DNA of 55,317 nt. It comes from a virus. Its lineage: Duplodnaviria > Caudoviricetes. The position numbers and the translations under genes are program-made. The stretch is from positions 1 through 55,317 of IMG/VR virus record IMGVR_UViG_3300021510_000001; one strand, given 5' to 3'. Positions 1 to 55,317 of the stretch are shown here, one piece after another. Within the stretch, counting starts at the first letter, position 1, and every line of letters begins with the position of its first letter. The notes under the pieces are model-generated. The model was not told the origin of the DNA. It saw only the letters and a list, made by a program, of their open reading frames with translations, and ran no database searches.

Positions 1-2
1 TT

Positions 3-179
3 GTCGCTGACGTTGTCCAGGCGGCCCGGCACTGGGCTGAGGAGGCCGACACGATGGCCACGCTGATGGGCTGGTCACCGCAGGAGTCCAGCGATCTCGG
101 ACTGGCCACCCTGCGCCTGCTCGATGCGGTGCGCACGTTACAGGAGCACGACGCCGGGCCGCCCGACTCGGCGGGTTGA
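3..179 (+). CDS. 3' end of a hypothetical protein, truncated by the window edge
   Basis: Open frame VADVVQAARHWAEEADTMATLMGW...DSAG* with GC-rich third positions, convergent on the lysis genes. Confidence 0.55.
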   Translation, partial: VADVVQAARHWAEEADTMATLMGWSPQESSDLGLATLRLLDAVRTLQEHDAGPPDSAG

Positions 180-182
180 CTG

Positions 183-377
183 CTATTCCTTGTCGGCGGT
201 CCTGCGGGTGGTCGCCTTGCCGCCGCTCTTGGCCGGCGTCTCATTGGGCTCTTCGGCCTCGGTCGCCTCGACCTCGTAGCCGATGCGGTCGCCGGGCGGG
301 ACCGGCGCCGGCACGGCGGCGCCGGGATGCGCCGGCAGATCCTTGAATTCCAGGGGGGGCGGTGTCTGGTCAGCCAT
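183..377 (-). CDS. Small hypothetical protein (64 aa)
   Basis: ATG start, phage-like codon usage, last gene of the minus-strand operon. Confidence 0.6.
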   Translation of the reverse strand: MADQTPPPLEFKDLPAHPGAAVPAPVPPGDRIGYEVEATEAEEPNETPAKSGGKATTRRTADKE

Positions 378-427
378 GGGCTAAGCGCATCACGCCGCCC
401 CCCGGTCGGCAAGCCGACACGCGGTGC

Positions 428-802
428 TCAGGCGGCCAGCGCCGGGGTGCCGCGGGGGACCGGCCGGCCGTTGACGTCCACCGGGGCCACCACCTGACTG
501 CGCGCGACGAACGCCAGGATCGCGGTAACCAAGAACATGACGGCGGCCTGGGTCTCCGGCGAGAGGTTCAGTCCCAGGGCGATCACCAGCGCGATGAGTG
601 CCTTGAACAGACCGGTGAAGATCGGCACCCACTCCTCGGCGCGGACGAAGCCGGCGGCGATGAGGTTGAGCACCAGCACCGCGATGGCGTTGAGCCAGCC
701 CTGCACCTCGGTGGACAGACTGAAGAGCAGGCCGGCGCCGTAGATCAGCGCGGCGATCACGTTGAGGGTCAGTACCGGGTCGCGGCCGAACGGATTCTTC
801 AT
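428..802 (-). CDS. Holin
   Basis: 124 aa with about 4 hydrophobic helices, N-terminal GRDPV, C-terminal RSQVVAP as in actinophage holins; 4-nt overlap with the endolysin. Confidence 0.85.
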   Translation of the reverse strand: MKNPFGRDPVLTLNVIAALIYGAGLLFSLSTEVQGWLNAIAVLVLNLIAAGFVRAEEWVPIFTGLFKALIALVIALGLNLSPETQAAVMFLVTAILAFVARSQVVAPVDVNGRPVPRGTPALAA

Positions 803-1707
803 GGGGTACTCCCCTGCGGTTTCGGAATGGTGGACAACATGGTGATCAGCTCGTCGATGAAGGCGCGAGCGTCCTCGTGACGGTCGGCTCCGAGCATCTC
901 TTTGATCTGCTGAATGGCGGGCACCACGGTTTCCTGCACCGCTCGGTACGACCCGGCCTCGGATGCTTCGCGGGTGGCCGCCTCGAGCCGGGTGGTCAGC
1001 GCGTTGACGTCGAGATCGCCGTCGGACACCGCCGCGGCAATCGTCGCGACCTGGGCGGCAATGGCGTTCACGGTGGGGCCGATCGATTCCAGCTTGCCGT
1101 TGGCCGCGATCAGCCAGTTCTGCGCCGAGGTGGAATAGCCTGTCCAGCTAGCCAGCTCCATGGTCCATACATCTGTTGCGCTCACATCATCCTCCGAGCC
1201 GAGAACTCTGGCCATTACGTAGTCCCACGGAAACCCGGGACCGGGATCCCAATGTGTTCCGTCGTGGAATGCCTTCGTCCAGTCGTCGTGGGCGATGACA
1301 CCCCACCCGCCGTGTTGCAGCTCCACAATGGTGAGCCGCTTGGCGTTCAATCCTCGAGCACGGATACGGCCGATCAGCCATCCCGCGAGTCGATCGAGCA
1401 TGCCGCGCGGATTGGCGCAACCATCAACGGTTCCGGTCGATAGCCATTGGGCGCGGCTCCACCGAGCGAACGCGCACAGCTCCACATTGTCACTGATGGG
1501 GTTGCCGGACCGCAGTGTCCAGGCGGCTCGGTTGTAATCAACGATGCGCAGCGTTTCGCTGGCGTCGAGGCAGTCGTGCGCCGAGGCCTGGATATCCGGC
1601 TGAAAGAAGTAGCTGGCCAGATTGCGCGCGGTCCGGGCGCCCTCGGCGGTGTGCACGGCGGCCAGCGAGACCGCCCGGGATCCCCGAGGGCTTGACTTAT
1701 ACGCCAT
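799..1707 (-). CDS. Endolysin, N-acetylmuramoyl-L-alanine amidase (Amidase_2) with helical C-terminal region
   Basis: VHTAEG, SAH, AWT, VELC, HxD and HWDPGPGFPWD zinc-amidase motifs. Confidence 0.9.
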   Translation of the reverse strand: MAYKSSPRGSRAVSLAAVHTAEGARTARNLASYFFQPDIQASAHDCLDASETLRIVDYNRAAWTLRSGNPISDNVELCAFARWSRAQWLSTGTVDGCANPRGMLDRLAGWLIGRIRARGLNAKRLTIVELQHGGWGVIAHDDWTKAFHDGTHWDPGPGFPWDYVMARVLGSEDDVSATDVWTMELASWTGYSTSAQNWLIAANGKLESIGPTVNAIAAQVATIAAAVSDGDLDVNALTTRLEAATREASEAGSYRAVQETVVPAIQQIKEMLGADRHEDARAFIDELITMLSTIPKPQGSTP

Positions 1708-1879
1708 CGGATTCCCCCTGCTCGGTGAGCCACTGCTGACCCTCAGCGGTATGGAACCAGGGGTCGCGCAGATCGTTGTTCGAGTCGAGATCGACTCGGC
1801 CTTGCCGCATCACCGAAGTCAGCTCGGGGTCTTCGTCGTCGTTTCCCGGAATGTAGATGTCAGGTTCGGGATCAGGCAT
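1697..1879 (-). CDS. Small acidic hypothetical protein
   Basis: Overlaps both neighbours; GGAGG-type RBS upstream. Confidence 0.6.
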   Translation of the reverse strand: MPDPEPDIYIPGNDDEDPELTSVMRQGRVDLDSNNDLRDPWFHTAEGQQWLTEQGESDGV

Positions 1880-2129
1880 TGGGGTCCTCCGATTCTGGGT
1901 CGTGGGAATCGAGCGCCAAGCCGAGAGCCTGATAGTGCGGTCGCAGCCTGCTGTTCAGCGCAATGATGTCGGCGAGCACGGCATCGCGCTCCGCGTCCGA
2001 CTGGATCTCCTCGAGTTGAAGGTGGGCGCGGAAAAGGTCGGCCTCGATCAACCGGGCCCGCTCACGGCGAATCCTGACCATGTCGTCGGGTGTGAGTAGT
2101 TGGAACTGGATACCGGGAATGGGGATCAC
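1872..2129 (-). CDS. Hypothetical protein, possible fibre chaperone
   Basis: 85 aa helical protein coupled to the fibre gene by a GTGA overlap. Confidence 0.6.
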   Translation of the reverse strand: MIPIPGIQFQLLTPDDMVRIRRERARLIEADLFRAHLQLEEIQSDAERDAVLADIIALNSRLRPHYQALGLALDSHDPESEDPNA

Positions 2130-3616
2130 GGACCCCTCCAGGTGGCGGTGAGCGAGGTGGATTCGCCCTCGAAGTTGACGTCGGAAGCCACACCCACCTC
2201 GTGGTAGGCCCAGGCGGCGACGCGCTGCCCAGCCGCGAACCGGCGGGTGGTGGACACATCCAGCGAGAGCGCGGCGGTGGTGCTGTATCCGCTGCTGCTC
2301 TTCCAGGTGGTGGTGTGCACGTCGTCAGACAGCGAGAATCCGCGGAAGGTGGTGCCGGCGCCGAATCCGAACAGCACCCCCGCGTCCAGTGTCCACAAGC
2401 CAGCTCGATTAAGGGTGAGGTAGCTACCGGTGAGCGTGGTTCCGGCGGTGAGGGTGACGTCGACGGTGGTGTCCACCGCGGTGGGCAGGTAAAGCTTGCG
2501 CGTGGTGTGGCTGGGAACGCTCTGGGTGGCGATGTTCTTGTATTTCGCGTGGCCTTCGGCGTTGAGGTGCAGTACCCCGATCCAGGTGGCGCCGGTGTAG
2601 CGGTAGAGCATGTTGTCGGTGGTGAGCACGGCGAGGTCACCGGCGACCGGGGTGATGATGTCGGCCAGGTCGTCGACGGAGACCGCGACTCGGCCACCGC
2701 CCCACGCGGTGATCAACTCGGCGGCGGCCAGCGTGGTGGGGTTCAGCGCGCCGGTGTGGGTGAACGTGCCGGCGCTGTTCAGCGTGGGTGCGACCAGCGA
2801 GATCTCGCCACCCACCCACGGCGTGCGACCGAGGGTGATGTGGTCGGGCAGCGCGGTGAGGATGGCGGCGGCGTCGGCGACGCTGCGGAACACCTCGAGC
2901 CCGGGGCTGACCGGCGCGCTGGTCGAGCCGTGCAGTCGGGCACCGGCGCCGGCCACACCGACGATCGCCGCCGAGGACACCGGGATCCCGGTGACCGGAC
3001 TCGCCGCGCCGAACCCGTTGGCCAGCCGGGCCTGCATGCGCCCGGCGGCGTCCACTGTCCAGATCGCCTGCCCACCGGCATCCAGCGCGGTGTAGAGGTT
3101 GCCGGCGTTGCTGGCGTGCGCCGAGGCCACGGTGGCCCGCTCGCCGGTGGCCCGGGTGCGGGTGTAAAGCCGACCGGTGGTCAGCGGATCCAGCGAATCG
3201 GTGAGGTCGGCGCCGACGGCGCCTTGCAGGGTGCGCACCGCGCCGCTGGTGGCCAGCTCGCCGCCGGCCGTCATGGTGGCGCTGGCGGCGGCCGCGGCGA
3301 TGTCGGTGCTCCACACCACATCCGCAGACAGGGCGCCACGGAAGTAGCGGCGTACCGGCATCACCGGGCCACCCACCCATTCCCAGGCGGCGGCACCGCG
3401 GCGCCAGAGCGCAAAGCCGCTGGTGACGTCCTGACGGGCGTAGCGGCCGGGCTTGAGGTGATCGACCGGCAGGACGGCGTTGCTAACTCCGTCGTCGTAG
3501 GCGATCCGCGACTCGGCGCTGGTGACCGCTTCCATCCAGTCGGTGCGCGAGAGCGCCCCGTCGGCGTCCGCACTGTAGGCCGGCCACTCGTAGAAGGCGC
3601 TGCGGGTTTCCGCCAT
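2126..3616 (-). CDS. Tail fibre / receptor-binding protein
   Basis: Follows baseplate genes; Gly/Ala/Thr-rich; GDLAVLTTDNMLYRYTGATW fibre-type repeat and beta-rich (C1q/TNF-like) C-terminus. Confidence 0.7.
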   Translation of the reverse strand: MAETRSAFYEWPAYSADADGALSRTDWMEAVTSAESRIAYDDGVSNAVLPVDHLKPGRYARQDVTSGFALWRRGAAAWEWVGGPVMPVRRYFRGALSADVVWSTDIAAAAASATMTAGGELATSGAVRTLQGAVGADLTDSLDPLTTGRLYTRTRATGERATVASAHASNAGNLYTALDAGGQAIWTVDAAGRMQARLANGFGAASPVTGIPVSSAAIVGVAGAGARLHGSTSAPVSPGLEVFRSVADAAAILTALPDHITLGRTPWVGGEISLVAPTLNSAGTFTHTGALNPTTLAAAELITAWGGGRVAVSVDDLADIITPVAGDLAVLTTDNMLYRYTGATWIGVLHLNAEGHAKYKNIATQSVPSHTTRKLYLPTAVDTTVDVTLTAGTTLTGSYLTLNRAGLWTLDAGVLFGFGAGTTFRGFSLSDDVHTTTWKSSSGYSTTAALSLDVSTTRRFAAGQRVAAWAYHEVGVASDVNFEGESTSLTATWRGP

Positions 3617-4377
3617 TACAGTCCCGCCTCTCCCTGCTCGATCCAGGTGGCCGCGTTCCGGTCGGTCCAGAGTGGGAAGTCGGCCATCAGGTCAGTCCAG
3701 CTCGCCTCATAGGGGTAGGCCCACAGTGTCACCCCGGCCGGTTTGACGTCTTTGCGGATGACCGCGTTGAGTACCTCGTCGGGATCCGCGGTTTCACTGG
3801 GCCGGGTGATGATGGTGAGATCCCAGATGGTGCCGGGAACGATCACCCCGCCGCTGGGCATCTGGTGGAGCAGCAGCGCCACTCGCTGGGTGCCGGTCAG
3901 CGCCGACCTCGCCGCGTCGATGATCGACTGCCGGGTGCCGCTGCGATAGCCGGAGGTGGCGGAGTTGATCGCGTCGCGCCGTTCCTGCTCGCTGGCCGCC
4001 GGGCTGACTCGGGCGCCCACGAGCTGACTGAGCCACGGCAACCACGCCGCGTCGGCGGCGACCGGATCCCCCAACACCGAGGTGAGCTGCGTCCGGTTGG
4101 CCAGCCACACGGCCAGCTCGGCCGCCGAGAGGCCCCACGGCCGCGGGGCGGCCGGTCCGATCGCGTCGTTGCCGGCGATACCGTCGATCAGGTCGCCGAT
4201 CTGACCGGCCAGGTCGAGCACGCCACCCAAATAACGCTTGAACACCCAGCACGAATCGGCGGCGTCCAGCACCCGGATGATCTCCGGGAACCGGTTGTAG
4301 AGCCGGTGCACCAGCGCCGTCATGTACGGCACCTGTCCGTCGCCGGGGAGTGGCTCGCTGGCCAGCGGGGTGGTCAT
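3616..4377 (-). CDS. Baseplate wedge protein (P2 gpI-like tail protein)
   Basis: AWLPWLSQLVG...RRDAI...GTRQSI and KPAGV motifs; true start MTTPLASEP in a TGATG overlap with the J gene (ORF-track extension to 4959 rejected). Confidence 0.8.
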   Translation of the reverse strand: MTTPLASEPLPGDGQVPYMTALVHRLYNRFPEIIRVLDAADSCWVFKRYLGGVLDLAGQIGDLIDGIAGNDAIGPAAPRPWGLSAAELAVWLANRTQLTSVLGDPVAADAAWLPWLSQLVGARVSPAASEQERRDAINSATSGYRSGTRQSIIDAARSALTGTQRVALLLHQMPSGGVIVPGTIWDLTIITRPSETADPDEVLNAVIRKDVKPAGVTLWAYPYEASWTDLMADFPLWTDRNAATWIEQGEAGL

Positions 4378-5543
4378 CAGGGCCCCTGGGTGACGGTGAC
4401 GACACCGGCGTCGGGCAGCGCGGCGATCCCCACGATGGCGTAGTCGGCACTGGAGGCGGCCACGGTCACGCTGACCACTCGGTCGACTCCGCTGACCTGG
4501 TCGATCAACGACACCATCTCGTTGTGGTAGATCGTGGCGCCGCCGTCGCGTTCGGCCCAGGCGATCGGATCCAGGTAGGCCTCGATGGCGGCGACGACCG
4601 AATCGTGCACCGTGGCCCACACCGTCCCGGCAGTCGGTACGACAGTGGTGGCCACCGCCACCACCACGATCACCGCGTCCATGACGTGCACGTCCAGGAT
4701 GGCCAGCGCACTGGCTTCCATGCTCAGCTCGAGTGCCGCCTTGGCCGGCCCGGACAGCGCCGCGCCGGCCTCGTCGAGCACGGCAACCGTCATGTGTCCC
4801 GGGTCGTCGCCCGGCACCCCGGCGCCGCCCGGGTCGTAGCTGTCCAGCCCGATCGCGATGCCCACCAGCGGATCCTCCAGCGCGGCGGCGACGAAGTGTC
4901 GCGGCAGGACCAGGGTCTCGGAGAGTCGGGAGAGCCGACCGACGCCGCGGTCGCGCCATTCGCCGTCGGTCTCGGGGTTGCGCCCGTCGGCGACGTCGGT
5001 GGCCAGCACGATCGAGTCGATGAAGCTGACCCGGTCGGCCATCACCAGCGCGGTGCCGGCGGGGGTGCCGTTGGCGGCCGAGGTGAAGGTGTCGCCGATC
5101 AGGCTGACCACGCCATCGTCGCCACCGGGGGCGACCGTCAGCCCCGGCGGTTCCACCAGGAACGTCACGGCAGATCCGTCAGCGAGTGCCAGATGCGCGC
5201 GGGTGCCAGCCGGCACGGTGTGGCCGAGTAGGTCGCCGAAGGTGATGGTGGCGGTGGCGGCCGGGGGTGCGCCGAGGTCGCGGGTCACGCCGATCAGGCC
5301 GAGGATCGCCACGGCGACGGCGCCGGGGAGCCGGTTGACGGCGACGATGGCTTCGGCGATCTCCAACGCCAGGCCTTCGATCACGATGATCTCGGTGTTG
5401 GCCTCGTTGGGTACCCAGCCGGGCAGGTTCAACCTGGTGGCGGCGATCGCGGTGTCCACGATGGCCTGATCGGGCACGTCGAAGAGACGCAGGTCGATGT
5501 AGCCGGTCAGGTCGATGGGCGGGGTCACGCCGGGACTGCTCAC
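4377..5543 (-). CDS. Baseplate J/gp47 family protein
   Basis: LIGVTR...AATATITF, VPAGT, GRNPETDGEWRDR motifs. Confidence 0.9.
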   Translation of the reverse strand: MSSPGVTPPIDLTGYIDLRLFDVPDQAIVDTAIAATRLNLPGWVPNEANTEIIVIEGLALEIAEAIVAVNRLPGAVAVAILGLIGVTRDLGAPPAATATITFGDLLGHTVPAGTRAHLALADGSAVTFLVEPPGLTVAPGGDDGVVSLIGDTFTSAANGTPAGTALVMADRVSFIDSIVLATDVADGRNPETDGEWRDRGVGRLSRLSETLVLPRHFVAAALEDPLVGIAIGLDSYDPGGAGVPGDDPGHMTVAVLDEAGAALSGPAKAALELSMEASALAILDVHVMDAVIVVVAVATTVVPTAGTVWATVHDSVVAAIEAYLDPIAWAERDGGATIYHNEMVSLIDQVSGVDRVVSVTVAASSADYAIVGIAALPDAGVVTVTQGP

Positions 5544-5872
5544 GCGGACATCGCCGCCCGCCCGGCATCAGCGCGGCGCCAGGACACCGTGACCTGCTCG
5601 AGGCCGTCCTGGGCGGGCGCGACCTGCACTTCGGTGATGGTGATGGTGGGCCCGAAGTCGACCAGATGCCGCTGCAACGAGCCGACGGCGAAACCGGAGA
5701 AGGCCGGGTCGTTGACGCCGAAGGTGGGCACCTGGATGCGTTCACCGGGGCGGGTCAGCATCGCCATGGCGATGCATTCCTCGACCCAGGTGTCGGAGCC
5801 CTGCTCGACAGAGGCGACCGCGCCGGTGAGGTTGAGTCGGAACGGGAAACTCAACAGCCGCATGCCGCGCAT
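5540..5872 (-). CDS. Baseplate wedge / sheath initiator (gp25/GPW-like)
   Basis: LSFPFR...LTRPGERIQVPTFG motif; start may be ATG 5863. Confidence 0.85.
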   Translation of the reverse strand: MRGMRLLSFPFRLNLTGAVASVEQGSDTWVEECIAMAMLTRPGERIQVPTFGVNDPAFSGFAVGSLQRHLVDFGPTITITEVQVAPAQDGLEQVTVSWRRADAGRAAMSA

Positions 5873-5921
5873 CGTCTCACCGGTGAGTGATCAATCCTCG
5901 CAGCGGCGCGCGGGGCCGAGC

Positions 5922-6884
5922 CTATGAGTAACCCCGCTTGAAGTCGATCACCGACCACCTCGGCACGGTCGAGTTGTAGATCGCCGTCATGTAGTCGCGC
6001 CGCCCGGCCGTGGTGGAGAGCACCACGGCCGGGACATCGGTGCCCAGCCCGAAGGTGGACACCAGGGTGAGGGTGCGGCTACCGGTGGCGTCCTGGATGA
6101 ACTCCCAGGTGATGCGCTGCCCGTTGTTCGGGTTGGTGGGCGAGCCGAGCGTCCGATTGCCGCCTAGGGTGACCCGGAAGTTGTTGCCCAGGGCCGCGTC
6201 GGTGGCGATCGTGGCGGCGTCGGTCAGCGCCGCCACCGGGTTGACGATGCGCGGCACCCGCAGCGTGCCGGTGAAGGTGGGGTCGGCCAGCGGAGCGAGC
6301 AGGGCGAGTGCGGCGGAGAGTCCCACCACGTCGGCGATCGCCACGGCCAGGCTGGTCTTCAACTGGGCCATCGTCCGGTTGGCCCAGGCCCCGGCGATGT
6401 ATTGCAGCACGTCGTTGGCGGCGGGGCTGAGCCCGGCGATGGTGCTCAGGTCGGTATCCAGCGGCTGCGCGGCCAGCGCGATGAGGAGCTGGGCCATGGT
6501 CCGGTTGGTCCAGACTCCGCCGACGCGCTGGATCACGTCGTTGGCGGCCGGCGCCAGCGCGGCGATATCGGTGAGGTCGCCGTCGAGTGGCTGCTTGCCG
6601 GCGAGCGCGGTGACCAGCCCGGTCACATCGGCCAGGTCGATCGGAAGGATCGAGTCGAGCGGGATGGGCGGCAGCTTGCCGACGATGATCAGGTCGGACT
6701 GCGACGTCCCGACCTGGGTGAGCAGCACCCGGTCACCGGCCACCAGGCCCGGCACCGCGGCCTCATACGGTCCCATCGTCTGGCCCTCGGCGAGCGCGGC
6801 GACCTCGACCTCGTAGGTGTCCGGCAGTGGGCCGGCGCGCACCACACGACCGCGATGCGAGGGTCCATAGCTGGGCATGGTCAT
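5922..6884 (-). CDS. Baseplate spike-like protein (N-terminal OB-like domain) with fibre-type repeats and C-terminal beta domain
   Basis: GRVV...PGLVAGDRVLL...IIVGKL spike N-domain; repeated QPLDxDLxxIAxL...WxNRT; RBS AGAGGAAGG before ATG 6884. Confidence 0.7.
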   Translation of the reverse strand: MTMPSYGPSHRGRVVRAGPLPDTYEVEVAALAEGQTMGPYEAAVPGLVAGDRVLLTQVGTSQSDLIIVGKLPPIPLDSILPIDLADVTGLVTALAGKQPLDGDLTDIAALAPAANDVIQRVGGVWTNRTMAQLLIALAAQPLDTDLSTIAGLSPAANDVLQYIAGAWANRTMAQLKTSLAVAIADVVGLSAALALLAPLADPTFTGTLRVPRIVNPVAALTDAATIATDAALGNNFRVTLGGNRTLGSPTNPNNGQRITWEFIQDATGSRTLTLVSTFGLGTDVPAVVLSTTAGRRDYMTAIYNSTVPRWSVIDFKRGYS

Positions 6885-6982
6885 AGGTGGCGTTGCCTTC
6901 CTCTTAGGTGCCGATGAGGCGGAAACCACCCGCCGGACCGCCGAATGTGGGCGGGGCCACCCGGCGGCCCGACGGGAGATGA

Positions 6983-7489
6983 TCAGTCCGGGGTGACCTC
7001 GGTGACCGCGCCCGGCACGATGTTGACCCGCTCTGCGAGGCCTTCGACCACGGTGAGCGCGAAGTCACCGCTGGCGTTGACGTCGCCGGTGACCTCGGCG
7101 TGCACCATCGCCGAGCCCAGCTCGCCAACGGCGGCGGCGACAGCGGTGCCATCACCGTTGTCGGTGAGATTGATCAGCGAGGCGTCATCCACGGTGTAGA
7201 CGGTGGTGGCGTTCGCCGGGGCGGCGACCGGGTGACCCAGTTCGTCGGTGAAGCCGATCGAGAGCGCGACCTGCTTGTCCGCTTGAAGATCCATGATGAT
7301 GTTCACTCTTCCTGATTGGGATGGAGGTCCGGCCGGGCCGGGGATTCGGTCGGCCGGGGTGGTGTTGCTGATCGCGCCGATGCGCCACACCACGTTGAGG
7401 TGACGGCCCTTGATCAGCCATCGGGTTTCTTTGATCTTGACCAGGTCGCCGTAGTCGGTGACCGTGACCTTTCCATGGGGACCGTTCAC
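6983..7489 (-). CDS. Hypothetical virion protein with Ig-like C-terminal domain
   Basis: Beta-rich C-terminal ~100 aa; possible internal start at GTG 7306 or ATG 7294. Confidence 0.55.
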   Translation of the reverse strand: MNGPHGKVTVTDYGDLVKIKETRWLIKGRHLNVVWRIGAISNTTPADRIPGPAGPPSQSGRVNIIMDLQADKQVALSIGFTDELGHPVAAPANATTVYTVDDASLINLTDNGDGTAVAAAVGELGSAMVHAEVTGDVNASGDFALTVVEGLAERVNIVPGAVTEVTPD

Positions 7490-7510
7490 ACCAAGGTCAG
7501 CCTCTCTCTC

Positions 7511-8164
7511 CTATCGGTACCCCTGTCGGTGTACGACATGCGACACCTGGGCCACCGGCACATGATGCGCCGCCGAGATCATCGACAACGTTTCGCCGCG
7601 CGTTCGCCGGGCTCGGATGTCGCTGACCGCGGCGGACGTCAGCACGACTGTGTTGACATCAGTCACCGCGCTCCGCGATACCCCCCGCGTAACCTTGCTG
7701 ACCTGCGCTTTGCTGATGCCGTAGCGATCCGCCAATTCGGCGACAGGCAAACCGTGTTCATGGCGGTCGGCGCGCATTTGCGTTACCTGGGCGTCGGTAA
7801 GTTTTGATCGAGGGTGAACCTCGCCATTGCGTCGGCCGCCGCGTCGCCGTCCCCGAACAAGGCAGTCCTGCATATTGTCCATCGCGGTGCCCAGGAGCAA
7901 GCAGGTTAGAGGGTTGCAACATGGTGGGTTGTCGCAGCGGTGACGCACTTGCAGGTTGACTGGCGGAAGCCAGACACCATTGTGTTGAGCCCAGGCGTAT
8001 CGATGAGCGAGTATCCGCTGATAGTGACCGTTAAGGGTTCGTCCCAGTCTGCCATAGTTAGTGGACTTTTCAACGTACCCAGTCCACGGCCAGCAGCCCC
8101 CAGGCCCAGCGCTGCTGTCTACTTTGCGCCAGAACAGGCAGTCAGACATCCACTCGTATTCCAT
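7511..8164 (-). CDS. Free-standing HNH homing endonuclease with C-terminal HTH repeats
   Basis: FWRKVD..GCWPWTG..AHRYAW..VRHRCDNPPCCNP..GTAMDNMQD..HPRSKLT; lower GC; likely leaderless ATG 8164 after -10 TACCAT (ORF-track start 8179). Confidence 0.9.
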   Translation of the reverse strand: MEYEWMSDCLFWRKVDSSAGPGGCWPWTGYVEKSTNYGRLGRTLNGHYQRILAHRYAWAQHNGVWLPPVNLQVRHRCDNPPCCNPLTCLLLGTAMDNMQDCLVRGRRRGGRRNGEVHPRSKLTDAQVTQMRADRHEHGLPVAELADRYGISKAQVSKVTRGVSRSAVTDVNTVVLTSAAVSDIRARRTRGETLSMISAAHHVPVAQVSHVVHRQGYR

Positions 8165-8186
8165 GCCAGCATGGTACATGGTCGCG

Positions 8187-10007
8187 TCACCGATACCCTT
8201 GCGCTCCGGGGATTCTTCCGGCTGACGTCCAGCCCCTTCCGTTAGCGCTTCCCTTACGGACGCCCTGGCTTGGATTCATAGCCTCTATGGTAGATCCATT
8301 GCCTAGCGAGATCGCCACATGCCCAGGTTGAAATAGCAATGCCCCCTTGGTATTGACGCCAACCGACACGCTTACAACTGTCCCGTGGGAACGGCAGTGC
8401 GCTAATTGAGCGGCGCTTCCATCCGGAACTTTGGGGGTTATTCCAGCGCGCGAGGCAGCCCATTCTACGAGCTCGCTGCAATCGAAGCTCACCGGATTCG
8501 GATTACTCGGCGCGGCCTCGGCACCAAATACATAGCGTTTTCCAGCCTGCTGTAGAGCAATGGAAACAAACCGATCGATCTGGCCGTCGGCGCCGCTGGT
8601 GGTGCCGCTGGTAGCGGCACCGGCGGCGTTGGTGGCCGATGGCGGCTGCGGTGCCGGGTCGACCGGCTCGACCAGCGTGATGTCGGCACCGTCGATGTCG
8701 GTGCCGACGGCGTAGGCGACGTGCGAGCAGATGAACTCGCGCCAGTCGCCCCCGGCGATGCTCGGGGTATTGCGCACCAGCACCGACACGCCGGGGCGGA
8801 AGAACTTCGCCCGGTTGAGCGGCACCCGGCCGGTGACCTCGGTGAGGTTGGCGCGGTCACCGGAACTGGTGGCCCGGCTGGATGGCATGGTCAGCCACTG
8901 CTCACCGGGGGTGGGCGGGTTGTGCCAGGACAGGCGCAGCGAGCCGTAGGCGGTCCAGCGCATGGCGAACGCGCTGGATCCGAAGACCACCTTGGTGCCG
9001 GAGAGGAAGAATCGCTTGCCCAGCTCGCGGCCGAGTCGGGTCATGGTGGTCCAGGCGCTGGCCGCCTGCCCGCTGGCGGCGCTGCCCTGCTGGTCGGCCA
9101 CGTCGCGGGAGATCTGGGCCTGACTGGTCAGCGCCTCGCCGAGCATGTAGACGGCCGGGTCGTAGCCCAATGTGGACAGTTCCCGGGCCAGCCACTGGGT
9201 GGCGGAGAGGTCGCTGGCGCTGGCCGCGCCGGTGAGGTTCATCAGCCGGTAGGCGATGTCGTGGATGGCGGTGATGGTGAGCTGCCCGGTGCTGTGCCCG
9301 CCAGGCTCGAAGGCGACCTGATCGATGCGCAGGTCCATGCCGAGGTATTCCACCCGGGCGCCGCGCACCAACACGTTGCTGTGCCGAAACAGTAGCTCGC
9401 CCTCGGGGTCGATCACGGTGAATTTCAGGTTGGGCACGGTCTCCAGGCCGGCCTCGAACTGAGGTGCCCCGATGATCACGGTGGCGTAGTCGGCCCACAT
9501 CTCCGAGCCGATAACCCGGATCGGATCGAAGATGTCACCGGCGTTGGCCGCCGGCACCGACCCGACGGGCGCGGTCTGGGTGAGCGGGGTGCCGAACCCG
9601 ACGCCGGTGACGCCGGTGAGGACACCCGCGGGTAACTCGGGGGCGCCGATCACGGTGGCGGCCTGAGCCATGGCCAGCCGGGCCTCACCGAGGTAGAGCA
9701 GGTAGCCACCGGTGGTGTAGGAGGTCCAGGCTTGCAGGCCGCGTTGCTGGTAGATCTCGTGGGCGGCGGCGACGTTGTACTCGGCGTCGGCGAGTAGCCG
9801 GCGCTGGTCGTAACCCTGGTAGATGTTCCAGCGGATCTTGAACAGGCCGCTGGCGCTGTCCGGATCTACCGCGTCCACCTGGTAGCCGGATTCGCGCCGG
9901 CAGATGGCCACCATGATGGCCCTGGTGGACACATCGCCCACCAGGGTGTCGGGGAAGCCGACCCGTATCACCAGCGCGGCGACCTGGGCGGCCGACAGGA
10001 CGATCAT
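8187..10007 (-). CDS. Baseplate hub / virion peptidoglycan hydrolase: lytic transglycosylase-like N-terminus, hub domain, NlpC/P60 C-terminus
   Basis: RESG...GLFKI...AWTSY (SLT-like); GKRYVFGA..FDCSELV..GHVAISLGNG..IEA (NlpC/P60). Confidence 0.85.
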   Translation of the reverse strand: MIVLSAAQVAALVIRVGFPDTLVGDVSTRAIMVAICRRESGYQVDAVDPDSASGLFKIRWNIYQGYDQRRLLADAEYNVAAAHEIYQQRGLQAWTSYTTGGYLLYLGEARLAMAQAATVIGAPELPAGVLTGVTGVGFGTPLTQTAPVGSVPAANAGDIFDPIRVIGSEMWADYATVIIGAPQFEAGLETVPNLKFTVIDPEGELLFRHSNVLVRGARVEYLGMDLRIDQVAFEPGGHSTGQLTITAIHDIAYRLMNLTGAASASDLSATQWLARELSTLGYDPAVYMLGEALTSQAQISRDVADQQGSAASGQAASAWTTMTRLGRELGKRFFLSGTKVVFGSSAFAMRWTAYGSLRLSWHNPPTPGEQWLTMPSSRATSSGDRANLTEVTGRVPLNRAKFFRPGVSVLVRNTPSIAGGDWREFICSHVAYAVGTDIDGADITLVEPVDPAPQPPSATNAAGAATSGTTSGADGQIDRFVSIALQQAGKRYVFGAEAAPSNPNPVSFDCSELVEWAASRAGITPKVPDGSAAQLAHCRSHGTVVSVSVGVNTKGALLFQPGHVAISLGNGSTIEAMNPSQGVRKGSANGRGWTSAGRIPGAQGYR

Positions 10008-10345
10008 TCGACGTGCTCAGGCCAGTGCCAGGTGCCGCCAGCCTTGGTCTCCTCGTCGTGCTTGCAGGGAACGGCGGCCGCGCCGTTGAAGAACAATCCG
10101 GTCGGATTGAGCACGGTCAGCGCGCACGCGTCGGCATACCACCACTGTTCGACGACCCGGATAGGCCGGCCCTCGCTTCGGTCGAAAGAGGGCGGCGCGG
10201 TGGTTTCCACGGTGACCCACTGGCCGACCTCAACGATCACGGCGGCCCGGCACTGCGAGCGGTACTCTCCGCCGGGAGTGCCGTAGGAGACGTAGTGCAC
10301 CATCCGGCACACGCTGGGCGGCCGGCTCGCGGTCCTGTTACCCAC
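10004..10345 (-). CDS. Conserved actinophage hypothetical protein
   Basis: PSVCRMVHYVSYGTPGGEY..CRAAVIVEV..GTWHWPE pattern; coupled overlaps. Confidence 0.7.
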   Translation of the reverse strand: MGNRTASRPPSVCRMVHYVSYGTPGGEYRSQCRAAVIVEVGQWVTVETTAPPSFDRSEGRPIRVVEQWWYADACALTVLNPTGLFFNGAAAVPCKHDEETKAGGTWHWPEHVE

Positions 10346-10622
10346 GGGTGGCTCCGGTCTCTTTGGGCTTATCCGGAGCGAAATCTTGGCTTAGTGGAGC
10401 CATGCTGTCTGCCCTTTGTGGATCAGTGCGGGGCGACTCGTCGTGGTAGACCACTTGCCAGTCGGCCACATCATCGTCGGTGAGCAGCTCCGCATGAAGG
10501 GTGCCGTTCGGCCAGGACATGCACAGCCATCGGCGCCCCTCGGCCTGGCTCGCGGGGGAGATCGTTTCGACGGGCATGAGCTGAGCGATCCAACCGTCCA
10601 GCCCCAATCTGACCTCGATCAT
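10338..10622 (-). CDS. Hypothetical protein
   Basis: AAGGAG RBS, operon position. Confidence 0.6.
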   Translation of the reverse strand: MIEVRLGLDGWIAQLMPVETISPASQAEGRRWLCMSWPNGTLHAELLTDDDVADWQVVYHDESPRTDPQRADSMAPLSQDFAPDKPKETGATRG

Positions 10623-10631
10623 GAATCTCCT

Positions 10632-11312
10632 TCACGGGATGACGAACACCTGGCCCGGGTAGATCAAGTTGGGGTTCTTGATCTGCCCGCGGTTGGCGTC
10701 GTAGATGCGTGGCCACAGCGCGCCGTTACCGTAGTAGCGCAGGGCGATCTTCCACAGGCAGTCGGTGCGCACCACGGTATGCGTGCGCGGCGGCGCCGAC
10801 GTCGGCGGTGGGGGCGGCGGCGGTGGCGGTGGCGGGGCGACCGGACCGACGGCCGGCGCGGCGTCGCTGGCCTCAGTGAAGGTCATGTTGAGGATCGCCC
10901 GGGTGATCTCGTTGGTGTCCGGGTGACGCTCCTCAGAGGACAGGCTTGCCTCGGTGATGCGCCACAGGCCGGCCTCGTTGGGCCCGTAACGCAGCAGCAC
11001 CCGCTCGCGGGTCTGACACAGCAGCATGATCGCGGCGATGTTGGCGGTCTGCACGGCGAACGGGTCGGGGTGGGCCAGCATCAGGGTGAACTTCTCGGTG
11101 CGCAGCGGCCTGCCCTTGCGCAGCAGCAGCGGCGCGTTGCCGGAACGGTCGGCGGTCACCCACTCCTGGGCCAGCCCGTCGTAGTCGATCTGGCGCGGCG
11201 CGTAGGCCGCGGAGAAGGTCAACGTCCCGGTGGACTCGGCGTGGATCTGCATGCGGTCGTGGTCGGTGGTGGTGGCCGTGTCGGTCCGGCCACGGATGAT
11301 GGTGACGGCCAC
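10632..11312 (-). CDS. LysM-domain tail tube initiator / baseplate protein
   Basis: HTVVRTDCLWKIALRYYG..IYDAN..NPNLIYPGQ LysM after a poly-Pro linker; directly after tape measure. Confidence 0.9.
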   Translation of the reverse strand: MAVTIIRGRTDTATTTDHDRMQIHAESTGTLTFSAAYAPRQIDYDGLAQEWVTADRSGNAPLLLRKGRPLRTEKFTLMLAHPDPFAVQTANIAAIMLLCQTRERVLLRYGPNEAGLWRITEASLSSEERHPDTNEITRAILNMTFTEASDAAPAVGPVAPPPPPPPPPPPTSAPPRTHTVVRTDCLWKIALRYYGNGALWPRIYDANRGQIKNPNLIYPGQVFVIP

Positions 11313-11315
11313 GGC

Positions 11316-14300
11316 CTACCCCCCGCCCGCGCGGTAGTCGTAGTCGTCGCGGGCCTTTTGCTCGCGGTCGTGGTCGCGCAGCGCGGTCAGCACGGCCTTG
11401 CGGGTGTCCTCGCCGCCGTGCACCACCATCGGTCGATCCGAGCGCACCGCGCCGGCCAGCTCGCGCATCGCCGCGGCCAGCGCGGCGTCGCGGCCGGCGC
11501 CGGCCGTGGCGTAGTCCGGGCTGGCCTTGGCCATCGCGGTGGCCACCGGGTAGGGCAGCGGCTTGGCCGCGCCGGCCAGCATCGTGTTCAGGTTCGGTAC
11601 CACGTAGCTGCCCCGCGGCAGGTTGACGACCTGCGGGCCGCCGAGGCCGACCATGCCGACCATCCGCCCGTCGCGCACTACCGGCTCGGGTCCGCGCTCG
11701 CCGACCAGCGCCGGCCCGCGCGGCGCCGGCCCGCCCGCGTACAACTCCGGCATCTTCGGCAGCGAGAAAGTTTTGCCACCGACCAGCGGCACCCAGTCCG
11801 GCACCTGTACCGACGGAATCCCGTTCCAGACCTTGGCGATCAGGTTCCACACGCCCTTGAGAACGTCGACAACGGTGTTCCAGGCCCCCTTGACCAACTC
11901 GGCGGCGACGCCGGCCGCATCGGAGATGCCCGACCAGATCGAGCTGATGACCGAGCCGACGGCGGCGAACTTCTCGGAGAACCAGCCGGTGATGGCCCCC
12001 CACACCAGCTTGATCACCTCCCAGGCCTCGGAAGCCTTGAGGGAGATGCCGGCCCAGAGGGTCGAGCCGACCCAGCCGATGAAGCCGAAGATCGGTTGCA
12101 GGATTGTGGTCCACAGCCAGTTGATCCCGGTCATGATCAAGTTAAAGGCGAACTGGGCCGCCGTGGAGATCCCGGTCCAGGTCGCGGCGCCGATCATGGC
12201 GAGGAATCCGAAGATCGACTGGATGATGCCCCAGGCCCAGGTCACGATGCCGACGATGAGGTTCCAGGCCCACTTGGCGATGCCGGACACGATGCCCCAG
12301 GCCCAGGTGGCGATGGCGGCCACCAGCTCGAAGACCGGCCGAATGCCGGTCTGCCAGGCCCAGATGGCGATGGCCACGATGCGCTTGAAGATGATCTCTG
12401 CGATCCAGGCGATCAGCGCGATCAGCGCCATGATCACGAACACGTGGATTTGGATGATCACCCGGATGATGTTGAAGATCACCCGCACGATCGGCTCGAG
12501 CGCGCTCCAGACCGCCTGCCAGGCCACCACCAGCGCGTGCCAGATCGCCGAGACCACCGCGACCCCGCCGCGCCACAGCCCGACGAAGAACCCTACGAAA
12601 GCGTCGATGGCGACCTGGAGGGCCTGCACGGTCGCGTTCCAGGCCACCACCAGCGCATCCACCACCGCATGGAAGGCGGCCAGGATGGCCCGCCAGATCG
12701 CCCGCACCATGTCGCGGAACCAGGCGCACTTGGTCCACAGCAGGATGATCGCGATGATGATCGCCGCGATGCCCAGGATGATCCAGCCGATCGGCGTGGT
12801 GAACAGCGCTACCGACAGCGTGATCAAGGCGCGCACCCCGGCCATGGCGAGCTGACCGAAACCGCGGGCCGCCATCCGCAGCGTCGGCAGCAGCACCCCG
12901 CCCATCATCTTCTGCATGAAGCTCAGTTCGCCGGTCATCTTGCTGGCCGTGCTGATCCAGGAGAACGCCTTGGCGCCACCGGCGACCATGGAGAACACCG
13001 GACCCAGCAACTTGAACGACAACCAGGTGGTGAGCAGTGTGCTCATCACCGCGCTGGCGCCGGGAACGTTCTGCTGCACCCAGATCAGTCCGCGTGCGAT
13101 GGCCGCGATCGCCTCGGCGAACACGATCAGCGGCGAGGCGGACGCGGTGGACAGGAAGTCGGCCAGCGCTGTGGCGGCATGGATGATCGCCGGGCCCAGA
13201 CCGTCGGCACCGGCCCAGGAGGAGACCAGCCGGCCGAGTGCCGGCAGCAGCTCGTTGTTGATCTGGGCCAGCAGTGGCGCGATGTTCTGGTTGGAGCCGA
13301 CCCGGGCGAACGCAGAGAGCACGATGCCGATCAGATGGCCCATCTCGTGCAGTGCTGGCAGCGAGTCCTGGAAATAGCGGTTGATCCGGGTCTGGCCCTC
13401 GGCGCTGGCGGTCCAGAGCCGGAACTTGTAGGCCAGCGCCTCGATCGACAGGCCCATGTCGCTGGCGTAGCCGGCGCCGATCCGGAAGACGTTGAACAGT
13501 CCGATCAGCACGTCGACGATCACCCCGACGACCCGACGCAGCGTGTCCCACGCTGTGGTGAACCACGCCGCCATCCGACCGTTGGCCAGCGTCTGGGCCG
13601 TCCAGCTCTGCAATCCGTCGGCGGCGTCGCGGAACAGGGTGGCCATCGACAGCACCATGGGCAGCGAGCCCTGGATCACGTTGATCAGCACCCGGCCGAG
13701 GGAGAGCAGTCCGGCCAGGATCAGCGCCAGGATCGGGCGCAGCCCGGCGAAGATCGCCCGCACCCGGTCGAGGAACGGGGCGGATGCGGCGAGTTGGCCG
13801 GCGTTGCGCGCGGCCAGTCCGATCTCCCCGCCGAGTCCGGCCAGGCCGGTGCCGGTCGCCTTGGCCAGGCCGCCGATGGAGTTGGCGAAAGCATTCATTC
13901 CGCTGCGCAGGCCACCGGCCGCGATCACCGGACCCAGCTCGGTGAATTGGTTTTTGATCCGGGTGAGCGGTTGCTCGAGCTGGGCGGCGGCCAGTTTCAC
14001 CGCCAGCAGGGATAGCTTCATCAGCACCAGCAAGGTGGGCAGCGCGGCCAGCGTGCCCACCATCGGAGCGAGTCCACCCAGGGCGATCGCCGCACCCGCG
14101 CCCAGTGCGGAGATGCCGCCGGCCAGCGCGTAGAGGCCGGTGGCGATCGCCGTCCACTTGTAGATCGACAGGATGCCACCGAGACCACCGGCGGCTCGGT
14201 GGGCCTTCTGCATCTTGTTGGCGAACCGGTCGACTCCGACCGAGGCGGCCGCACCCCGGGCGCCGGCCTTGCCCATCTCCTGCCCGGCCTCGCGAATCGG

Positions 14301-14519
14301 TGGCGCCGCGCGCCGGGCCGCACCGCCGGCCCGGTCGGTGGCCCGGGTCGCCTTGCCCATGCCGGCGTCGATGCCCTCACCGGCTCGCCGGCCGGCTCGG
14401 CCGGCCGCCTCCAGGTCGCCTTCGACGTCGTCCAGGCGGGCGCTGAGCCGAGCGAGGGCGGCCTCGAGATCGCCGTCCATCGACGAATCGAGACGCACTT
14501 CTTCCTCGGCCACGGTCAC
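11316..14519 (-). CDS. Tape measure protein
   Basis: 1067 aa, Ala/Gly-rich amphipathic helices with 11-residue Trp periodicity; GGPA..ALVGERGPE C-terminal motif. Confidence 0.92.
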   Translation of the reverse strand: MTVAEEEVRLDSSMDGDLEAALARLSARLDDVEGDLEAAGRAGRRAGEGIDAGMGKATRATDRAGGAARRAAPPIREAGQEMGKAGARGAAASVGVDRFANKMQKAHRAAGGLGGILSIYKWTAIATGLYALAGGISALGAGAAIALGGLAPMVGTLAALPTLLVLMKLSLLAVKLAAAQLEQPLTRIKNQFTELGPVIAAGGLRSGMNAFANSIGGLAKATGTGLAGLGGEIGLAARNAGQLAASAPFLDRVRAIFAGLRPILALILAGLLSLGRVLINVIQGSLPMVLSMATLFRDAADGLQSWTAQTLANGRMAAWFTTAWDTLRRVVGVIVDVLIGLFNVFRIGAGYASDMGLSIEALAYKFRLWTASAEGQTRINRYFQDSLPALHEMGHLIGIVLSAFARVGSNQNIAPLLAQINNELLPALGRLVSSWAGADGLGPAIIHAATALADFLSTASASPLIVFAEAIAAIARGLIWVQQNVPGASAVMSTLLTTWLSFKLLGPVFSMVAGGAKAFSWISTASKMTGELSFMQKMMGGVLLPTLRMAARGFGQLAMAGVRALITLSVALFTTPIGWIILGIAAIIIAIILLWTKCAWFRDMVRAIWRAILAAFHAVVDALVVAWNATVQALQVAIDAFVGFFVGLWRGGVAVVSAIWHALVVAWQAVWSALEPIVRVIFNIIRVIIQIHVFVIMALIALIAWIAEIIFKRIVAIAIWAWQTGIRPVFELVAAIATWAWGIVSGIAKWAWNLIVGIVTWAWGIIQSIFGFLAMIGAATWTGISTAAQFAFNLIMTGINWLWTTILQPIFGFIGWVGSTLWAGISLKASEAWEVIKLVWGAITGWFSEKFAAVGSVISSIWSGISDAAGVAAELVKGAWNTVVDVLKGVWNLIAKVWNGIPSVQVPDWVPLVGGKTFSLPKMPELYAGGPAPRGPALVGERGPEPVVRDGRMVGMVGLGGPQVVNLPRGSYVVPNLNTMLAGAAKPLPYPVATAMAKASPDYATAGAGRDAALAAAMRELAGAVRSDRPMVVHGGEDTRKAVLTALRDHDREQKARDDYDYRAGGG

Positions 14520-14596
14520 CTCCCGGCAGGCTCAGCCGTGATCGTCGCAGCCGGGCCCGGGCGGGCGGGGAAGGCGCGCGGACGGGGCCGGGGAAT

Positions 14597-14639
14597 GCCG
14601 CGACCCCCGGGGAGATGAGTCTCCCGCGGGGGTCGCGGC
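14597..14639. terminator. Long GC-rich hairpin between chaperone and tape measure genes
   Basis: GCCGCGACCCCC-G-GGGAGA-TGAG-TCTCCC-GC-GGGGGTCGCGGC inverted repeat. Confidence 0.5.
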
Positions 14640-14683
14640 GCGCCCGTGCATTGAAATTGACCGTCGACGCGGATCTTAGCCGA

Positions 14684-14920
14684 TCACCTCTGACCGGCCT
14701 TGCGGGTTTGGGCCTGCTCGTCGCGGTTCACCACGGCCAGCGCCGCCAACCGGATCTCGGTGAGCAGCAGGTCGCCCTCGTCGCGAAGCAGCGCGACCGG
14801 ATCCTGACCGAAGACCGACCCGACCCGCGCGACATTGATCACCATCGGATGCCGCGACAGCCACTCAACGCGCTCCCGCGATCGGGCGACCCGAGGGTGA
14901 TCCGGACTCAGACCGTAGGG
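14684..14920 (-). CDS. Tail assembly chaperone -1 frameshift extension (G-T type)
   Basis: -1 frame PYGLSPDHPRVARSRERVEWLSRHPMVINVARVGSVFGQDPVALL...AGQR* opens at GGACCCT just before the chaperone stop. Confidence 0.7.
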   Translation of the reverse strand, partial: PYGLSPDHPRVARSRERVEWLSRHPMVINVARVGSVFGQDPVALLRDEGDLLLTEIRLAALAVVNRDEQAQTRKAGQR

Positions 14921-15483
14921 TCCTCGTCATCATCCTCGCCGTCCTCCAGCCAACCGGCCTTGGCCGCGACCCGCTGGGATGCCTCGACCAGTCGGGCCTC
15001 GCGGCCGAAGAGGCTGCGCAGAAACGATCGCGGATCCACCACGTTGAACCTGCGCAGCAGCGCATCGCTGGCGGGAGTCATCGACGCGCCGTCGGGCCCG
15101 GTCAACGTCTCCCAGTCACCGGATTCGGCAACGCGCTCGTACTGCAACTCAACGCAGGTGCCCAGCAGCACGTTGAACGCCAGTTCGGTCTGGTCCATCT
15201 TCAACGGGTTGACCCGGCGACCGTTGCGCTGGTTTTTCGGCAGCGCCGCGGTCTGCCACGCGGCGTACTTCGAGTACGGAAAGGTGATGTCGCACATCAG
15301 CCGCCAGCCGAGGCCGGGCACCTCGATCGGGCAGAGATCATCCTCGCCGTCGTCGCGCTCGGCGACCTGTTCACGCAGCATCGACAGCGCGTCGAAGGTC
15401 TCGGCGGGGGCGCCGTTGGCGACGGCGGACGGCGCCGCGACCTCGCCGGGGGCGACCATCGCCGAGGCGTCAAAGGTGGTCAT
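14908..15483 (-). CDS. Tail assembly chaperone (G)
   Basis: Between tube and tape measure; start MTTFDASAM after GGAGG; acidic end DDDEDPTV. Confidence 0.8.
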   Translation of the reverse strand: MTTFDASAMVAPGEVAAPSAVANGAPAETFDALSMLREQVAERDDGEDDLCPIEVPGLGWRLMCDITFPYSKYAAWQTAALPKNQRNGRRVNPLKMDQTELAFNVLLGTCVELQYERVAESGDWETLTGPDGASMTPASDALLRRFNVVDPRSFLRSLFGREARLVEASQRVAAKAGWLEDGEDDDEDPTV

Positions 15484-15651
15484 CGTGTGGGCCCTCCCAG
15501 GGTTGGGTTTATCGATCCTCCGACACCGATGCACCCCGGGCCGGACACGGAAACACCCACGGATTCGCCCCTGGGAGGGACTTCTCGGCGCTGAGCGTGC
15601 AAAGTGGCGACCTTGCCCCGTGTCCGGCCCGGGGTGCACCGGCGGGAAGTA

Positions 15652-16059
15652 CTAGCCAACGGCGCTGACCGCGAAGGTCAACGCCAACTCGGCCGGGTCG
15701 CTGGAGCTGGCGTCCACCTCCGGCATGCTGAGCTTGATCAACAGCGCCTCCGAGTAGACGTCGCCAGGGGTCGGCACGGCGGTCATGTCCGCATAGATCG
15801 GCTGCGTTGACAACGTGGTGCGCCACTCGCCCACCCGCGACTTCAGCGAGTTGAGCAGCGGCTGGTCGCGGATCGGGTCGAAGGGTCGGGTCAGCTCCAC
15901 ATCCTCGGTGTTGGGCCGGCCGCCCAGCACGTCGGGGCGCCGGGCACCACCATCCCAGGCCTTGTTGGTGTCGGCGCTGATACTGCCGCCCGTCTTGGCG
16001 GCCCAGTAACCATCGATGCCGTCCACCTTGACCAGAAATTGCCACTTTGCCGATTTCAT
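15652..16059 (-). CDS. Tail tube protein
   Basis: 135 aa after sheath; FLVKVDGI..KTGG..VELTRPFD..ELALTF, gp19-like. Confidence 0.85.
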   Translation of the reverse strand: MKSAKWQFLVKVDGIDGYWAAKTGGSISADTNKAWDGGARRPDVLGGRPNTEDVELTRPFDPIRDQPLLNSLKSRVGEWRTTLSTQPIYADMTAVPTPGDVYSEALLIKLSMPEVDASSSDPAELALTFAVSAVG

Positions 16060-16075
16060 GGCGCTCCCCTCCCTC

Positions 16076-17533
16076 CTACAACGAAGCCGTCACGGCGGCC
16101 TTGGTCACCGTGATCCGCACCAGGGCGGCTGTGGGCACCGGCCGCACCCTCACCTCGGCCAGCACCTGGTTGAGCGCCAGGCTCTCCACCGGGTTGAGCG
16201 AGGCGTCGGAGCGCACCGCGTAGCCGGGGTCGGTCTGGTTGTGGTCGCTGTCGTAGTGGGCGAAGAGACCACCGGCGCTGGCCATCGGCAACACGATGCC
16301 GACCAGGGTGCCGTGCACCTGACTGAGCAGGTGCCCGCTGGAGTCGATCACCCCGAAAACATAGGGCTCGAGTCGCTTTTGCGCCTCGACCACCACCCGG
16401 TTCACCACGTCGGCGCCGGTCAGGTAACGCCAGTTCTCCACGTCGCTGGAGGTGGAGCGCCACCCGTAGAGACGTACCGTGCTGGCGATGGTGCGGATCA
16501 CCGAGACCGCGTTGTCATCCAGCAGGGTCATGTCATCGGAGCTGAGCACCTGGTCGGGGGCCACCACGTAGGTGGCTCGGCTCACCTCGCCGCCGGGCGC
16601 CCGCCACGGGCCGGACAACTGGTGGGCCTTGGCCCGGGCGGCCGCCACGAAGCCCTCCGGTGAGATCGCCTTGGTGCCGCCGAATCCGTCGGGGATGCGG
16701 ATCCACGGCGCGAACAGTCCCGCGCGCTGGGCGTTGGCGGTGTCCGCGTAGCCGATCAGGGTGGTGACGTCGGTGGACTGCGCGGCGGTGAGCAGCGCGA
16801 TCCGGTTGAAGTCGTTGGCGTGCGCGATCAGTCCGGCGTGCACGGTGGAGCCGATGCCGGGGATCGCCACCGCGCCGTCGCCGTAGTCCTTGCCGAAGCG
16901 GGCCAGGGCGGTGACGTAGTTGGCCGCAACGATGGCGCCGCGGTCGTCGGTGCCCGCGGTCAAGGTGAGCGGACCGACGATCGCGGGGTTGTTGTTGGGC
17001 GCGGCGGTGGCGCTGGCCAGGTTGGTGAGCCGGATGTAGATCGACCGGGCGTTGACCTTGGATACGGCCTCGGCGGGGCTGCCCAGGTTGGGGTAGTCCT
17101 CGACCAGGACCCCGCTGCGGAACACCTTGATTCGGAACGTGTCCGCGGCGGCGCCGGCCACTACCGAAACGCTGATCGAGGATGACCAGGCTCCCGCCGA
17201 GGAGGCGGCGACGCTCAGCGTTGTCACCGGAGCCACGGCCCGGTCATCCAGTGGCGCGGCCAGCGCGCCGGTGGTGGCGGCGGCGCCCACGACCCTCGTC
17301 ACATAGGCGCGGCTGCCACCCTCCTGGAAGAAGGTCGCCACGTCGTCGTAGAGCGCACCGTAGGTGGTCAAGACGCCGAAGTAGTTGACGAACTCAGCCA
17401 GGTTGGTGACGAGTTGGGCGGCGGCGGTCGGTCCTCGCTCGGCCTGGCCCACCACGAAGTAGGTTCCCGACGGTGCGCTGGTCGGCGTGGACGGGCCCGC
17501 CACGGCACCCGAGGTGACGATGACACCCGGCAT
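16076..17533 (-). CDS. Contractile tail sheath protein
   Basis: MPGV..VGQAERGP..FFQEGGSRAYVTRV..APWI..GPWRAPGG..LYGWRS..PYVF. Confidence 0.95.
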   Translation of the reverse strand: MPGVIVTSGAVAGPSTPTSAPSGTYFVVGQAERGPTAAAQLVTNLAEFVNYFGVLTTYGALYDDVATFFQEGGSRAYVTRVVGAAATTGALAAPLDDRAVAPVTTLSVAASSAGAWSSSISVSVVAGAAADTFRIKVFRSGVLVEDYPNLGSPAEAVSKVNARSIYIRLTNLASATAAPNNNPAIVGPLTLTAGTDDRGAIVAANYVTALARFGKDYGDGAVAIPGIGSTVHAGLIAHANDFNRIALLTAAQSTDVTTLIGYADTANAQRAGLFAPWIRIPDGFGGTKAISPEGFVAAARAKAHQLSGPWRAPGGEVSRATYVVAPDQVLSSDDMTLLDDNAVSVIRTIASTVRLYGWRSTSSDVENWRYLTGADVVNRVVVEAQKRLEPYVFGVIDSSGHLLSQVHGTLVGIVLPMASAGGLFAHYDSDHNQTDPGYAVRSDASLNPVESLALNQVLAEVRVRPVPTAALVRITVTKAAVTASL

Positions 17534-17590
17534 CTGGTTTCCTCCTGCCGCGACCGCGTGCGCTGTCGCTGCGAATCATGGCACTCGAGA

Positions 17591-17845
17591 TCAGCTCTTC
17601 CCGGCGCGCCGCGCCGACCTGCTCTCAGAGTCGTCGCGCTTTGCCTCGGGTTCCCCCGTGGCCGGTTCGCCGCCCGGTTCGTCCTTCGCCGGATCCTCCG
17701 CCATGCGCAGCAGGTGACCTTGCTCGACCGCGCGCCGGCCGGCCGAGTCCAGGGCGGCCACCTCGAGTCGCTCGCCGCCGCCGAGGCTGCGTCCGTCCTC
17801 GTCGTAGACCACCGGCCCAGAACCGGCGTTGATAATCGTGATCAT
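17591..17845 (-). CDS. Small hypothetical neck/tail-associated protein
   Basis: Start MITIINAG in a TAATG overlap with the upstream gene. Confidence 0.65.
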   Translation of the reverse strand: MITIINAGSGPVVYDEDGRSLGGGERLEVAALDSAGRRAVEQGHLLRMAEDPAKDEPGGEPATGEPEAKRDDSESRSARRAGKS

Positions 17846-18480
17846 TAAGGGTTCTCCTCTTCCAGTGGTTGAGTGGGGCCGACCGCCGCCGCCGTGGTGA
17901 TCAGCGTGTCGGGGGTGCCCAGCGGCGTCTGGGTGGATCCGTCGGCCAGCGACTCCTCCACCTCCACCTCGAACAGCAGCACCGCGCCAGCCCAGGTGAT
18001 CGACTTGTTGGGGATGCGCACCGGCGTGCCGAACTGCTCGGTGTAGCTCTCGACCACCAGCCGGCGTCCGCTGTCGCCGGCCTGCCGGGAGTTCAGGGTG
18101 GGGTACTCCAGCAGGCAGAGCCGGCAGGCCATGCTCATCCGGTCGCGCAGCGTCCGGGCGGCATTCCAGTTGGCGTGGTTCGTCCACACCCCGATTTGGC
18201 AGGCGTAGCGGTTCTGGTAGATGAACTGTCCGGCCGGGTCGATCTCCACCCGACGGGGTGCCCGGATCAGTCGGGGCACGGTCACGACCGCCCAGGTGGT
18301 GGCGCCGTCGGCGGCGCTGGTGATCGCGTCGTCGGCGGTCTCACCGGCAACGATCTTCGCCATCTCCGGCAGGGTGGCGGCGTCGAGGTCCCACGCGACG
18401 CGCAGCAGTGGGATCTTGCGGGGCAGCTCGAAGGCCAGGTGATCGATGATCGCCTGCTGGAGTACCTCGATCCCGCGCAC
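17845..18480 (-). CDS. Tail terminator / completion-like protein
   Basis: Position between neck genes and sheath; 211 aa. Confidence 0.6.
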   Translation of the reverse strand: MRGIEVLQQAIIDHLAFELPRKIPLLRVAWDLDAATLPEMAKIVAGETADDAITSAADGATTWAVVTVPRLIRAPRRVEIDPAGQFIYQNRYACQIGVWTNHANWNAARTLRDRMSMACRLCLLEYPTLNSRQAGDSGRRLVVESYTEQFGTPVRIPNKSITWAGAVLLFEVEVEESLADGSTQTPLGTPDTLITTAAAVGPTQPLEEENP

Positions 18481-18483
18481 CGG

Positions 18484-18966
18484 CTACCGCCAGCCGTGCA
18501 CGTGCGGCCGGCCGAACCGCACCCAGCTCACGATGGCGGAGCCGATCGCGTCCTCGCGGGCCACCGGCCCGGCGGAGAGCAGGATCCGCGACGCCATGTA
18601 CTTGGTGCCGTCCTGGTGGAAGTGCGCGTAGGAGATCTTGGTGCCCAGGCTCATCCGTTGCGGGGTGATCCGCTCGATGGAGAACGGCCGGGTCTTCAGG
18701 GAGCGCTCCAGCACGCCGGTGCGGATCAGGATGTCCGGCGGGTAGCCGCGGCGGCGCTTCTCAGCCAGCGTGCTGGCGGCCAGCGGCTTCCACGGCGCTC
18801 CCCAGCGAATCCCGGCGTTGGCGAACTGGATGCGTTGCTGCTCGGCGAACCAGTCGGCGAAGACCTCCCAGGCCGGGCTCACGTCGGCGGCCCGGTCGCG
18901 CATGGCCTGCACCCGTTGCCGTAGCCGGGCGATGTTGCGACCGTGGATACGCAGCACGGTGGCCAT
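18484..18966 (-). CDS. Phage virion morphogenesis protein (Mu gpG / P2 gpS-like)
   Basis: WKPLAASTL..ILIRTGVLERSL..GTKISYAHFHQDGT motif; start MATVLRIHG. Confidence 0.85.
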   Translation of the reverse strand: MATVLRIHGRNIARLRQRVQAMRDRAADVSPAWEVFADWFAEQQRIQFANAGIRWGAPWKPLAASTLAEKRRRGYPPDILIRTGVLERSLKTRPFSIERITPQRMSLGTKISYAHFHQDGTKYMASRILLSAGPVAREDAIGSAIVSWVRFGRPHVHGWR

Positions 18967-18980
18967 GGCGGGTGATCCTT

Positions 18981-19577
18981 TCAGCGGAAGATCACGAGAT
19001 TGCGGTAGATCCCCAGAGTGTTGTTGATCTCGTCTTCGGTCCAGTCTTCGCGTTCCGGCGCGGGCGCGTCGGCCTCCAGGTCGCGGATGACGATCGTGTC
19101 GTCGTGCCGGTTGGTCATCACCGCCTTCGCCTTGAGCAGGATCTCGTCGACCAGGGCGTCGACCGGACCCCAGCCGGCCAGGTATTCCACGCTCGCCGAG
19201 CCGATGCCGTCGACCCGGTTGAACACGCCGATGCTGGGCATCAGGCTGCCCAAGGTCAGCGAACTGGGCACGGCCGAGCTGCTCGCCCGCAGCCGATGGT
19301 TCTGGATGAACCACCCGGTCGGCAGCGGGTCACCCTCGGCGATGGCGGTGCCGTTGAGCGAGGACACCGAAAACACCGGGTAGGTGGTGGCGACCAAGCC
19401 GGTGTGGAGCACCGCGACGGTTTCGGTACAGGGGATCGGGGTCAGTGGTGCGTTGAGCCGGCCCGACAGCCGGCTCTCCACCTGCGCACAGATCTTGGTT
19501 GCCTCCAAGGTCTGGGCTTCCGTCCAGGTCGGGTTGTTCATGTAGTCGTTCAACCGCGCCGCGGTGACCAGGGCCAT
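18981..19577 (-). CDS. Head-tail adaptor
   Basis: LVTAARLNDYM..VEYLAGW pattern, downstream of capsid. Confidence 0.7.
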   Translation of the reverse strand: MALVTAARLNDYMNNPTWTEAQTLEATKICAQVESRLSGRLNAPLTPIPCTETVAVLHTGLVATTYPVFSVSSLNGTAIAEGDPLPTGWFIQNHRLRASSSAVPSSLTLGSLMPSIGVFNRVDGIGSASVEYLAGWGPVDALVDEILLKAKAVMTNRHDDTIVIRDLEADAPAPEREDWTEDEINNTLGIYRNLVIFR

Positions 19578-19580
19578 CGA

Positions 19581-20060
19581 CTACACCTCGGCGGCGGGTT
19601 CAGCGGGCGGGGCGGATTGCTCGACGGTCGCGGCCGGCAACTCCACCACGGTTTCCGGTCGCTGCACGGCCGGTAGCCCGGCCAGCCACGTCGCATAGGC
19701 GTCGCCGCCCAGGTCCTTGAGGTAGGCGGCGTAGATGTCGCGGCGCACGTGTTGACCGGCCAACCACATCCGAGAACTCACCGGGGTGGTGCAGCCCTCG
19801 GGGATCACCGTGCGGTTGCCGTCGACCTCGGCAACCACGTAGAACTCGTCGAAATCCGCTTGCGGCAAGTGGCCGCCGGACTCCACCACGGCCGGCATCT
19901 CCGCCGGATCGAACAGGAACGGCAGCGCTCGGCGGGCCATCTGCTGGCCCACCGGCGCCTCGGGGGTCACCGTGGGGGCCGGCGCGCCGGCCGTGCTACG
20001 ACTCCGCCGGGCACCGGGCTTGCGACCCGCCTTGATGCGATCCAGCGCACTACCGTCCAT
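19581..20060 (-). CDS. Hypothetical head-associated protein
   Basis: ATG 7 nt after -10-like TAGCCT; phage codon usage. Confidence 0.65.
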   Translation of the reverse strand: MDGSALDRIKAGRKPGARRSRSTAGAPAPTVTPEAPVGQQMARRALPFLFDPAEMPAVVESGGHLPQADFDEFYVVAEVDGNRTVIPEGCTTPVSSRMWLAGQHVRRDIYAAYLKDLGGDAYATWLAGLPAVQRPETVVELPAATVEQSAPPAEPAAEV

Positions 20061-20110
20061 GCCCGCCAGGCTAGAGCGCCCGGCGGGCGGCGACGTTCAG
20101 GCGCGCGGAA

Positions 20111-20929
20111 TCAGACCGCGATGGCCAATGCCTCCAGCTCGCGCAATCGGGCCTCGTCCGGACTGAACGTCTCGATGATCATTCGGGCGTAGTCGATCAA
20201 GTCCAGCACCCGGGCGCCCTTCGGGTGCACGCTGGCCCACAGCTCCAAGTTGTCCGGTGCGTTGTTTAGCTTGTTGAGGTCCCGATGATGCACGGTGCAA
20301 CCATCGGGCAGCTCGTGGCCAAGCATTGCCTTCATTACGTGTCGATGCTCGGGAGTCTGCTGTCCGTCTACATAGATCAGGCGATAACCGTTCTTCGTGA
20401 TGTGGCCTTCGGCGTTGGCGGTCAGGTGATCATAAAAACAGGACCGAGAGCAGAATCGTCGTTCCTGCGGGCGACCCACATAGTCACCGCCACACCACTG
20501 ACAGACCAACTTCACCTTAGTGTTCGCGTTGCCGGAGCACGTCAGGGAGCAGAAACGCCGCTTGCCCTGGGAGCGGGGATGTACGAACGCGGTGCCGCAC
20601 TTCTCGCAGGTCGCATCCCAGAAGGTCGGACCGTCACCCAGGGGACTGCGCTCTTGCGCGATGACGCTCATTGCGCAGGATCGAGAACAAAACGGCGACC
20701 TGCCCTGCTTGCTGCGCGCTGCGCTCGGTCGACGGTAGAACGTCGCGCCGCACTTGGGGCAGACGTGTTCGGTGCCCCGGCGCGGCTTGAATGCTTTCGC
20801 GCCGGGGCAGTCTCTACCGCAAAACACTCGACCCGTTTTTGATCGAGCCAGGTCGCTTACGCGCCGACGCAGTTCGGTACCGCAACCGGTGCAGCTCACG
20901 TCGGCGTATTCCACTCGCTCACTTGGCAT
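20111..20929 (-). CDS. Free-standing HNH endonuclease with four CxxC..FCSxxC zinc-finger repeats
   Basis: GYRLI..EHRHVM..VHHRDLNKLNNAPDNLELW; lower GC; leaderless-type start 7 nt after TAAGCT. Confidence 0.9.
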   Translation of the reverse strand: MPSERVEYADVSCTGCGTELRRRVSDLARSKTGRVFCGRDCPGAKAFKPRRGTEHVCPKCGATFYRRPSAARSKQGRSPFCSRSCAMSVIAQERSPLGDGPTFWDATCEKCGTAFVHPRSQGKRRFCSLTCSGNANTKVKLVCQWCGGDYVGRPQERRFCSRSCFYDHLTANAEGHITKNGYRLIYVDGQQTPEHRHVMKAMLGHELPDGCTVHHRDLNKLNNAPDNLELWASVHPKGARVLDLIDYARMIIETFSPDEARLRELEALAIAV

Positions 20930-21012
20930 GGACGTGAGCTTAATCGGAATGCAGTTGCTATCGAGGTCCGACCGGTAACGATTCTCGCCAACGTGGGCTA
21001 AATACCCTCTGA

Positions 21013-22386
21013 TCAGACCGTAGAGCCCGTGACAAGATCAACGTCGCAGAATGACTCGGGACGGCTAACGGTTAAACCGACCCGCTCTTCGGCCAGGATC
21101 ACGACGGCGTTGCGGATGAACAGGTCGCCGTGCTGCTCGGCGACCCGGATGTTGGCCTGCTCGCGGTCGTAGACCTTGGCGCCGAGACCGAACGCGCCGG
21201 TGAGCGCGTGGTGCTGGGCCATCGCCGGGGAGGACACCACCGGCATCTGCCAGATCCGCTTCTCCGCGCCGACCGAGACGTTCATCGCCAGCACGTAGTT
21301 GCGCTGCGAATCCTTGGTCAGCTCCATCTGCTCCCAGTCGAAGGGATGCACGACCACGCCGGTGGGCTCGTAGTAGGCCAGCATGACCCGGGTGGCGGCG
21401 CGGCGCACCGCGTCCACGATCGTGTCGGTGGCCAGCACCGGCGACGGCGACGGGATCGGGGTGCCGGGGTACTGCTGGATGCCGGGGGTGCGCAGGATGC
21501 CGAGAATGTTCTCGCCGGTCCCGTCGCCGTTGAGCAACTGGGCGTCCTCGACCAGGCGCAGACCGTAGAGCAGCTCGGTGTCGATGATGGAGCGCAACTG
21601 CGGTTCGTCGGCCAGGGTGTTGCGGTGCGCCAGCTCGTAGTGGGCCAGCGTGCGCAGCGGCGACTGGGCCGGCTGGAGCTGAAGCTGGGTGTGTGGCTTG
21701 AGGCCGAAGTTGGTGCCGGCGTCGTCCCGCTCGGGAACCGGGGCGGCGTTGTTGAGCCCGTCGATGTAGCCGAGCACCCGGACGTATTCGATCAGGTTGG
21801 CGTTGGTGGTGGCCACCGGGAACAGGTCGCGGACTCGCGCGGTGCGGTAGGCGCGCGGCACGATCGGCTCGCGCTGCGGGTGTCCGAAGGCGAAGTTCGT
21901 CAGCGTGCCACCGGCGGCGGTATAGATGTCCTTCTTCTCCAGGCCTGGGTGCCACAGACCCTGACTGGACAGATCCTCGGCGAGTTCGAAAACCTCGCGG
22001 GTCACGCCGCTGGCCCGGTCCCGGTTCTTGAACGCCTCGGATTCCACGAAGCGCTGACCGATGGACTTCCACTCCATGCCGCCGCGCATGGCGGCGATGG
22101 CGGTGGCCGCGGCGACGCTGCGGTCGGTGGCCGGCTCGTCGTCGTCCTGGTGGTCGAGGAAATCTTGCAGGGACTTGTATTCGCCGAGCCCGCCGAGCAT
22201 GTCTCCGCGGATCTTCTTCTGCTCGTCGATCAGGCTCTTGAACTGGAGCGCGGCCGCCTCGGGCACCTCAATGTTGCCGCCCTCAACTTTGAAGGCGTTG
22301 CCGGTGATGTCGTCAAGCTCGGTGGCGATCGCCTTGAGGCGATCGGTGGCAGCCGCCCGAAATTCGACCAGGCTGGATGTGGACAT
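21013..22386 (-). CDS. Major capsid protein (HK97 fold) with N-terminal delta domain
   Basis: VRDLFPV..EDAQLLNGDGTGENILGIL..VHPFDW..IWQMPVV..FIRNAVVILAEERVGLTVSRPESF. Confidence 0.95.
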   Translation of the reverse strand: MSTSSLVEFRAAATDRLKAIATELDDITGNAFKVEGGNIEVPEAAALQFKSLIDEQKKIRGDMLGGLGEYKSLQDFLDHQDDDEPATDRSVAAATAIAAMRGGMEWKSIGQRFVESEAFKNRDRASGVTREVFELAEDLSSQGLWHPGLEKKDIYTAAGGTLTNFAFGHPQREPIVPRAYRTARVRDLFPVATTNANLIEYVRVLGYIDGLNNAAPVPERDDAGTNFGLKPHTQLQLQPAQSPLRTLAHYELAHRNTLADEPQLRSIIDTELLYGLRLVEDAQLLNGDGTGENILGILRTPGIQQYPGTPIPSPSPVLATDTIVDAVRRAATRVMLAYYEPTGVVVHPFDWEQMELTKDSQRNYVLAMNVSVGAEKRIWQMPVVSSPAMAQHHALTGAFGLGAKVYDREQANIRVAEQHGDLFIRNAVVILAEERVGLTVSRPESFCDVDLVTGSTV

Positions 22387-22528
22387 GGCGAGACTCCCTG
22401 AGGTTTCGGGGTAGCGGTTTCTCGCACATCACCCACACCGGTCAGTACCAGGTGCTCCGCGTTGCGCAGGGGCCAGCATAGATCAGGCCGGCGCGTCGAA
22501 TGTTGATCGACGCGCCGACTTGGTGGGG

Positions 22529-25500
22529 TCACGCGGACTGCCACGCGCCTCTCAGCACCGCGCGCAGCGCGGCCAGTAGCCCCTCTTCCTGAGGAGTACG
22601 CCGCGCTTTGACGGCGAGCGCCGCGATCTTCGAACGGACCCCGTCGGCGCCATGCATAGTCAGGTAGTTGGTTGCCAGTGCGGTGGCATCCAAGGACATG
22701 GTTGGCGCGGTAGTCGGCTCCACTTCCCCCCGCGAGCGCAGTTCGGCATCCACCTCACCGAGCAGCGACCGGATCCGCTCGCGCTCCAACCGGCGCACCG
22801 TGCGGCGCTTGCGCGCCGACGCGGCCCGACGTTCCCGGGTCTCCTTCTTGAGCCGCTGCGCGAGATCCGCGATCGCGGTGGCGTCGTTCGGAGTGTCGGC
22901 GATGACGTGGTCGGCGAGCTGGCGCGCGGTGTCCGAGGCTGCCCGGGAACGTCGCAGGCTGGACTCCAGCCGCGCCTTGGTGCGGGCGATCGCCTCGGCG
23001 TCACCGGCCTCCAGCGCCTCGGCGTGATCCTGGGCGGCGCCGATCAGGCCGGGCCGCTGCTTCGGCCCTTCGGCCGGCGGCGTCGCACCCCCGTCAGCGG
23101 CGCGAGCACGCGCCGCCGGGGCGCGCTGCTGGCGGCGCTCCAGCGCCATCTGCAACCCCAGCTCGGCGTGCAGATCCTCGCGGGTACCGGTGAGTTCCTC
23201 AGGGCTCTGTTCGGCCAGGGTGAGGGTGCCCGCCTCACGCTGCTCGAGCAACGTGGCCACCCGGTCCTGCCGGTCGGCCACCGCGGTGTCCACCTCGAGC
23301 GTGCCGTCCGGCTGCTCGGTGATGCCGAACAGCTCATCGGAGAGGTCGGTGGCGGCGTCGAGCTGGCCTTGCGGGATCTCGACGGTGGGGGGTTCCGGCT
23401 CGGGAACGGGTGGCGGTTCCGGAGTAGGCGGCTCAGGCTCCCCTGAGCCGCGCATTCCTTCGGCGAAGGTTCGCAGGTAGTTCGAAATCCCGCCGTACCC
23501 GTCGTTGCGATCACCTTCACCGCCGAAACCGAGGTTGTCGAGCGCGTCGGCAACCGCGACATACCCGTCGGCGACACTTTCGGCCCGATCGGGAAGTGCG
23601 GTTGCTGACCGTTGTCCACCCCGGGTGGGGTCGACCCGCTTTTTCTTGGCCCGGCTGGGATGCAACATGATTGCGACGGATCGCATGGCAACGCCAGTGT
23701 CGCCGGACAATGCGCCATCGGTGAGTCTGTTTGATAAGTGCGGTGAAGAGACGGCAGAAATCGCGTCCCGTACCTGCCGCGCCAACGGCGACAAATCGGG
23801 GGCGGCCGGCTCGGGTTCCGGGGAGGGCTCCGGCTGGCGCGGCTCGGGTTCCGGGGAGGGCTCCGGCTGGCGCGGCGCGGGAGCCCGCCGAGCCCGCGGC
23901 ACCGGGATCGGCGTGGCGTTGCCATCGGGTGGCAGACCCCAATCGGCCCGGCCGGCGTTGATCTGCTCCGGACTCGGATTGGGCGCATAGGTGCTGCTGT
24001 CCGGCCGGGTGCTCGTGCTCCGCAGCGCCTGCACTCGGATCTGGTCGTAGGTGCCGTCGTCGAAGCGCACCGTTTGGAAGTCGTTGCCCTGCACGTGCTC
24101 GATCCGGGCCAGCAGGGTGCCGACCCGGGCGGAGTTGTCGCGCGGCATCAGGCCGCGGCCGGGTTCGGTGGCCGGCACGATGGCCAGTCGGGTACCGGTG
24201 GGGTAGGGCCGGTTGTATTCGTAGGGCCAGCGCTGCTCGATGTCGCCGGTGATGGGGGCACCGGGCGGGGTGGCGTCGGCCGGGATCGGACCCATGCCGG
24301 GGTCGTGCCGGGCCCGCGGGTCGTCGGGATCCCCGGCGAAGCGCACCGCCGCGACGATGCCGCTGCCCAGTCCGGCCTTGCGGCCAGCGTCGGTTTCGGC
24401 GAGCGCCTTCCCGCCGCTCAGCATGATCATGTCGGATTTCGCGGTGTCCGCGACAGTGACCACGGTGCCGTCCGGCAACCGGATCTCATCGCCCGGCGCG
24501 ACCTCGCGGTGCAGGTAGTCGATGCGGCGCATCCGGAACCCGTCGGCGTCGGGTTCGCCGCCCGGCACAGTCGGCGTGCTGCGGTAGTTGCGGGCCGGAT
24601 ACCGGAAGGTCAGGTTGTTCTGCTCGGCCCACGCGCCGATGGCCCCGGCAGACGCCTCGACCAGCGAGCGATCCTGGCCGTCGCGCCAGCCGCGAATCCA
24701 ATCCGGACGGTCGGATTCGCCCTGCTGCTCATAGGTCGCGGTGAACGGTGCCGGACGGCCCTGCGCGTCGGTGAGCGCGGCCAGCCGGTTGGCCAGATCC
24801 GCCAGCGCCCGCTTGCCGAGTGGCTTTCCACTCTGCGACTCGGTGAACGCGGACGAGTTGACCAGTGACAGCCCTGAGCCGGTGACGATGCTCCAGTTCT
24901 TACTGCCGCTGCCGACGACCGCGACCCGGCCGTTGCCGGCCAACTCGACCGGCCGGCGGCGCTCGGACTGCTGCCCGATCCGGGCTCGGCGTCCCCGCAG
25001 CGCGTCCAGATCGATTTGGGCCGGTGCGGCGTCGGCGAGCGCGTCGGCGCCCGCCGCGTAGCCGGCCTCCCGGTTGGCCTGCTGCTGCTCGTCGGCGATG
25101 TTCTCGGCCCGGACGCGGCGCGCGGTGGCGAGCTGGCTGCGCCGGTGATACTCGGCCGAGTTCATCCCGGCGGCTGGCGCGTCGCTCAGCACGTACTCAT
25201 CGACGGCGGCGAGCTGCTCGGCGTCGACCTTGCGGATCGGCATCGGCGCGTCGCGCTCGACCAGCGTCGCGGCCCTGCCCTGGTAGCCGGACCGGGGCAG
25301 GTTGGCGCGTTCCCCCTCGGGGTCGACCAGGCTGCCGTCGGGTGCGACGTAGTAGCGCTGGTCGTTGAAGTCGAAGACGTCGCCGGGTTGCACGTCGCGC
25401 AGCGCGATGATGCCGCGCCGCTCGATCTCAGCGTCGACGGCGGCTTCGGCGGCGGCCATGACGGCCTCGTCGTCGGTGCCCAGTTCGTCGGCCACGGTGC

Positions 25501-26935
25501 GCCGGAAGTCCAGCAGATCTTGATCGTCGCGCTTGGACAGGTCGCCGAGGCGTTCGGTGATGTCACCGGAGGATTCGGTGTGGGCACGCTGGGCGGCGAT
25601 GAACTCCTCAAGCTCGGTCGTGGCCTGCTTCAGCTTGGTGTTCTCGCCGGTCAGGTGCGCGGCGAAGCCTTCGGGGTCGTCGTGGCCCAGTTCGGCCAAT
25701 GCCGCGGCCAGCGGCTTCTCCTCGAAGGACTCCAGTGCGGTGACGGCCTGCGCGGCGATCCGGTCGAAGTTCTCCTGGCTGGGCGGTGTCCAGTCGGCGG
25801 CGCCGGCCCGTCGGGTGAGCTGCTGGGCGGCCCGGGCCCGGTAGGCGCTGCGGTAGTCGGCCAGTGCGGAGGCGATCAGATCGTCGCGTTCGGCGTCGTC
25901 GGCCCAACTCGCCCACTGCTGTGAGGCCCGCAGATCCTCTTCCAGCTCGAGCGGGGTGAGCCCTTCGTGCAGCAGCGCCTCGATGGTCTGCTCGACTCGG
26001 TTGTCCCGGCCGCGTTCGGCTTCCTCCAGCTCACCGATCAGTGTGGTGACGGCGCCGTCGATGTCGCCGGTGGCGGCCCTGCTGGCGCGCACCCGGGTGT
26101 CCACGTCGGGCTCGGCGAAGAGGCCCTCGGGTTCCTCCTGGCCGGGCTTGGCCGGCTTGGAGCGAGCACCCTCGGCGGGCTTGGTGGTGGTCGTGCCGAC
26201 GCTGCGAGCCGGGATCCGGCCGGCCCGGCGCACCCCTACCGCGGTCTTGCCCTTGGGCCTCATGTGATCGGTGATGGGGGTGCCCACCGGATAGCCCCAG
26301 TAGCCGGCATCGCGGACGTAGCTCACCTTGACCTCGATCGACTCGGGAGGCAGTTCCTGCTCCGAGTCTATCAGGCTAGGCAAAGATTTGATATCCACCT
26401 GGAACGCGAGATCGTTCGCCGGGCGGTGCACCATGGAGTACTCCCACAGATCCAGATCGTGCAGATATCGAGCACCGCCGATATACCGGGTGCGTTCCCA
26501 CACCGGCACGTAGCCGATCGAGTACCACGGCGGCGCGCCGAGTTTTCCTTGCGCCCACGCCAATGCGCGTCGGCCGTCCTTTGTAGACAGATCGAGCTGG
26601 TAGCGCGCGACCAGGGCGCCGGCCTCGCGCGGCCACGGCCGGCCATCCGGCGCCCGCTTCGGCAACTCGGCGTGTCCCGGCGGCAGCTCGCACAGTGCCG
26701 TCGTGTTGCCGATCTGGCGGTGCCAGTTGTGCAGCAGCCGGGGATGTGGCCGCCGCTCCCGCAGCGTCCGCTCAAACGCCCCCGGCACGATGACGTCCCC
26801 CACCTGATCCCGCACGCCGGTGACCGCCACCAGCGCGGTGACGACCCCCAGCGGGTTGACCGAGGTGAGTGCGCCGGTCGGCCGCTCCAGCGCCGTGGCG
26901 GCCTTGACCTCCAGCCCCGGCGGGGACCCGTTCAC
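22529..26935 (-). CDS. Prohead (capsid maturation) protease fused to a ~1270-aa multidomain extension
   Basis: DQVGDVIVPGAF..LHNW..YSIGY..DLWEYSMVHRPAN (HK97-type protease); GTG 26935 overlaps the upstream stop. Confidence 0.85.
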   Translation of the reverse strand: MNGSPPGLEVKAATALERPTGALTSVNPLGVVTALVAVTGVRDQVGDVIVPGAFERTLRERRPHPRLLHNWHRQIGNTTALCELPPGHAELPKRAPDGRPWPREAGALVARYQLDLSTKDGRRALAWAQGKLGAPPWYSIGYVPVWERTRYIGGARYLHDLDLWEYSMVHRPANDLAFQVDIKSLPSLIDSEQELPPESIEVKVSYVRDAGYWGYPVGTPITDHMRPKGKTAVGVRRAGRIPARSVGTTTTKPAEGARSKPAKPGQEEPEGLFAEPDVDTRVRASRAATGDIDGAVTTLIGELEEAERGRDNRVEQTIEALLHEGLTPLELEEDLRASQQWASWADDAERDDLIASALADYRSAYRARAAQQLTRRAGAADWTPPSQENFDRIAAQAVTALESFEEKPLAAALAELGHDDPEGFAAHLTGENTKLKQATTELEEFIAAQRAHTESSGDITERLGDLSKRDDQDLLDFRRTVADELGTDDEAVMAAAEAAVDAEIERRGIIALRDVQPGDVFDFNDQRYYVAPDGSLVDPEGERANLPRSGYQGRAATLVERDAPMPIRKVDAEQLAAVDEYVLSDAPAAGMNSAEYHRRSQLATARRVRAENIADEQQQANREAGYAAGADALADAAPAQIDLDALRGRRARIGQQSERRRPVELAGNGRVAVVGSGSKNWSIVTGSGLSLVNSSAFTESQSGKPLGKRALADLANRLAALTDAQGRPAPFTATYEQQGESDRPDWIRGWRDGQDRSLVEASAGAIGAWAEQNNLTFRYPARNYRSTPTVPGGEPDADGFRMRRIDYLHREVAPGDEIRLPDGTVVTVADTAKSDMIMLSGGKALAETDAGRKAGLGSGIVAAVRFAGDPDDPRARHDPGMGPIPADATPPGAPITGDIEQRWPYEYNRPYPTGTRLAIVPATEPGRGLMPRDNSARVGTLLARIEHVQGNDFQTVRFDDGTYDQIRVQALRSTSTRPDSSTYAPNPSPEQINAGRADWGLPPDGNATPIPVPRARRAPAPRQPEPSPEPEPRQPEPSPEPEPAAPDLSPLARQVRDAISAVSSPHLSNRLTDGALSGDTGVAMRSVAIMLHPSRAKKKRVDPTRGGQRSATALPDRAESVADGYVAVADALDNLGFGGEGDRNDGYGGISNYLRTFAEGMRGSGEPEPPTPEPPPVPEPEPPTVEIPQGQLDAATDLSDELFGITEQPDGTLEVDTAVADRQDRVATLLEQREAGTLTLAEQSPEELTGTREDLHAELGLQMALERRQQRAPAARARAADGGATPPAEGPKQRPGLIGAAQDHAEALEAGDAEAIARTKARLESSLRRSRAASDTARQLADHVIADTPNDATAIADLAQRLKKETRERRAASARKRRTVRRLERERIRSLLGEVDAELRSRGEVEPTTAPTMSLDATALATNYLTMHGADGVRSKIAALAVKARRTPQEEGLLAALRAVLRGAWQSA
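23808..23873. repeat. Perfect 33-bp tandem duplication (Pro/Glu linker RQPEPSPEPEP)
   Basis: GGCTCGGGTTCCGGGGAGGGCTCCGGCTGGCGC x2. Confidence 0.9.
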
Positions 26936-29418
26936 GTGGCGGCCCGGGCCCGCTGCATCCAGTCGAACAGGCTGGCCGGTGAGTCCGTGTCGCCGTCGTC
27001 GCCGGTCTCGGGGTCGCTCAGCGTGCCGTCGGGTTGCAGTTGCCAATCGATGTCGGATGCGATGCCCTCGTCGTAGATCTCCTCGGTGTCCCCGTCGTCG
27101 CCCGGCGCGATGTCCCCGTCCGCCTCGGCGATTGGCGCCACGCTGTCCGACATCGCCGCGAAATCGTCCAGGTGGCGCAACACCTCATCGTCGTCCATCT
27201 CCGCATACGCCGGTCGGGCCTTCTCCTCGGTGGCCGGTTGCGGCACCTCGTCGGGCAGATCGAGCTGCCAGGCCGGGTAGTCGGCGCGCCAGCCGCCGGG
27301 CGCCTCGGCGTCGACCACCCACAACGGCCCGCCCTTGTGCTCCTGGCCGGGCGCCACGCCCAACGCGCTGCGGTGGTAGATGTTGCAGTTGGCCACCCAG
27401 ATATGATCAGCCAGCGCGAAGGTGTGCGTACCGGGCACATCGACGCAGAACACCTCCTCGACCTCGCTGTGATCTTTCACTGATTCAACGGTCCAGCGCA
27501 TCCGACTGCGCGCCACAGGTGCCGCCTCGAACCGCCGTCGATGCTCCGGGATGAGCAACGCTTGCGCAGGAAATCCGCTGCGATCAAAGGTGATCCGATA
27601 CATCGGTCGGACCATGCCGTTCAATGGCGAGTCGTAGGGCAATGATACGGTCCGCATGTCCTCTCGTACGGCAAAAGTAGCGATTCCCAGTCGCAGTGCG
27701 AGATCGCGTACGAAGACCATCGTGTCGCGATCGTGGCAATCCAAGAACACGCTACCCACTTTGTTCACCGTGCCGTCGGCGGCCAGGTAGCCGGCCAGCC
27801 AGCCCAGCAGGTACGCCGTGCCTTCATCTGCCAGGGGATACTGCTTCCACGATCCGGGCAAACCGGATACCCGTACCCCCAGTGTGCCGTTGATGTTCTT
27901 AATCGGTGAGGAGGTGCAGCCAGCGAAATAGGGCAACAACGCAGCATCTTTGCTCCCCCATAGGTCTAGTCGCGCGCCACGGCCGACTTCGCGGTGACCG
28001 TCGCCGAAAGTGATGCCGGCCGCAATGCCGAATGGTGACGGGCGCAGATCCCGCAGCGTGTTATGCGGAGTCAGTGCAGCCAAGGCCATGCCGGGTCGAA
28101 GTTGATCGGTAGTGACCTCGACGATGCGATGACGAGCGGTTGAGCGGTTGTTGAGCGAGGCGAACCACCGGTGATTCGGCGTGACTCGGACGACCTTGCG
28201 CAACTTGTTGCGGCGCAACGTCACTGATAACACTCGGTGTTCGCCGAAAGATCGCACGGGCGCCTGTGTCCACCGACCATTGCGGCGGTATCCACCTTCG
28301 GATGAAAACTCCGAAGTCAGCACTAGCACGTCCGTGTCGACGGCCTCGGCAAAGGTGGTCACGCCGCTACGGGTGAGAAATTCGGTATCACCGGTGAAGC
28401 ACAGCCCCTCGGCCCGCGCGCCGACCTTGCCGCGCAGATGCTTGACGCACCGCTTGAAGTCGCCGGGGGCGCCCCACTTGATCTTCGTCGCGCCCTCGCC
28501 GCGGGTCCAGTACGCGCGCAGCCGGGCCGCGCCGGGATCCGGGCTCGGATAGGTGTGTCCGGGCGGGCCGGCCTTCAACTCCAGGACGTCGGCCTCCAGC
28601 AGGCTGGCCAGACCGAGCAGCACCCCGGCGGTGAAGTCGTCGGCGGTGTGGGGGTTGAGCGACTTGGACTCCGACCAGTCCTTCGGAATCATGTTCAGCA
28701 CCTTGAGCCGGCGGGCGTTGGTCATGATCAACCTGCGGAGCGCGGGCTGCTCCTCCTTCGGGCAGCGGCCATAGGCCTGGATCGCGTTGTGCAGATCACC
28801 GATGGTCTCCATCGGATAGGCGCCGTCCGGCATCGCCCTGCCACCCTTGGCCAGCTCTGTGCGCTTCGCGTCGCTCACCGCGCGCTTGATCTCCACAACC
28901 TGCTCCTGTTCGTCGGGTTCGGCGGCCGGCCGCCCGGTCAGCGCGATGTCGGTGCTGGTCTCGCCGAGGGCCACCCGCACGGCGTCGAAGGTGACCGGGC
29001 CGGTGTAGTCGAGGTCGGCGGCGACGAGCCCGTAGCCGGCGGTGACGTGCGGGATGTAGGGCGCGTGCTGCCCGTCGCTGAAGTCGCTGAACATGGTGCG
29101 CAGTCCGTCGATCAAGTCAGAATCGCCGATCAGGTAGACCGCGCACGGCGTGCGCCCGGCGTTGCCGTCGGGGTTGAACGTGGCGTGCGCGAACGCCCGG
29201 CCGGTGACCGGCTCGATCAGTCCGGCCGCCGTGATGGCCGTCGTCAGTAACGCCAGTCGCCGCTCATCCGGCATGTCCACCGCATCGTCGCCCAGATACG
29301 TCAGCGTCAGGTGCAGATCCTCCGGCGGTTCGGCCGAGTCGGCGGCCAGCGCCAGCGCGGCCCGGGACCGCTCATCGGGCACCAGGGCGACCATGCCGGC
29401 CCGCAGCTCCTCAGCCAT
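26932..29418 (-). CDS. Head-module multidomain protein: 2H phosphoesterase, DUF6582-like domain, conserved Cys/His domain interrupted by an intein
   Basis: DLHLTL and PHVTAG HxT motifs; AMPDGAYPM..DLHNAIQAYGR; RLRAYW..WGAPGDFKRC..GLC|NIYH. Confidence 0.8.
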   Translation of the reverse strand: MAEELRAGMVALVPDERSRAALALAADSAEPPEDLHLTLTYLGDDAVDMPDERRLALLTTAITAAGLIEPVTGRAFAHATFNPDGNAGRTPCAVYLIGDSDLIDGLRTMFSDFSDGQHAPYIPHVTAGYGLVAADLDYTGPVTFDAVRVALGETSTDIALTGRPAAEPDEQEQVVEIKRAVSDAKRTELAKGGRAMPDGAYPMETIGDLHNAIQAYGRCPKEEQPALRRLIMTNARRLKVLNMIPKDWSESKSLNPHTADDFTAGVLLGLASLLEADVLELKAGPPGHTYPSPDPGAARLRAYWTRGEGATKIKWGAPGDFKRCVKHLRGKVGARAEGLCFTGDTEFLTRSGVTTFAEAVDTDVLVLTSEFSSEGGYRRNGRWTQAPVRSFGEHRVLSVTLRRNKLRKVVRVTPNHRWFASLNNRSTARHRIVEVTTDQLRPGMALAALTPHNTLRDLRPSPFGIAAGITFGDGHREVGRGARLDLWGSKDAALLPYFAGCTSSPIKNINGTLGVRVSGLPGSWKQYPLADEGTAYLLGWLAGYLAADGTVNKVGSVFLDCHDRDTMVFVRDLALRLGIATFAVREDMRTVSLPYDSPLNGMVRPMYRITFDRSGFPAQALLIPEHRRRFEAAPVARSRMRWTVESVKDHSEVEEVFCVDVPGTHTFALADHIWVANCNIYHRSALGVAPGQEHKGGPLWVVDAEAPGGWRADYPAWQLDLPDEVPQPATEEKARPAYAEMDDDEVLRHLDDFAAMSDSVAPIAEADGDIAPGDDGDTEEIYDEGIASDIDWQLQPDGTLSDPETGDDGDTDSPASLFDWMQRARAAT
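27388..28401 (-). mobile_element. Intein (338 aa) with LAGLIDADG homing endonuclease
   Basis: Block A CFTGDTEFLT, block B VTPNHRWF, AAGITFGDG and WLAGYLAADG, block F/G VFCVDVPGTHTFALADHIWVAN followed by Cys; lower GC. Confidence 0.93.
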
Positions 29419-29537
29419 GGCGCTCATCGTCGCAGCGGCGCACCGGCGCACCGGGCGCGACGCGCGGAAGCTCGACATGTCGGAGTGGCCGCACGCCGCG
29501 TGGCAGGCTTCCCTACGGACGTGGGGAGGCTGCGCCG

Positions 29538-31358
29538 ATGGCCGTACCGGACGTGTTGGACACCGTGACCGTGCGCGGCGCGTGGATCTCCCCGCTGGGT
29601 GGTGGTCCGCTGATCGGCCAGGCCTACCTGTCCGCGGTCGGCGCCATCCGCTCGCCGGTGGGCAACGTCATCCTGACCACCCAGCCGGATCTGAAGATCC
29701 TGGCCAACGGCGCCGCCGAGTGGACCGACGTGGTGCTCAGTGACTCCGCCGGGCTCGCCGCCCCGGTTGGCTACCACGTGCACGCCCACAGCGACGACAA
29801 CACCTTCCGGCACGACCGGCTGGTCGAACTGACCGCGGCCATGGTGGTCGACGGGGTGATTCGACTCGAAGATGTGCCGGACGCCGAGCCGGGTCCGGTC
29901 GTGGCGACCTACCTGCTGGCCTCCTCGCTCGGCCACGTCGGCGGTCCGGCCGGGCCGCTCGGTTCCGACGGCCTGATCCCAACCGGGCAACTGCCGGCCG
30001 CGGGTGGCTCGCAGCCGGCGGATCCGGACCTGAGTGCGATCGCCGCCCTGGTCGCCGCCAACGGGGATGTGATCCAGCGTTTCGGCGGGGTCTGGACCAA
30101 TCGGACGCCGGCCCAGCTCAAAGCCAGCCTGGCGCTGGTCATCGCGGACACTGCCGGGCTACAAGGCGCGCTGGACACGTTGACCGCGGCCACCGGCGCC
30201 GCGCAGGCCAGCGCCGACGCCAAGATCGCCGCCACACTGGTGGACGCCAAGGGCGATCTGATCGTCGCCACGGCGGCCGACACGGTGACCCGGCTGGCCG
30301 CCGGTGCCGACGGCCAGCTCCTGCGCGCCGACAGCGCCCAGGCCGCCGGGCTGCGCTGGGCGGTGATCACCATCGGCGACGTCACGGCGCTGCAAGCCGC
30401 GCTGGACGGCAAGGAGGTCGCCGGTGCGGCGGCTGGCGCCGTGACGGCGCATGTCGGCGCCGGGGATCCGCACAGCCAGTACCTCACCGCCGCCGAGGGC
30501 AACGCGGCCTACCAGCCGCTGGATGCCGACCTCGGCACGATCGCCGCGCTGGCGCCGGGCAACGGGGCGCTGATTCAGCGAATCGCCGGGGTGTGGGCCG
30601 CGCAGACCACCGCGCAGGTGAAGGCCAGTCTGGCGATCGCGTATGCGGACATCGCCGGGACGGTGCCCACCGCGGCGCTGCCACCGTTGGCGATCAACGA
30701 GGTTTTCCTGGTCGATGACCAGGCCGCGATGCTGGCGTTGACCGCGCAACGCGGGGACATGGCCATCCGCGCCGACGACGGCCGCACCTACGTGCTGGCC
30801 TCCGACTCGCCGGCCACCCTGGCCGACTGGAAAGAGGTGCTGGCCGCCGGGCAGGTCCAGTCGGTGGCCGGCCGTAGCGGTGTCGTCGTCCTGGTCAAGG
30901 CTGACGTGGGCTTGGGCCTGGTCGACAACACCAGCGACGCCGGCAAGCCGATCAGCACCGCCACCCAGGCCGCCCTGGACGCGAAGGCGCCAGTGGCGTC
31001 GCCGACGTTCATCGGGACGACGACCACGCCTCGATTGATCACCCCGCCGGTGAACTTGGTGGACGCCGCCACGATCGCCACCGACGCCAGTAGCGGCAAC
31101 TACTTCCGGGTAACGCTGGCCGGCAACCGCACGCTCGGCAACCCGAGCAACGGCATCGACGGGCAGCGGGTCATCTGGGAGTTGACCCAGGACGGCACCG
31201 GCGGCCGCACGCTCACCCTCGACACCGCGTTCGCGCTCGGCGTCGACCTCTCGGCGGTGGTGCTCTCCACCGCGGCCGGCAAGCGGGATCTGCTCGGCGG
31301 GCTCTTCCACGCGGGCACCGCGACGTGGCTCGTGATCGCGCTGGCCCGGGGCTACTGA
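29538..31358 (+). CDS. Fibre-like protein on the opposite strand, paralogous to the 5922-6884 protein
   Basis: DAKGDLIVATAADT, HVGAGDPHSQY, AAMLALTAQRGDMAIRAD, LGLVDNTSDAGKPISTATQAALDAKA fibre repeats. Confidence 0.75.
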   Translation: MAVPDVLDTVTVRGAWISPLGGGPLIGQAYLSAVGAIRSPVGNVILTTQPDLKILANGAAEWTDVVLSDSAGLAAPVGYHVHAHSDDNTFRHDRLVELTAAMVVDGVIRLEDVPDAEPGPVVATYLLASSLGHVGGPAGPLGSDGLIPTGQLPAAGGSQPADPDLSAIAALVAANGDVIQRFGGVWTNRTPAQLKASLALVIADTAGLQGALDTLTAATGAAQASADAKIAATLVDAKGDLIVATAADTVTRLAAGADGQLLRADSAQAAGLRWAVITIGDVTALQAALDGKEVAGAAAGAVTAHVGAGDPHSQYLTAAEGNAAYQPLDADLGTIAALAPGNGALIQRIAGVWAAQTTAQVKASLAIAYADIAGTVPTAALPPLAINEVFLVDDQAAMLALTAQRGDMAIRADDGRTYVLASDSPATLADWKEVLAAGQVQSVAGRSGVVVLVKADVGLGLVDNTSDAGKPISTATQAALDAKAPVASPTFIGTTTTPRLITPPVNLVDAATIATDASSGNYFRVTLAGNRTLGNPSNGIDGQRVIWELTQDGTGGRTLTLDTAFALGVDLSAVVLSTAAGKRDLLGGLFHAGTATWLVIALARGY

Positions 31359-32053
31359 TGGCGGCCCGGTTCCTCGACAACAACGATCGGGTCCGCTACC
31401 AGGGCGCCGGCCTGCCCGATCTGGGGTCCGGGGCCACCCTCACCATGTGGATCAAGCTGGGCGCCTCCACCGGCACCTTCGCGACGTTCGCGCGACTCTC
31501 CGCATCCGACGCCACCTCGGCGACGCTGGCCACCACCTCCACCGGCACCGGCGGGCCCACCTACGCCACGGCGGGCGGCGTGCTGACCGCCACGGCCGGC
31601 ATGACGACGGTGTCGTGGTACCGCTACGCCATGACGCGCCTGGGCGGCACCGGCAACCTCTACACCGCCGAGGGCCTGGCCGGCGCCACCGAGTTGATCA
31701 GCGGGGCGGTCAGCGGCGCCGACGACCCGGATCAGATTTGCTTCGGCGGCCGCTCGGCAAGCGACGGCAGCGAGGCACTCAACGGCCTCATCGCCTATCC
31801 GAAACTGTGGGGGACGGTGCTCGACCAGGACACCATCGAAGCCGAGTGGCTCTCCACCGTGCCGGTGATCGGCGCCAGTCTGGCCGGGTACTGGCCGCTG
31901 GTCACCAAGGATGACCTGACCGACCATTCCGGAAACGGCCTGCACTTGAGCCTGGTGGGCGGCGGAAACGCGCCCGGCCCGGATGAGGACGGCCCGCCGA
32001 TCTCACCCCCGGCGAGCACCGACACCAGCCGCTTCCTGGCGTTCTTCCCCTAG
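31358..32053 (+). CDS. LamG/concanavalin-A-like lectin domain protein
   Basis: TLTMWIK..WYRYAM..LNGLIAYPKLW..LAGYWPL..DHSGNGLHL; TGATG coupling. Confidence 0.75.
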   Translation: MAARFLDNNDRVRYQGAGLPDLGSGATLTMWIKLGASTGTFATFARLSASDATSATLATTSTGTGGPTYATAGGVLTATAGMTTVSWYRYAMTRLGGTGNLYTAEGLAGATELISGAVSGADDPDQICFGGRSASDGSEALNGLIAYPKLWGTVLDQDTIEAEWLSTVPVIGASLAGYWPLVTKDDLTDHSGNGLHLSLVGGGNAPGPDEDGPPISPPASTDTSRFLAFFP

Positions 32054-32062
32054 TCCGCCGCG

Positions 32063-34348
32063 TTATCGCGCGGCTATCGCCGCCGGCTGGCTCGCCACCC
32101 GCACCGCGGTGACCGTCGGACTGGAGCCGATCACCTCAAGTGCGGTCTGCTCGAGCACCACCGCGCCACCCACCACGGTGACCACGGTGCCGGCCGGGAT
32201 CGCCACGGTGAGTTGCTGGCCGGCCCCGGTGGTGGCGGCCAGACCCAGTAGCACCGGCGCGGCCAGCAGCACCCACTGGCCGACACTGGCGGTGGGCGGC
32301 CCGGTCAGGCTCCGGTAGCCGATCACCGGCTGCGGGATCGCCACCCGATAGGCCGGCCCGGGCAGGTCCACCCCGGCCGGCACCTCCACCACCTCGGCGC
32401 GCCGGGCCGCGCGCAACAACGCCTTCGCCGCGGCCTGGTCGCCCGCGCGCCGCAACGCTGCCTGGGTGAGCTGGGCGGCATCGATGCGGGCTGGATCCGG
32501 CTTGCCTAAAAGGAGCCCACACCGGCAATTTTTTGTTAGAATACTGTTCGCTAAAAACGTACCCGACGTGGTTTGGAGTGTGTAGACGTGGCCCGCAAAG
32601 CTCGATCGTTCAATCTTGCCTACGCGGTCGAGTTGTACAACTCCGGCAAAACATTGCGTGAGGTTGGCTCCATTCTCGGAGTTAGCGGAGTCACTGTTCT
32701 TGATAAGTTCACCCTGTTCGGCATTCCGCGTCGACCGCGTGGGGGCGGTGAGCTGACCCCACTTCGCCAACCGCTTGACAGCGCCGAAATTGTTCGGCGC
32801 TACTGCGACGGGGAGAGCGAACTGTCGTTGGCGCGATCCTTCAAAGTTGACAGGTCGACCATTCGGACCAGGCTTCGCCGTGCTGGGATTGAGTCCCGTG
32901 GCCGCAGCGATGCCAACACCCTGCGCTGGCAGCGTCTCGATGAAGCTGGTCGTAGGGCTCTCGTGGAGGCCGCTCACGTTGCCGTTCGCGGGCGAGTTGT
33001 CAGCAACGCTGAGCGAGCGAAAACTGCCCGGTCCCGCGAGGTTCTGACATGCTTCACCTCCCCCTGGGAGGTGGTACTGGCGGATCTCCTCATGGAACGC
33101 GGCGTGGCGTCCCATCCGCAAAGGGCTGTTGATCGCTACAACATCGACCTGGCCTGCTGGCCGATCGCCGTGGAAGTTCACCGCAATGTCGGGCATCCGC
33201 TGAATCGGCGCATCGCGCGTCAGCGTGTCGTGGACTTGCTCAATCAAGGTTGGCGAACCTTGTACGTCTGGATCAATCCCCGAACCGATATTCTCACCGA
33301 GTGGTGCGCAGACCAGGTGGTCAAGCTCATTCAGATCGCCCAGGCCGACCCAGCCGCGCTGAGTGAATACTGGGTGATTCGGGGTACCGGTGAGGACGCG
33401 TCCCTGCGCGGTTCGAATAGTGACGATCTCGCCGACGTACGGCGCCCGGAATGACCCCTCAACGTCGGATGCGGAGATCTCAGTTCCCGCGACGAAACAG
33501 TTGGCAACCTCTGGCCAGCTTTCCGGCAGGTCGGTGGGGTCACCCGGGAAGCGCAGCGCGAACATCCCGACCCGGAACCGGTCATCCAGCAGCCGCACCT
33601 GCCCGTCGGCTTTGCGGTGCGTCGAGCGCACCGCAGGGTCGCGTTTGGACAGCCACTGGGCATGCGTGACGCCCAGCATCCGGGCCTGCGCGACCGCGAC
33701 GTCGTGCCGTAGCGCGGTGCCGATGGTGCGCCCAGCCATGAGTAGCCGGCTACGCCCGGCCGCATAGGCGGCGTCGATGCGCTCGAGCAGCCCTTCCAGC
33801 GAGCCGGCGTCGAGGTCGGCGGCCGCGATCCGCTCCCGAATGACCTGCGCGTAGCGCTGGGCCACCCCGGTCAGCATGGCCAGCGCCGCATCCACCGCCC
33901 GACGTAGCTCCGCGGCGTCCACGGTGAACGGCTCGGCGCCACGGCCATCCGGCGCCCCGAGTCGCTTGGCGACCTCGGCGGCGGTGCGGGCGGCGGTGCG
34001 CTCGAACACCGGCCGCACCGCCGCCTCGATCTCCTCGACCAGCTTGGCCGGCACCACGTAATCGGTGTCGACCGGCCGCGGGGTCGCACCGGTGGCCGCA
34101 CCCACCCACCAGCGGGTGCCCTTGCGTGCGGTCGGCCCACGCATCCGCGAGAGCGTCACCCCGAGCATGCGATCCAGGTAGGCGGCCACGGCCAGCCCCA
34201 TGGCGTGGTCGGTGTCCTCGGCCTGCTGTTCGGCCAGGGCGGCGATCTGGTCACGGATCGGGCCGTGCGGCGGGTCCGGACTGGCCTCCACCACGGTGAC
34301 CGCCGCGCCGGCTAGCGGCGGCAGCTCATCGCCAGACGCTGGCTCCAT
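32063..34348 (-). CDS. MuF-like head morphogenesis / minor capsid protein, intein-containing
   Basis: QWLSKRDPAVRSTHRKADGQ..FRVG..LRFPGDP..EVAN|CRC MuF motif; overlaps the portal 3' end; start MEPASG. Confidence 0.85.
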   Translation of the reverse strand: MEPASGDELPPLAGAAVTVVEASPDPPHGPIRDQIAALAEQQAEDTDHAMGLAVAAYLDRMLGVTLSRMRGPTARKGTRWWVGAATGATPRPVDTDYVVPAKLVEEIEAAVRPVFERTAARTAAEVAKRLGAPDGRGAEPFTVDAAELRRAVDAALAMLTGVAQRYAQVIRERIAAADLDAGSLEGLLERIDAAYAAGRSRLLMAGRTIGTALRHDVAVAQARMLGVTHAQWLSKRDPAVRSTHRKADGQVRLLDDRFRVGMFALRFPGDPTDLPESWPEVANCFVAGTEISASDVEGSFRAPYVGEIVTIRTAQGRVLTGTPNHPVFTQRGWVGLGDLNELDHLVCAPLGENIGSGIDPDVQGSPTLIEQVHDTLTRDAPIQRMPDIAVNFHGDRPAGQVDVVAINSPLRMGRHAAFHEEIRQYHLPGGGEACQNLAGPGSFRSLSVADNSPANGNVSGLHESPTTSFIETLPAQGVGIAAATGLNPSTAKPGPNGRPVNFEGSRQRQFALPVAVAPNNFGAVKRLAKWGQLTAPTRSTRNAEQGELIKNSDSANSENGANLTQCFAGVVQLDRVGKIERSSFAGHVYTLQTTSGTFLANSILTKNCRCGLLLGKPDPARIDAAQLTQAALRRAGDQAAAKALLRAARRAEVVEVPAGVDLPGPAYRVAIPQPVIGYRSLTGPPTASVGQWVLLAAPVLLGLAATTGAGQQLTVAIPAGTVVTVVGGAVVLEQTALEVIGSSPTVTAVRVASQPAAIAAR
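32534..32542 (+). promoter_or_regulatory. Candidate extended -10 promoter (TGtTAGAAT) for the antisense endonuclease
   Basis: Formed by AT-rich intein C-terminal codons, ~45 nt upstream of GTG 32588; RBS GGAG at 32575-32578. Confidence 0.5.
32588..33454 (+). CDS. Antisense-encoded HTH-HTH-Vsr/DUF559-like (PD-(D/E)xK) endonuclease nested in the intein
   Basis: HTHs YNSGKTLREVGSILGVS and YCDGESELSLARSFKVDRSTIRTRL; nuclease TSPWE..LMERG..QRAVDRYNIDLA..IAVEV..H..LLNQGWRTLYVW; alternative start TTG 32573. Confidence 0.8.
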   Translation: MARKARSFNLAYAVELYNSGKTLREVGSILGVSGVTVLDKFTLFGIPRRPRGGGELTPLRQPLDSAEIVRRYCDGESELSLARSFKVDRSTIRTRLRRAGIESRGRSDANTLRWQRLDEAGRRALVEAAHVAVRGRVVSNAERAKTARSREVLTCFTSPWEVVLADLLMERGVASHPQRAVDRYNIDLACWPIAVEVHRNVGHPLNRRIARQRVVDLLNQGWRTLYVWINPRTDILTEWCADQVVKLIQIAQADPAALSEYWVIRGTGEDASLRGSNSDDLADVRRPE

Positions 34349-35924
34349 CGCGGGAGCCGCCGGCTCGCGGGGGGCCCTGCTTATCCTCCTTGTCGCCCGG
34401 CGGTTCCCGTCGCAGCGTCTCGCCCTCGGCGCCGCCACCGGCCTGTCGGCGGCCGGCCGGCAGCAGTCGCAGCGTGGTGGACGCGGCCGCCGGCAACTCC
34501 TGCTGCTGATCTCCGCCATCGACGCCCGGCTCGAGCCCGGCGGCCGGGGTTCCGGTGCCGCCCCCGGCGAGTGGGGTGGTGGCCGCCTGGACGGCGAGAT
34601 CCTCGGCGCCGGCCGCCATCCGGCCGTTGGTGGGCAGCCACAGCACCTGGGTGGCCGGCACCCCGATCGGCTCCCGACCGGTGATCTCGCGGTATTCGTC
34701 GGTGCTGATGGCGCCGCGGTCCAGGTCGGCGGCGGCCCGGTCGTCGCGCTCCCGGTCGTGGCGGCCCAGCACCCACACGTCGGAGAGGTCGTGCCGAAGG
34801 AACAAATCGTCGTCGTAGCCACCGGTGAGAATGTCGAGCTGGTCGTCGACCATGCCCAACAGCGACTTCATCCGACCTTCCCAGAAGATCGCCCAGTCCG
34901 CATCGGTGTTGTCGAAGGTCTGGCCGGCCGAATCGGTGAGGATGCTGCGCGGCACCCCGAAGACCATGGCGATGTCCTCTTTGGTGGCGCTGCTCAGCTC
35001 GCCCCACATCATGTCCCGCGGTGAACCGGAGGTGTCGGCGTAGCTGACCGAGTCGGCTTGGATCACCGTGGTGCGCCCGGCCGACTCCGGCCCGCCGGTG
35101 AACTGGGACTGGATCAGCTCCAACTGGTCGCGGCTGCTCACCCCCTTGACGGCGAGCAGCCCGCCGGGCCGGCCGTCGTTCTGCACGAAGCGTCGGTTGT
35201 AGATGCGGGCGTAGTGGTCCAGGTCGATGGACAGACCGGCGGCCTGCACCGGGCTCATGCCCTCCCACATCACCAGCGGATGCGGCGCCCGGATCCACAG
35301 CATGGAATGGGCGATCGGTTTCTTCGGGTTGTAGCGGGGCAGGTAGTCCATGGACTGCACCGCCGAGTTGGGGGTGCGGATCTCGAAGCCGGCGATCGGG
35401 TCGGTCTCGCTGGGAACGTGGTTGACCAGGTCCGGATCCACGATCTGGAGCAGCCCCATCCGGCCGCCCCGGGTCAACGTGACCTCGATGTAGACGCCCT
35501 TGCTGGACAGCAGGAACTGGGCCATCAACCGATGTCGAAAGATCCTTCCCGTCTCCCATGTGTTGGCCCGCTTGTTCAGGCAGTACAGCAGCCGGGTGGG
35601 GTCCTTGCCGACGGCCAGCGGCTCGCCCTTCTTCGGGTCGCCCTTGCGCAGGATCATCGCGCGTTCGACCGCGTTTTCGCAGATGATCTCGATGGCCCGA
35701 TAGACCAGCGGGTTGCCCTCGTAGGCCTCATCGGTGGCGCGCTTGACGCTCCACACCGAGGAGTAGGGGATGCCCGGCACCAGGTAGGCGCTGGAGCTGG
35801 CGCGTACCCGCTCCGCAGCGCCCTTGGTTTCCAGCCCCAGTACGGCCCGCAGGGCCGGTAGCGCCGTACGCACGGCGGGCAGCGCGGATCGAAGCGCGGG
35901 CAGAAGCCGACGACGCGCCGCCAC
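34326..35924 (-). CDS. Portal protein (HK97 family)
   Basis: NPLVYRAI..GMSPVQAA..FVQNDGRPGGLL..IAMVFGVP..STDEYRE. Confidence 0.93.
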   Translation of the reverse strand: MAARRRLLPALRSALPAVRTALPALRAVLGLETKGAAERVRASSSAYLVPGIPYSSVWSVKRATDEAYEGNPLVYRAIEIICENAVERAMILRKGDPKKGEPLAVGKDPTRLLYCLNKRANTWETGRIFRHRLMAQFLLSSKGVYIEVTLTRGGRMGLLQIVDPDLVNHVPSETDPIAGFEIRTPNSAVQSMDYLPRYNPKKPIAHSMLWIRAPHPLVMWEGMSPVQAAGLSIDLDHYARIYNRRFVQNDGRPGGLLAVKGVSSRDQLELIQSQFTGGPESAGRTTVIQADSVSYADTSGSPRDMMWGELSSATKEDIAMVFGVPRSILTDSAGQTFDNTDADWAIFWEGRMKSLLGMVDDQLDILTGGYDDDLFLRHDLSDVWVLGRHDRERDDRAAADLDRGAISTDEYREITGREPIGVPATQVLWLPTNGRMAAGAEDLAVQAATTPLAGGGTGTPAAGLEPGVDGGDQQQELPAAASTTLRLLPAGRRQAGGGAEGETLRREPPGDKEDKQGPPRAGGSRDGASVWR

Positions 35925-36013
35925 CCGGCCACCTCCCTGGTGCGATCACTCTGCTCGGGAGGGTAGCCGGGTGGATCAGGCGGATCGGGTAGCCGCGCCC
36001 AGCGCGGGGCGGT

Positions 36014-36772
36014 TCAGGCCTGCTCGCGCTGGGTGGTGAGCAGGAAGCGGTGCGCGGGGAAGATGTCCACGGCGCACCGGATCGGTTGGTTGTCCACGGT
36101 CCAGGACGTGGTGAGCATGGTGATCACCGGCATCGCCGGGTTGATCTCTAAGGCCTGGGCCTCGAACTCGGTGGGCATTCGGGCGCCCACCTCGCTCTTG
36201 CTGCGGTGCGGGGGATATCCGTGGCCGGCCAGCCAGGCCACCGGCGTCGGGCCGTGCATGTCCACCGCGTCGCCCTCGCCGGTCACGGCCAGCGGCGAGC
36301 CGGCGCACACGGTCAGCGGGAAGAAGCCGTCGCAGAGCATCCACGGCTCGCCGTCGACGAAGCGCAGCCGGCGCCGCATCACGCAGTAGTCCTCAGCGCC
36401 CAGTCGGAGCCGGGTGGCGACGTCGCGCGGCGGTAAGGCGTTGCTCACCGCGATGGTGTTGGTGGGGACGCGGTCCAGCGAGCGCACCCAGACGTTCCAC
36501 ACGCTGTCGCGGGTGGCGATCGGGCCCCTGTCGATGCCGTCCAGCGGGAAGTTCAGCCGCCGGTCGGGGCAGACGTACCAGCCGCTGCCCTGCATCGACT
36601 CGATCAGACCTTCGCTGGCCAGCAGGGTCAGGGCCTTGCGCAGTGTGGGCCGGCTGACTGTGAACCGGTCGGCCAGGGTGGCCTCGGAGGGCAGCCGATC
36701 GCCCGGTTGCCACCGGCCTTCGCCGATCAGTGCGGTCAGGTCCGCCGCGATGTCGCGCCCCCGCGTTGCCAC
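36014..36772 (-). CDS. GntR/HutC-family repressor with UTRA domain (Kor-like)
   Basis: GDRLPSEATLADRFTVSRPTLRKAL..GSGWYV; divergent from transfer genes as korSA/traR-type regulators are. Confidence 0.9.
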   Translation of the reverse strand: MATRGRDIAADLTALIGEGRWQPGDRLPSEATLADRFTVSRPTLRKALTLLASEGLIESMQGSGWYVCPDRRLNFPLDGIDRGPIATRDSVWNVWVRSLDRVPTNTIAVSNALPPRDVATRLRLGAEDYCVMRRRLRFVDGEPWMLCDGFFPLTVCAGSPLAVTGEGDAVDMHGPTPVAWLAGHGYPPHRSKSEVGARMPTEFEAQALEINPAMPVITMLTTSWTVDNQPIRCAVDIFPAHRFLLTTQREQA

Positions 36773-36794
36773 GCTGGACCACCTCCCTCTCTCG

Positions 36795-36875
36795 TCTTCA
36801 GGGTTGCCAAATCTGTAAACACCAATCTAAAGTTGTCATCACAGATCTTAGGGCTGTATACACAAGTTGAGCAAG
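36795..36875. promoter_or_regulatory. AT-rich divergent promoter region with palindrome TGTATACA (36855-36862)
   Basis: AT-rich intergenic stretch; GTATAC core resembles HutC-subfamily operators. Confidence 0.45.
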
Positions 36876-36902
36876 ATGCGAGGGCCCCGGGAGGGCGATC
36901 GG

Positions 36903-37646
36903 ATGTCTGAGCGGACTCACGACCGGGTCATGCTGACCGGCGTCGGAGCGTGCGGCCTGGCGGTGGCCGCCTACTCCTCATGGGCGCAGTTCAGCATCGC
37001 CACCGCCGCCGGCTACCCGGTCGCACTCGCCTGGGTGGTCCCGGTGGCCACCGACGCCACCGCCGCGCTGGGTACCCGAGCCTGGATGTCGCCGAACTAC
37101 GGCGACAAGGTGCGCGGCTACGGCCAGCGGCTGGCCTGCATGGCGATCGGACTGTCTGTGCTCACCGCTGCACTGCATTTGGTTGTGCCCACGACCGGCC
37201 CCGTTCCTTGGCAACTCCGACTGGCCATCGGCGGCCTGCCGTCGCTGGCCCTGGCCGCCGTGATCCACCTCGGCGCCCTGACAGCGAAGGACAAGCCCCG
37301 GGCCAGGCCTTCGGCGAAGAGCAGGGACAAATCTGCGCGCGAGACCGCCTCATCCCAGGCGGTCACCGCCGCTGCCAACGCTCAGACACCAACCGCGCGA
37401 ACGGTTAGTCAGGTCGCCACCACCGAGCATGGCATGAATTTGTCCACTTTCACCCCGCCGCCCGCGCAGTCGGGGGATGCCGGTAATACCCGCGCTCGAA
37501 TGATGGCCCACCTGGACCAGCACCCCGCGGCAACCGGCGCAGACCTGGACGCGAAATTCGGCACCACCAGCTACGGCCGCAAGGTGCGCCGGGACTGGGA
37601 GAAGAACCGCGGCCTGCACCTGGTCAACCAGGCCAGTGGGGAGTGA
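36903..37646 (+). CDS. DUF2637/SpdA-like membrane protein (plasmid spread)
   Basis: 4 TM segments, LAWVVPVATD, GGLPSLALAAVIHL; C-terminal HTH-like TGADLDAKFGTTSYGRKVRR. Confidence 0.7.
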   Translation: MSERTHDRVMLTGVGACGLAVAAYSSWAQFSIATAAGYPVALAWVVPVATDATAALGTRAWMSPNYGDKVRGYGQRLACMAIGLSVLTAALHLVVPTTGPVPWQLRLAIGGLPSLALAAVIHLGALTAKDKPRARPSAKSRDKSARETASSQAVTAAANAQTPTARTVSQVATTEHGMNLSTFTPPPAQSGDAGNTRARMMAHLDQHPAATGADLDAKFGTTSYGRKVRRDWEKNRGLHLVNQASGE

Positions 37647-37746
37647 GCCCCATGAATCGATGATCGGTCAGTACATCTCCACCGTCCAAGTTGTCCGGCA
37701 AACACCACCACAACCGTGCCCGCGGTTGGGAAAGGGACTGAACACC

Positions 37747-37953
37747 ATGGCCTACGTCCAGCGCTTCATCGCCTGGTGCTTTGGCATGATCATCTTGATT
37801 GCTGCCATCACTCTCGGCTACTTCATCTTGACCCACCCCGCCAGCACGGCGCACTTCATCACCGTGGTGATTGGTGCGTTGGTGATGGCCGGCACGGGCG
37901 CCGCAGCCATCGCAATCGACGTCGCGACCTACATCAGCGGCCTGTTCTCCTGA
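37747..37953 (+). CDS. Small membrane protein (Spd-like)
   Basis: 68 aa, two hydrophobic helices; start MAYVQR. Confidence 0.6.
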   Translation: MAYVQRFIAWCFGMIILIAAITLGYFILTHPASTAHFITVVIGALVMAGTGAAAIAIDVATYISGLFS

Positions 37954-37975
37954 CATAGCAGCAAAGGGGCCAATA

Positions 37976-39604
37976 ATGACGCACTCCACCAGCACGACCA
38001 GCGGGACGCCGAACATGGCCAGCCTGCTCGCCCGGGTGCCGGCTGAGTCCGCCCCGGACCCCCAAGCCGATACGAAGGAAACGTCGAAGACGGCAACCGA
38101 TTCCAGCGGCAATTCCTCGACCGGCTCGACGTCCGCGGAAAGCGTCTCACCTGCGGGCGGCATCACGAAGGGGGTGCCCGCAAAGCGACTGCTGATCTGG
38201 GCCGTGCCGCTCGTCCTCCTAGCGGTAGGAGCCGCAATCATGCACCAGTCCCCCGTAGCCGGATCGATCTTCCTACTGCTCGCATTCATCGTGCTGATCG
38301 TCGCGTTGATCGCGAAGTGGCTTGGCAAGCGCCGCGCCGCTCGCGCCGCTACCAATCGTGGCCCCGGCGCGAACGGTCCCAGCCGTAGACCGGGCGCCGG
38401 CCGAAGCCCTGGTGGTAGCCGTGGGCTTGGCGGCGGTGGCCGGGGCGGCCTGCTCAGCAAGATCAACCCATTCCGCAAGCGCAGCGCCGCTGGCGGCCCC
38501 GGTTCCACTGGCAGCGGTCAGCCAGCAGGGGGGAAGCCGCCGGCCAGTGGCCGGGGCGCACCCGGCCGCAAGGGCGGGATGCTCAGCAGGCTGAACCCGC
38601 TCGGCAAACGCGGCGCCGCCGCTGCGGGAACACCCGGATCAAAGCCGGGCGCGAAGACCCCGGCGAGCGGAAAACCGTCCGGCCCATCTACCTCACCCGT
38701 TGGCGCACCGGCGAGACCGAAGGGGTTACGCGGCAAGCTGCGGAACTTGCTGCCCGGCGGATCACCGGGCGCGCCAGGTGGCGGAAAGTCCCCGGCCGGT
38801 GGCCGCGCCCCGTCCGGCGGGAGAACGCTCGGCGCCCCGGGCGATCCCGGCGGGCCGAATGCGGTGGGCGGCGGCACTCCCGGGCTAGGCATCGGCGACC
38901 AGCCTGGTCGGTTCCGCGATCGGTTTCGGCTCCGCAGCCGGGCAAAGGCGGCCATCGACAACCCGAACAACTGGCGCAACAGCGGCGCCCGGTGGGAGCA
39001 GCGGTTCCAACCGTTTCGCCGCGGTTCGGATGTTCCCCGCAACCTTGCGCCCGGGGACTCGACGCAAACCCCGCCGCGCAACCCTGCCGATTCGACCAGC
39101 CACGGCGAGCAGTGGCGCACCAGGGAGGGAAACGAGTATCGAGGCGGCGGTCAGCGCGAGTCGTTCGCCGCCTCGGACAGCGACGGCGGCAGCGATCGCC
39201 AGCCATCGCGACCAGTAGTCACGGCTTACGCCGAGCGCATTGACCAGTCCGCCAACAGCAGTCCTACCGGACCCATATCAATCGGCCTGGGGCCAGCAAC
39301 CAACACCAGTAACACCGATTCACACGGAGGAGACACCATGGCACACACGGACGGCCAAACCGGCGCCCGCTCAGCAACCATCCTCGAGGCGGGTGCCAGC
39401 ACGGCCCGCGCGGGCGCGGCGCGTAAGGAAAACGTCGCCGCCACGCACCGTCGGCAGGCCGCGGCCGCGTCCGGCATCCCGGAGATGGCGGGCGACGCCG
39501 CCGTCCTGCGGGCGCAGGCCGCCCGCGCGTCGGTGGACGCCGGTGCCCGCCGGGGCATCGGCGCCGCGTTCTCGCAGGCCGCCGCGACCCATCGCGGCAA
39601 CTGA
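37976..39604 (+). CDS. Membrane protein with long Gly/Pro/Arg-rich disordered region (transfer/spread accessory)
   Basis: Two TM helices; repeated LSKINPF/LSRLNPL/LRNLLP motifs. Confidence 0.6.
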   Translation: MTHSTSTTSGTPNMASLLARVPAESAPDPQADTKETSKTATDSSGNSSTGSTSAESVSPAGGITKGVPAKRLLIWAVPLVLLAVGAAIMHQSPVAGSIFLLLAFIVLIVALIAKWLGKRRAARAATNRGPGANGPSRRPGAGRSPGGSRGLGGGGRGGLLSKINPFRKRSAAGGPGSTGSGQPAGGKPPASGRGAPGRKGGMLSRLNPLGKRGAAAAGTPGSKPGAKTPASGKPSGPSTSPVGAPARPKGLRGKLRNLLPGGSPGAPGGGKSPAGGRAPSGGRTLGAPGDPGGPNAVGGGTPGLGIGDQPGRFRDRFRLRSRAKAAIDNPNNWRNSGARWEQRFQPFRRGSDVPRNLAPGDSTQTPPRNPADSTSHGEQWRTREGNEYRGGGQRESFAASDSDGGSDRQPSRPVVTAYAERIDQSANSSPTGPISIGLGPATNTSNTDSHGGDTMAHTDGQTGARSATILEAGASTARAGAARKENVAATHRRQAAAASGIPEMAGDAAVLRAQAARASVDAGARRGIGAAFSQAAATHRGN

Positions 39605-39688
39605 TCCAAACGGCGGCCTGCGCAGTCATCCGCGCCTGGGCGGGCCGCCGTCCACCAGTCCACACCGACCGGACCCGAGGGAGGCACT

Positions 39689-42133
39689 GTGCGCACGCTC
39701 CTGTGGAAGACCTACCTCACCGCTGGCGCGGCTGTCACCACCGGCAGCGCCACCGTGCTCGCCGCCACGACCGGCACCCCTGTGGAGCTGGTCGTGGCGG
39801 GCGCTGCCGCTGCCTGCGTGGGGTGCGCGAAGCTCGGCCGCGGCGCCCTCAGGCACTCCCCCGCTCTGGACTACCTCGACCTCCGCACGCGCGAGCAGGC
39901 TGTGCGGTTGTTCCCGCTCGCCCCGGCCGCGCACGCCGCGTGGGTCGCCGGGGCGATGCTGATCGACGCGCCCGTGCAGTGGGCTGCCGCGCTCGTCGCG
40001 CTCGGCGCCGCCGAGTACGGCGTCGCCCGTGGCCTCGAATACAAGGCGAAGATCATCCCTAAGCCCCGCGACGCCGCGGTCCCTACCACTTACCCGCAGG
40101 GGCAGCCCACCGCCACCAGCGGCGGCGAGCTGGTGCCCACCGATCCGCAGCAACCGATCATGGTCATGCAAAGAGTACTGAGCCTCGCCGGGCTCGGACA
40201 TGTCCGCGTCACCGGCTGGGAATGGATCGGCCCGACGGGCGAGATTCTGGGGATCACGTTCTCGGTCAAGCTGCCCCCGAACGCGGGCAAGCGATCCGCG
40301 GGCGAGTCCCCGAGGTTGTCCATGCTCAACGCCGAGGCTGTCGCGATCGCATTCGGGGAGATCACTGACACCGAGATCGGCAGCTCGTGGGTGCAGGTCA
40401 CGAAACTGCCCACAGCCGGCGCGTACACGATCACCGTCACCAGCTCGGACACCATGCAGCGGCTCTACCCCTACCAGATCGACACGCGCCCCGTGTCGAT
40501 CGAGGACCCCGCGTTGGTGGGGTACGGCATCGACGGCCTGCCCCACTACGAGCGGGTCAACCAACACTGGCTGCATACCGGCGGCACGAGGTTCGGCAAG
40601 ACCGGCCTGGTGCAGGTGCTGCGCGCACACACCCTGCGCGCCGCCGGTGACGCCGTTCTGTGGGTCGGCGGCACCGAGAAGCTCTACGACTCGGTCGGCC
40701 CGTGGATAGACCCGTTCATCGGGACCGGGAGGCGGCCGCCCATCGACTGGGTGGCGAAGGGCCCGCAGGACACCCTGAGCATGATCACCGCCGCGTTCAT
40801 TCTCGGCCGGTGGCGCCAGTCCGTGCCCCACCACCGGCGCGGCGGGTTCAAGGACGTGGTGGTGGAGATCGACGAAGCGAGCTTCTTCCTGACAATGGAA
40901 CGCCTTGTGATCGAGCATGAAGGCGAGACCCTGACCCCGTCGCGGATGACCGAGAACATCATCAAAGGCGTCGGCTCGGCAGGTGTGTGGATTCACCTGG
41001 TCAGCCAACGCGGCACCAACGACCAGTTCGGCGAGGCCGGCGGCTCCATCACCGCGAACCTGCAAGTGCGAACCGCGTTTCGCACCAGCGACGACGACGA
41101 GATCGGCCGCGCGTTCGGCGACTGGAAACTGCCGATGCCCGCGAACAAAGGCGAGTACTACATCCAGGGCGCCGACGGCGACGTCCGCCGGCTGCGCGCC
41201 CCTTACATCCAAGAGACCGACCCAAAGAGGCCGCGCCTGCACGACGGCGCGAACCTCAACGACGTGGCGGTGTCCCTGGCCGACTTGTGGCAGGGCCTGG
41301 ACCGCGAGTCGGCGTGGGCACTCGGCGAGGTGTATGCCAACCGACCGCAGACCGCCGAAGACCTGTTCCGCTACCTCACCGGGATGGACCCGGACCTGGA
41401 GTTCGGGCCATCGGTGACGGGCTCGGCGGTGCGCGGCGACAGCATCGAGACGCCCTACCGCCCGGCCCCCGTCGACAACACCGGACCTGACTCCGCTCCG
41501 GCGGCCAGTCCAATTCCCGAGCCACGCCCCACGCTGGTTCCCAGGCCTCTGGATGGTGCTTCGGCCGGGCCGGTTCCCAGCGCTGAGTTGCCACGCTCTT
41601 CCGAACAGGTTGCCCACGAGCGCGCCGCGGCACTGATCGATCGGCTGCTCGACTCCGGTGACACCGACACGCTGACCCGGCTCGCCGCATGCGAATCGCT
41701 GGATGATCTCGACCGGCTCGAGGTCGAGCTGGCCGGCGTGACCGCCCCGCCGCCTTTGGCTGCACCTGTCGCGCAGGTGGGCATGCTGGCCGCCGAGCCG
41801 GCCCTGTCCGCGAACTCGGCCGCGGCGAGTATGGCCAGCCGGGTGGCGCCGGTGATGCCGACAGTGACCCTGGTGGAGGACCGCCCATCCCGAACCGACC
41901 GGATCGCGCAGATCGTCGATGACGCGGGCCCGGCGGGGCTAGTACGGGCCGAAATCATCGCCGCCTTGATCGATGATGGCGACGAGGCGACCGCGCCGTC
42001 GTTTGAGCAGCAGGTCACGAACGCGTTGCGACAGCTCGTGCAACGGCAAGCCGTCGCCCGGGCGGGCCGCGGCTACGTGTCGGCGCACCACCACCAGGCC
42101 GATCAGGGCGTTCCAGAGAGGAACCACCAGTGA
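39689..42133 (+). CDS. FtsK/SpoIIIE-like conjugative DNA translocase (TraB-like)
   Basis: N-terminal TM region, Walker A HTGGTRFGKT, Walker B VVVEIDEA, GVWIHLVSQRGT, C-terminal winged helix. Confidence 0.8.
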   Translation: MRTLLWKTYLTAGAAVTTGSATVLAATTGTPVELVVAGAAAACVGCAKLGRGALRHSPALDYLDLRTREQAVRLFPLAPAAHAAWVAGAMLIDAPVQWAAALVALGAAEYGVARGLEYKAKIIPKPRDAAVPTTYPQGQPTATSGGELVPTDPQQPIMVMQRVLSLAGLGHVRVTGWEWIGPTGEILGITFSVKLPPNAGKRSAGESPRLSMLNAEAVAIAFGEITDTEIGSSWVQVTKLPTAGAYTITVTSSDTMQRLYPYQIDTRPVSIEDPALVGYGIDGLPHYERVNQHWLHTGGTRFGKTGLVQVLRAHTLRAAGDAVLWVGGTEKLYDSVGPWIDPFIGTGRRPPIDWVAKGPQDTLSMITAAFILGRWRQSVPHHRRGGFKDVVVEIDEASFFLTMERLVIEHEGETLTPSRMTENIIKGVGSAGVWIHLVSQRGTNDQFGEAGGSITANLQVRTAFRTSDDDEIGRAFGDWKLPMPANKGEYYIQGADGDVRRLRAPYIQETDPKRPRLHDGANLNDVAVSLADLWQGLDRESAWALGEVYANRPQTAEDLFRYLTGMDPDLEFGPSVTGSAVRGDSIETPYRPAPVDNTGPDSAPAASPIPEPRPTLVPRPLDGASAGPVPSAELPRSSEQVAHERAAALIDRLLDSGDTDTLTRLAACESLDDLDRLEVELAGVTAPPPLAAPVAQVGMLAAEPALSANSAAASMASRVAPVMPTVTLVEDRPSRTDRIAQIVDDAGPAGLVRAEIIAALIDDGDEATAPSFEQQVTNALRQLVQRQAVARAGRGYVSAHHHQADQGVPERNHQ

Positions 42134-42834
42134 CCAACCCCGCGCACGGCGACCCGTTCGGCCTCGGCGACGAGTACGTCTACAGCCAGCAACCTGATCC
42201 CAGCGGCGACAGGTGGCAGCAGTTGCACGCCGAGCTGCGCCGAGACATCGCCTTCCGTAGGCACATGCGCGACGCCCAGGTCGAGGGCGACGATCTGCAC
42301 GCCGAGTACCAGGGCGAGATCACCTTCATGACCCGGCAGTTGCTCGCCGTTGAGGCGAACTTCGACCGGCTTCGAGCTGCCGAGGTCGCGGTCTCCCGCG
42401 CGCGGAGCTACCACAACGCCTGCCGCGCCAATGAGCAAACGTTCGACCAGCGGTGCGGCGCGTGGCGCAACATCTTCGGCGGTGTCGGTGCGGTCGCGCT
42501 GATCCTGTGGATCACGCTCGACGACGCGCCGGGGTTCCTTATCGTGGCGGCCGTGCTCGGTCCACTCGCGGCCGCTGGACTGCATGCGCTCAGCGTCTTG
42601 GGCGGTGGTGGCGGAACCGCGAAAACTGATCAAGCCGATGGCGAGCGGCAGGCTCGGCTGGCCGAGCTGAAGCATCTCGAAGAGCAGGTTCTCCAGGGGG
42701 TGCGAAACCCGCAGCCGCTCGGCTCTGCACCGAAGACAGCGGAGCAATCATCCGCGGTCGCGCTGTTCCCTCCGCAGTACTCCGACTCCCGGTCGGCCGG
42801 TCCCGATCACGATCAATCGACGGCGACGCAGTGA
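42130..42834 (+). CDS. Coiled-coil membrane protein
   Basis: GTGA coupling to traB-like gene; two TM helices. Confidence 0.65.
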   Translation: MTNPAHGDPFGLGDEYVYSQQPDPSGDRWQQLHAELRRDIAFRRHMRDAQVEGDDLHAEYQGEITFMTRQLLAVEANFDRLRAAEVAVSRARSYHNACRANEQTFDQRCGAWRNIFGGVGAVALILWITLDDAPGFLIVAAVLGPLAAAGLHALSVLGGGGGTAKTDQADGERQARLAELKHLEEQVLQGVRNPQPLGSAPKTAEQSSAVALFPPQYSDSRSAGPDHDQSTATQ

Positions 42835-42838
42835 CGGT

Positions 42839-42969
42839 GTCTCGGTGTCTCGGTCTCGTCGCGAGCGTCTCGGTCCCGCCGAGAGCGTCTCGGCCGCCTC
42901 ACGGCTGGTGTCTCGCAACTGATCCCCGGCGGCGACCGGCATCTCAGCCGTCTCGCTACCGACGTCTCG
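42839..42969. repeat. GTCTCG direct-repeat cluster (clt-like)
   Basis: 8 exact GTCTCG copies in ~130 bp right after the transfer operon. Confidence 0.7.
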
Positions 42970-43135
42970 GCCGCCTCGCAAGCTGACCCGCGGCGGCTCG
43001 ACGACGCGCCGGGCCGAGTTGCTTCTCCCGGGTCCGGCATCGCCACCGACCATGGTGTCACCGCCGCGCCCGTGTCCCAGAGCGCGCCCCGCGGCTGACG
43101 AGGTGATCGCAGACTCTTGTCACTGACAGTGAGCT

Positions 43136-43244
43136 AACAAACAAACAAACAAACCCAGAGGTGGGAAGGGTCGCCTGTGACGTCGGGCCAGGTTCTCGAC
43201 GTGGTGGCAGGCGGAAGGCCAGGGTGTTTGTTTGTTTGTTTGTT
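43136..43244. repeat. 19-bp (AAAC)n inverted repeat pair
   Basis: AACAAACAAACAAACAAAC 43136-43154 and GTTTGTTTGTTTGTTTGTT 43226-43244. Confidence 0.9.
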
Positions 43245-43344
43245 GACGAAGAGTAACGACCGCGACTGCTCGGCATGCTGATGAGCGGTGCGCGCAAACG
43301 CCCCGCGCGCGGTACGTCGCATGCGGGGCGTTTGCGCAGGTAGG

Positions 43345-43725
43345 TTAGCCGCGCATGGCGTAGGTCATCGCCGCCGGGTTGATCTCGATGCCGGTGCCGT
43401 CCATGGCCACCGGGTGCACACCGCGCCCGGCGAGCAGGCCGGCCTCATCCGGGTCGGCGGCGTAGTCCCAGCCTTCGGCGGCCCGCACCTCGCAGTAGAT
43501 GTGGTCGTGACCGTTTTCACACTCGTAGCCGCGGCCGTTCGGCAGGTTCCAGGACAGGCCACCGCACTCGCGGGTACCGGTCTCGCCGTCTTCCTCGAAG
43601 TAGACCGGGACGAGCCACGAGCAGGCCCAGGTCTCGATGGTCGAGAAGCAGACGCGCACCGTCGCGGTGTCTCGGTGGTAGGTGATGTTCTCGTGGTCGC
43701 GGTTGCCGCAGCGGATGTCAGCCAT
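43345..43725 (-). CDS. Cys/His-rich hypothetical protein
   Basis: Downstream of a repeated promoter; good codon usage. Confidence 0.7.
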   Translation of the reverse strand: MADIRCGNRDHENITYHRDTATVRVCFSTIETWACSWLVPVYFEEDGETGTRECGGLSWNLPNGRGYECENGHDHIYCEVRAAEGWDYAADPDEAGLLAGRGVHPVAMDGTGIEINPAAMTYAMRG

Positions 43726-43730
43726 GGGGT

Positions 43731-43781
43731 GTCTCGCTGTCTCGTCTCGCGAGACTCTCGGTGTCTCGTCTCGCTGTCTCG
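43731..43781. repeat. Second GTCTCG cluster
   Basis: 6 direct copies plus 1 inverted copy (CGAGAC) in 51 bp. Confidence 0.75.
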
Positions 43782-43784
43782 TTC

Positions 43785-43813
43785 ACCATAGCCGAGTTAA
43801 CTCGGTTCGTCAA
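43785..43813 (-). promoter_or_regulatory. Repeated promoter/operator, copy 1
   Basis: TTGACG-17 bp containing CCGAGTTAACTCGG-TATGGT. Confidence 0.85.
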
Positions 43814-44033
43814 CCTGATCCGGGTCGGGCCGGATGATCCCCTCGACGCTGGCCCGCGCGAGGAACACGCCGAGCACCGCGAGCAGCGGCCACGGCCAGC
43901 CGATGACGATCACCCAAACCACCGCGCCCGCTGATACCACGAAGAGCAGCAGACAGAGCGCCTCGGTCACGATCGCCAGTCGGCGGCGGCGCGCTTGCGG
44001 ATCATCGGAGATGACCATGTCGGGCCCTTTCAT
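43797..44033 (-). CDS. Small membrane protein
   Basis: Two hydrophobic segments. Confidence 0.55.
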   Translation of the reverse strand: MKGPDMVISDDPQARRRRLAIVTEALCLLLFVVSAGAVVWVIVIGWPWPLLAVLGVFLARASVEGIIRPDPDQVDEPS

Positions 44034-44037
44034 CCAA

Positions 44038-44069
44038 GGCGGCCCGCTCCCCGGGAGGGGCGGGCCGCC
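44038..44069. terminator. Hairpin terminator
   Basis: GGCGGCCCGCTCC-CCGGGA-GGGGCGGGCCGCC. Confidence 0.55.
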
Positions 44070-44176
44070 CTTACGCTTTAGCTGTAGGCCAGCTCCATCA
44101 TCAGGTCTACGGCGTCCTCGGCCTGGGTGAACCTACCGGCGGCCTCGGCGGTACGGCCATTCGATGAGGTTCATCC

Positions 44177-44440
44177 TCACCACTGCCCAAAGGTGCAGAC
44201 GCCGCATCCGCCGCTGCGGTGCTTCTCGCTGGCGAAGTGCTTCGTCAGCTCGGCGAGCTGGCGCGCCTCGTTGGCGCGCCGATCGATGCCGGCCTGGATC
44301 GCGGGGTGCGCCGCACGCGGGGCGGCACCGGCGCGCAGTTCGTCGCAGCGCGGGCATTCGCCCTCCGGGGCCTTGCGGCCGAACGGCAGGGCCTTGCCGT
44401 CGGAGGTGCAGGTGTGGCGAACGAAGTTCTCGGTTTCCAT
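44177..44440 (-). CDS. Conserved small Cys-rich actinophage protein
   Basis: FGRK..CPRCDEL..GCGVCTFGQW pattern. Confidence 0.75.
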   Translation of the reverse strand: METENFVRHTCTSDGKALPFGRKAPEGECPRCDELRAGAAPRAAHPAIQAGIDRRANEARQLAELTKHFASEKHRSGGCGVCTFGQW

Positions 44441-44442
44441 GA

Positions 44443-44643
44443 TCAGTGCCCCTCGCAGCTCAGGTACTCGGCGTCAGCCTCGGCGTCGATCGCCGCTATC
44501 TCAGCCTCGGTCAACCCTCGGCCGGTCCAGCCCGGAACCAGGCGGTCTGCCGCGTTTTCGGAGTGTGACGAGTAACCGTCGCACTTGGCGTTGATGGGGA
44601 GTCCGCAGTACTTGCGGTGCGCGGCGTCGGAGTTCTCAGTCAT
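44443..44643 (-). CDS. Hypothetical protein (leaderless)
   Basis: ATG 6 nt after -10 TAGACT. Confidence 0.7.
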   Translation of the reverse strand: MTENSDAAHRKYCGLPINAKCDGYSSHSENAADRLVPGWTGRGLTEAEIAAIDAEADAEYLSCEGH

Positions 44644-44649
44644 GTTACG

Positions 44650-44678
44650 AGTCTAGCCGAGCTAGTCCGGTGCGTCAA
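44650..44678 (-). promoter_or_regulatory. Repeated promoter/operator, copy 2 (degenerate operator)
   Basis: TTGACG-CACCGGACTAGCTCGGC-TAGACT. Confidence 0.8.
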
Positions 44679-44910
44679 GTCCCGATTCGGGGCCAGCCCC
44701 GCCAGCCCGATCCAGGTTGCTCAGCAACTCCGCCCGAAACTCCGCGCTGAGGCCATCGCAGCGCGTCAAGCAGGTGCGACAGAACACATTGCCGAAGCGC
44801 ACCGCGCCGCACTCGGGGCACACGTCGTGGCCGTGCACCCCGGTCTCCAGGCACGTGAGGAACAGGCAGGGACCGTCCAGGAAGACCGCGCTGACGCCGT
44901 GAATGGTCAC
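44662..44910 (-). CDS. Small zinc-finger-like protein
   Basis: CPECG..CRTC; GTG 44910 in a GTGA overlap. Confidence 0.55.
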   Translation of the reverse strand: MTIHGVSAVFLDGPCLFLTCLETGVHGHDVCPECGAVRFGNVFCRTCLTRCDGLSAEFRAELLSNLDRAGGAGPESGLDAPD

Positions 44911-45128
44911 GGGAGCCTGCTCATGATCAGGTCGTCCGCCCAGGACGGCGTGCGGTGATCGTCCGCCAGCCACAGTTCGATCACCGTGTCCCCGACCGGC
45001 GAGGTCCACTCGAACCACGCGGTGACCCGCAGCCAATCGCCGTCCTCAGTACGAATCTCCCAGTCGGGTTCGATCTCCCAGGCCGGCCGGTACTCCTCCA
45101 GCAGGGTGGTCATGATGCGCTCCGCCAT
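44907..45128 (-). CDS. Hypothetical protein
   Basis: Operon overlap pattern. Confidence 0.55.
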   Translation of the reverse strand: MAERIMTTLLEEYRPAWEIEPDWEIRTEDGDWLRVTAWFEWTSPVGDTVIELWLADDHRTPSWADDLIMSRLP

Positions 45129-45499
45129 CCCCGCTCGCGAACGATGACCCCCAGCTCGTCGATCAACCGCAGGACGTCGTCCGGCGCGAGCCGGGTGGCC
45201 ACCTCGACCCTGACACCCTCCGCCGACAGGGTGTTGATCAGGCTGATGCTGTCGGCGTTGTCGATCATCACGGTGTGCCGGGCCACCCCATTGGTGTTCC
45301 CCCAGCAGTCGAAGGTGCGCAGCAGGCGGTCCACCTCGCTGCGGGTCCTGCCAGAGCCGCGGCAGACGTCAGGGCCGCGACCGGGGTGCCGAGCAAAGGT
45401 GGACCGCGTGGCGTGGATCTTCTGGGGGGTGCCGCACATGCGGCAGATGGGCAGCGTGGTGGTTGTCATGACGGTCTCCTCGGTCGGTCGTGGTGTCAC
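45110..45499 (-). CDS. Hypothetical protein with N-terminal Cys motif
   Basis: CRMCG..H..C; start may be ATG 45469 after GAGGAG. Confidence 0.6.
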   Translation of the reverse strand: MTPRPTEETVMTTTTLPICRMCGTPQKIHATRSTFARHPGRGPDVCRGSGRTRSEVDRLLRTFDCWGNTNGVARHTVMIDNADSISLINTLSAEGVRVEVATRLAPDDVLRLIDELGVIVRERGWRSAS

Positions 45500-45870
45500 A
45501 GGTCGCCGGGCACCGTGCCGGCCAGGAGCACGCCGGTGCGGTGCGTCTCGAGGCGCTCAGCGGAACTGGGCACTCGCGGCGCCCGCACGACGGAGCGCAG
45601 GTTGGCGCCAACCTTGGCGGCGTGGTCGCACTTCATGCGCACCATCGGGTCGCCCTGCCGGTAGGTGCGGCTGGTGGTGACGCCGGACATCGGCTCGAAC
45701 GGCGCGGTCGGGCCGGCGACCCGCAGCACGATGTAAGGCAGCACTTCGCCGCCGGGGTGCTCGAGCGTCTCGGTGACGGTGACTCGCATATCGAGATCGG
45801 CGTTCCAGGCCACGATGTCGCCCTTCTCGATCTTGTTGGCGGCGACGAGTTCCCAGATCCTGCTGGCCAC
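45496..45870 (-). CDS. Hypothetical protein
   Basis: RBS AGAGGA, operon position. Confidence 0.6.
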   Translation of the reverse strand: MASRIWELVAANKIEKGDIVAWNADLDMRVTVTETLEHPGGEVLPYIVLRVAGPTAPFEPMSGVTTSRTYRQGDPMVRMKCDHAAKVGANLRSVVRAPRVPSSAERLETHRTGVLLAGTVPGDL

Positions 45871-45875
45871 GGTGA

Positions 45876-46199
45876 TCAGTCCTCTCGCTCAGCGGCGTAG
45901 CCGCGCTGGATCGCCTCGGTGGACCGGCGCCGACCGCCGAAGGCGTTCGAGTTGTAGCCGTCGCCGAGCTGGCTGTAGGCGTTGGAGATCAGGACCGCGA
46001 GGTTCTTGGTCTCGTGTGACCCCAGGTAGAGGTTGGGCTGGCCGATCGAGTGCCGAACACCGGAGGTCTCCACGGTCGCGCGGATGCGCAGCATCCAGAC
46101 CGTGCCGTCGCGGTAGATCGCGTATTCGCGGGTGGCATCCTGCGCGAAGTAACTGCCGGCGAACTGGCGGCGGAACCGGAGCGTCTGCGTGAGGACCAT
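45876..46199 (-). CDS. Hypothetical protein (leaderless)
   Basis: ATG 6 nt after -10 TAAGCT. Confidence 0.7.
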   Translation of the reverse strand: MVLTQTLRFRRQFAGSYFAQDATREYAIYRDGTVWMLRIRATVETSGVRHSIGQPNLYLGSHETKNLAVLISNAYSQLGDGYNSNAFGGRRRSTEAIQRGYAAERED

Positions 46200-46205
46200 A
46201 CAGCG

Positions 46206-46234
46206 AGCTTAGCCGAGTCAATCCGGCGCGTCAA
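46206..46234 (-). promoter_or_regulatory. Repeated promoter/operator, copy 3
   Basis: TTGACG-CGCCGGATTGACTCGGC-TAAGCT. Confidence 0.85.
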
Positions 46235-46312
46235 GTCTCCCCGCGTGGCTCCCACGCCAGGCCCGGTCCAGGCCCGATACTGGCCGCGCCATGGCACGGC
46301 GAAAGGGAACCC

Positions 46313-47029
46313 ATGACCTTCTACAACGCGGCGGGCACTCGGCTCACCGAAACGACACTCAACGCCCTGACGGACACCGTCGGCGCGCTGGAAGTCGTCG
46401 AGTTCACCGCGAACGTCTATCAGTCCTTCACCCAGGACGGCGGCGGTTTCGAGAAGGCCAGCCGGCTGGTGTTCGTCGCCGGCCAGCGCGTTCCCCAATC
46501 AATGATCGACGGCCTGTTCGAGACGGCCACGATCGAATCGATCACCCCGGCGACCGGGCCGGAAACCGGCGGCACGCCGATCGTGATCACGGGAACGGAC
46601 TTCTCCGGGGCGGCCGGTGTGACGGTGGGCGGCGTGGCCGCGACCAGTTTCGTGGTGGTCGACAACGAGACGATCACCGCCACCACGCCGGCCGGCACCG
46701 TGGGGGATCAGGACGTGGTGGTGGCGGACGACGCCGGCAACGTCACCGAGGTCGACGGATTCGGCTACACCGAGGTGGCCGCCACGGTCACCCTGATCGC
46801 CCCGGCCACCGGCGACGCGGCCGGTGGCACCGCGGTCACCATCACCGGCACCAACCTCACCCACGCCACCGGAGTGACCTTCGGCGGCGTCGCCGCCTCT
46901 TCGTTCGTCGTCGTCAACGCCACCACCATCACCTGTGTCACTCCCGCTCACGCGGCCGGCGCGGTGAACGTGGTGGTGCTCGACAGCGGCGGCAATGTCA
47001 CCTCCGTCGGCGGTTTCACCTACACATGA
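46313..47029 (+). CDS. IPT/TIG (Ig-like) domain protein, two IPT domains
   Basis: SITPATGPETGGTPIVITGTDF..VTVGG..ITATTPA repeated twice. Confidence 0.85.
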   Translation: MTFYNAAGTRLTETTLNALTDTVGALEVVEFTANVYQSFTQDGGGFEKASRLVFVAGQRVPQSMIDGLFETATIESITPATGPETGGTPIVITGTDFSGAAGVTVGGVAATSFVVVDNETITATTPAGTVGDQDVVVADDAGNVTEVDGFGYTEVAATVTLIAPATGDAAGGTAVTITGTNLTHATGVTFGGVAASSFVVVNATTITCVTPAHAAGAVNVVVLDSGGNVTSVGGFTYT

Positions 47030-47060
47030 CCGGCGCACCACCATCCCCCGAGAGGACATC

Positions 47061-47522
47061 ATGACCTTCTACAACGCGGCCGGTACCCGGCTCACCGAAA
47101 CCACGATCAACGCCCTCGCCGACACCGTCACCGCCGAAGAGGTGGTCGAGTTCACCGCGGACGTCTACCAGTCCTTCACCGCCGACGGCGGCGGTTTCGA
47201 GAAGGCCAGCCGGCTGGTGTTCGTCGATGGCCAGCGCGTCAAGCAGACCATGATCGACGGCCTGTTCATCACCGCGACGATCACCAGCGTGCTGCCGGCC
47301 AGTGGCGCGGCGGCCGGCGGCACCCCGATCGTGATTCGGGGAACGAACTTCTCCGGGGCGGCCGGTGTCACCGTGGGCGGGGTTGCCGCCACCTCGTTCG
47401 TGGTGGTCAACAACACCACGATCACCTGTACTACCGGCGCGCACGCAGGCGGCGCGGTTAACGTGGTCGTGCAGGACGACGCCGGTGACGTCACCGCGGT
47501 GGGCGCCTTCACCTACGTCTAG
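47061..47522 (+). CDS. IPT/TIG domain protein, one IPT domain; paralogue of the preceding gene
   Basis: Near-identical N-terminus MTFYNAAGTRLTETT; RBS AGAGGA. Confidence 0.85.
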   Translation: MTFYNAAGTRLTETTINALADTVTAEEVVEFTADVYQSFTADGGGFEKASRLVFVDGQRVKQTMIDGLFITATITSVLPASGAAAGGTPIVIRGTNFSGAAGVTVGGVAATSFVVVNNTTITCTTGAHAGGAVNVVVQDDAGDVTAVGAFTYV

Positions 47523-47572
47523 GACGTCCACCGGTTGCATTGCCCATCCCAGTGCGGCCGGCGCGACAGGCG

Positions 47573-47602
47573 AGAGGCCCCGACAGCGCCGTCGGGGCCT
47601 CT
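47573..47602. terminator. Terminator between convergent genes
   Basis: AGAGGCCCCGAC-AGCGCC-GTCGGGGCCTCT. Confidence 0.75.
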
Positions 47603-47615
47603 TCTGCGTTTCGTC

Positions 47616-48260
47616 CTAGCCGGCCATCTCCCACCGGCGCGGAAAGTACACCCGCTCCTGGGTGTCCACCGAGCCCCAGTAGTGGCGATCGAAGTAGTCG
47701 GTCTGGGCGTCGGAGTTGTCGTAGTTGTAGGCGTTGTAGATCTCTTCGATGGCGGCCTTGTAGGCGGCGAACGCCGGGGTGGCGATCTTGCGAACGCGGC
47801 CGTCGTTGTAGCCGTCGTCGATCTCACCCTCGGTCCAGCCCCAGGCGGCCGGCACGTTGAGGATCACCACGTCGATGGCGCCGCCACCGGAGAAGTAGCG
47901 GGACCGGATGCTGACCTTGATCTCGGCGGGCGCGTCGGCGATCGGGTCCAGCACGGCGAGGTCGGTGGCGCCGGGGGTGGCCTTGCCGACCTTGCGGGCG
48001 ATCTTGATGTCTTCCCGCATGAGCTTCGCGATAGCGGCCAGGTCCAGCCGCCGGGCCTGCTCGTACTTGCTGCCCTTCCAGTGGCCGGCGTTGTGGAATC
48101 GCAGATACTCAGGGTCAACAACATCTTTCGTAGCCTCGGCCTGCGCGGCGTGGATGCGCAGCAGCGCCCGCTTGGCGGCGTCGCGCTCATCCTCGCTGGT
48201 CTTCGCGTGGTTGATCAGGTTGGTCAGCGCCTGGATCTTCAGACCGGTCCGCTTGTTCAT
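47616..48260 (-). CDS. Protein with LPD29-like domain
   Basis: IAKLMREDIK..KVSIRSRYFSGGGAIDV..YNYDNSDAQTDYFD. Confidence 0.65.
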   Translation of the reverse strand: MNKRTGLKIQALTNLINHAKTSEDERDAAKRALLRIHAAQAEATKDVVDPEYLRFHNAGHWKGSKYEQARRLDLAAIAKLMREDIKIARKVGKATPGATDLAVLDPIADAPAEIKVSIRSRYFSGGGAIDVVILNVPAAWGWTEGEIDDGYNDGRVRKIATPAFAAYKAAIEEIYNAYNYDNSDAQTDYFDRHYWGSVDTQERVYFPRRWEMAG

Positions 48261-48308
48261 CTCGCCTCTTTCGGGAAGGGGCCCCGCCTGTCTGGCCCGA
48301 CAACGCTT

Positions 48309-48337
48309 ACTCTAACCGAGTCAACTCGGTTCGTCAA
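48309..48337 (-). promoter_or_regulatory. Repeated promoter/operator, copy 4
   Basis: TTGACG-AACCGAGTTGACTCGGT-TAGAGT. Confidence 0.85.
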
Positions 48338-48339
48338 GT

Positions 48340-48372
48340 AGGCCGCGCCCCGGCAGGTCTGGGGCGCGGCCT
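48340..48372. terminator. Hairpin terminator
   Basis: AGGCCGCGCCCC...GGGGCGCGGCCT. Confidence 0.65.
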
Positions 48373-48377
48373 GATGA

Positions 48378-49328
48378 TCAGTCCAGGTAGCTGGCCTTCG
48401 TCGGGCGGCTGATGTAGCCGAACAGCGGGTCGTTGTCGCTGGCCTTGATGGCGGCGGTGAAGGTGGCCCGCCTGCCGCGCAGGTTGTCCAGCGAGCCGTG
48501 GCCGGGGTCCAGCGAGCTGGGCAGGGTGCCCCACACCAGGAAGCCCCGGTCGTCGCGGACGGTCATCACGATGCGCACGCCGCCGGTGAAGTCGTTGTCG
48601 CGCACCTCGACCTTGATGATCTCGCCGGTGACGACCTGGCGGCCCTCGGTCGGCAGAGTGACGCCGGTGGCCAGGGTGGCGGTGCGCTGCGCCTCGCGGG
48701 CGGCCCGACGCTGCTCGGCCTCATCCAGCCAGCCCATGATCCGCTCGAGGTAGGCGATCTGCTTGACACTGGTCTCGCCGTACTGCCGCGCCCGGTCGGC
48801 GATGTCCTCCATGGTGGCGAGCTTGTCGCCGGTGCGGGTGACCCACAGGAACGAGCCGGCGCCGTCCACGCCGTCGGTGGCGCCGGCATCGCCGATGTTC
48901 TGCGCGTAGCTGGCGTAGGCCAGCACCGGGTACTCGTCGCACAGTGCGGTGAACCGCTCGCGCAAGTTGCGGCGCTCGGTGTTGAGCTTGGCGGTGGCGC
49001 GCAGCCGGGCGAACTCGTCTTTGGTGAGCGAGTCGAACCGGTTGTCGAGGCAGGTTTCGCCGACGTACATCAGGGTGCCGCTCGGGGTGTGCAGCATCAA
49101 CGCGGCGTAGCGCAGGTAGGCACCGCAGTGGCTGCACTGGTGGCTGCCGTGCGGGGCCCCAGCGAAGCTGTGACCCTGGGCGCGCAGCGCGGTGACGACC
49201 TGGTGGCGGTAGTGGTGGTCGCCCTCTTCGGGGTGCAGGTCGAAGACGCCCTCGCACTGGTAGTCCGCGGGGTCGAACTCGGGGGCGGAGGGGCGGTGGA
49301 TGTCGGTGCGGCGAGTCGCGGCGCTCAT
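48378..49328 (-). CDS. Hypothetical protein with Zn-finger and C-terminal OB-fold-like domain
   Basis: CSHCG..VGETC; GRQVVTGEI..VWGT..FTA..SRPTKA. Confidence 0.7.
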   Translation of the reverse strand: MSAATRRTDIHRPSAPEFDPADYQCEGVFDLHPEEGDHHYRHQVVTALRAQGHSFAGAPHGSHQCSHCGAYLRYAALMLHTPSGTLMYVGETCLDNRFDSLTKDEFARLRATAKLNTERRNLRERFTALCDEYPVLAYASYAQNIGDAGATDGVDGAGSFLWVTRTGDKLATMEDIADRARQYGETSVKQIAYLERIMGWLDEAEQRRAAREAQRTATLATGVTLPTEGRQVVTGEIIKVEVRDNDFTGGVRIVMTVRDDRGFLVWGTLPSSLDPGHGSLDNLRGRRATFTAAIKASDNDPLFGYISRPTKASYLD

Positions 49329-49357
49329 GGGGTTCTCCTTGTTTTGGCTGCACCCGT

Positions 49358-49386
49358 AGCTTAGCCGAGTTAACTCGGTTCGTCAA
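49358..49386 (-). promoter_or_regulatory. Repeated promoter/operator, copy 5
   Basis: TTGACG-AACCGAGTTAACTCGGC-TAAGCT. Confidence 0.85.
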
Positions 49387-49387
49387 A

Positions 49388-49600
49388 TTACTCCGACGCT
49401 TCCTCCCGGTCACGCTCCATCCACAGCGCCTCGGCCGCCGTCGGGATCGCGCTGTGGGCGTAGAGCCGACCAGCTCGGCCCGGTCGAATCGCGACTCGGC
49501 GCCGACATACCGGACAGACCCCGGTGCGACCCCGGCTCATGCCGCCCTGACTGCCGCCGACCGAGGCCGACGTGCCGAGGCATTTGTTTTTCATCGCCAC
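49388..49600 (-). CDS. Small Zn-ribbon-like hypothetical protein
   Basis: C..GVCPVC..H. Confidence 0.6.
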   Translation of the reverse strand: MAMKNKCLGTSASVGGSQGGMSRGRTGVCPVCRRRVAIRPGRAGRLYAHSAIPTAAEALWMERDREEASE

Positions 49601-49612
49601 CCGCGGAACCTC

Positions 49613-49975
49613 CTAGTTCAGGCTGGCCACGTCGTCGAGAGTGGTCAGGTCGTTGATCTCCATGGAGACGACCAGGGGCCGAACGACCTCGATGGGGGTA
49701 CCCCGCTCGCCCATCCACCGGGTCTCATACGTCCGCTCGATCACCGTGCGGTGGCCGACGATCTTGAACAGTTCGACCCGGGTGTTGTTGAAGTAGTACC
49801 GATTCTCTCGGGCGTAGCCGAATGCCCCGTCGGGGGTGTCGAAGTCAGCCCACAGTCGGCCACGGTGGCTGATCGCATTGGCGATCAACACGCGGTAGGT
49901 CTGGGTCTGATCGGTGATGCTGACGGCGCCGGTGGTGGTCGGCGCGGTGACTGCGGTGGACTTCGTCTCGGTCAT
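49613..49975 (-). CDS. Hypothetical protein (leaderless)
   Basis: ATG 6 nt after -10 TAGATT. Confidence 0.7.
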   Translation of the reverse strand: MTETKSTAVTAPTTTGAVSITDQTQTYRVLIANAISHRGRLWADFDTPDGAFGYARENRYYFNNTRVELFKIVGHRTVIERTYETRWMGERGTPIEVVRPLVVSMEINDLTTLDDVASLN

Positions 49976-49981
49976 GGCTTC

Positions 49982-50010
49982 AATCTAGCCGAGTCAACCC
50001 GGTGCGTCAA
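49982..50010 (-). promoter_or_regulatory. Repeated promoter/operator, copy 6
   Basis: TTGACG-CACCGGGTTGACTCGGC-TAGATT. Confidence 0.85.
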
Positions 50011-50297
50011 GTAACATCGCTGGCGCGACGCAATACCCGCTGGAGATCGGCCAAAAACTCTTTCCCGTTGAGGGTCACCACGTCGGCGGCAACCCCATCG
50101 CCCCGCGTCCTCACACCCATCGCATAGAGGCGATCCCGTACGGCGGGCCCACTGATGCCCAGCCTGTCAGCCACCCTGTTGGTGTTTTGATGCAAGAGGT
50201 AAAGCTCCAGCGTCTCCAGCTTCTCCGCCGCAGTCAGCTTCTGACGCGGATTCAATACACCGCCCTTGCCACGCGTGTGGCGGCTTTTGTTACTCAT
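50007..50297 (-). CDS. HTH DNA-binding protein
   Basis: NTNRVADRLGISGPAVRDRL; start MSNKSR. Confidence 0.7.
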   Translation of the reverse strand: MSNKSRHTRGKGGVLNPRQKLTAAEKLETLELYLLHQNTNRVADRLGISGPAVRDRLYAMGVRTRGDGVAADVVTLNGKEFLADLQRVLRRASDVT

Positions 50298-50595
50298 TCC
50301 GATCGCCCTTGTCTCGCATCCTGATCTCCGCCACCACGTACCGAGTCGACTCACCGCGAGCCACCTGCGCGGTGTAGCTGTCCGGCCGATGCCGCACCAC
50401 CCGCGCCGCCACGTGCAGGCCGAGAGCGACCGTCACCATCCGCCCGTCACCGCGGCGGGCAACCTCGACCTCGTCACCCTCCGGAACGGCGTGGTCCGGG
50501 CCAACCACCGCCCAGCCGTCCCCCCATCGGCAAAACTGCGGATCCTCGCCGCGTGTCCAGATGCCCCGCGGAATCGGCGGCAACGGATCGGCCAT
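50290..50595 (-). CDS. Hypothetical protein
   Basis: GAGG RBS; overlaps next gene. Confidence 0.55.
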   Translation of the reverse strand: MADPLPPIPRGIWTRGEDPQFCRWGDGWAVVGPDHAVPEGDEVEVARRGDGRMVTVALGLHVAARVVRHRPDSYTAQVARGESTRYVVAEIRMRDKGDRNE

Positions 50596-50601
50596 CGAAC
50601 C

Positions 50602-51138
50602 TCACCCCTTGGCCAGCCAGCGGAACACTCCGGAATAGGTGACGATGACGGCGCCCAGTCCGGCGACCAACAACGCTTCTCCGACGGAAACGATGAGCAG
50701 ACCCACGGTGCCGGAACCGTTCCACCAGAAGATCACCAGCGCGGTCAGCGGGGCGACGGTGAACAGCAACAGGTCGGCCACCATCTGGCAGATCTTGCGC
50801 AGCAACCGGCGAGTGTTCGTGCGGTAGGCATGCTCCCAGCCGAACACCGCTTCGCCTGTCACAGCCCCGAGTCGAACAGCCAGCTCATCGCGCACATAGC
50901 AGCCGATATGGGTGACCTTGATGTCGTTGGCCACCCGCGTCCAGCCCAACGCCACCACGGCCGGCGGCAGCAGGAGCAGCAGCCGCGCATCGGCGCCGAC
51001 CCGCAGACCTACCAAGCCCATGGCCGCGAGTACGGCGTAGACCAGGTTGTCGCGAGTGCCGATTCGGGCCGCCTGCTCCCGCTTCAGCGACTCGTATTCG
51101 GTGACCAGCAACGTGGCGGGCGTGATGTCCTCGCTCAT
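50602..51138 (-). CDS. Integral membrane protein
   Basis: EYESLKREQAARIGTRDNLVY followed by 4 TM segments. Confidence 0.7.
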   Translation of the reverse strand: MSEDITPATLLVTEYESLKREQAARIGTRDNLVYAVLAAMGLVGLRVGADARLLLLLPPAVVALGWTRVANDIKVTHIGCYVRDELAVRLGAVTGEAVFGWEHAYRTNTRRLLRKICQMVADLLLFTVAPLTALVIFWWNGSGTVGLLIVSVGEALLVAGLGAVIVTYSGVFRWLAKG

Positions 51139-51143
51139 CGTGA

Positions 51144-51602
51144 CTACCCCCGTCCGCACGCTTTGTTGTTGGCCCGGTCGATCGCTCGACGCAGTTTGCC
51201 GACCTGGGCCGCCGTGAGCCCGTCGCGGCCGTCGAGCGCACGCAGCACGCCGCACATGGCCGCCAGCGCCGCCTCGGCGACCCCCCAGGCGTAGGTGGCG
51301 CGCTGGCCGGCCTCGGCAATGCCGCGATCCCGGTCGACCATGAGCGCGCCGTTGCTGGACTCCAGCCGGCCGATTCGGCCGTCTCGCTCGGTGGCGTGCT
51401 GCTGCTGCTGACCGAGGGCACGCGCCGCGCCGCTGAGCGCGTCACGGATCCGGTTCAATTCCAGCACGGGAAGGCGGGTCTCGGTGAACGCCAAGACTGG
51501 CGCCCTGTGGTCGAATGCCGGGTCGACTCCGGTCTGCTCCTGGCAGGCCTTGCGCAACTCGTCGCTGAGCTTCTCCAGCTCCGCGATCTGATCTTTGATC
51601 AT
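51144..51602 (-). CDS. Hypothetical coiled-coil protein
   Basis: GGAGG RBS, ATGA overlap. Confidence 0.6.
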   Translation of the reverse strand: MIKDQIAELEKLSDELRKACQEQTGVDPAFDHRAPVLAFTETRLPVLELNRIRDALSGAARALGQQQQHATERDGRIGRLESSNGALMVDRDRGIAEAGQRATYAWGVAEAALAAMCGVLRALDGRDGLTAAQVGKLRRAIDRANNKACGRG

Positions 51603-51868
51603 GGTGACCCCTCCTCATTCACGTACGGGCGGAGAAACTCCGCGGTCGCCGAATGACGCCGCCGCTCCTCTTCGTTCAGCTCCTCCGACTCACGGGCGAT
51701 GGCACCTAAAGCCGGGTAGAGGTCGGGAAAGTCGCGGGCCACCTGAAGCGTGGCCAGCCAGATCGCGGAGTCCGTTGACAGCCACGCATGCGACCCGTAC
51801 CGGTTGCCGGCCACGAAACCGGCCACCGCCGCCTCGCGGGCAATCTGGGCAGCGCGCTCATCGATCAC
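51599..51868 (-). CDS. Hypothetical protein
   Basis: GTG 51868 in a GTGA overlap. Confidence 0.55.
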   Translation of the reverse strand: MIDERAAQIAREAAVAGFVAGNRYGSHAWLSTDSAIWLATLQVARDFPDLYPALGAIARESEELNEEERRRHSATAEFLRPYVNEEGSP

Positions 51869-52326
51869 GGTGACTCCGTGGAGGCTTCCTCGTTTCGACC
51901 CTGGGCCAACACGCCGCGCCGGTGCGCCTGAAACCAGGCGATCACCAGGTCGAGGTGCAGTTCGGTGTCGCGCGAGTAGGGCGCGTCGATCCAGGTCTCG
52001 CCGACCCGATCGGCTCGGCCGTCTTCGTCGCGGTACTGCAACCACAGAAACCAGCGCTGCTCAGCTTCCGGCAGGTGCGGGTTGTGCTCAAGCCCAGTGC
52101 CGACGTAGTAGCCGCCCTGCTCATCGAAAGTCCATCCGATGTAGACAGACGTGTCGTCATTGTGGGTCTTGATCCACGCGGCGTCGCCGAGTTGGGCGAT
52201 GCGTTCGCGCAGACCGGCCAGGAACGCGGCGTCGAGCGACTCACTGATCTCACGGTTGCGGTTGCTCGAGGTGCCGCCGGGCGGGGCCCAATCGGGCTGA
52301 TCGATGGCGCGGATGCCGGTGCGCAT
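51865..52326 (-). CDS. Hypothetical protein
   Basis: GAGGAG RBS. Confidence 0.6.
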   Translation of the reverse strand: MRTGIRAIDQPDWAPPGGTSSNRNREISESLDAAFLAGLRERIAQLGDAAWIKTHNDDTSVYIGWTFDEQGGYYVGTGLEHNPHLPEAEQRWFLWLQYRDEDGRADRVGETWIDAPYSRDTELHLDLVIAWFQAHRRGVLAQGRNEEASTESP

Positions 52327-52388
52327 GGGGAACTCCTCAAATTGGGGCAGCTTGGAGCAATCTTGGAGGTGGCGCGTAGAGCGTGAAC

Positions 52389-52589
52389 CTAGAAGACCCA
52401 GGTCTCAAAGGTGCTGACCAACGTAGTCTCGATGCCGCACGTGCCACAGCCAGCGGCGCCGCCCACGATGAAACCGTGCGCCGGCCAGAAGCTGACGCAG
52501 TCGCAACCCAGCCGCACCATGCTGACCGGCTTGCCGGGGGCGCTGATGACGCCGTCGATGGTGATGGTGGGGGCGGTGGCCTCGGTCAT
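52389..52589 (-). CDS. Small Cys-containing hypothetical protein
   Basis: GAGGAGG RBS, start MTEATAP. Confidence 0.6.
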   Translation of the reverse strand: MTEATAPTITIDGVISAPGKPVSMVRLGCDCVSFWPAHGFIVGGAAGCGTCGIETTLVSTFETWVF

Positions 52590-52620
52590 CGGGTCCTCCT
52601 CGGTCGTTCGGTATGCGCTC

Positions 52621-52649
52621 AGCTTAACCGAGTCAACTCGGTGCGTCAA
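52621..52649 (-). promoter_or_regulatory. Repeated promoter/operator, copy 7
   Basis: TTGACG-CACCGAGTTGACTCGGT-TAAGCT. Confidence 0.85.
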
Positions 52650-53380
52650 CCCTCCAATCGCAACGCACCCTTGCCGCCCATTCGGGGCGTTCCGATGTCG
52701 GCGCTGCGCCCGGCGGCATCGCCTCGGCGATAGGCCGCCACGTTGTAACTGCGCCCCTTGTCCGCGATGACCTCAGGGAACAGCTCGGCGTATCGCCGCT
52801 CCACCAGCGCGGCCCGACCGGCCAACACCAGCGCCGTTCCGTTGCCGGTACCGACATGCTCGGTGTCGTAATCCTGGGCGGCCCGCTGCTCGGCCTCGAG
52901 TAGCCGCTGGTAAACCCGCTGGGTGAAGCCGGCGAAGAATCCAGCGCGCCGAGCCCGGGTATTCGCAGCGTCGTAGCCGCCGACCTCCCGGTGCATGCCA
53001 CGCTCGGCTTGCAGCAGCAGCGAGGTGTAGAGCATGTTGACCCGCTCCCGGTCCGACGCCGCGCCCACCACCGACACCCTGGTTCTCCTGCGACCACTGC
53101 TGTAGCTCATCGTCTTGCACCCCAACGCCTTGGCGACCAGGTGCAGCAGCGAGGCCTTCTCGTAGCTGTAGGGATCCGTCATCTTGATCACGGTCTCATC
53201 GATGGTGTTGTCGATCTCGCCGGTCGCCGCCAACATCGTGCGCACGATGCCGTACTCGGCCATGAGCCTGGCGGCCATGGTCATCGCGGAATCGCGCTCC
53301 GGTTCCGGCGTCCTCTCGTGTTCGGCGCGCTCGAGCAGGGCGCGGACGCGGCGTAGAACGCTCTCACTGGGTTCGGTCAT
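52646..53380 (-). CDS. DUF2786 domain-containing protein
   Basis: LRRVRALLERAE..ERDSAMTMAARLMAEYGI; LYTSLLLQA..FFAGF. Confidence 0.8.
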   Translation of the reverse strand: MTEPSESVLRRVRALLERAEHERTPEPERDSAMTMAARLMAEYGIVRTMLAATGEIDNTIDETVIKMTDPYSYEKASLLHLVAKALGCKTMSYSSGRRRTRVSVVGAASDRERVNMLYTSLLLQAERGMHREVGGYDAANTRARRAGFFAGFTQRVYQRLLEAEQRAAQDYDTEHVGTGNGTALVLAGRAALVERRYAELFPEVIADKGRSYNVAAYRRGDAAGRSADIGTPRMGGKGALRLEG

Positions 53381-53407
53381 CGGGGAGATCTCCTCAAGCC
53401 CTGTTGG

Positions 53408-54304
53408 TCAGCCTAGCCATGTCCCGACTTTAGCCGAGTCAACTCGGTGCGTCAACTGCGAGCCTCCGCGAGGAAGCAGCGCCCCGATAATGGCCTTGGC
53501 CAACGGCGGCGGAACCGCGTCACCGATCTGCTGCTGCTGTGCAATCCGTCCACCGAACCACGGGTAGTCAAAACGAAAACCCTGAAGTTGAGCGGCTTCG
53601 GCAATCGTGAGGTTGCGAGTCGACCTGTCCGGCCACTCCCAACGATTACGGCAGCATTTCCCCGTCATCGTAAACGCAGCTCCGGACATAACCCTGCGGC
53701 CACGATTCCGAGCATTTCCGCTGGTGCCGTAGTTGGACACCAATACCGCGCCGTCCCAGCCCAGAACTTCGGCCATCGACCGCCGCGACTCGACGATCGG
53801 CAACGCGAAGAGGGATCGGCTTGCCATCAGAATCTGGCGACGACGAGTCGAGGCCACGCCGTAATCACAGGCATTCATCACGCCTGACCACGCGTGATAC
53901 CCGGCTCGTCGCAAGACGTCGGCGTCGGCAGCGAATCGAGCGGCAACCTCGCGACCGGGGGTGCATTCCCAGGCAGTCCATTCCGGACGCAATCCCAGTA
54001 CCCACCTCAACGGCTCGTGGAGTAGTTGACCGGATGCGCCGGCATATCCCCGCCGCGACCCGGCGATGGACCAATCCGGACATGGCGGAGATGCGATCAC
54101 GCCGCTGACCCGACCGACGAACGGGGCCAGTGGGTACCGGGTCACATCAACACAAATGCGCTGATGTCCAGCGGCCACCGCGGTGCGGCAGGCGTTCGGG
54201 TCGCTGTCCAGGCCGATCAGTCCACCCGAATAGCCAGCCACTCGGGCCCCCTCGTCCCAGCCGCCCGGGCCCGCGCAAAGATCGACCACGAGATCTGATG
54301 TCAT
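53408..54304 (-). CDS. DNA (cytosine-5) methyltransferase
   Basis: VDLCAGPGG, ASPPCPDWS, WECT, YGVASTRRR, AAQLQGF, QQIGDAVPP; lower GC. Confidence 0.88.
   Translation of the reverse strand: MTSDLVVDLCAGPGGWDEGARVAGYSGGLIGLDSDPNACRTAVAAGHQRICVDVTRYPLAPFVGRVSGVIASPPCPDWSIAGSRRGYAGASGQLLHEPLRWVLGLRPEWTAWECTPGREVAARFAADADVLRRAGYHAWSGVMNACDYGVASTRRRQILMASRSLFALPIVESRRSMAEVLGWDGAVLVSNYGTSGNARNRGRRVMSGAAFTMTGKCCRNRWEWPDRSTRNLTIAEAAQLQGFRFDYPWFGGRIAQQQQIGDAVPPPLAKAIIGALLPRGGSQLTHRVDSAKVGTWLG
53427..53455 (-). promoter_or_regulatory. Repeated promoter/operator, copy 8 (inside methylase 3' end)
   Basis: TTGACG-CACCGAGTTGACTCGGC-TAAAGT. Confidence 0.85.
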
Positions 54305-54362
54305 TCCCCGCCCTTTCGTTGAAAATCTGAGTGTATCCGAGTCAATCCGGCTCGAGAAGCTA

Positions 54363-54391
54363 TTGACGCGCCGAGTTGACTCGGCTACGGT
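54363..54391 (+). promoter_or_regulatory. Repeated promoter/operator, copy 9 (rightward)
   Basis: TTGACG-CGCCGAGTTGACTCGGC-TACGGT; extra operator-like CCGAGTCAATCCGG at ~54337-54350. Confidence 0.85.
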
Positions 54392-54433
54392 CAAGGGGCA
54401 CCGATCGCCTCACTTCCCCTCGGAGGCCCCACA

Positions 54434-54673
54434 ATGACCCTCAGTCAGCTCACCGCGATCAGCATCGCCACCCTGCCCGTCGGTAGCCGTTTCGGCGACC
54501 AGGGCGCCCTGGTCGAGCGCACCGCCGTGGGCGACTGGCGTTTCCGCAGCGGCGACCACGATGTGGCGCTGCGCCGTGGAAACCGGACCTGGCTGATCGA
54601 GGACCACGACGTTCCGGTCGGCACCACGTCGCACCTGTTCGACGCGGTCAACCTGGCCTTCGGCGTTCTGTAA
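54434..54673 (+). CDS. Hypothetical protein
   Basis: GGAGG RBS after promoter copy 9. Confidence 0.7.
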   Translation: MTLSQLTAISIATLPVGSRFGDQGALVERTAVGDWRFRSGDHDVALRRGNRTWLIEDHDVPVGTTSHLFDAVNLAFGVL

Positions 54674-54733
54674 ACCCGCGAGCCTCGCCACCCTCGACTG
54701 CACTACCTGGCCGGCCGGGGGTGGCGATTCCAT

Positions 54734-54762
54734 TTGACGAACCGAGTTGACTCGGCTAGATT
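54734..54762 (+). promoter_or_regulatory. Repeated promoter/operator, copy 10 (rightward)
   Basis: TTGACG-AACCGAGTTGACTCGGC-TAGATT. Confidence 0.85.
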
Positions 54763-54785
54763 GAGCGTTGACCGAGGAGGCCACC

Positions 54786-54986
54786 GTGGCGAACCCGCCG
54801 AAGATCACCTGCGCGCAGAACCCCGACGCGTCGGTGCACGTGCTCAACGACGCCGACGGGCTGTGCCTGCTGTCGGTGAACAACGACACCGACCAGCGGG
54901 TATCCGTCACCCTGCGCGGCGCCGAGCTGGACCAGCTCGAGGACACCATCGCCGAGATCCGCGCCCGCCGGGGGTGGGTGCGGTGA
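54786..54986 (+). CDS. Hypothetical protein
   Basis: GAGGAGG RBS before GTG 54786. Confidence 0.65.
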   Translation: MANPPKITCAQNPDASVHVLNDADGLCLLSVNNDTDQRVSVTLRGAELDQLEDTIAEIRARRGWVR

Positions 54987-55317
54987 ACGACTTCATCCAA
55001 AAGGGCGCCCAAGTTCTGCTTTACAGGTTCGAAATCCACAGCCAAAACCCCTACCCGCAGGTAGTCACGGTGACCAAGGTCTTCACGAAGACGTTCGAGG
55101 TCGATCGACTGCCCAGCATCAAGTTTCATATTCGGAGCCTCACATCTGTGGGTTGGGGCAGCTACGCGGTAACCGCCGTTGACTCAGATAAGGCAGGCGA
55201 ACTGTGGGAGCTTCACCGCCGGGAATCGGCGAAGAGCGCCGCGATGACAGCCGTTGATCACTGGAACACCGGGCATCGCCACGGTGACCTCGCCGCGTTG
55301 GATGAGGCGATCACAAC
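54983..55317 (+). CDS. Hypothetical protein, truncated by the window edge
   Basis: GTGA overlap; open to the end (MNDFIQKGAQVLLYRFE...). Confidence 0.6.
   Translation, partial: MNDFIQKGAQVLLYRFEIHSQNPYPQVVTVTKVFTKTFEVDRLPSIKFHIRSLTSVGWGSYAVTAVDSDKAGELWELHRRESAKSAAMTAVDHWNTGHRHGDLAALDEAIT

Follow-up and report, generated by a model that had tools for sequence, protein, structure and literature searches.

An intein in a phage MuF-like minor capsid gene with a putative Vsr-like homing endonuclease gene on its opposite strand

Introduction

Inteins with an endonuclease gene on the strand opposite to their own reading frame have been described in two forms. Gosselin, Arsenault and Gogarten reported 'anti-sense VSR-like' homing endonucleases in full actinophage inteins (bioRxiv 10.1101/2025.01.02.630785), and minor capsid proteins were one of the four host protein types in which that survey found non-canonical endonucleases. 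The member analyzed in the preprint matched I-Bth0305I (3r3p) by HHpred with an E value of 4.6e-5. Antisense LAGLIDADG endonucleases in inteins were described earlier (Gorbalenya 1998; Gogarten et al. 2002, both as cited in 10.1101/2025.01.02.630785), with dnaX, a SpoVR-like protein and actinophage minor capsid proteins as hosts. Vsr-like enzymes are further represented by I-Bth0305I, of the 'EDxHD' homing endonuclease family (Taylor et al. 2011, PMC3239194), and by the endonucleases of 'fractured genes' (Dassa et al. 2009, PMC2677866).

Here we analyze a locus in IMGVR_UViG_3300021510_000001, an uncultivated IMG/VR virus record of 55,317 nucleotides, referred to as the window. A sequence-only reading of this DNA had taken the architecture to be undescribed, a claim superseded by the preprint; the architecture is real and, going by the passages of the preprint used here, was first described there in 2025, and the window provides a further example. 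Like the inteins of those passages, which come from PhagesDB phages, the window carries a full intein with a separate antisense endonuclease ORF between the splicing blocks, and the endonuclease is Vsr-like with a helical N-terminal part. The in-frame middle has no recognizable fold in the examples of the preprint and matched no Pfam family (E<=1) in the window. The antisense LAGLIDADG inteins, as cited in the preprint, share the opposite-strand arrangement but differ in the enzyme family and in the host genes reported for them. As far as the cited passages describe them, I-Bth0305I and the fractured-gene enzymes share with the window protein two HTH-type DNA-binding modules at the N terminus, a Vsr-like nuclease at the C terminus, equivalents of Asp51 and His69, a Glu at the place of Vsr residue 62, and an association with phage genes and inteins. 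However, they are encoded by ordinary non-overlapping genes in group I introns or between split-intein halves, whereas in the window the gene and a contiguous intein occupy the same DNA on opposite strands, and the Asp97 equivalent of their composite motif is Ala215 in the window protein, beside a long alignment gap. E. coli Vsr, the DUF559 structure 3hrl and REase_MTES_1575 have the nuclease core in common with the window protein but are repair or restriction-type cellular proteins without tandem HTH modules or intein context; the Glu-x-Asp of DUF559 is Glu-Val-His in the window protein. With canonical LAGLIDADG or HNH inteins the window element shares the HINT splicing domain, an insertion at the same topological place and, probably, a selfish homing life style. 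Unlike in those inteins, the sense translation of the insertion would be a stop-free linker and the endonuclease a separate polypeptide, which could therefore be made without translating the late host gene.

Beyond the passages of the preprint used here, the present analysis adds the strand switch of selection, the fixed codon register and the putative expression signals within blocks F and G. It also extends the range to phages of Proteobacteria and of several more bacterial phyla and to additional host genes, and it adds relatives that stand free next to MuF.

Results

The MuF-like host gene and its intein

The host gene and the parts of the intein are as follows.

32063..34348, minus strand: MuF-like minor capsid (head morphogenesis) precursor gene, intein included, from the ORF listing
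33500..34348, minus strand: N-extein, final residues FPGDPTDLPESWPEVAN
32066..32527, minus strand: C-extein, first residues CRCGLLLGKPDP
32528..33499, minus strand: intein of 324 aa within N|CRC of the MuF gene, from splicing blocks, junctions and profile matches
33350..33499, minus strand: N-terminal splicing region (about residues 1-50, with blocks A-B), under sense-frame constraint
32528..32590, minus strand: C-terminal splicing region (residues 304-324, with blocks F-G), likewise under sense-frame constraint

The minus-strand ORF 32063..34822 contains the MuF-like frame including the intein; translation probably starts at ATG 34348, within a frame that stays open as far as 34822, the stop codon lies at 32063-32065, and a portal gene is directly upstream. 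Phage_Mu_F (PF04233) matched the window frame weakly, at 14.4 bits against a cut-off of 29.6 that was passed by the exteins of relatives (L005 30.6, L006 35.7 and L039 91.5 bits), and the intein frame matched PHROG 15127, annotated 'head protein'. The precursor frame around the intein reads ...ESWPEVAN|CFVAGTEI...TPNHPVFT...GHVYTLQTTSGTFLANSILTKN|CRCGLLL, and an intein-less relative of the window MuF, 51% identical (L038), reads ...ESWEEIAN|CRCGLLF without interruption. That the MuF gene is split at N|CRC by a 324-aa intein with splicing blocks, as first proposed from the sequence, was thus confirmed at 32528-33499 on the minus strand.

Cys1 follows directly after ...EVAN and a single open frame crosses both junctions. 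The intein has block B TPNH at residues 39-42, block F HVYTLQT and a C-terminal Lys-Asn followed by Cys+1 (...ILTKN|C), and in 11 aligned inteins Pro40, Asn41, His42 and Asn324 were invariant. The penultimate His of class 1 inteins is absent from the window intein, which has Lys323; the residue is Lys or Arg in the clade of the window and His in other relatives. A penultimate His is dispensable in some inteins. Pfam Intein_splicing matched with an E value of 1.3e-8 (35.3 bits, cut-off 35.8) and NCBIfam intein_Nterm scored 24.2 (cut-off 24.5), with a curated intein profile cut-off passed by two relatives (L017 and L024); the RecA mini-intein PI-MtuI matched residues 24-71 (E 0.003). The Intein_splicing match spread residues 7-324 over profile positions 32-155, and the large middle of the intein is therefore unmatched. 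In the Pfam search at E<=1 only the splicing domain was matched in the intein frame and no LAGLIDADG or HNH family was found, in agreement with the sequence-only reading, which saw neither in the sense middle. The G+C content was 0.51-0.65 within the intein and 0.72-0.78 in the flanks. Taken together, the element reads as a class-1-type intein in a MuF-like minor capsid gene, predicted to splice.

An antisense gene with putative signals in blocks F and G

32588..33454, plus strand: predicted antisense homing-endonuclease gene of 288 aa, probably starting at GTG 32588 and ending with TGA 33452-33454
32575..32578, plus strand: GGAG, likely ribosome-binding site, 9 nt before GTG 32588
32534..32542, plus strand: TGT-TAGAAT, putative extended -10-like box, ending 45 nt before the start codon

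The plus-strand ORF of 32588-33454 noted earlier inside the intein was recovered. Relatives start with ATG or GTG at the position aligned with its GTG 32588, and the open frame extends upstream to TTG 32573 (32573..33454, 293 aa from TTG). The ORF lies in exact reverse-complement codon register with the intein frame. The chance of an open antisense frame of 293 codons was about 0.008, given the position-specific composition of the intein middle, and openness of the ORF is for this reason modest evidence only. The strong evidence for the antisense gene is its homology, fold and substitution pattern.

The putative signals are mirrored in the splicing blocks: GGAG mirrors the block F Leu-Gln codons, TGT-TAGAAT mirrors the block G codons Thr-Leu-Ile, and the start codon is automatic, as it mirrors the conserved block F His codon. 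The reverse complement of the C-terminal splicing region thereby carries a -10-like box, a ribosome-binding site and the start codon of the endonuclease gene. Among 28 nested loci, the ribosome-binding-site position held GGAG in 14 and GAG in 5 more, and TAnnAT occurred at the same fixed place in 12, of which 8 had TGn upstream; both signals are in part dictated by the block F/G amino acids. A two-hexamer consensus scan of 32300-33700 returned no promoter. An RNA library contained identical small contigs over the region, without strand information.

Predicted fold and candidate active site

Residues of the antisense protein are numbered from TTG 32573.

32615..32716, plus strand: first three-helix HTH module, residues 15-48 (AlphaFold2 helices 15-23, 28-35, 39-48)
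32780..32881, plus strand: second HTH module, residues 70-103 (AlphaFold2 helices 70-78, 83-90, 94-103)
33053..33364, plus strand: Vsr/DUF559/MTES_1575-like nuclease core, residues 161-264 (hhalign, profiles, AlphaFold2 strands)

AlphaFold2, run with 141 relatives, modeled the antisense protein with a mean pLDDT of 90.1 and a pTM of 0.71, as two HTH modules, a helical linker and an alpha/beta nuclease core with strands at 181-186, 189-195, 198-203 and 228-233. The two HTH modules and Vsr/DUF559-like nuclease named in the initial reading are borne out by this model and by hhalign of the family profile to E. coli Vsr (probability 85.5%, E 5.7e-6). The first HTH module contains a Sigma70_r4 match at residues 22-42, and HTH_23 matched residues 71-103 (E 3.5e-5) as well as 66 of the 141 relatives. 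The tandem-HTH structure 2lvs matched the endonuclease family profile at E 6.5e-8, and PHROG matches of the N-terminal part include the DNA-binding region of an 'HNH endonuclease' family.

For the nuclease core, 3hrl matched the family profile at E 8.4e-5 and Pfam REase_MTES_1575 (PF18741) was matched by 101/141 relatives at E<=0.01 (best E 7.8e-11). The window protein alone fell below the REase_MTES_1575 cut-off (15.0 bits vs 38.2), as did its every other Pfam match below the respective curated cut-off, and I-Bth0305I (3r3p) was not among the 57 chains found with the family profile at E<=10 (HMMER). The Vsr alignment pairs the candidate active-site residues Glu166 with Glu25, Gln183 with Gln42, Asp192 with Asp51, Glu201 with position 62, His203 with His64 and His208 with His69. 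Asp192 and Glu201 are conserved in 141/141 sequences, Gln183 in 134 and His208 in 96. A long gap just before Ala215, at the Vsr Asp97 equivalent, interrupts the hhalign alignment. The His in place of Asp after the catalytic Glu-Val had raised doubts about activity; this position varies in the family (His 52/141, Phe 41/141) and the window His is the one aligned with Vsr His64, and the concern does not hold. The antisense product is thus predicted to be a Vsr-like nuclease fold.

The endonuclease family and its arrangement in relatives

The P0002 search returned 2,722 representatives of 50%-identity clusters at E<=1e-3, 1,405 at 1e-10 and 122 at 1e-30, and one called homologue carries the JGI name 'very-short-patch-repair endonuclease'. 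The antisense ORF is a real gene and a member of a conserved protein family. A check for the ORF in homologous inteins, proposed at the outset, found it nested in 35/37 related loci: a long minus-strand frame of 294-1509 aa covers it in 25/26 loci and in 10/11 additional phage loci, as it does in the window, always in the same reverse-complement register. The host genes of the nested elements encode MuF, minor capsid protein 2, VG15, terminase and dCMP deaminase, and across them the anchoring is the same, with the start at the mirror of the block F His and the tail over the mirror of block B.

Selection on the two strands

The comparison of dN/dS per strand suggested by the sequence-only reading was carried out as pN/pS on 10 Jersey-type sequences. 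In the endonuclease core, segregating sites at antisense codon positions 1/2/3 numbered 58/26/94 and pN/pS was 0.30 in the antisense and 0.78 in the sense frame, values which in overlapping frames are mutually confounded, 0.30-0.55 indicating moderate constraint only. The exteins gave 89/14/21 and 117/31/50, with sense pN/pS of 0.10-0.20. In the clade of the window, the core showed 562/449/812 differences and amino-acid identities of 0.55 antisense vs 0.38 sense, and the N-terminal splicing region 117/29/57, mostly at sense third positions, with identities of 0.77 sense vs 0.54 antisense. The sequences behind all counts given here are related, so that the counts do not represent independent events. 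Substitutions thus fell at antisense third positions in the intein middle and at sense third positions in the exteins and splicing blocks. As far as sequence comparison goes, this shows selection on the antisense frame in the intein middle and on the sense frame at the intein ends. By tblastn, the antisense frame scored higher than the sense frame in Vivi2 (184 vs 141 bits) and in the Jersey type (87 vs 66 bits).

The chance of finding no TTA, CTA or TCA codons was 5e-4 for the endonuclease codons and 3e-5 for the sense codons of a member of 50% GC. Stops in the mirror frame numbered 12/298 and 8/364 in free-standing relatives and 0/299 in a nested relative. These figures show that both frames are kept open.

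Mobility in relatives

In Jersey-type Salmonella phages the intein is present in some and absent from other related members. The whole intein was found in 70 records, and among the matches listed were some with 17-21% query coverage, in two pieces joining both flanks; in SF5, one such two-piece match, the MuF site was uninterrupted in the fetched sequence. The intein was more alike than both exteins in 43/45 Jersey-type pairs. Presence and absence together with this greater likeness of the intein reads as a homing signature.

Discussion

Most probably the locus is a composite selfish element in which two genes share DNA on opposite strands, an intein on the minus and a putative homing endonuclease on the plus strand. 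Blocks A-B and F-G alone would form the splicing domain, and the approximately 250 codons between them would act as a stop-free linker, translated and then removed with the intein. The same codons, reverse-complemented, would encode the 288-aa homing endonuclease, made from its own signals mirrored in blocks F and G (the -10-like box, GGAG and GTG start). During mixed infection the enzyme would recognize and cut intein-less MuF alleles near the N|CRC codons, recombinational repair would copy intein and endonuclease gene jointly, and protein splicing would keep MuF functional after insertion. The central proposal of the earlier reading, a dual-strand element whose sense frame stays open and splices while the antisense gene supplies mobility, is in this way upheld by comparative evidence.

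The gene may be real in the family but inactive for homing in the window, either decaying or serving another role such as DNA binding or regulation, with the intein inherited vertically. We consider this unlikely. The nearest relatives of the window element are 49-61% identical, none close enough to reveal a recent transfer of the window copy; the Asp97 equivalent is absent in the hhalign alignment, Tyr takes the place of His208 in the close relatives L013 and L014, and most VSR-like intein groups look vertically inherited in the part of the preprint that treats them (10.1101/2025.01.02.630785). However, the window ORF is intact and keeps all six candidate residues, the antisense-frame substitution pattern persists in its clade, and a G+C content below that of the host gene suggests a residence too short for the host composition to have been acquired.

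It is very improbable that the endonuclease is an independent selfish gene of free-standing type, for which the intein is a mere safe harbor, cutting elsewhere and not moving jointly with it. The same endonuclease lineage does occur free-standing beside intein-less MuF genes, in L023 and Acinetobacter phage P1068, and one free-standing member falls within a well-supported clade of nested members. Against this, register and anchoring are constant across the five kinds of host gene, from which we argue that intein and endonuclease travel together, and the likeness of the Jersey-type inteins above their exteins extends over the whole intein, beyond the endonuclease core.

Scarcely credible is a mirror artefact, in which the in-frame middle would be a novel endonuclease or other domain and the antisense conservation its mere reverse complement: in this codon register a conserved stretch of one frame is indeed reflected in the other, sense 'FHGDG..VDVV' mirroring 'YNIDLA..AVEV' and the antisense C-terminal motif mirroring block B, but the reading is disfavored by the strand of the substitutions and the higher antisense amino-acid identity, by the confident fold and the matches to Vsr, DUF559 and MTES_1575, by free-standing homologues whose mirror frame is full of stops, and by in-frame middles that match no family in the window (Pfam, E<=1) and have no recognizable structure in the examples given in the preprint passages (10.1101/2025.01.02.630785).

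Within the composite-element reading, we propose tentatively, and at slightly below an even chance as a whole, that the window element belongs to one old and very widespread module whose blocks F and G were co-opted for expression signals. Such a module would number at least some 1,400 protein clusters (50% identity) and would occupy no fewer than five families of host genes; its carriers would be phages and prophage-like loci of Actinomycetota, Pseudomonadota, Chloroflexota, Planctomycetota, Gemmatimonadota and further groups. Because the blocks would double as the start codon, the ribosome-binding site and the -10 box, a single fixed codon register would tie the intein to the endonuclease. 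The free-standing members beside intein-less MuF genes would then be natural snapshots of endonuclease and intein joining or parting, and even phages with a long history of study, Aaphi23 and the Jersey-type Salmonella phages among them, would carry overlooked members of the class.

An antisense endonuclease gene would uncouple expression of the enzyme from the late structural host gene. The arrangement offers a route for the merging of free-standing endonucleases with mini-inteins and would support the 'splicing first' view of intein origin. It also presents a clean natural case of long dual-strand coding in bacterial viruses, with both frames held open, yet selection for protein sequence acting on just one of them at each place. 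Such genes are missed in gene calling and curation, or one strand alone is called, so that intein surveys class the elements as decaying or mini-inteins, and our data suggest that the class is far commoner and wider spread than in the sole survey describing antisense VSR-like inteins. Cultured carriers include E. coli phage Snoke, the Jersey-type phages and Gordonia phage Vivi2, and the best cultured relatives of the window element are Gordonia phages.

An intein interrupts the MuF-like gene

The window, an IMG/VR virus record of 55,317 bases whose completeness was put at about half by CheckV, encodes a portal protein 32-34% identical to the portals of Gordonia, Brevibacterium and Streptomyces phages. 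The minus-strand frame that immediately follows the portal gene, open over 32063..34822, encodes a MuF-like minor capsid protein. The features of the locus are listed here.

Features of the MuF locus in the window
34348, minus strand: ATG, probable start of the MuF-like gene among the candidate starts in the open frame
32528-33499, minus strand: intein of 324 aa, between ...ESWPEVAN and CRCGLLL of the MuF-like protein
32573 to 33454, plus strand: antisense ORF, open over this length inside the intein
32588, plus strand: GTG, probable antisense start, lining up with the ATG or GTG starts of relatives
32575-32578, plus strand: GGAG, preceding the GTG at 32588
32534-32542, plus strand: -10-like box TGT-TAGAAT, mirror of block G codons

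An intein of this length, with splicing blocks and lodged at the N|CRC motif of MuF, had been proposed in a sequence-only reading of the window, and its presence was confirmed. The intein begins with Cys1, carries TPNH (block B) and HVYTLQT (block F), and ends in Lys-Asn, with a Cys as the next residue. A MuF relative (L038, 51% identical) supplies the empty site, running ...ESWEEIAN|CRCGLLF uninterrupted. Pfam recognized the splicing domain alone, stretched across both ends of the intein (35.3 bits against a cut-off of 35.8), and in agreement with the same reading no LAGLIDADG or HNH family was found in the intein at E<=1. G+C is 0.51-0.65 within the intein, lower than the 0.72-0.78 of its flanks. 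A search of 31500-35000 against Rfam returned no RNA family at E<=1, and so nothing points to an intron.

Two minor features of the region were recorded. The penultimate residue of the intein (residue 323; 32531-32533, minus strand) is Lys or Arg in the window and in four related loci (L005, L012, L013 and L014) and His in most relatives. Plus-strand minor-tail-like genes (29538-32053; PHROG minor tail protein families) converge on the minus-strand MuF and portal genes (32063-35924) with a gap of 10 bases (32053/32063), in which a scan found no terminator-like site.

Both frames are open in a shared codon register

The plus-strand codons are the exact reverse complements of the intein codons, one for one, and because of the genetic code either frame in this register remains open if the other avoids TTA, CTA and TCA. 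Given the local composition, so long an antisense frame would be open by chance with a probability of about 0.008, which is suggestive of a gene and not decisive. G+C per codon position is the same for both frames (0.669/0.492/0.669) and, being identical in this register, is uninformative on which of them codes. In one member of about 50% G+C, the endonuclease codons would lack TTA, CTA and TCA by chance with a probability of 5e-4, and the sense codons with a probability of 3e-5. The mirror frames of two free-standing homologues carry 12 stops (Acinetobacter phage P1068, locus L042) and 8 stops (locus L023), as against 0 in one nested member. On these codon counts, the openness of both frames is maintained by selection.

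The antisense ORF encodes a Vsr-like protein

The plus-strand ORF had been read as HTH modules followed by a Vsr-like nuclease, and family and structure comparisons bear this out. An exhaustive HMMER search returned 2,722 cluster representatives at E<=1e-3, 1,405 at 1e-10 and 122 at 1e-30, while a word-indexed search returned six called proteins, among which JGI names one 'very-short-patch-repair endonuclease'. AlphaFold2, supplied with a 141-member alignment, produced a model (mean pLDDT 90.1, pTM 0.71) consisting of three-helix modules at residues 15-48 and 70-103 (numbered from TTG 32573), a helical linker, and an alpha/beta core whose strands occupy 181-186, 189-195, 198-203 and 228-233. 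The family profile matched the tandem-HTH structure 2lvs (E 6.5e-8) and the DUF559 'endonuclease-like protein' 3hrl (E 8.4e-5), and among the 141 members 101 matched Pfam REase_MTES_1575 and 66 matched HTH_23. The window protein alone, compared with the PDB by phmmer, gave chance-level matches and nothing more, and no PHROGs family was found for the nuclease part.

With respect to nuclease residues, profile comparison matched E. coli Vsr to the family with a probability of 85.5% (E 5.7e-6), pairing Glu166, Gln183, Asp192, His203 and His208 with Vsr Glu25, Gln42, Asp51, His64 and His69, respectively. Glu201 pairs with Vsr position 62, where a Glu is the extra Glu of the EDxHD family as described in passages of Dassa 2009 (PMC2677866) and Taylor 2011 (PMC3239194). 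Asn190, Asp192 and Glu201 are invariant across the alignment, position 208 is His in 96 of 141, and the position of Vsr Asp97 is occupied by Ala215 in the window protein. The position following Glu-Val, where His was earlier noted as a departure from the usual residue, varies within the family (His in 52 and Phe in 41 of the 141). As judged from sequence comparison and predicted fold, the product of the antisense ORF is a real protein.

Selection changes strand along the intein

A comparison of substitutions per strand, as suggested in the sequence-only reading, was carried out on counts taken over related sequences. With codon boundaries common to both frames, position 1 of a sense codon is position 3 of the antisense codon and vice versa. 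In ten sequences from Jersey-type phages, a Salmonella phage group (intein 78-100% identical, both frames open in all ten), segregating sites in the endonuclease core numbered 58/26/94 at antisense positions 1/2/3, and pN/pS, a rough guide only in overlapping frames, was 0.30 for the antisense frame versus 0.78 for the sense frame. The two exteins, the MuF parts that flank the intein, gave 89/14/21 and 117/31/50 with sense pN/pS of 0.10 and 0.20, and the block F/G part gave 8/1/1. Within the window's own clade (the window, L012, L013 and L014), differences in the endonuclease core were 562/449/812 and amino-acid identity was 0.55 antisense versus 0.38 sense, while in the N-terminal splicing region differences were 117/29/57 and identity was 0.77 sense versus 0.54 antisense; the C-extein rows of this clade, aligned via the antisense translation, were poorly aligned and hence uninformative. 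These patterns indicate that selection changes strand twice along the intein, the core being constrained in the antisense frame and the ends in the sense frame. Antisense tblastn scores exceeded sense scores for Vivi2 (184 vs 141 bits) and for Jersey-type phages (87 vs 66 bits), in agreement with this strand switch.

Distribution, host genes and mobility

Of 26 loci that a search with a narrow alignment drew from viral, genome and phage collections, 25 show the ORF nested in the same register, as does the window (L004 and L013 are one contig). This arrangement was likewise present in 10 of 11 further phages, a set which includes Aaphi23, an Idiomarinaceae phage, and Pseudomonas, Vibrio, Klebsiella, Edwardsiella and Gordonia phages. 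Genome matches were MAGs of Chloroflexota, Pseudomonadota, Thermomicrobiota, Actinomycetota, Planctomycetota, Gemmatimonadota and Coriobacteriia. The host genes encode MuF (N|CRC site), minor capsid protein 2, VG15, terminase large subunit and dCMP deaminase. A second MuF site, upstream of a ...RPTH..ADGQ... motif, holds an intein in two IMG/VR contigs (L018 and L021, minus strand); the L018 intein ends ...VVHN|S, and the N|CRC-type site further on is uninterrupted in both.

Several individual records may be mentioned. The gene at L022:1289-3556 (minus strand), for a terminase large subunit (Terminase_3, E 9.9e-10), contains an intein whose antisense endonuclease ORF belongs to this family and shares its codon register. 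The 'putative head morphogenesis protein' of Virus Rctr197k (KX853510.1; L047:619-2025, minus strand) is, by its Pfam match (dCMP_cyt_deam_1, E 5.6e-11, above cut-off), a cytidine/deoxycytidylate deaminase, and it holds an intein of this kind, again with an endonuclease ORF antisense to it. In Salmonella phage vB_StyS-sam (LC507823.1), the 'hypothetical protein' ORF43 opposite the head morphogenesis gene (L002:2793-3194, plus strand) corresponds to part of the antisense endonuclease gene, and in the Escherichia phage Snoke record the intein is annotated and the antisense gene is not.

The whole intein was found in 70 records of Jersey-type and related phages. Among the matches listed, those covering 17-21% of the query join both flanks in two pieces, and in one of these, SF5, the MuF site is uninterrupted. 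In 43 of 45 pairs of these phages the intein is more alike than both exteins, one pair having 100% identical inteins and N-exteins 71% identical. Such presence and absence, together with intein likeness, is the pattern that recent homing would be expected to leave in these phages; the window's own copy has no close relatives among the sequences searched.

Relation to published work

The view that this architecture was undescribed did not hold, as it appears already, in the form of 'anti-sense VSR-like' endonucleases of actinophage inteins, in a PhagesDB survey by Gosselin, Arsenault and Gogarten (bioRxiv 10.1101/2025.01.02.630785, latest version October 2025). Passages of that preprint count minor capsid proteins among the four types of host protein with non-canonical endonucleases, report no recognisable structure in the in-frame middle, propose that free-standing endonuclease genes invaded inteins, predict that such inteins are commoner than known, and cite antisense LAGLIDADG cases (Gorbalenya 1998; Gogarten 2002). 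The architecture is thus real and was correctly read, but the window adds a new uncultivated member of it and not a new architecture. The strand switch of selection, the fixed register, the block F/G signals, the spread outside actinophages and the free-standing relatives beside MuF go beyond those passages, although the supplements may bear on some of them. In the open-access papers searched, no other paper joining these terms was found, nor one treating the intein in Salmonella phage head morphogenesis genes. The term 'opposite strand' in PMC8966425 was considered as a precedent for an antisense gene and rejected, since the passages concern cleavage sites and not gene orientation.

Using tblastn, a Vsr-like antisense ORF was seen in MuF-like genes of the Gordonia phages Affeca, Angelicage and Keitabear. 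In its passages the preprint places 'Angelicase', Affeca and Keitabear in one cluster under endonuclease VII-like inteins, which may reflect either another intein in these phages or a classification that differs. Its VSR-like intein clusters may already include the Gordonia relatives found here.

Candidate expression signals

Blocks F and G were matched in 28 of 31 nested loci tried, L010, L047 and L049 being off-pattern and uncounted. Among the 28, the block F His codon read in mirror gives the antisense start (ATG in 16, GTG in 9), an automatic consequence of that His being conserved. The mirror of the block F Leu and the next codon contains GGAG in 14 and GAG in 5. A TAnnAT hexamer, the mirror of block G codons -3 and -4, is present in 12 of the 28, with TGn upstream in 8. 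Only at the third base of codon -3 is this hexamer free to vary; 13 of the 28 have A there, as against 11.3% of Val/Ile/Leu codons in the same genes, an excess which, in loci that are related, hints at an embedded -10 box. From these mirrors we infer that blocks F and G may harbor expression signals of the antisense gene. A standard scan of 32300-33700 found no two-hexamer promoter or terminator, so that the promoter idea has the -10-like box as its one element. According to passages of Dassa et al. (PMC2677866), hairpins precede free-standing endonuclease genes; the 5' leader at 32543-32600 is no more stably folded than shuffled sequences are (z 0.93).

One metatranscriptome run (X1, share 0.52) yielded six identical contigs of 151-227 nt, two of which bridge the intein-extein junctions (both). 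These contigs carry no strand, DNA is possible in an RNA library and uncovered parts mean nothing, and they are no evidence for or against antisense transcription. A 212-nt contig of this run matches 33247-33426, stopping 26 nt before the antisense stop codon, and continues into about 30 A-rich letters foreign to the window, whose origin may be tail addition, a chimera or an artefact.

Free-standing relatives beside MuF

In two loci, L023 and that of Acinetobacter phage P1068 (L042), the endonuclease homologue is an ordinary gene that converges on an intein-less MuF gene and abuts or overlaps it.

Free-standing homologues and adjacent MuF genes
L023, 1321-2412, plus strand: endonuclease homologue
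L023, 2415-3242, minus strand: intein-less MuF gene
L042, 1354-2247, plus strand: endonuclease homologue
L042, 2241-3017, minus strand: intein-less MuF gene

Both MuF genes have a CRC or CKC motif 12-17 codons before the stop. In an unrooted tree, from which L024 was left out because it had no anchor motif, the P1068 gene was placed within a clade of nested members with support of 97/99, indicating that members of this lineage can lie next to MuF with no intein involved; being unrooted, the tree gives no direction for the change between nested and free-standing forms. The mirror of the C-terminal tail of the L023 homologue still reads T-P-D-H, like intein block B, and that of the L042 homologue does not.
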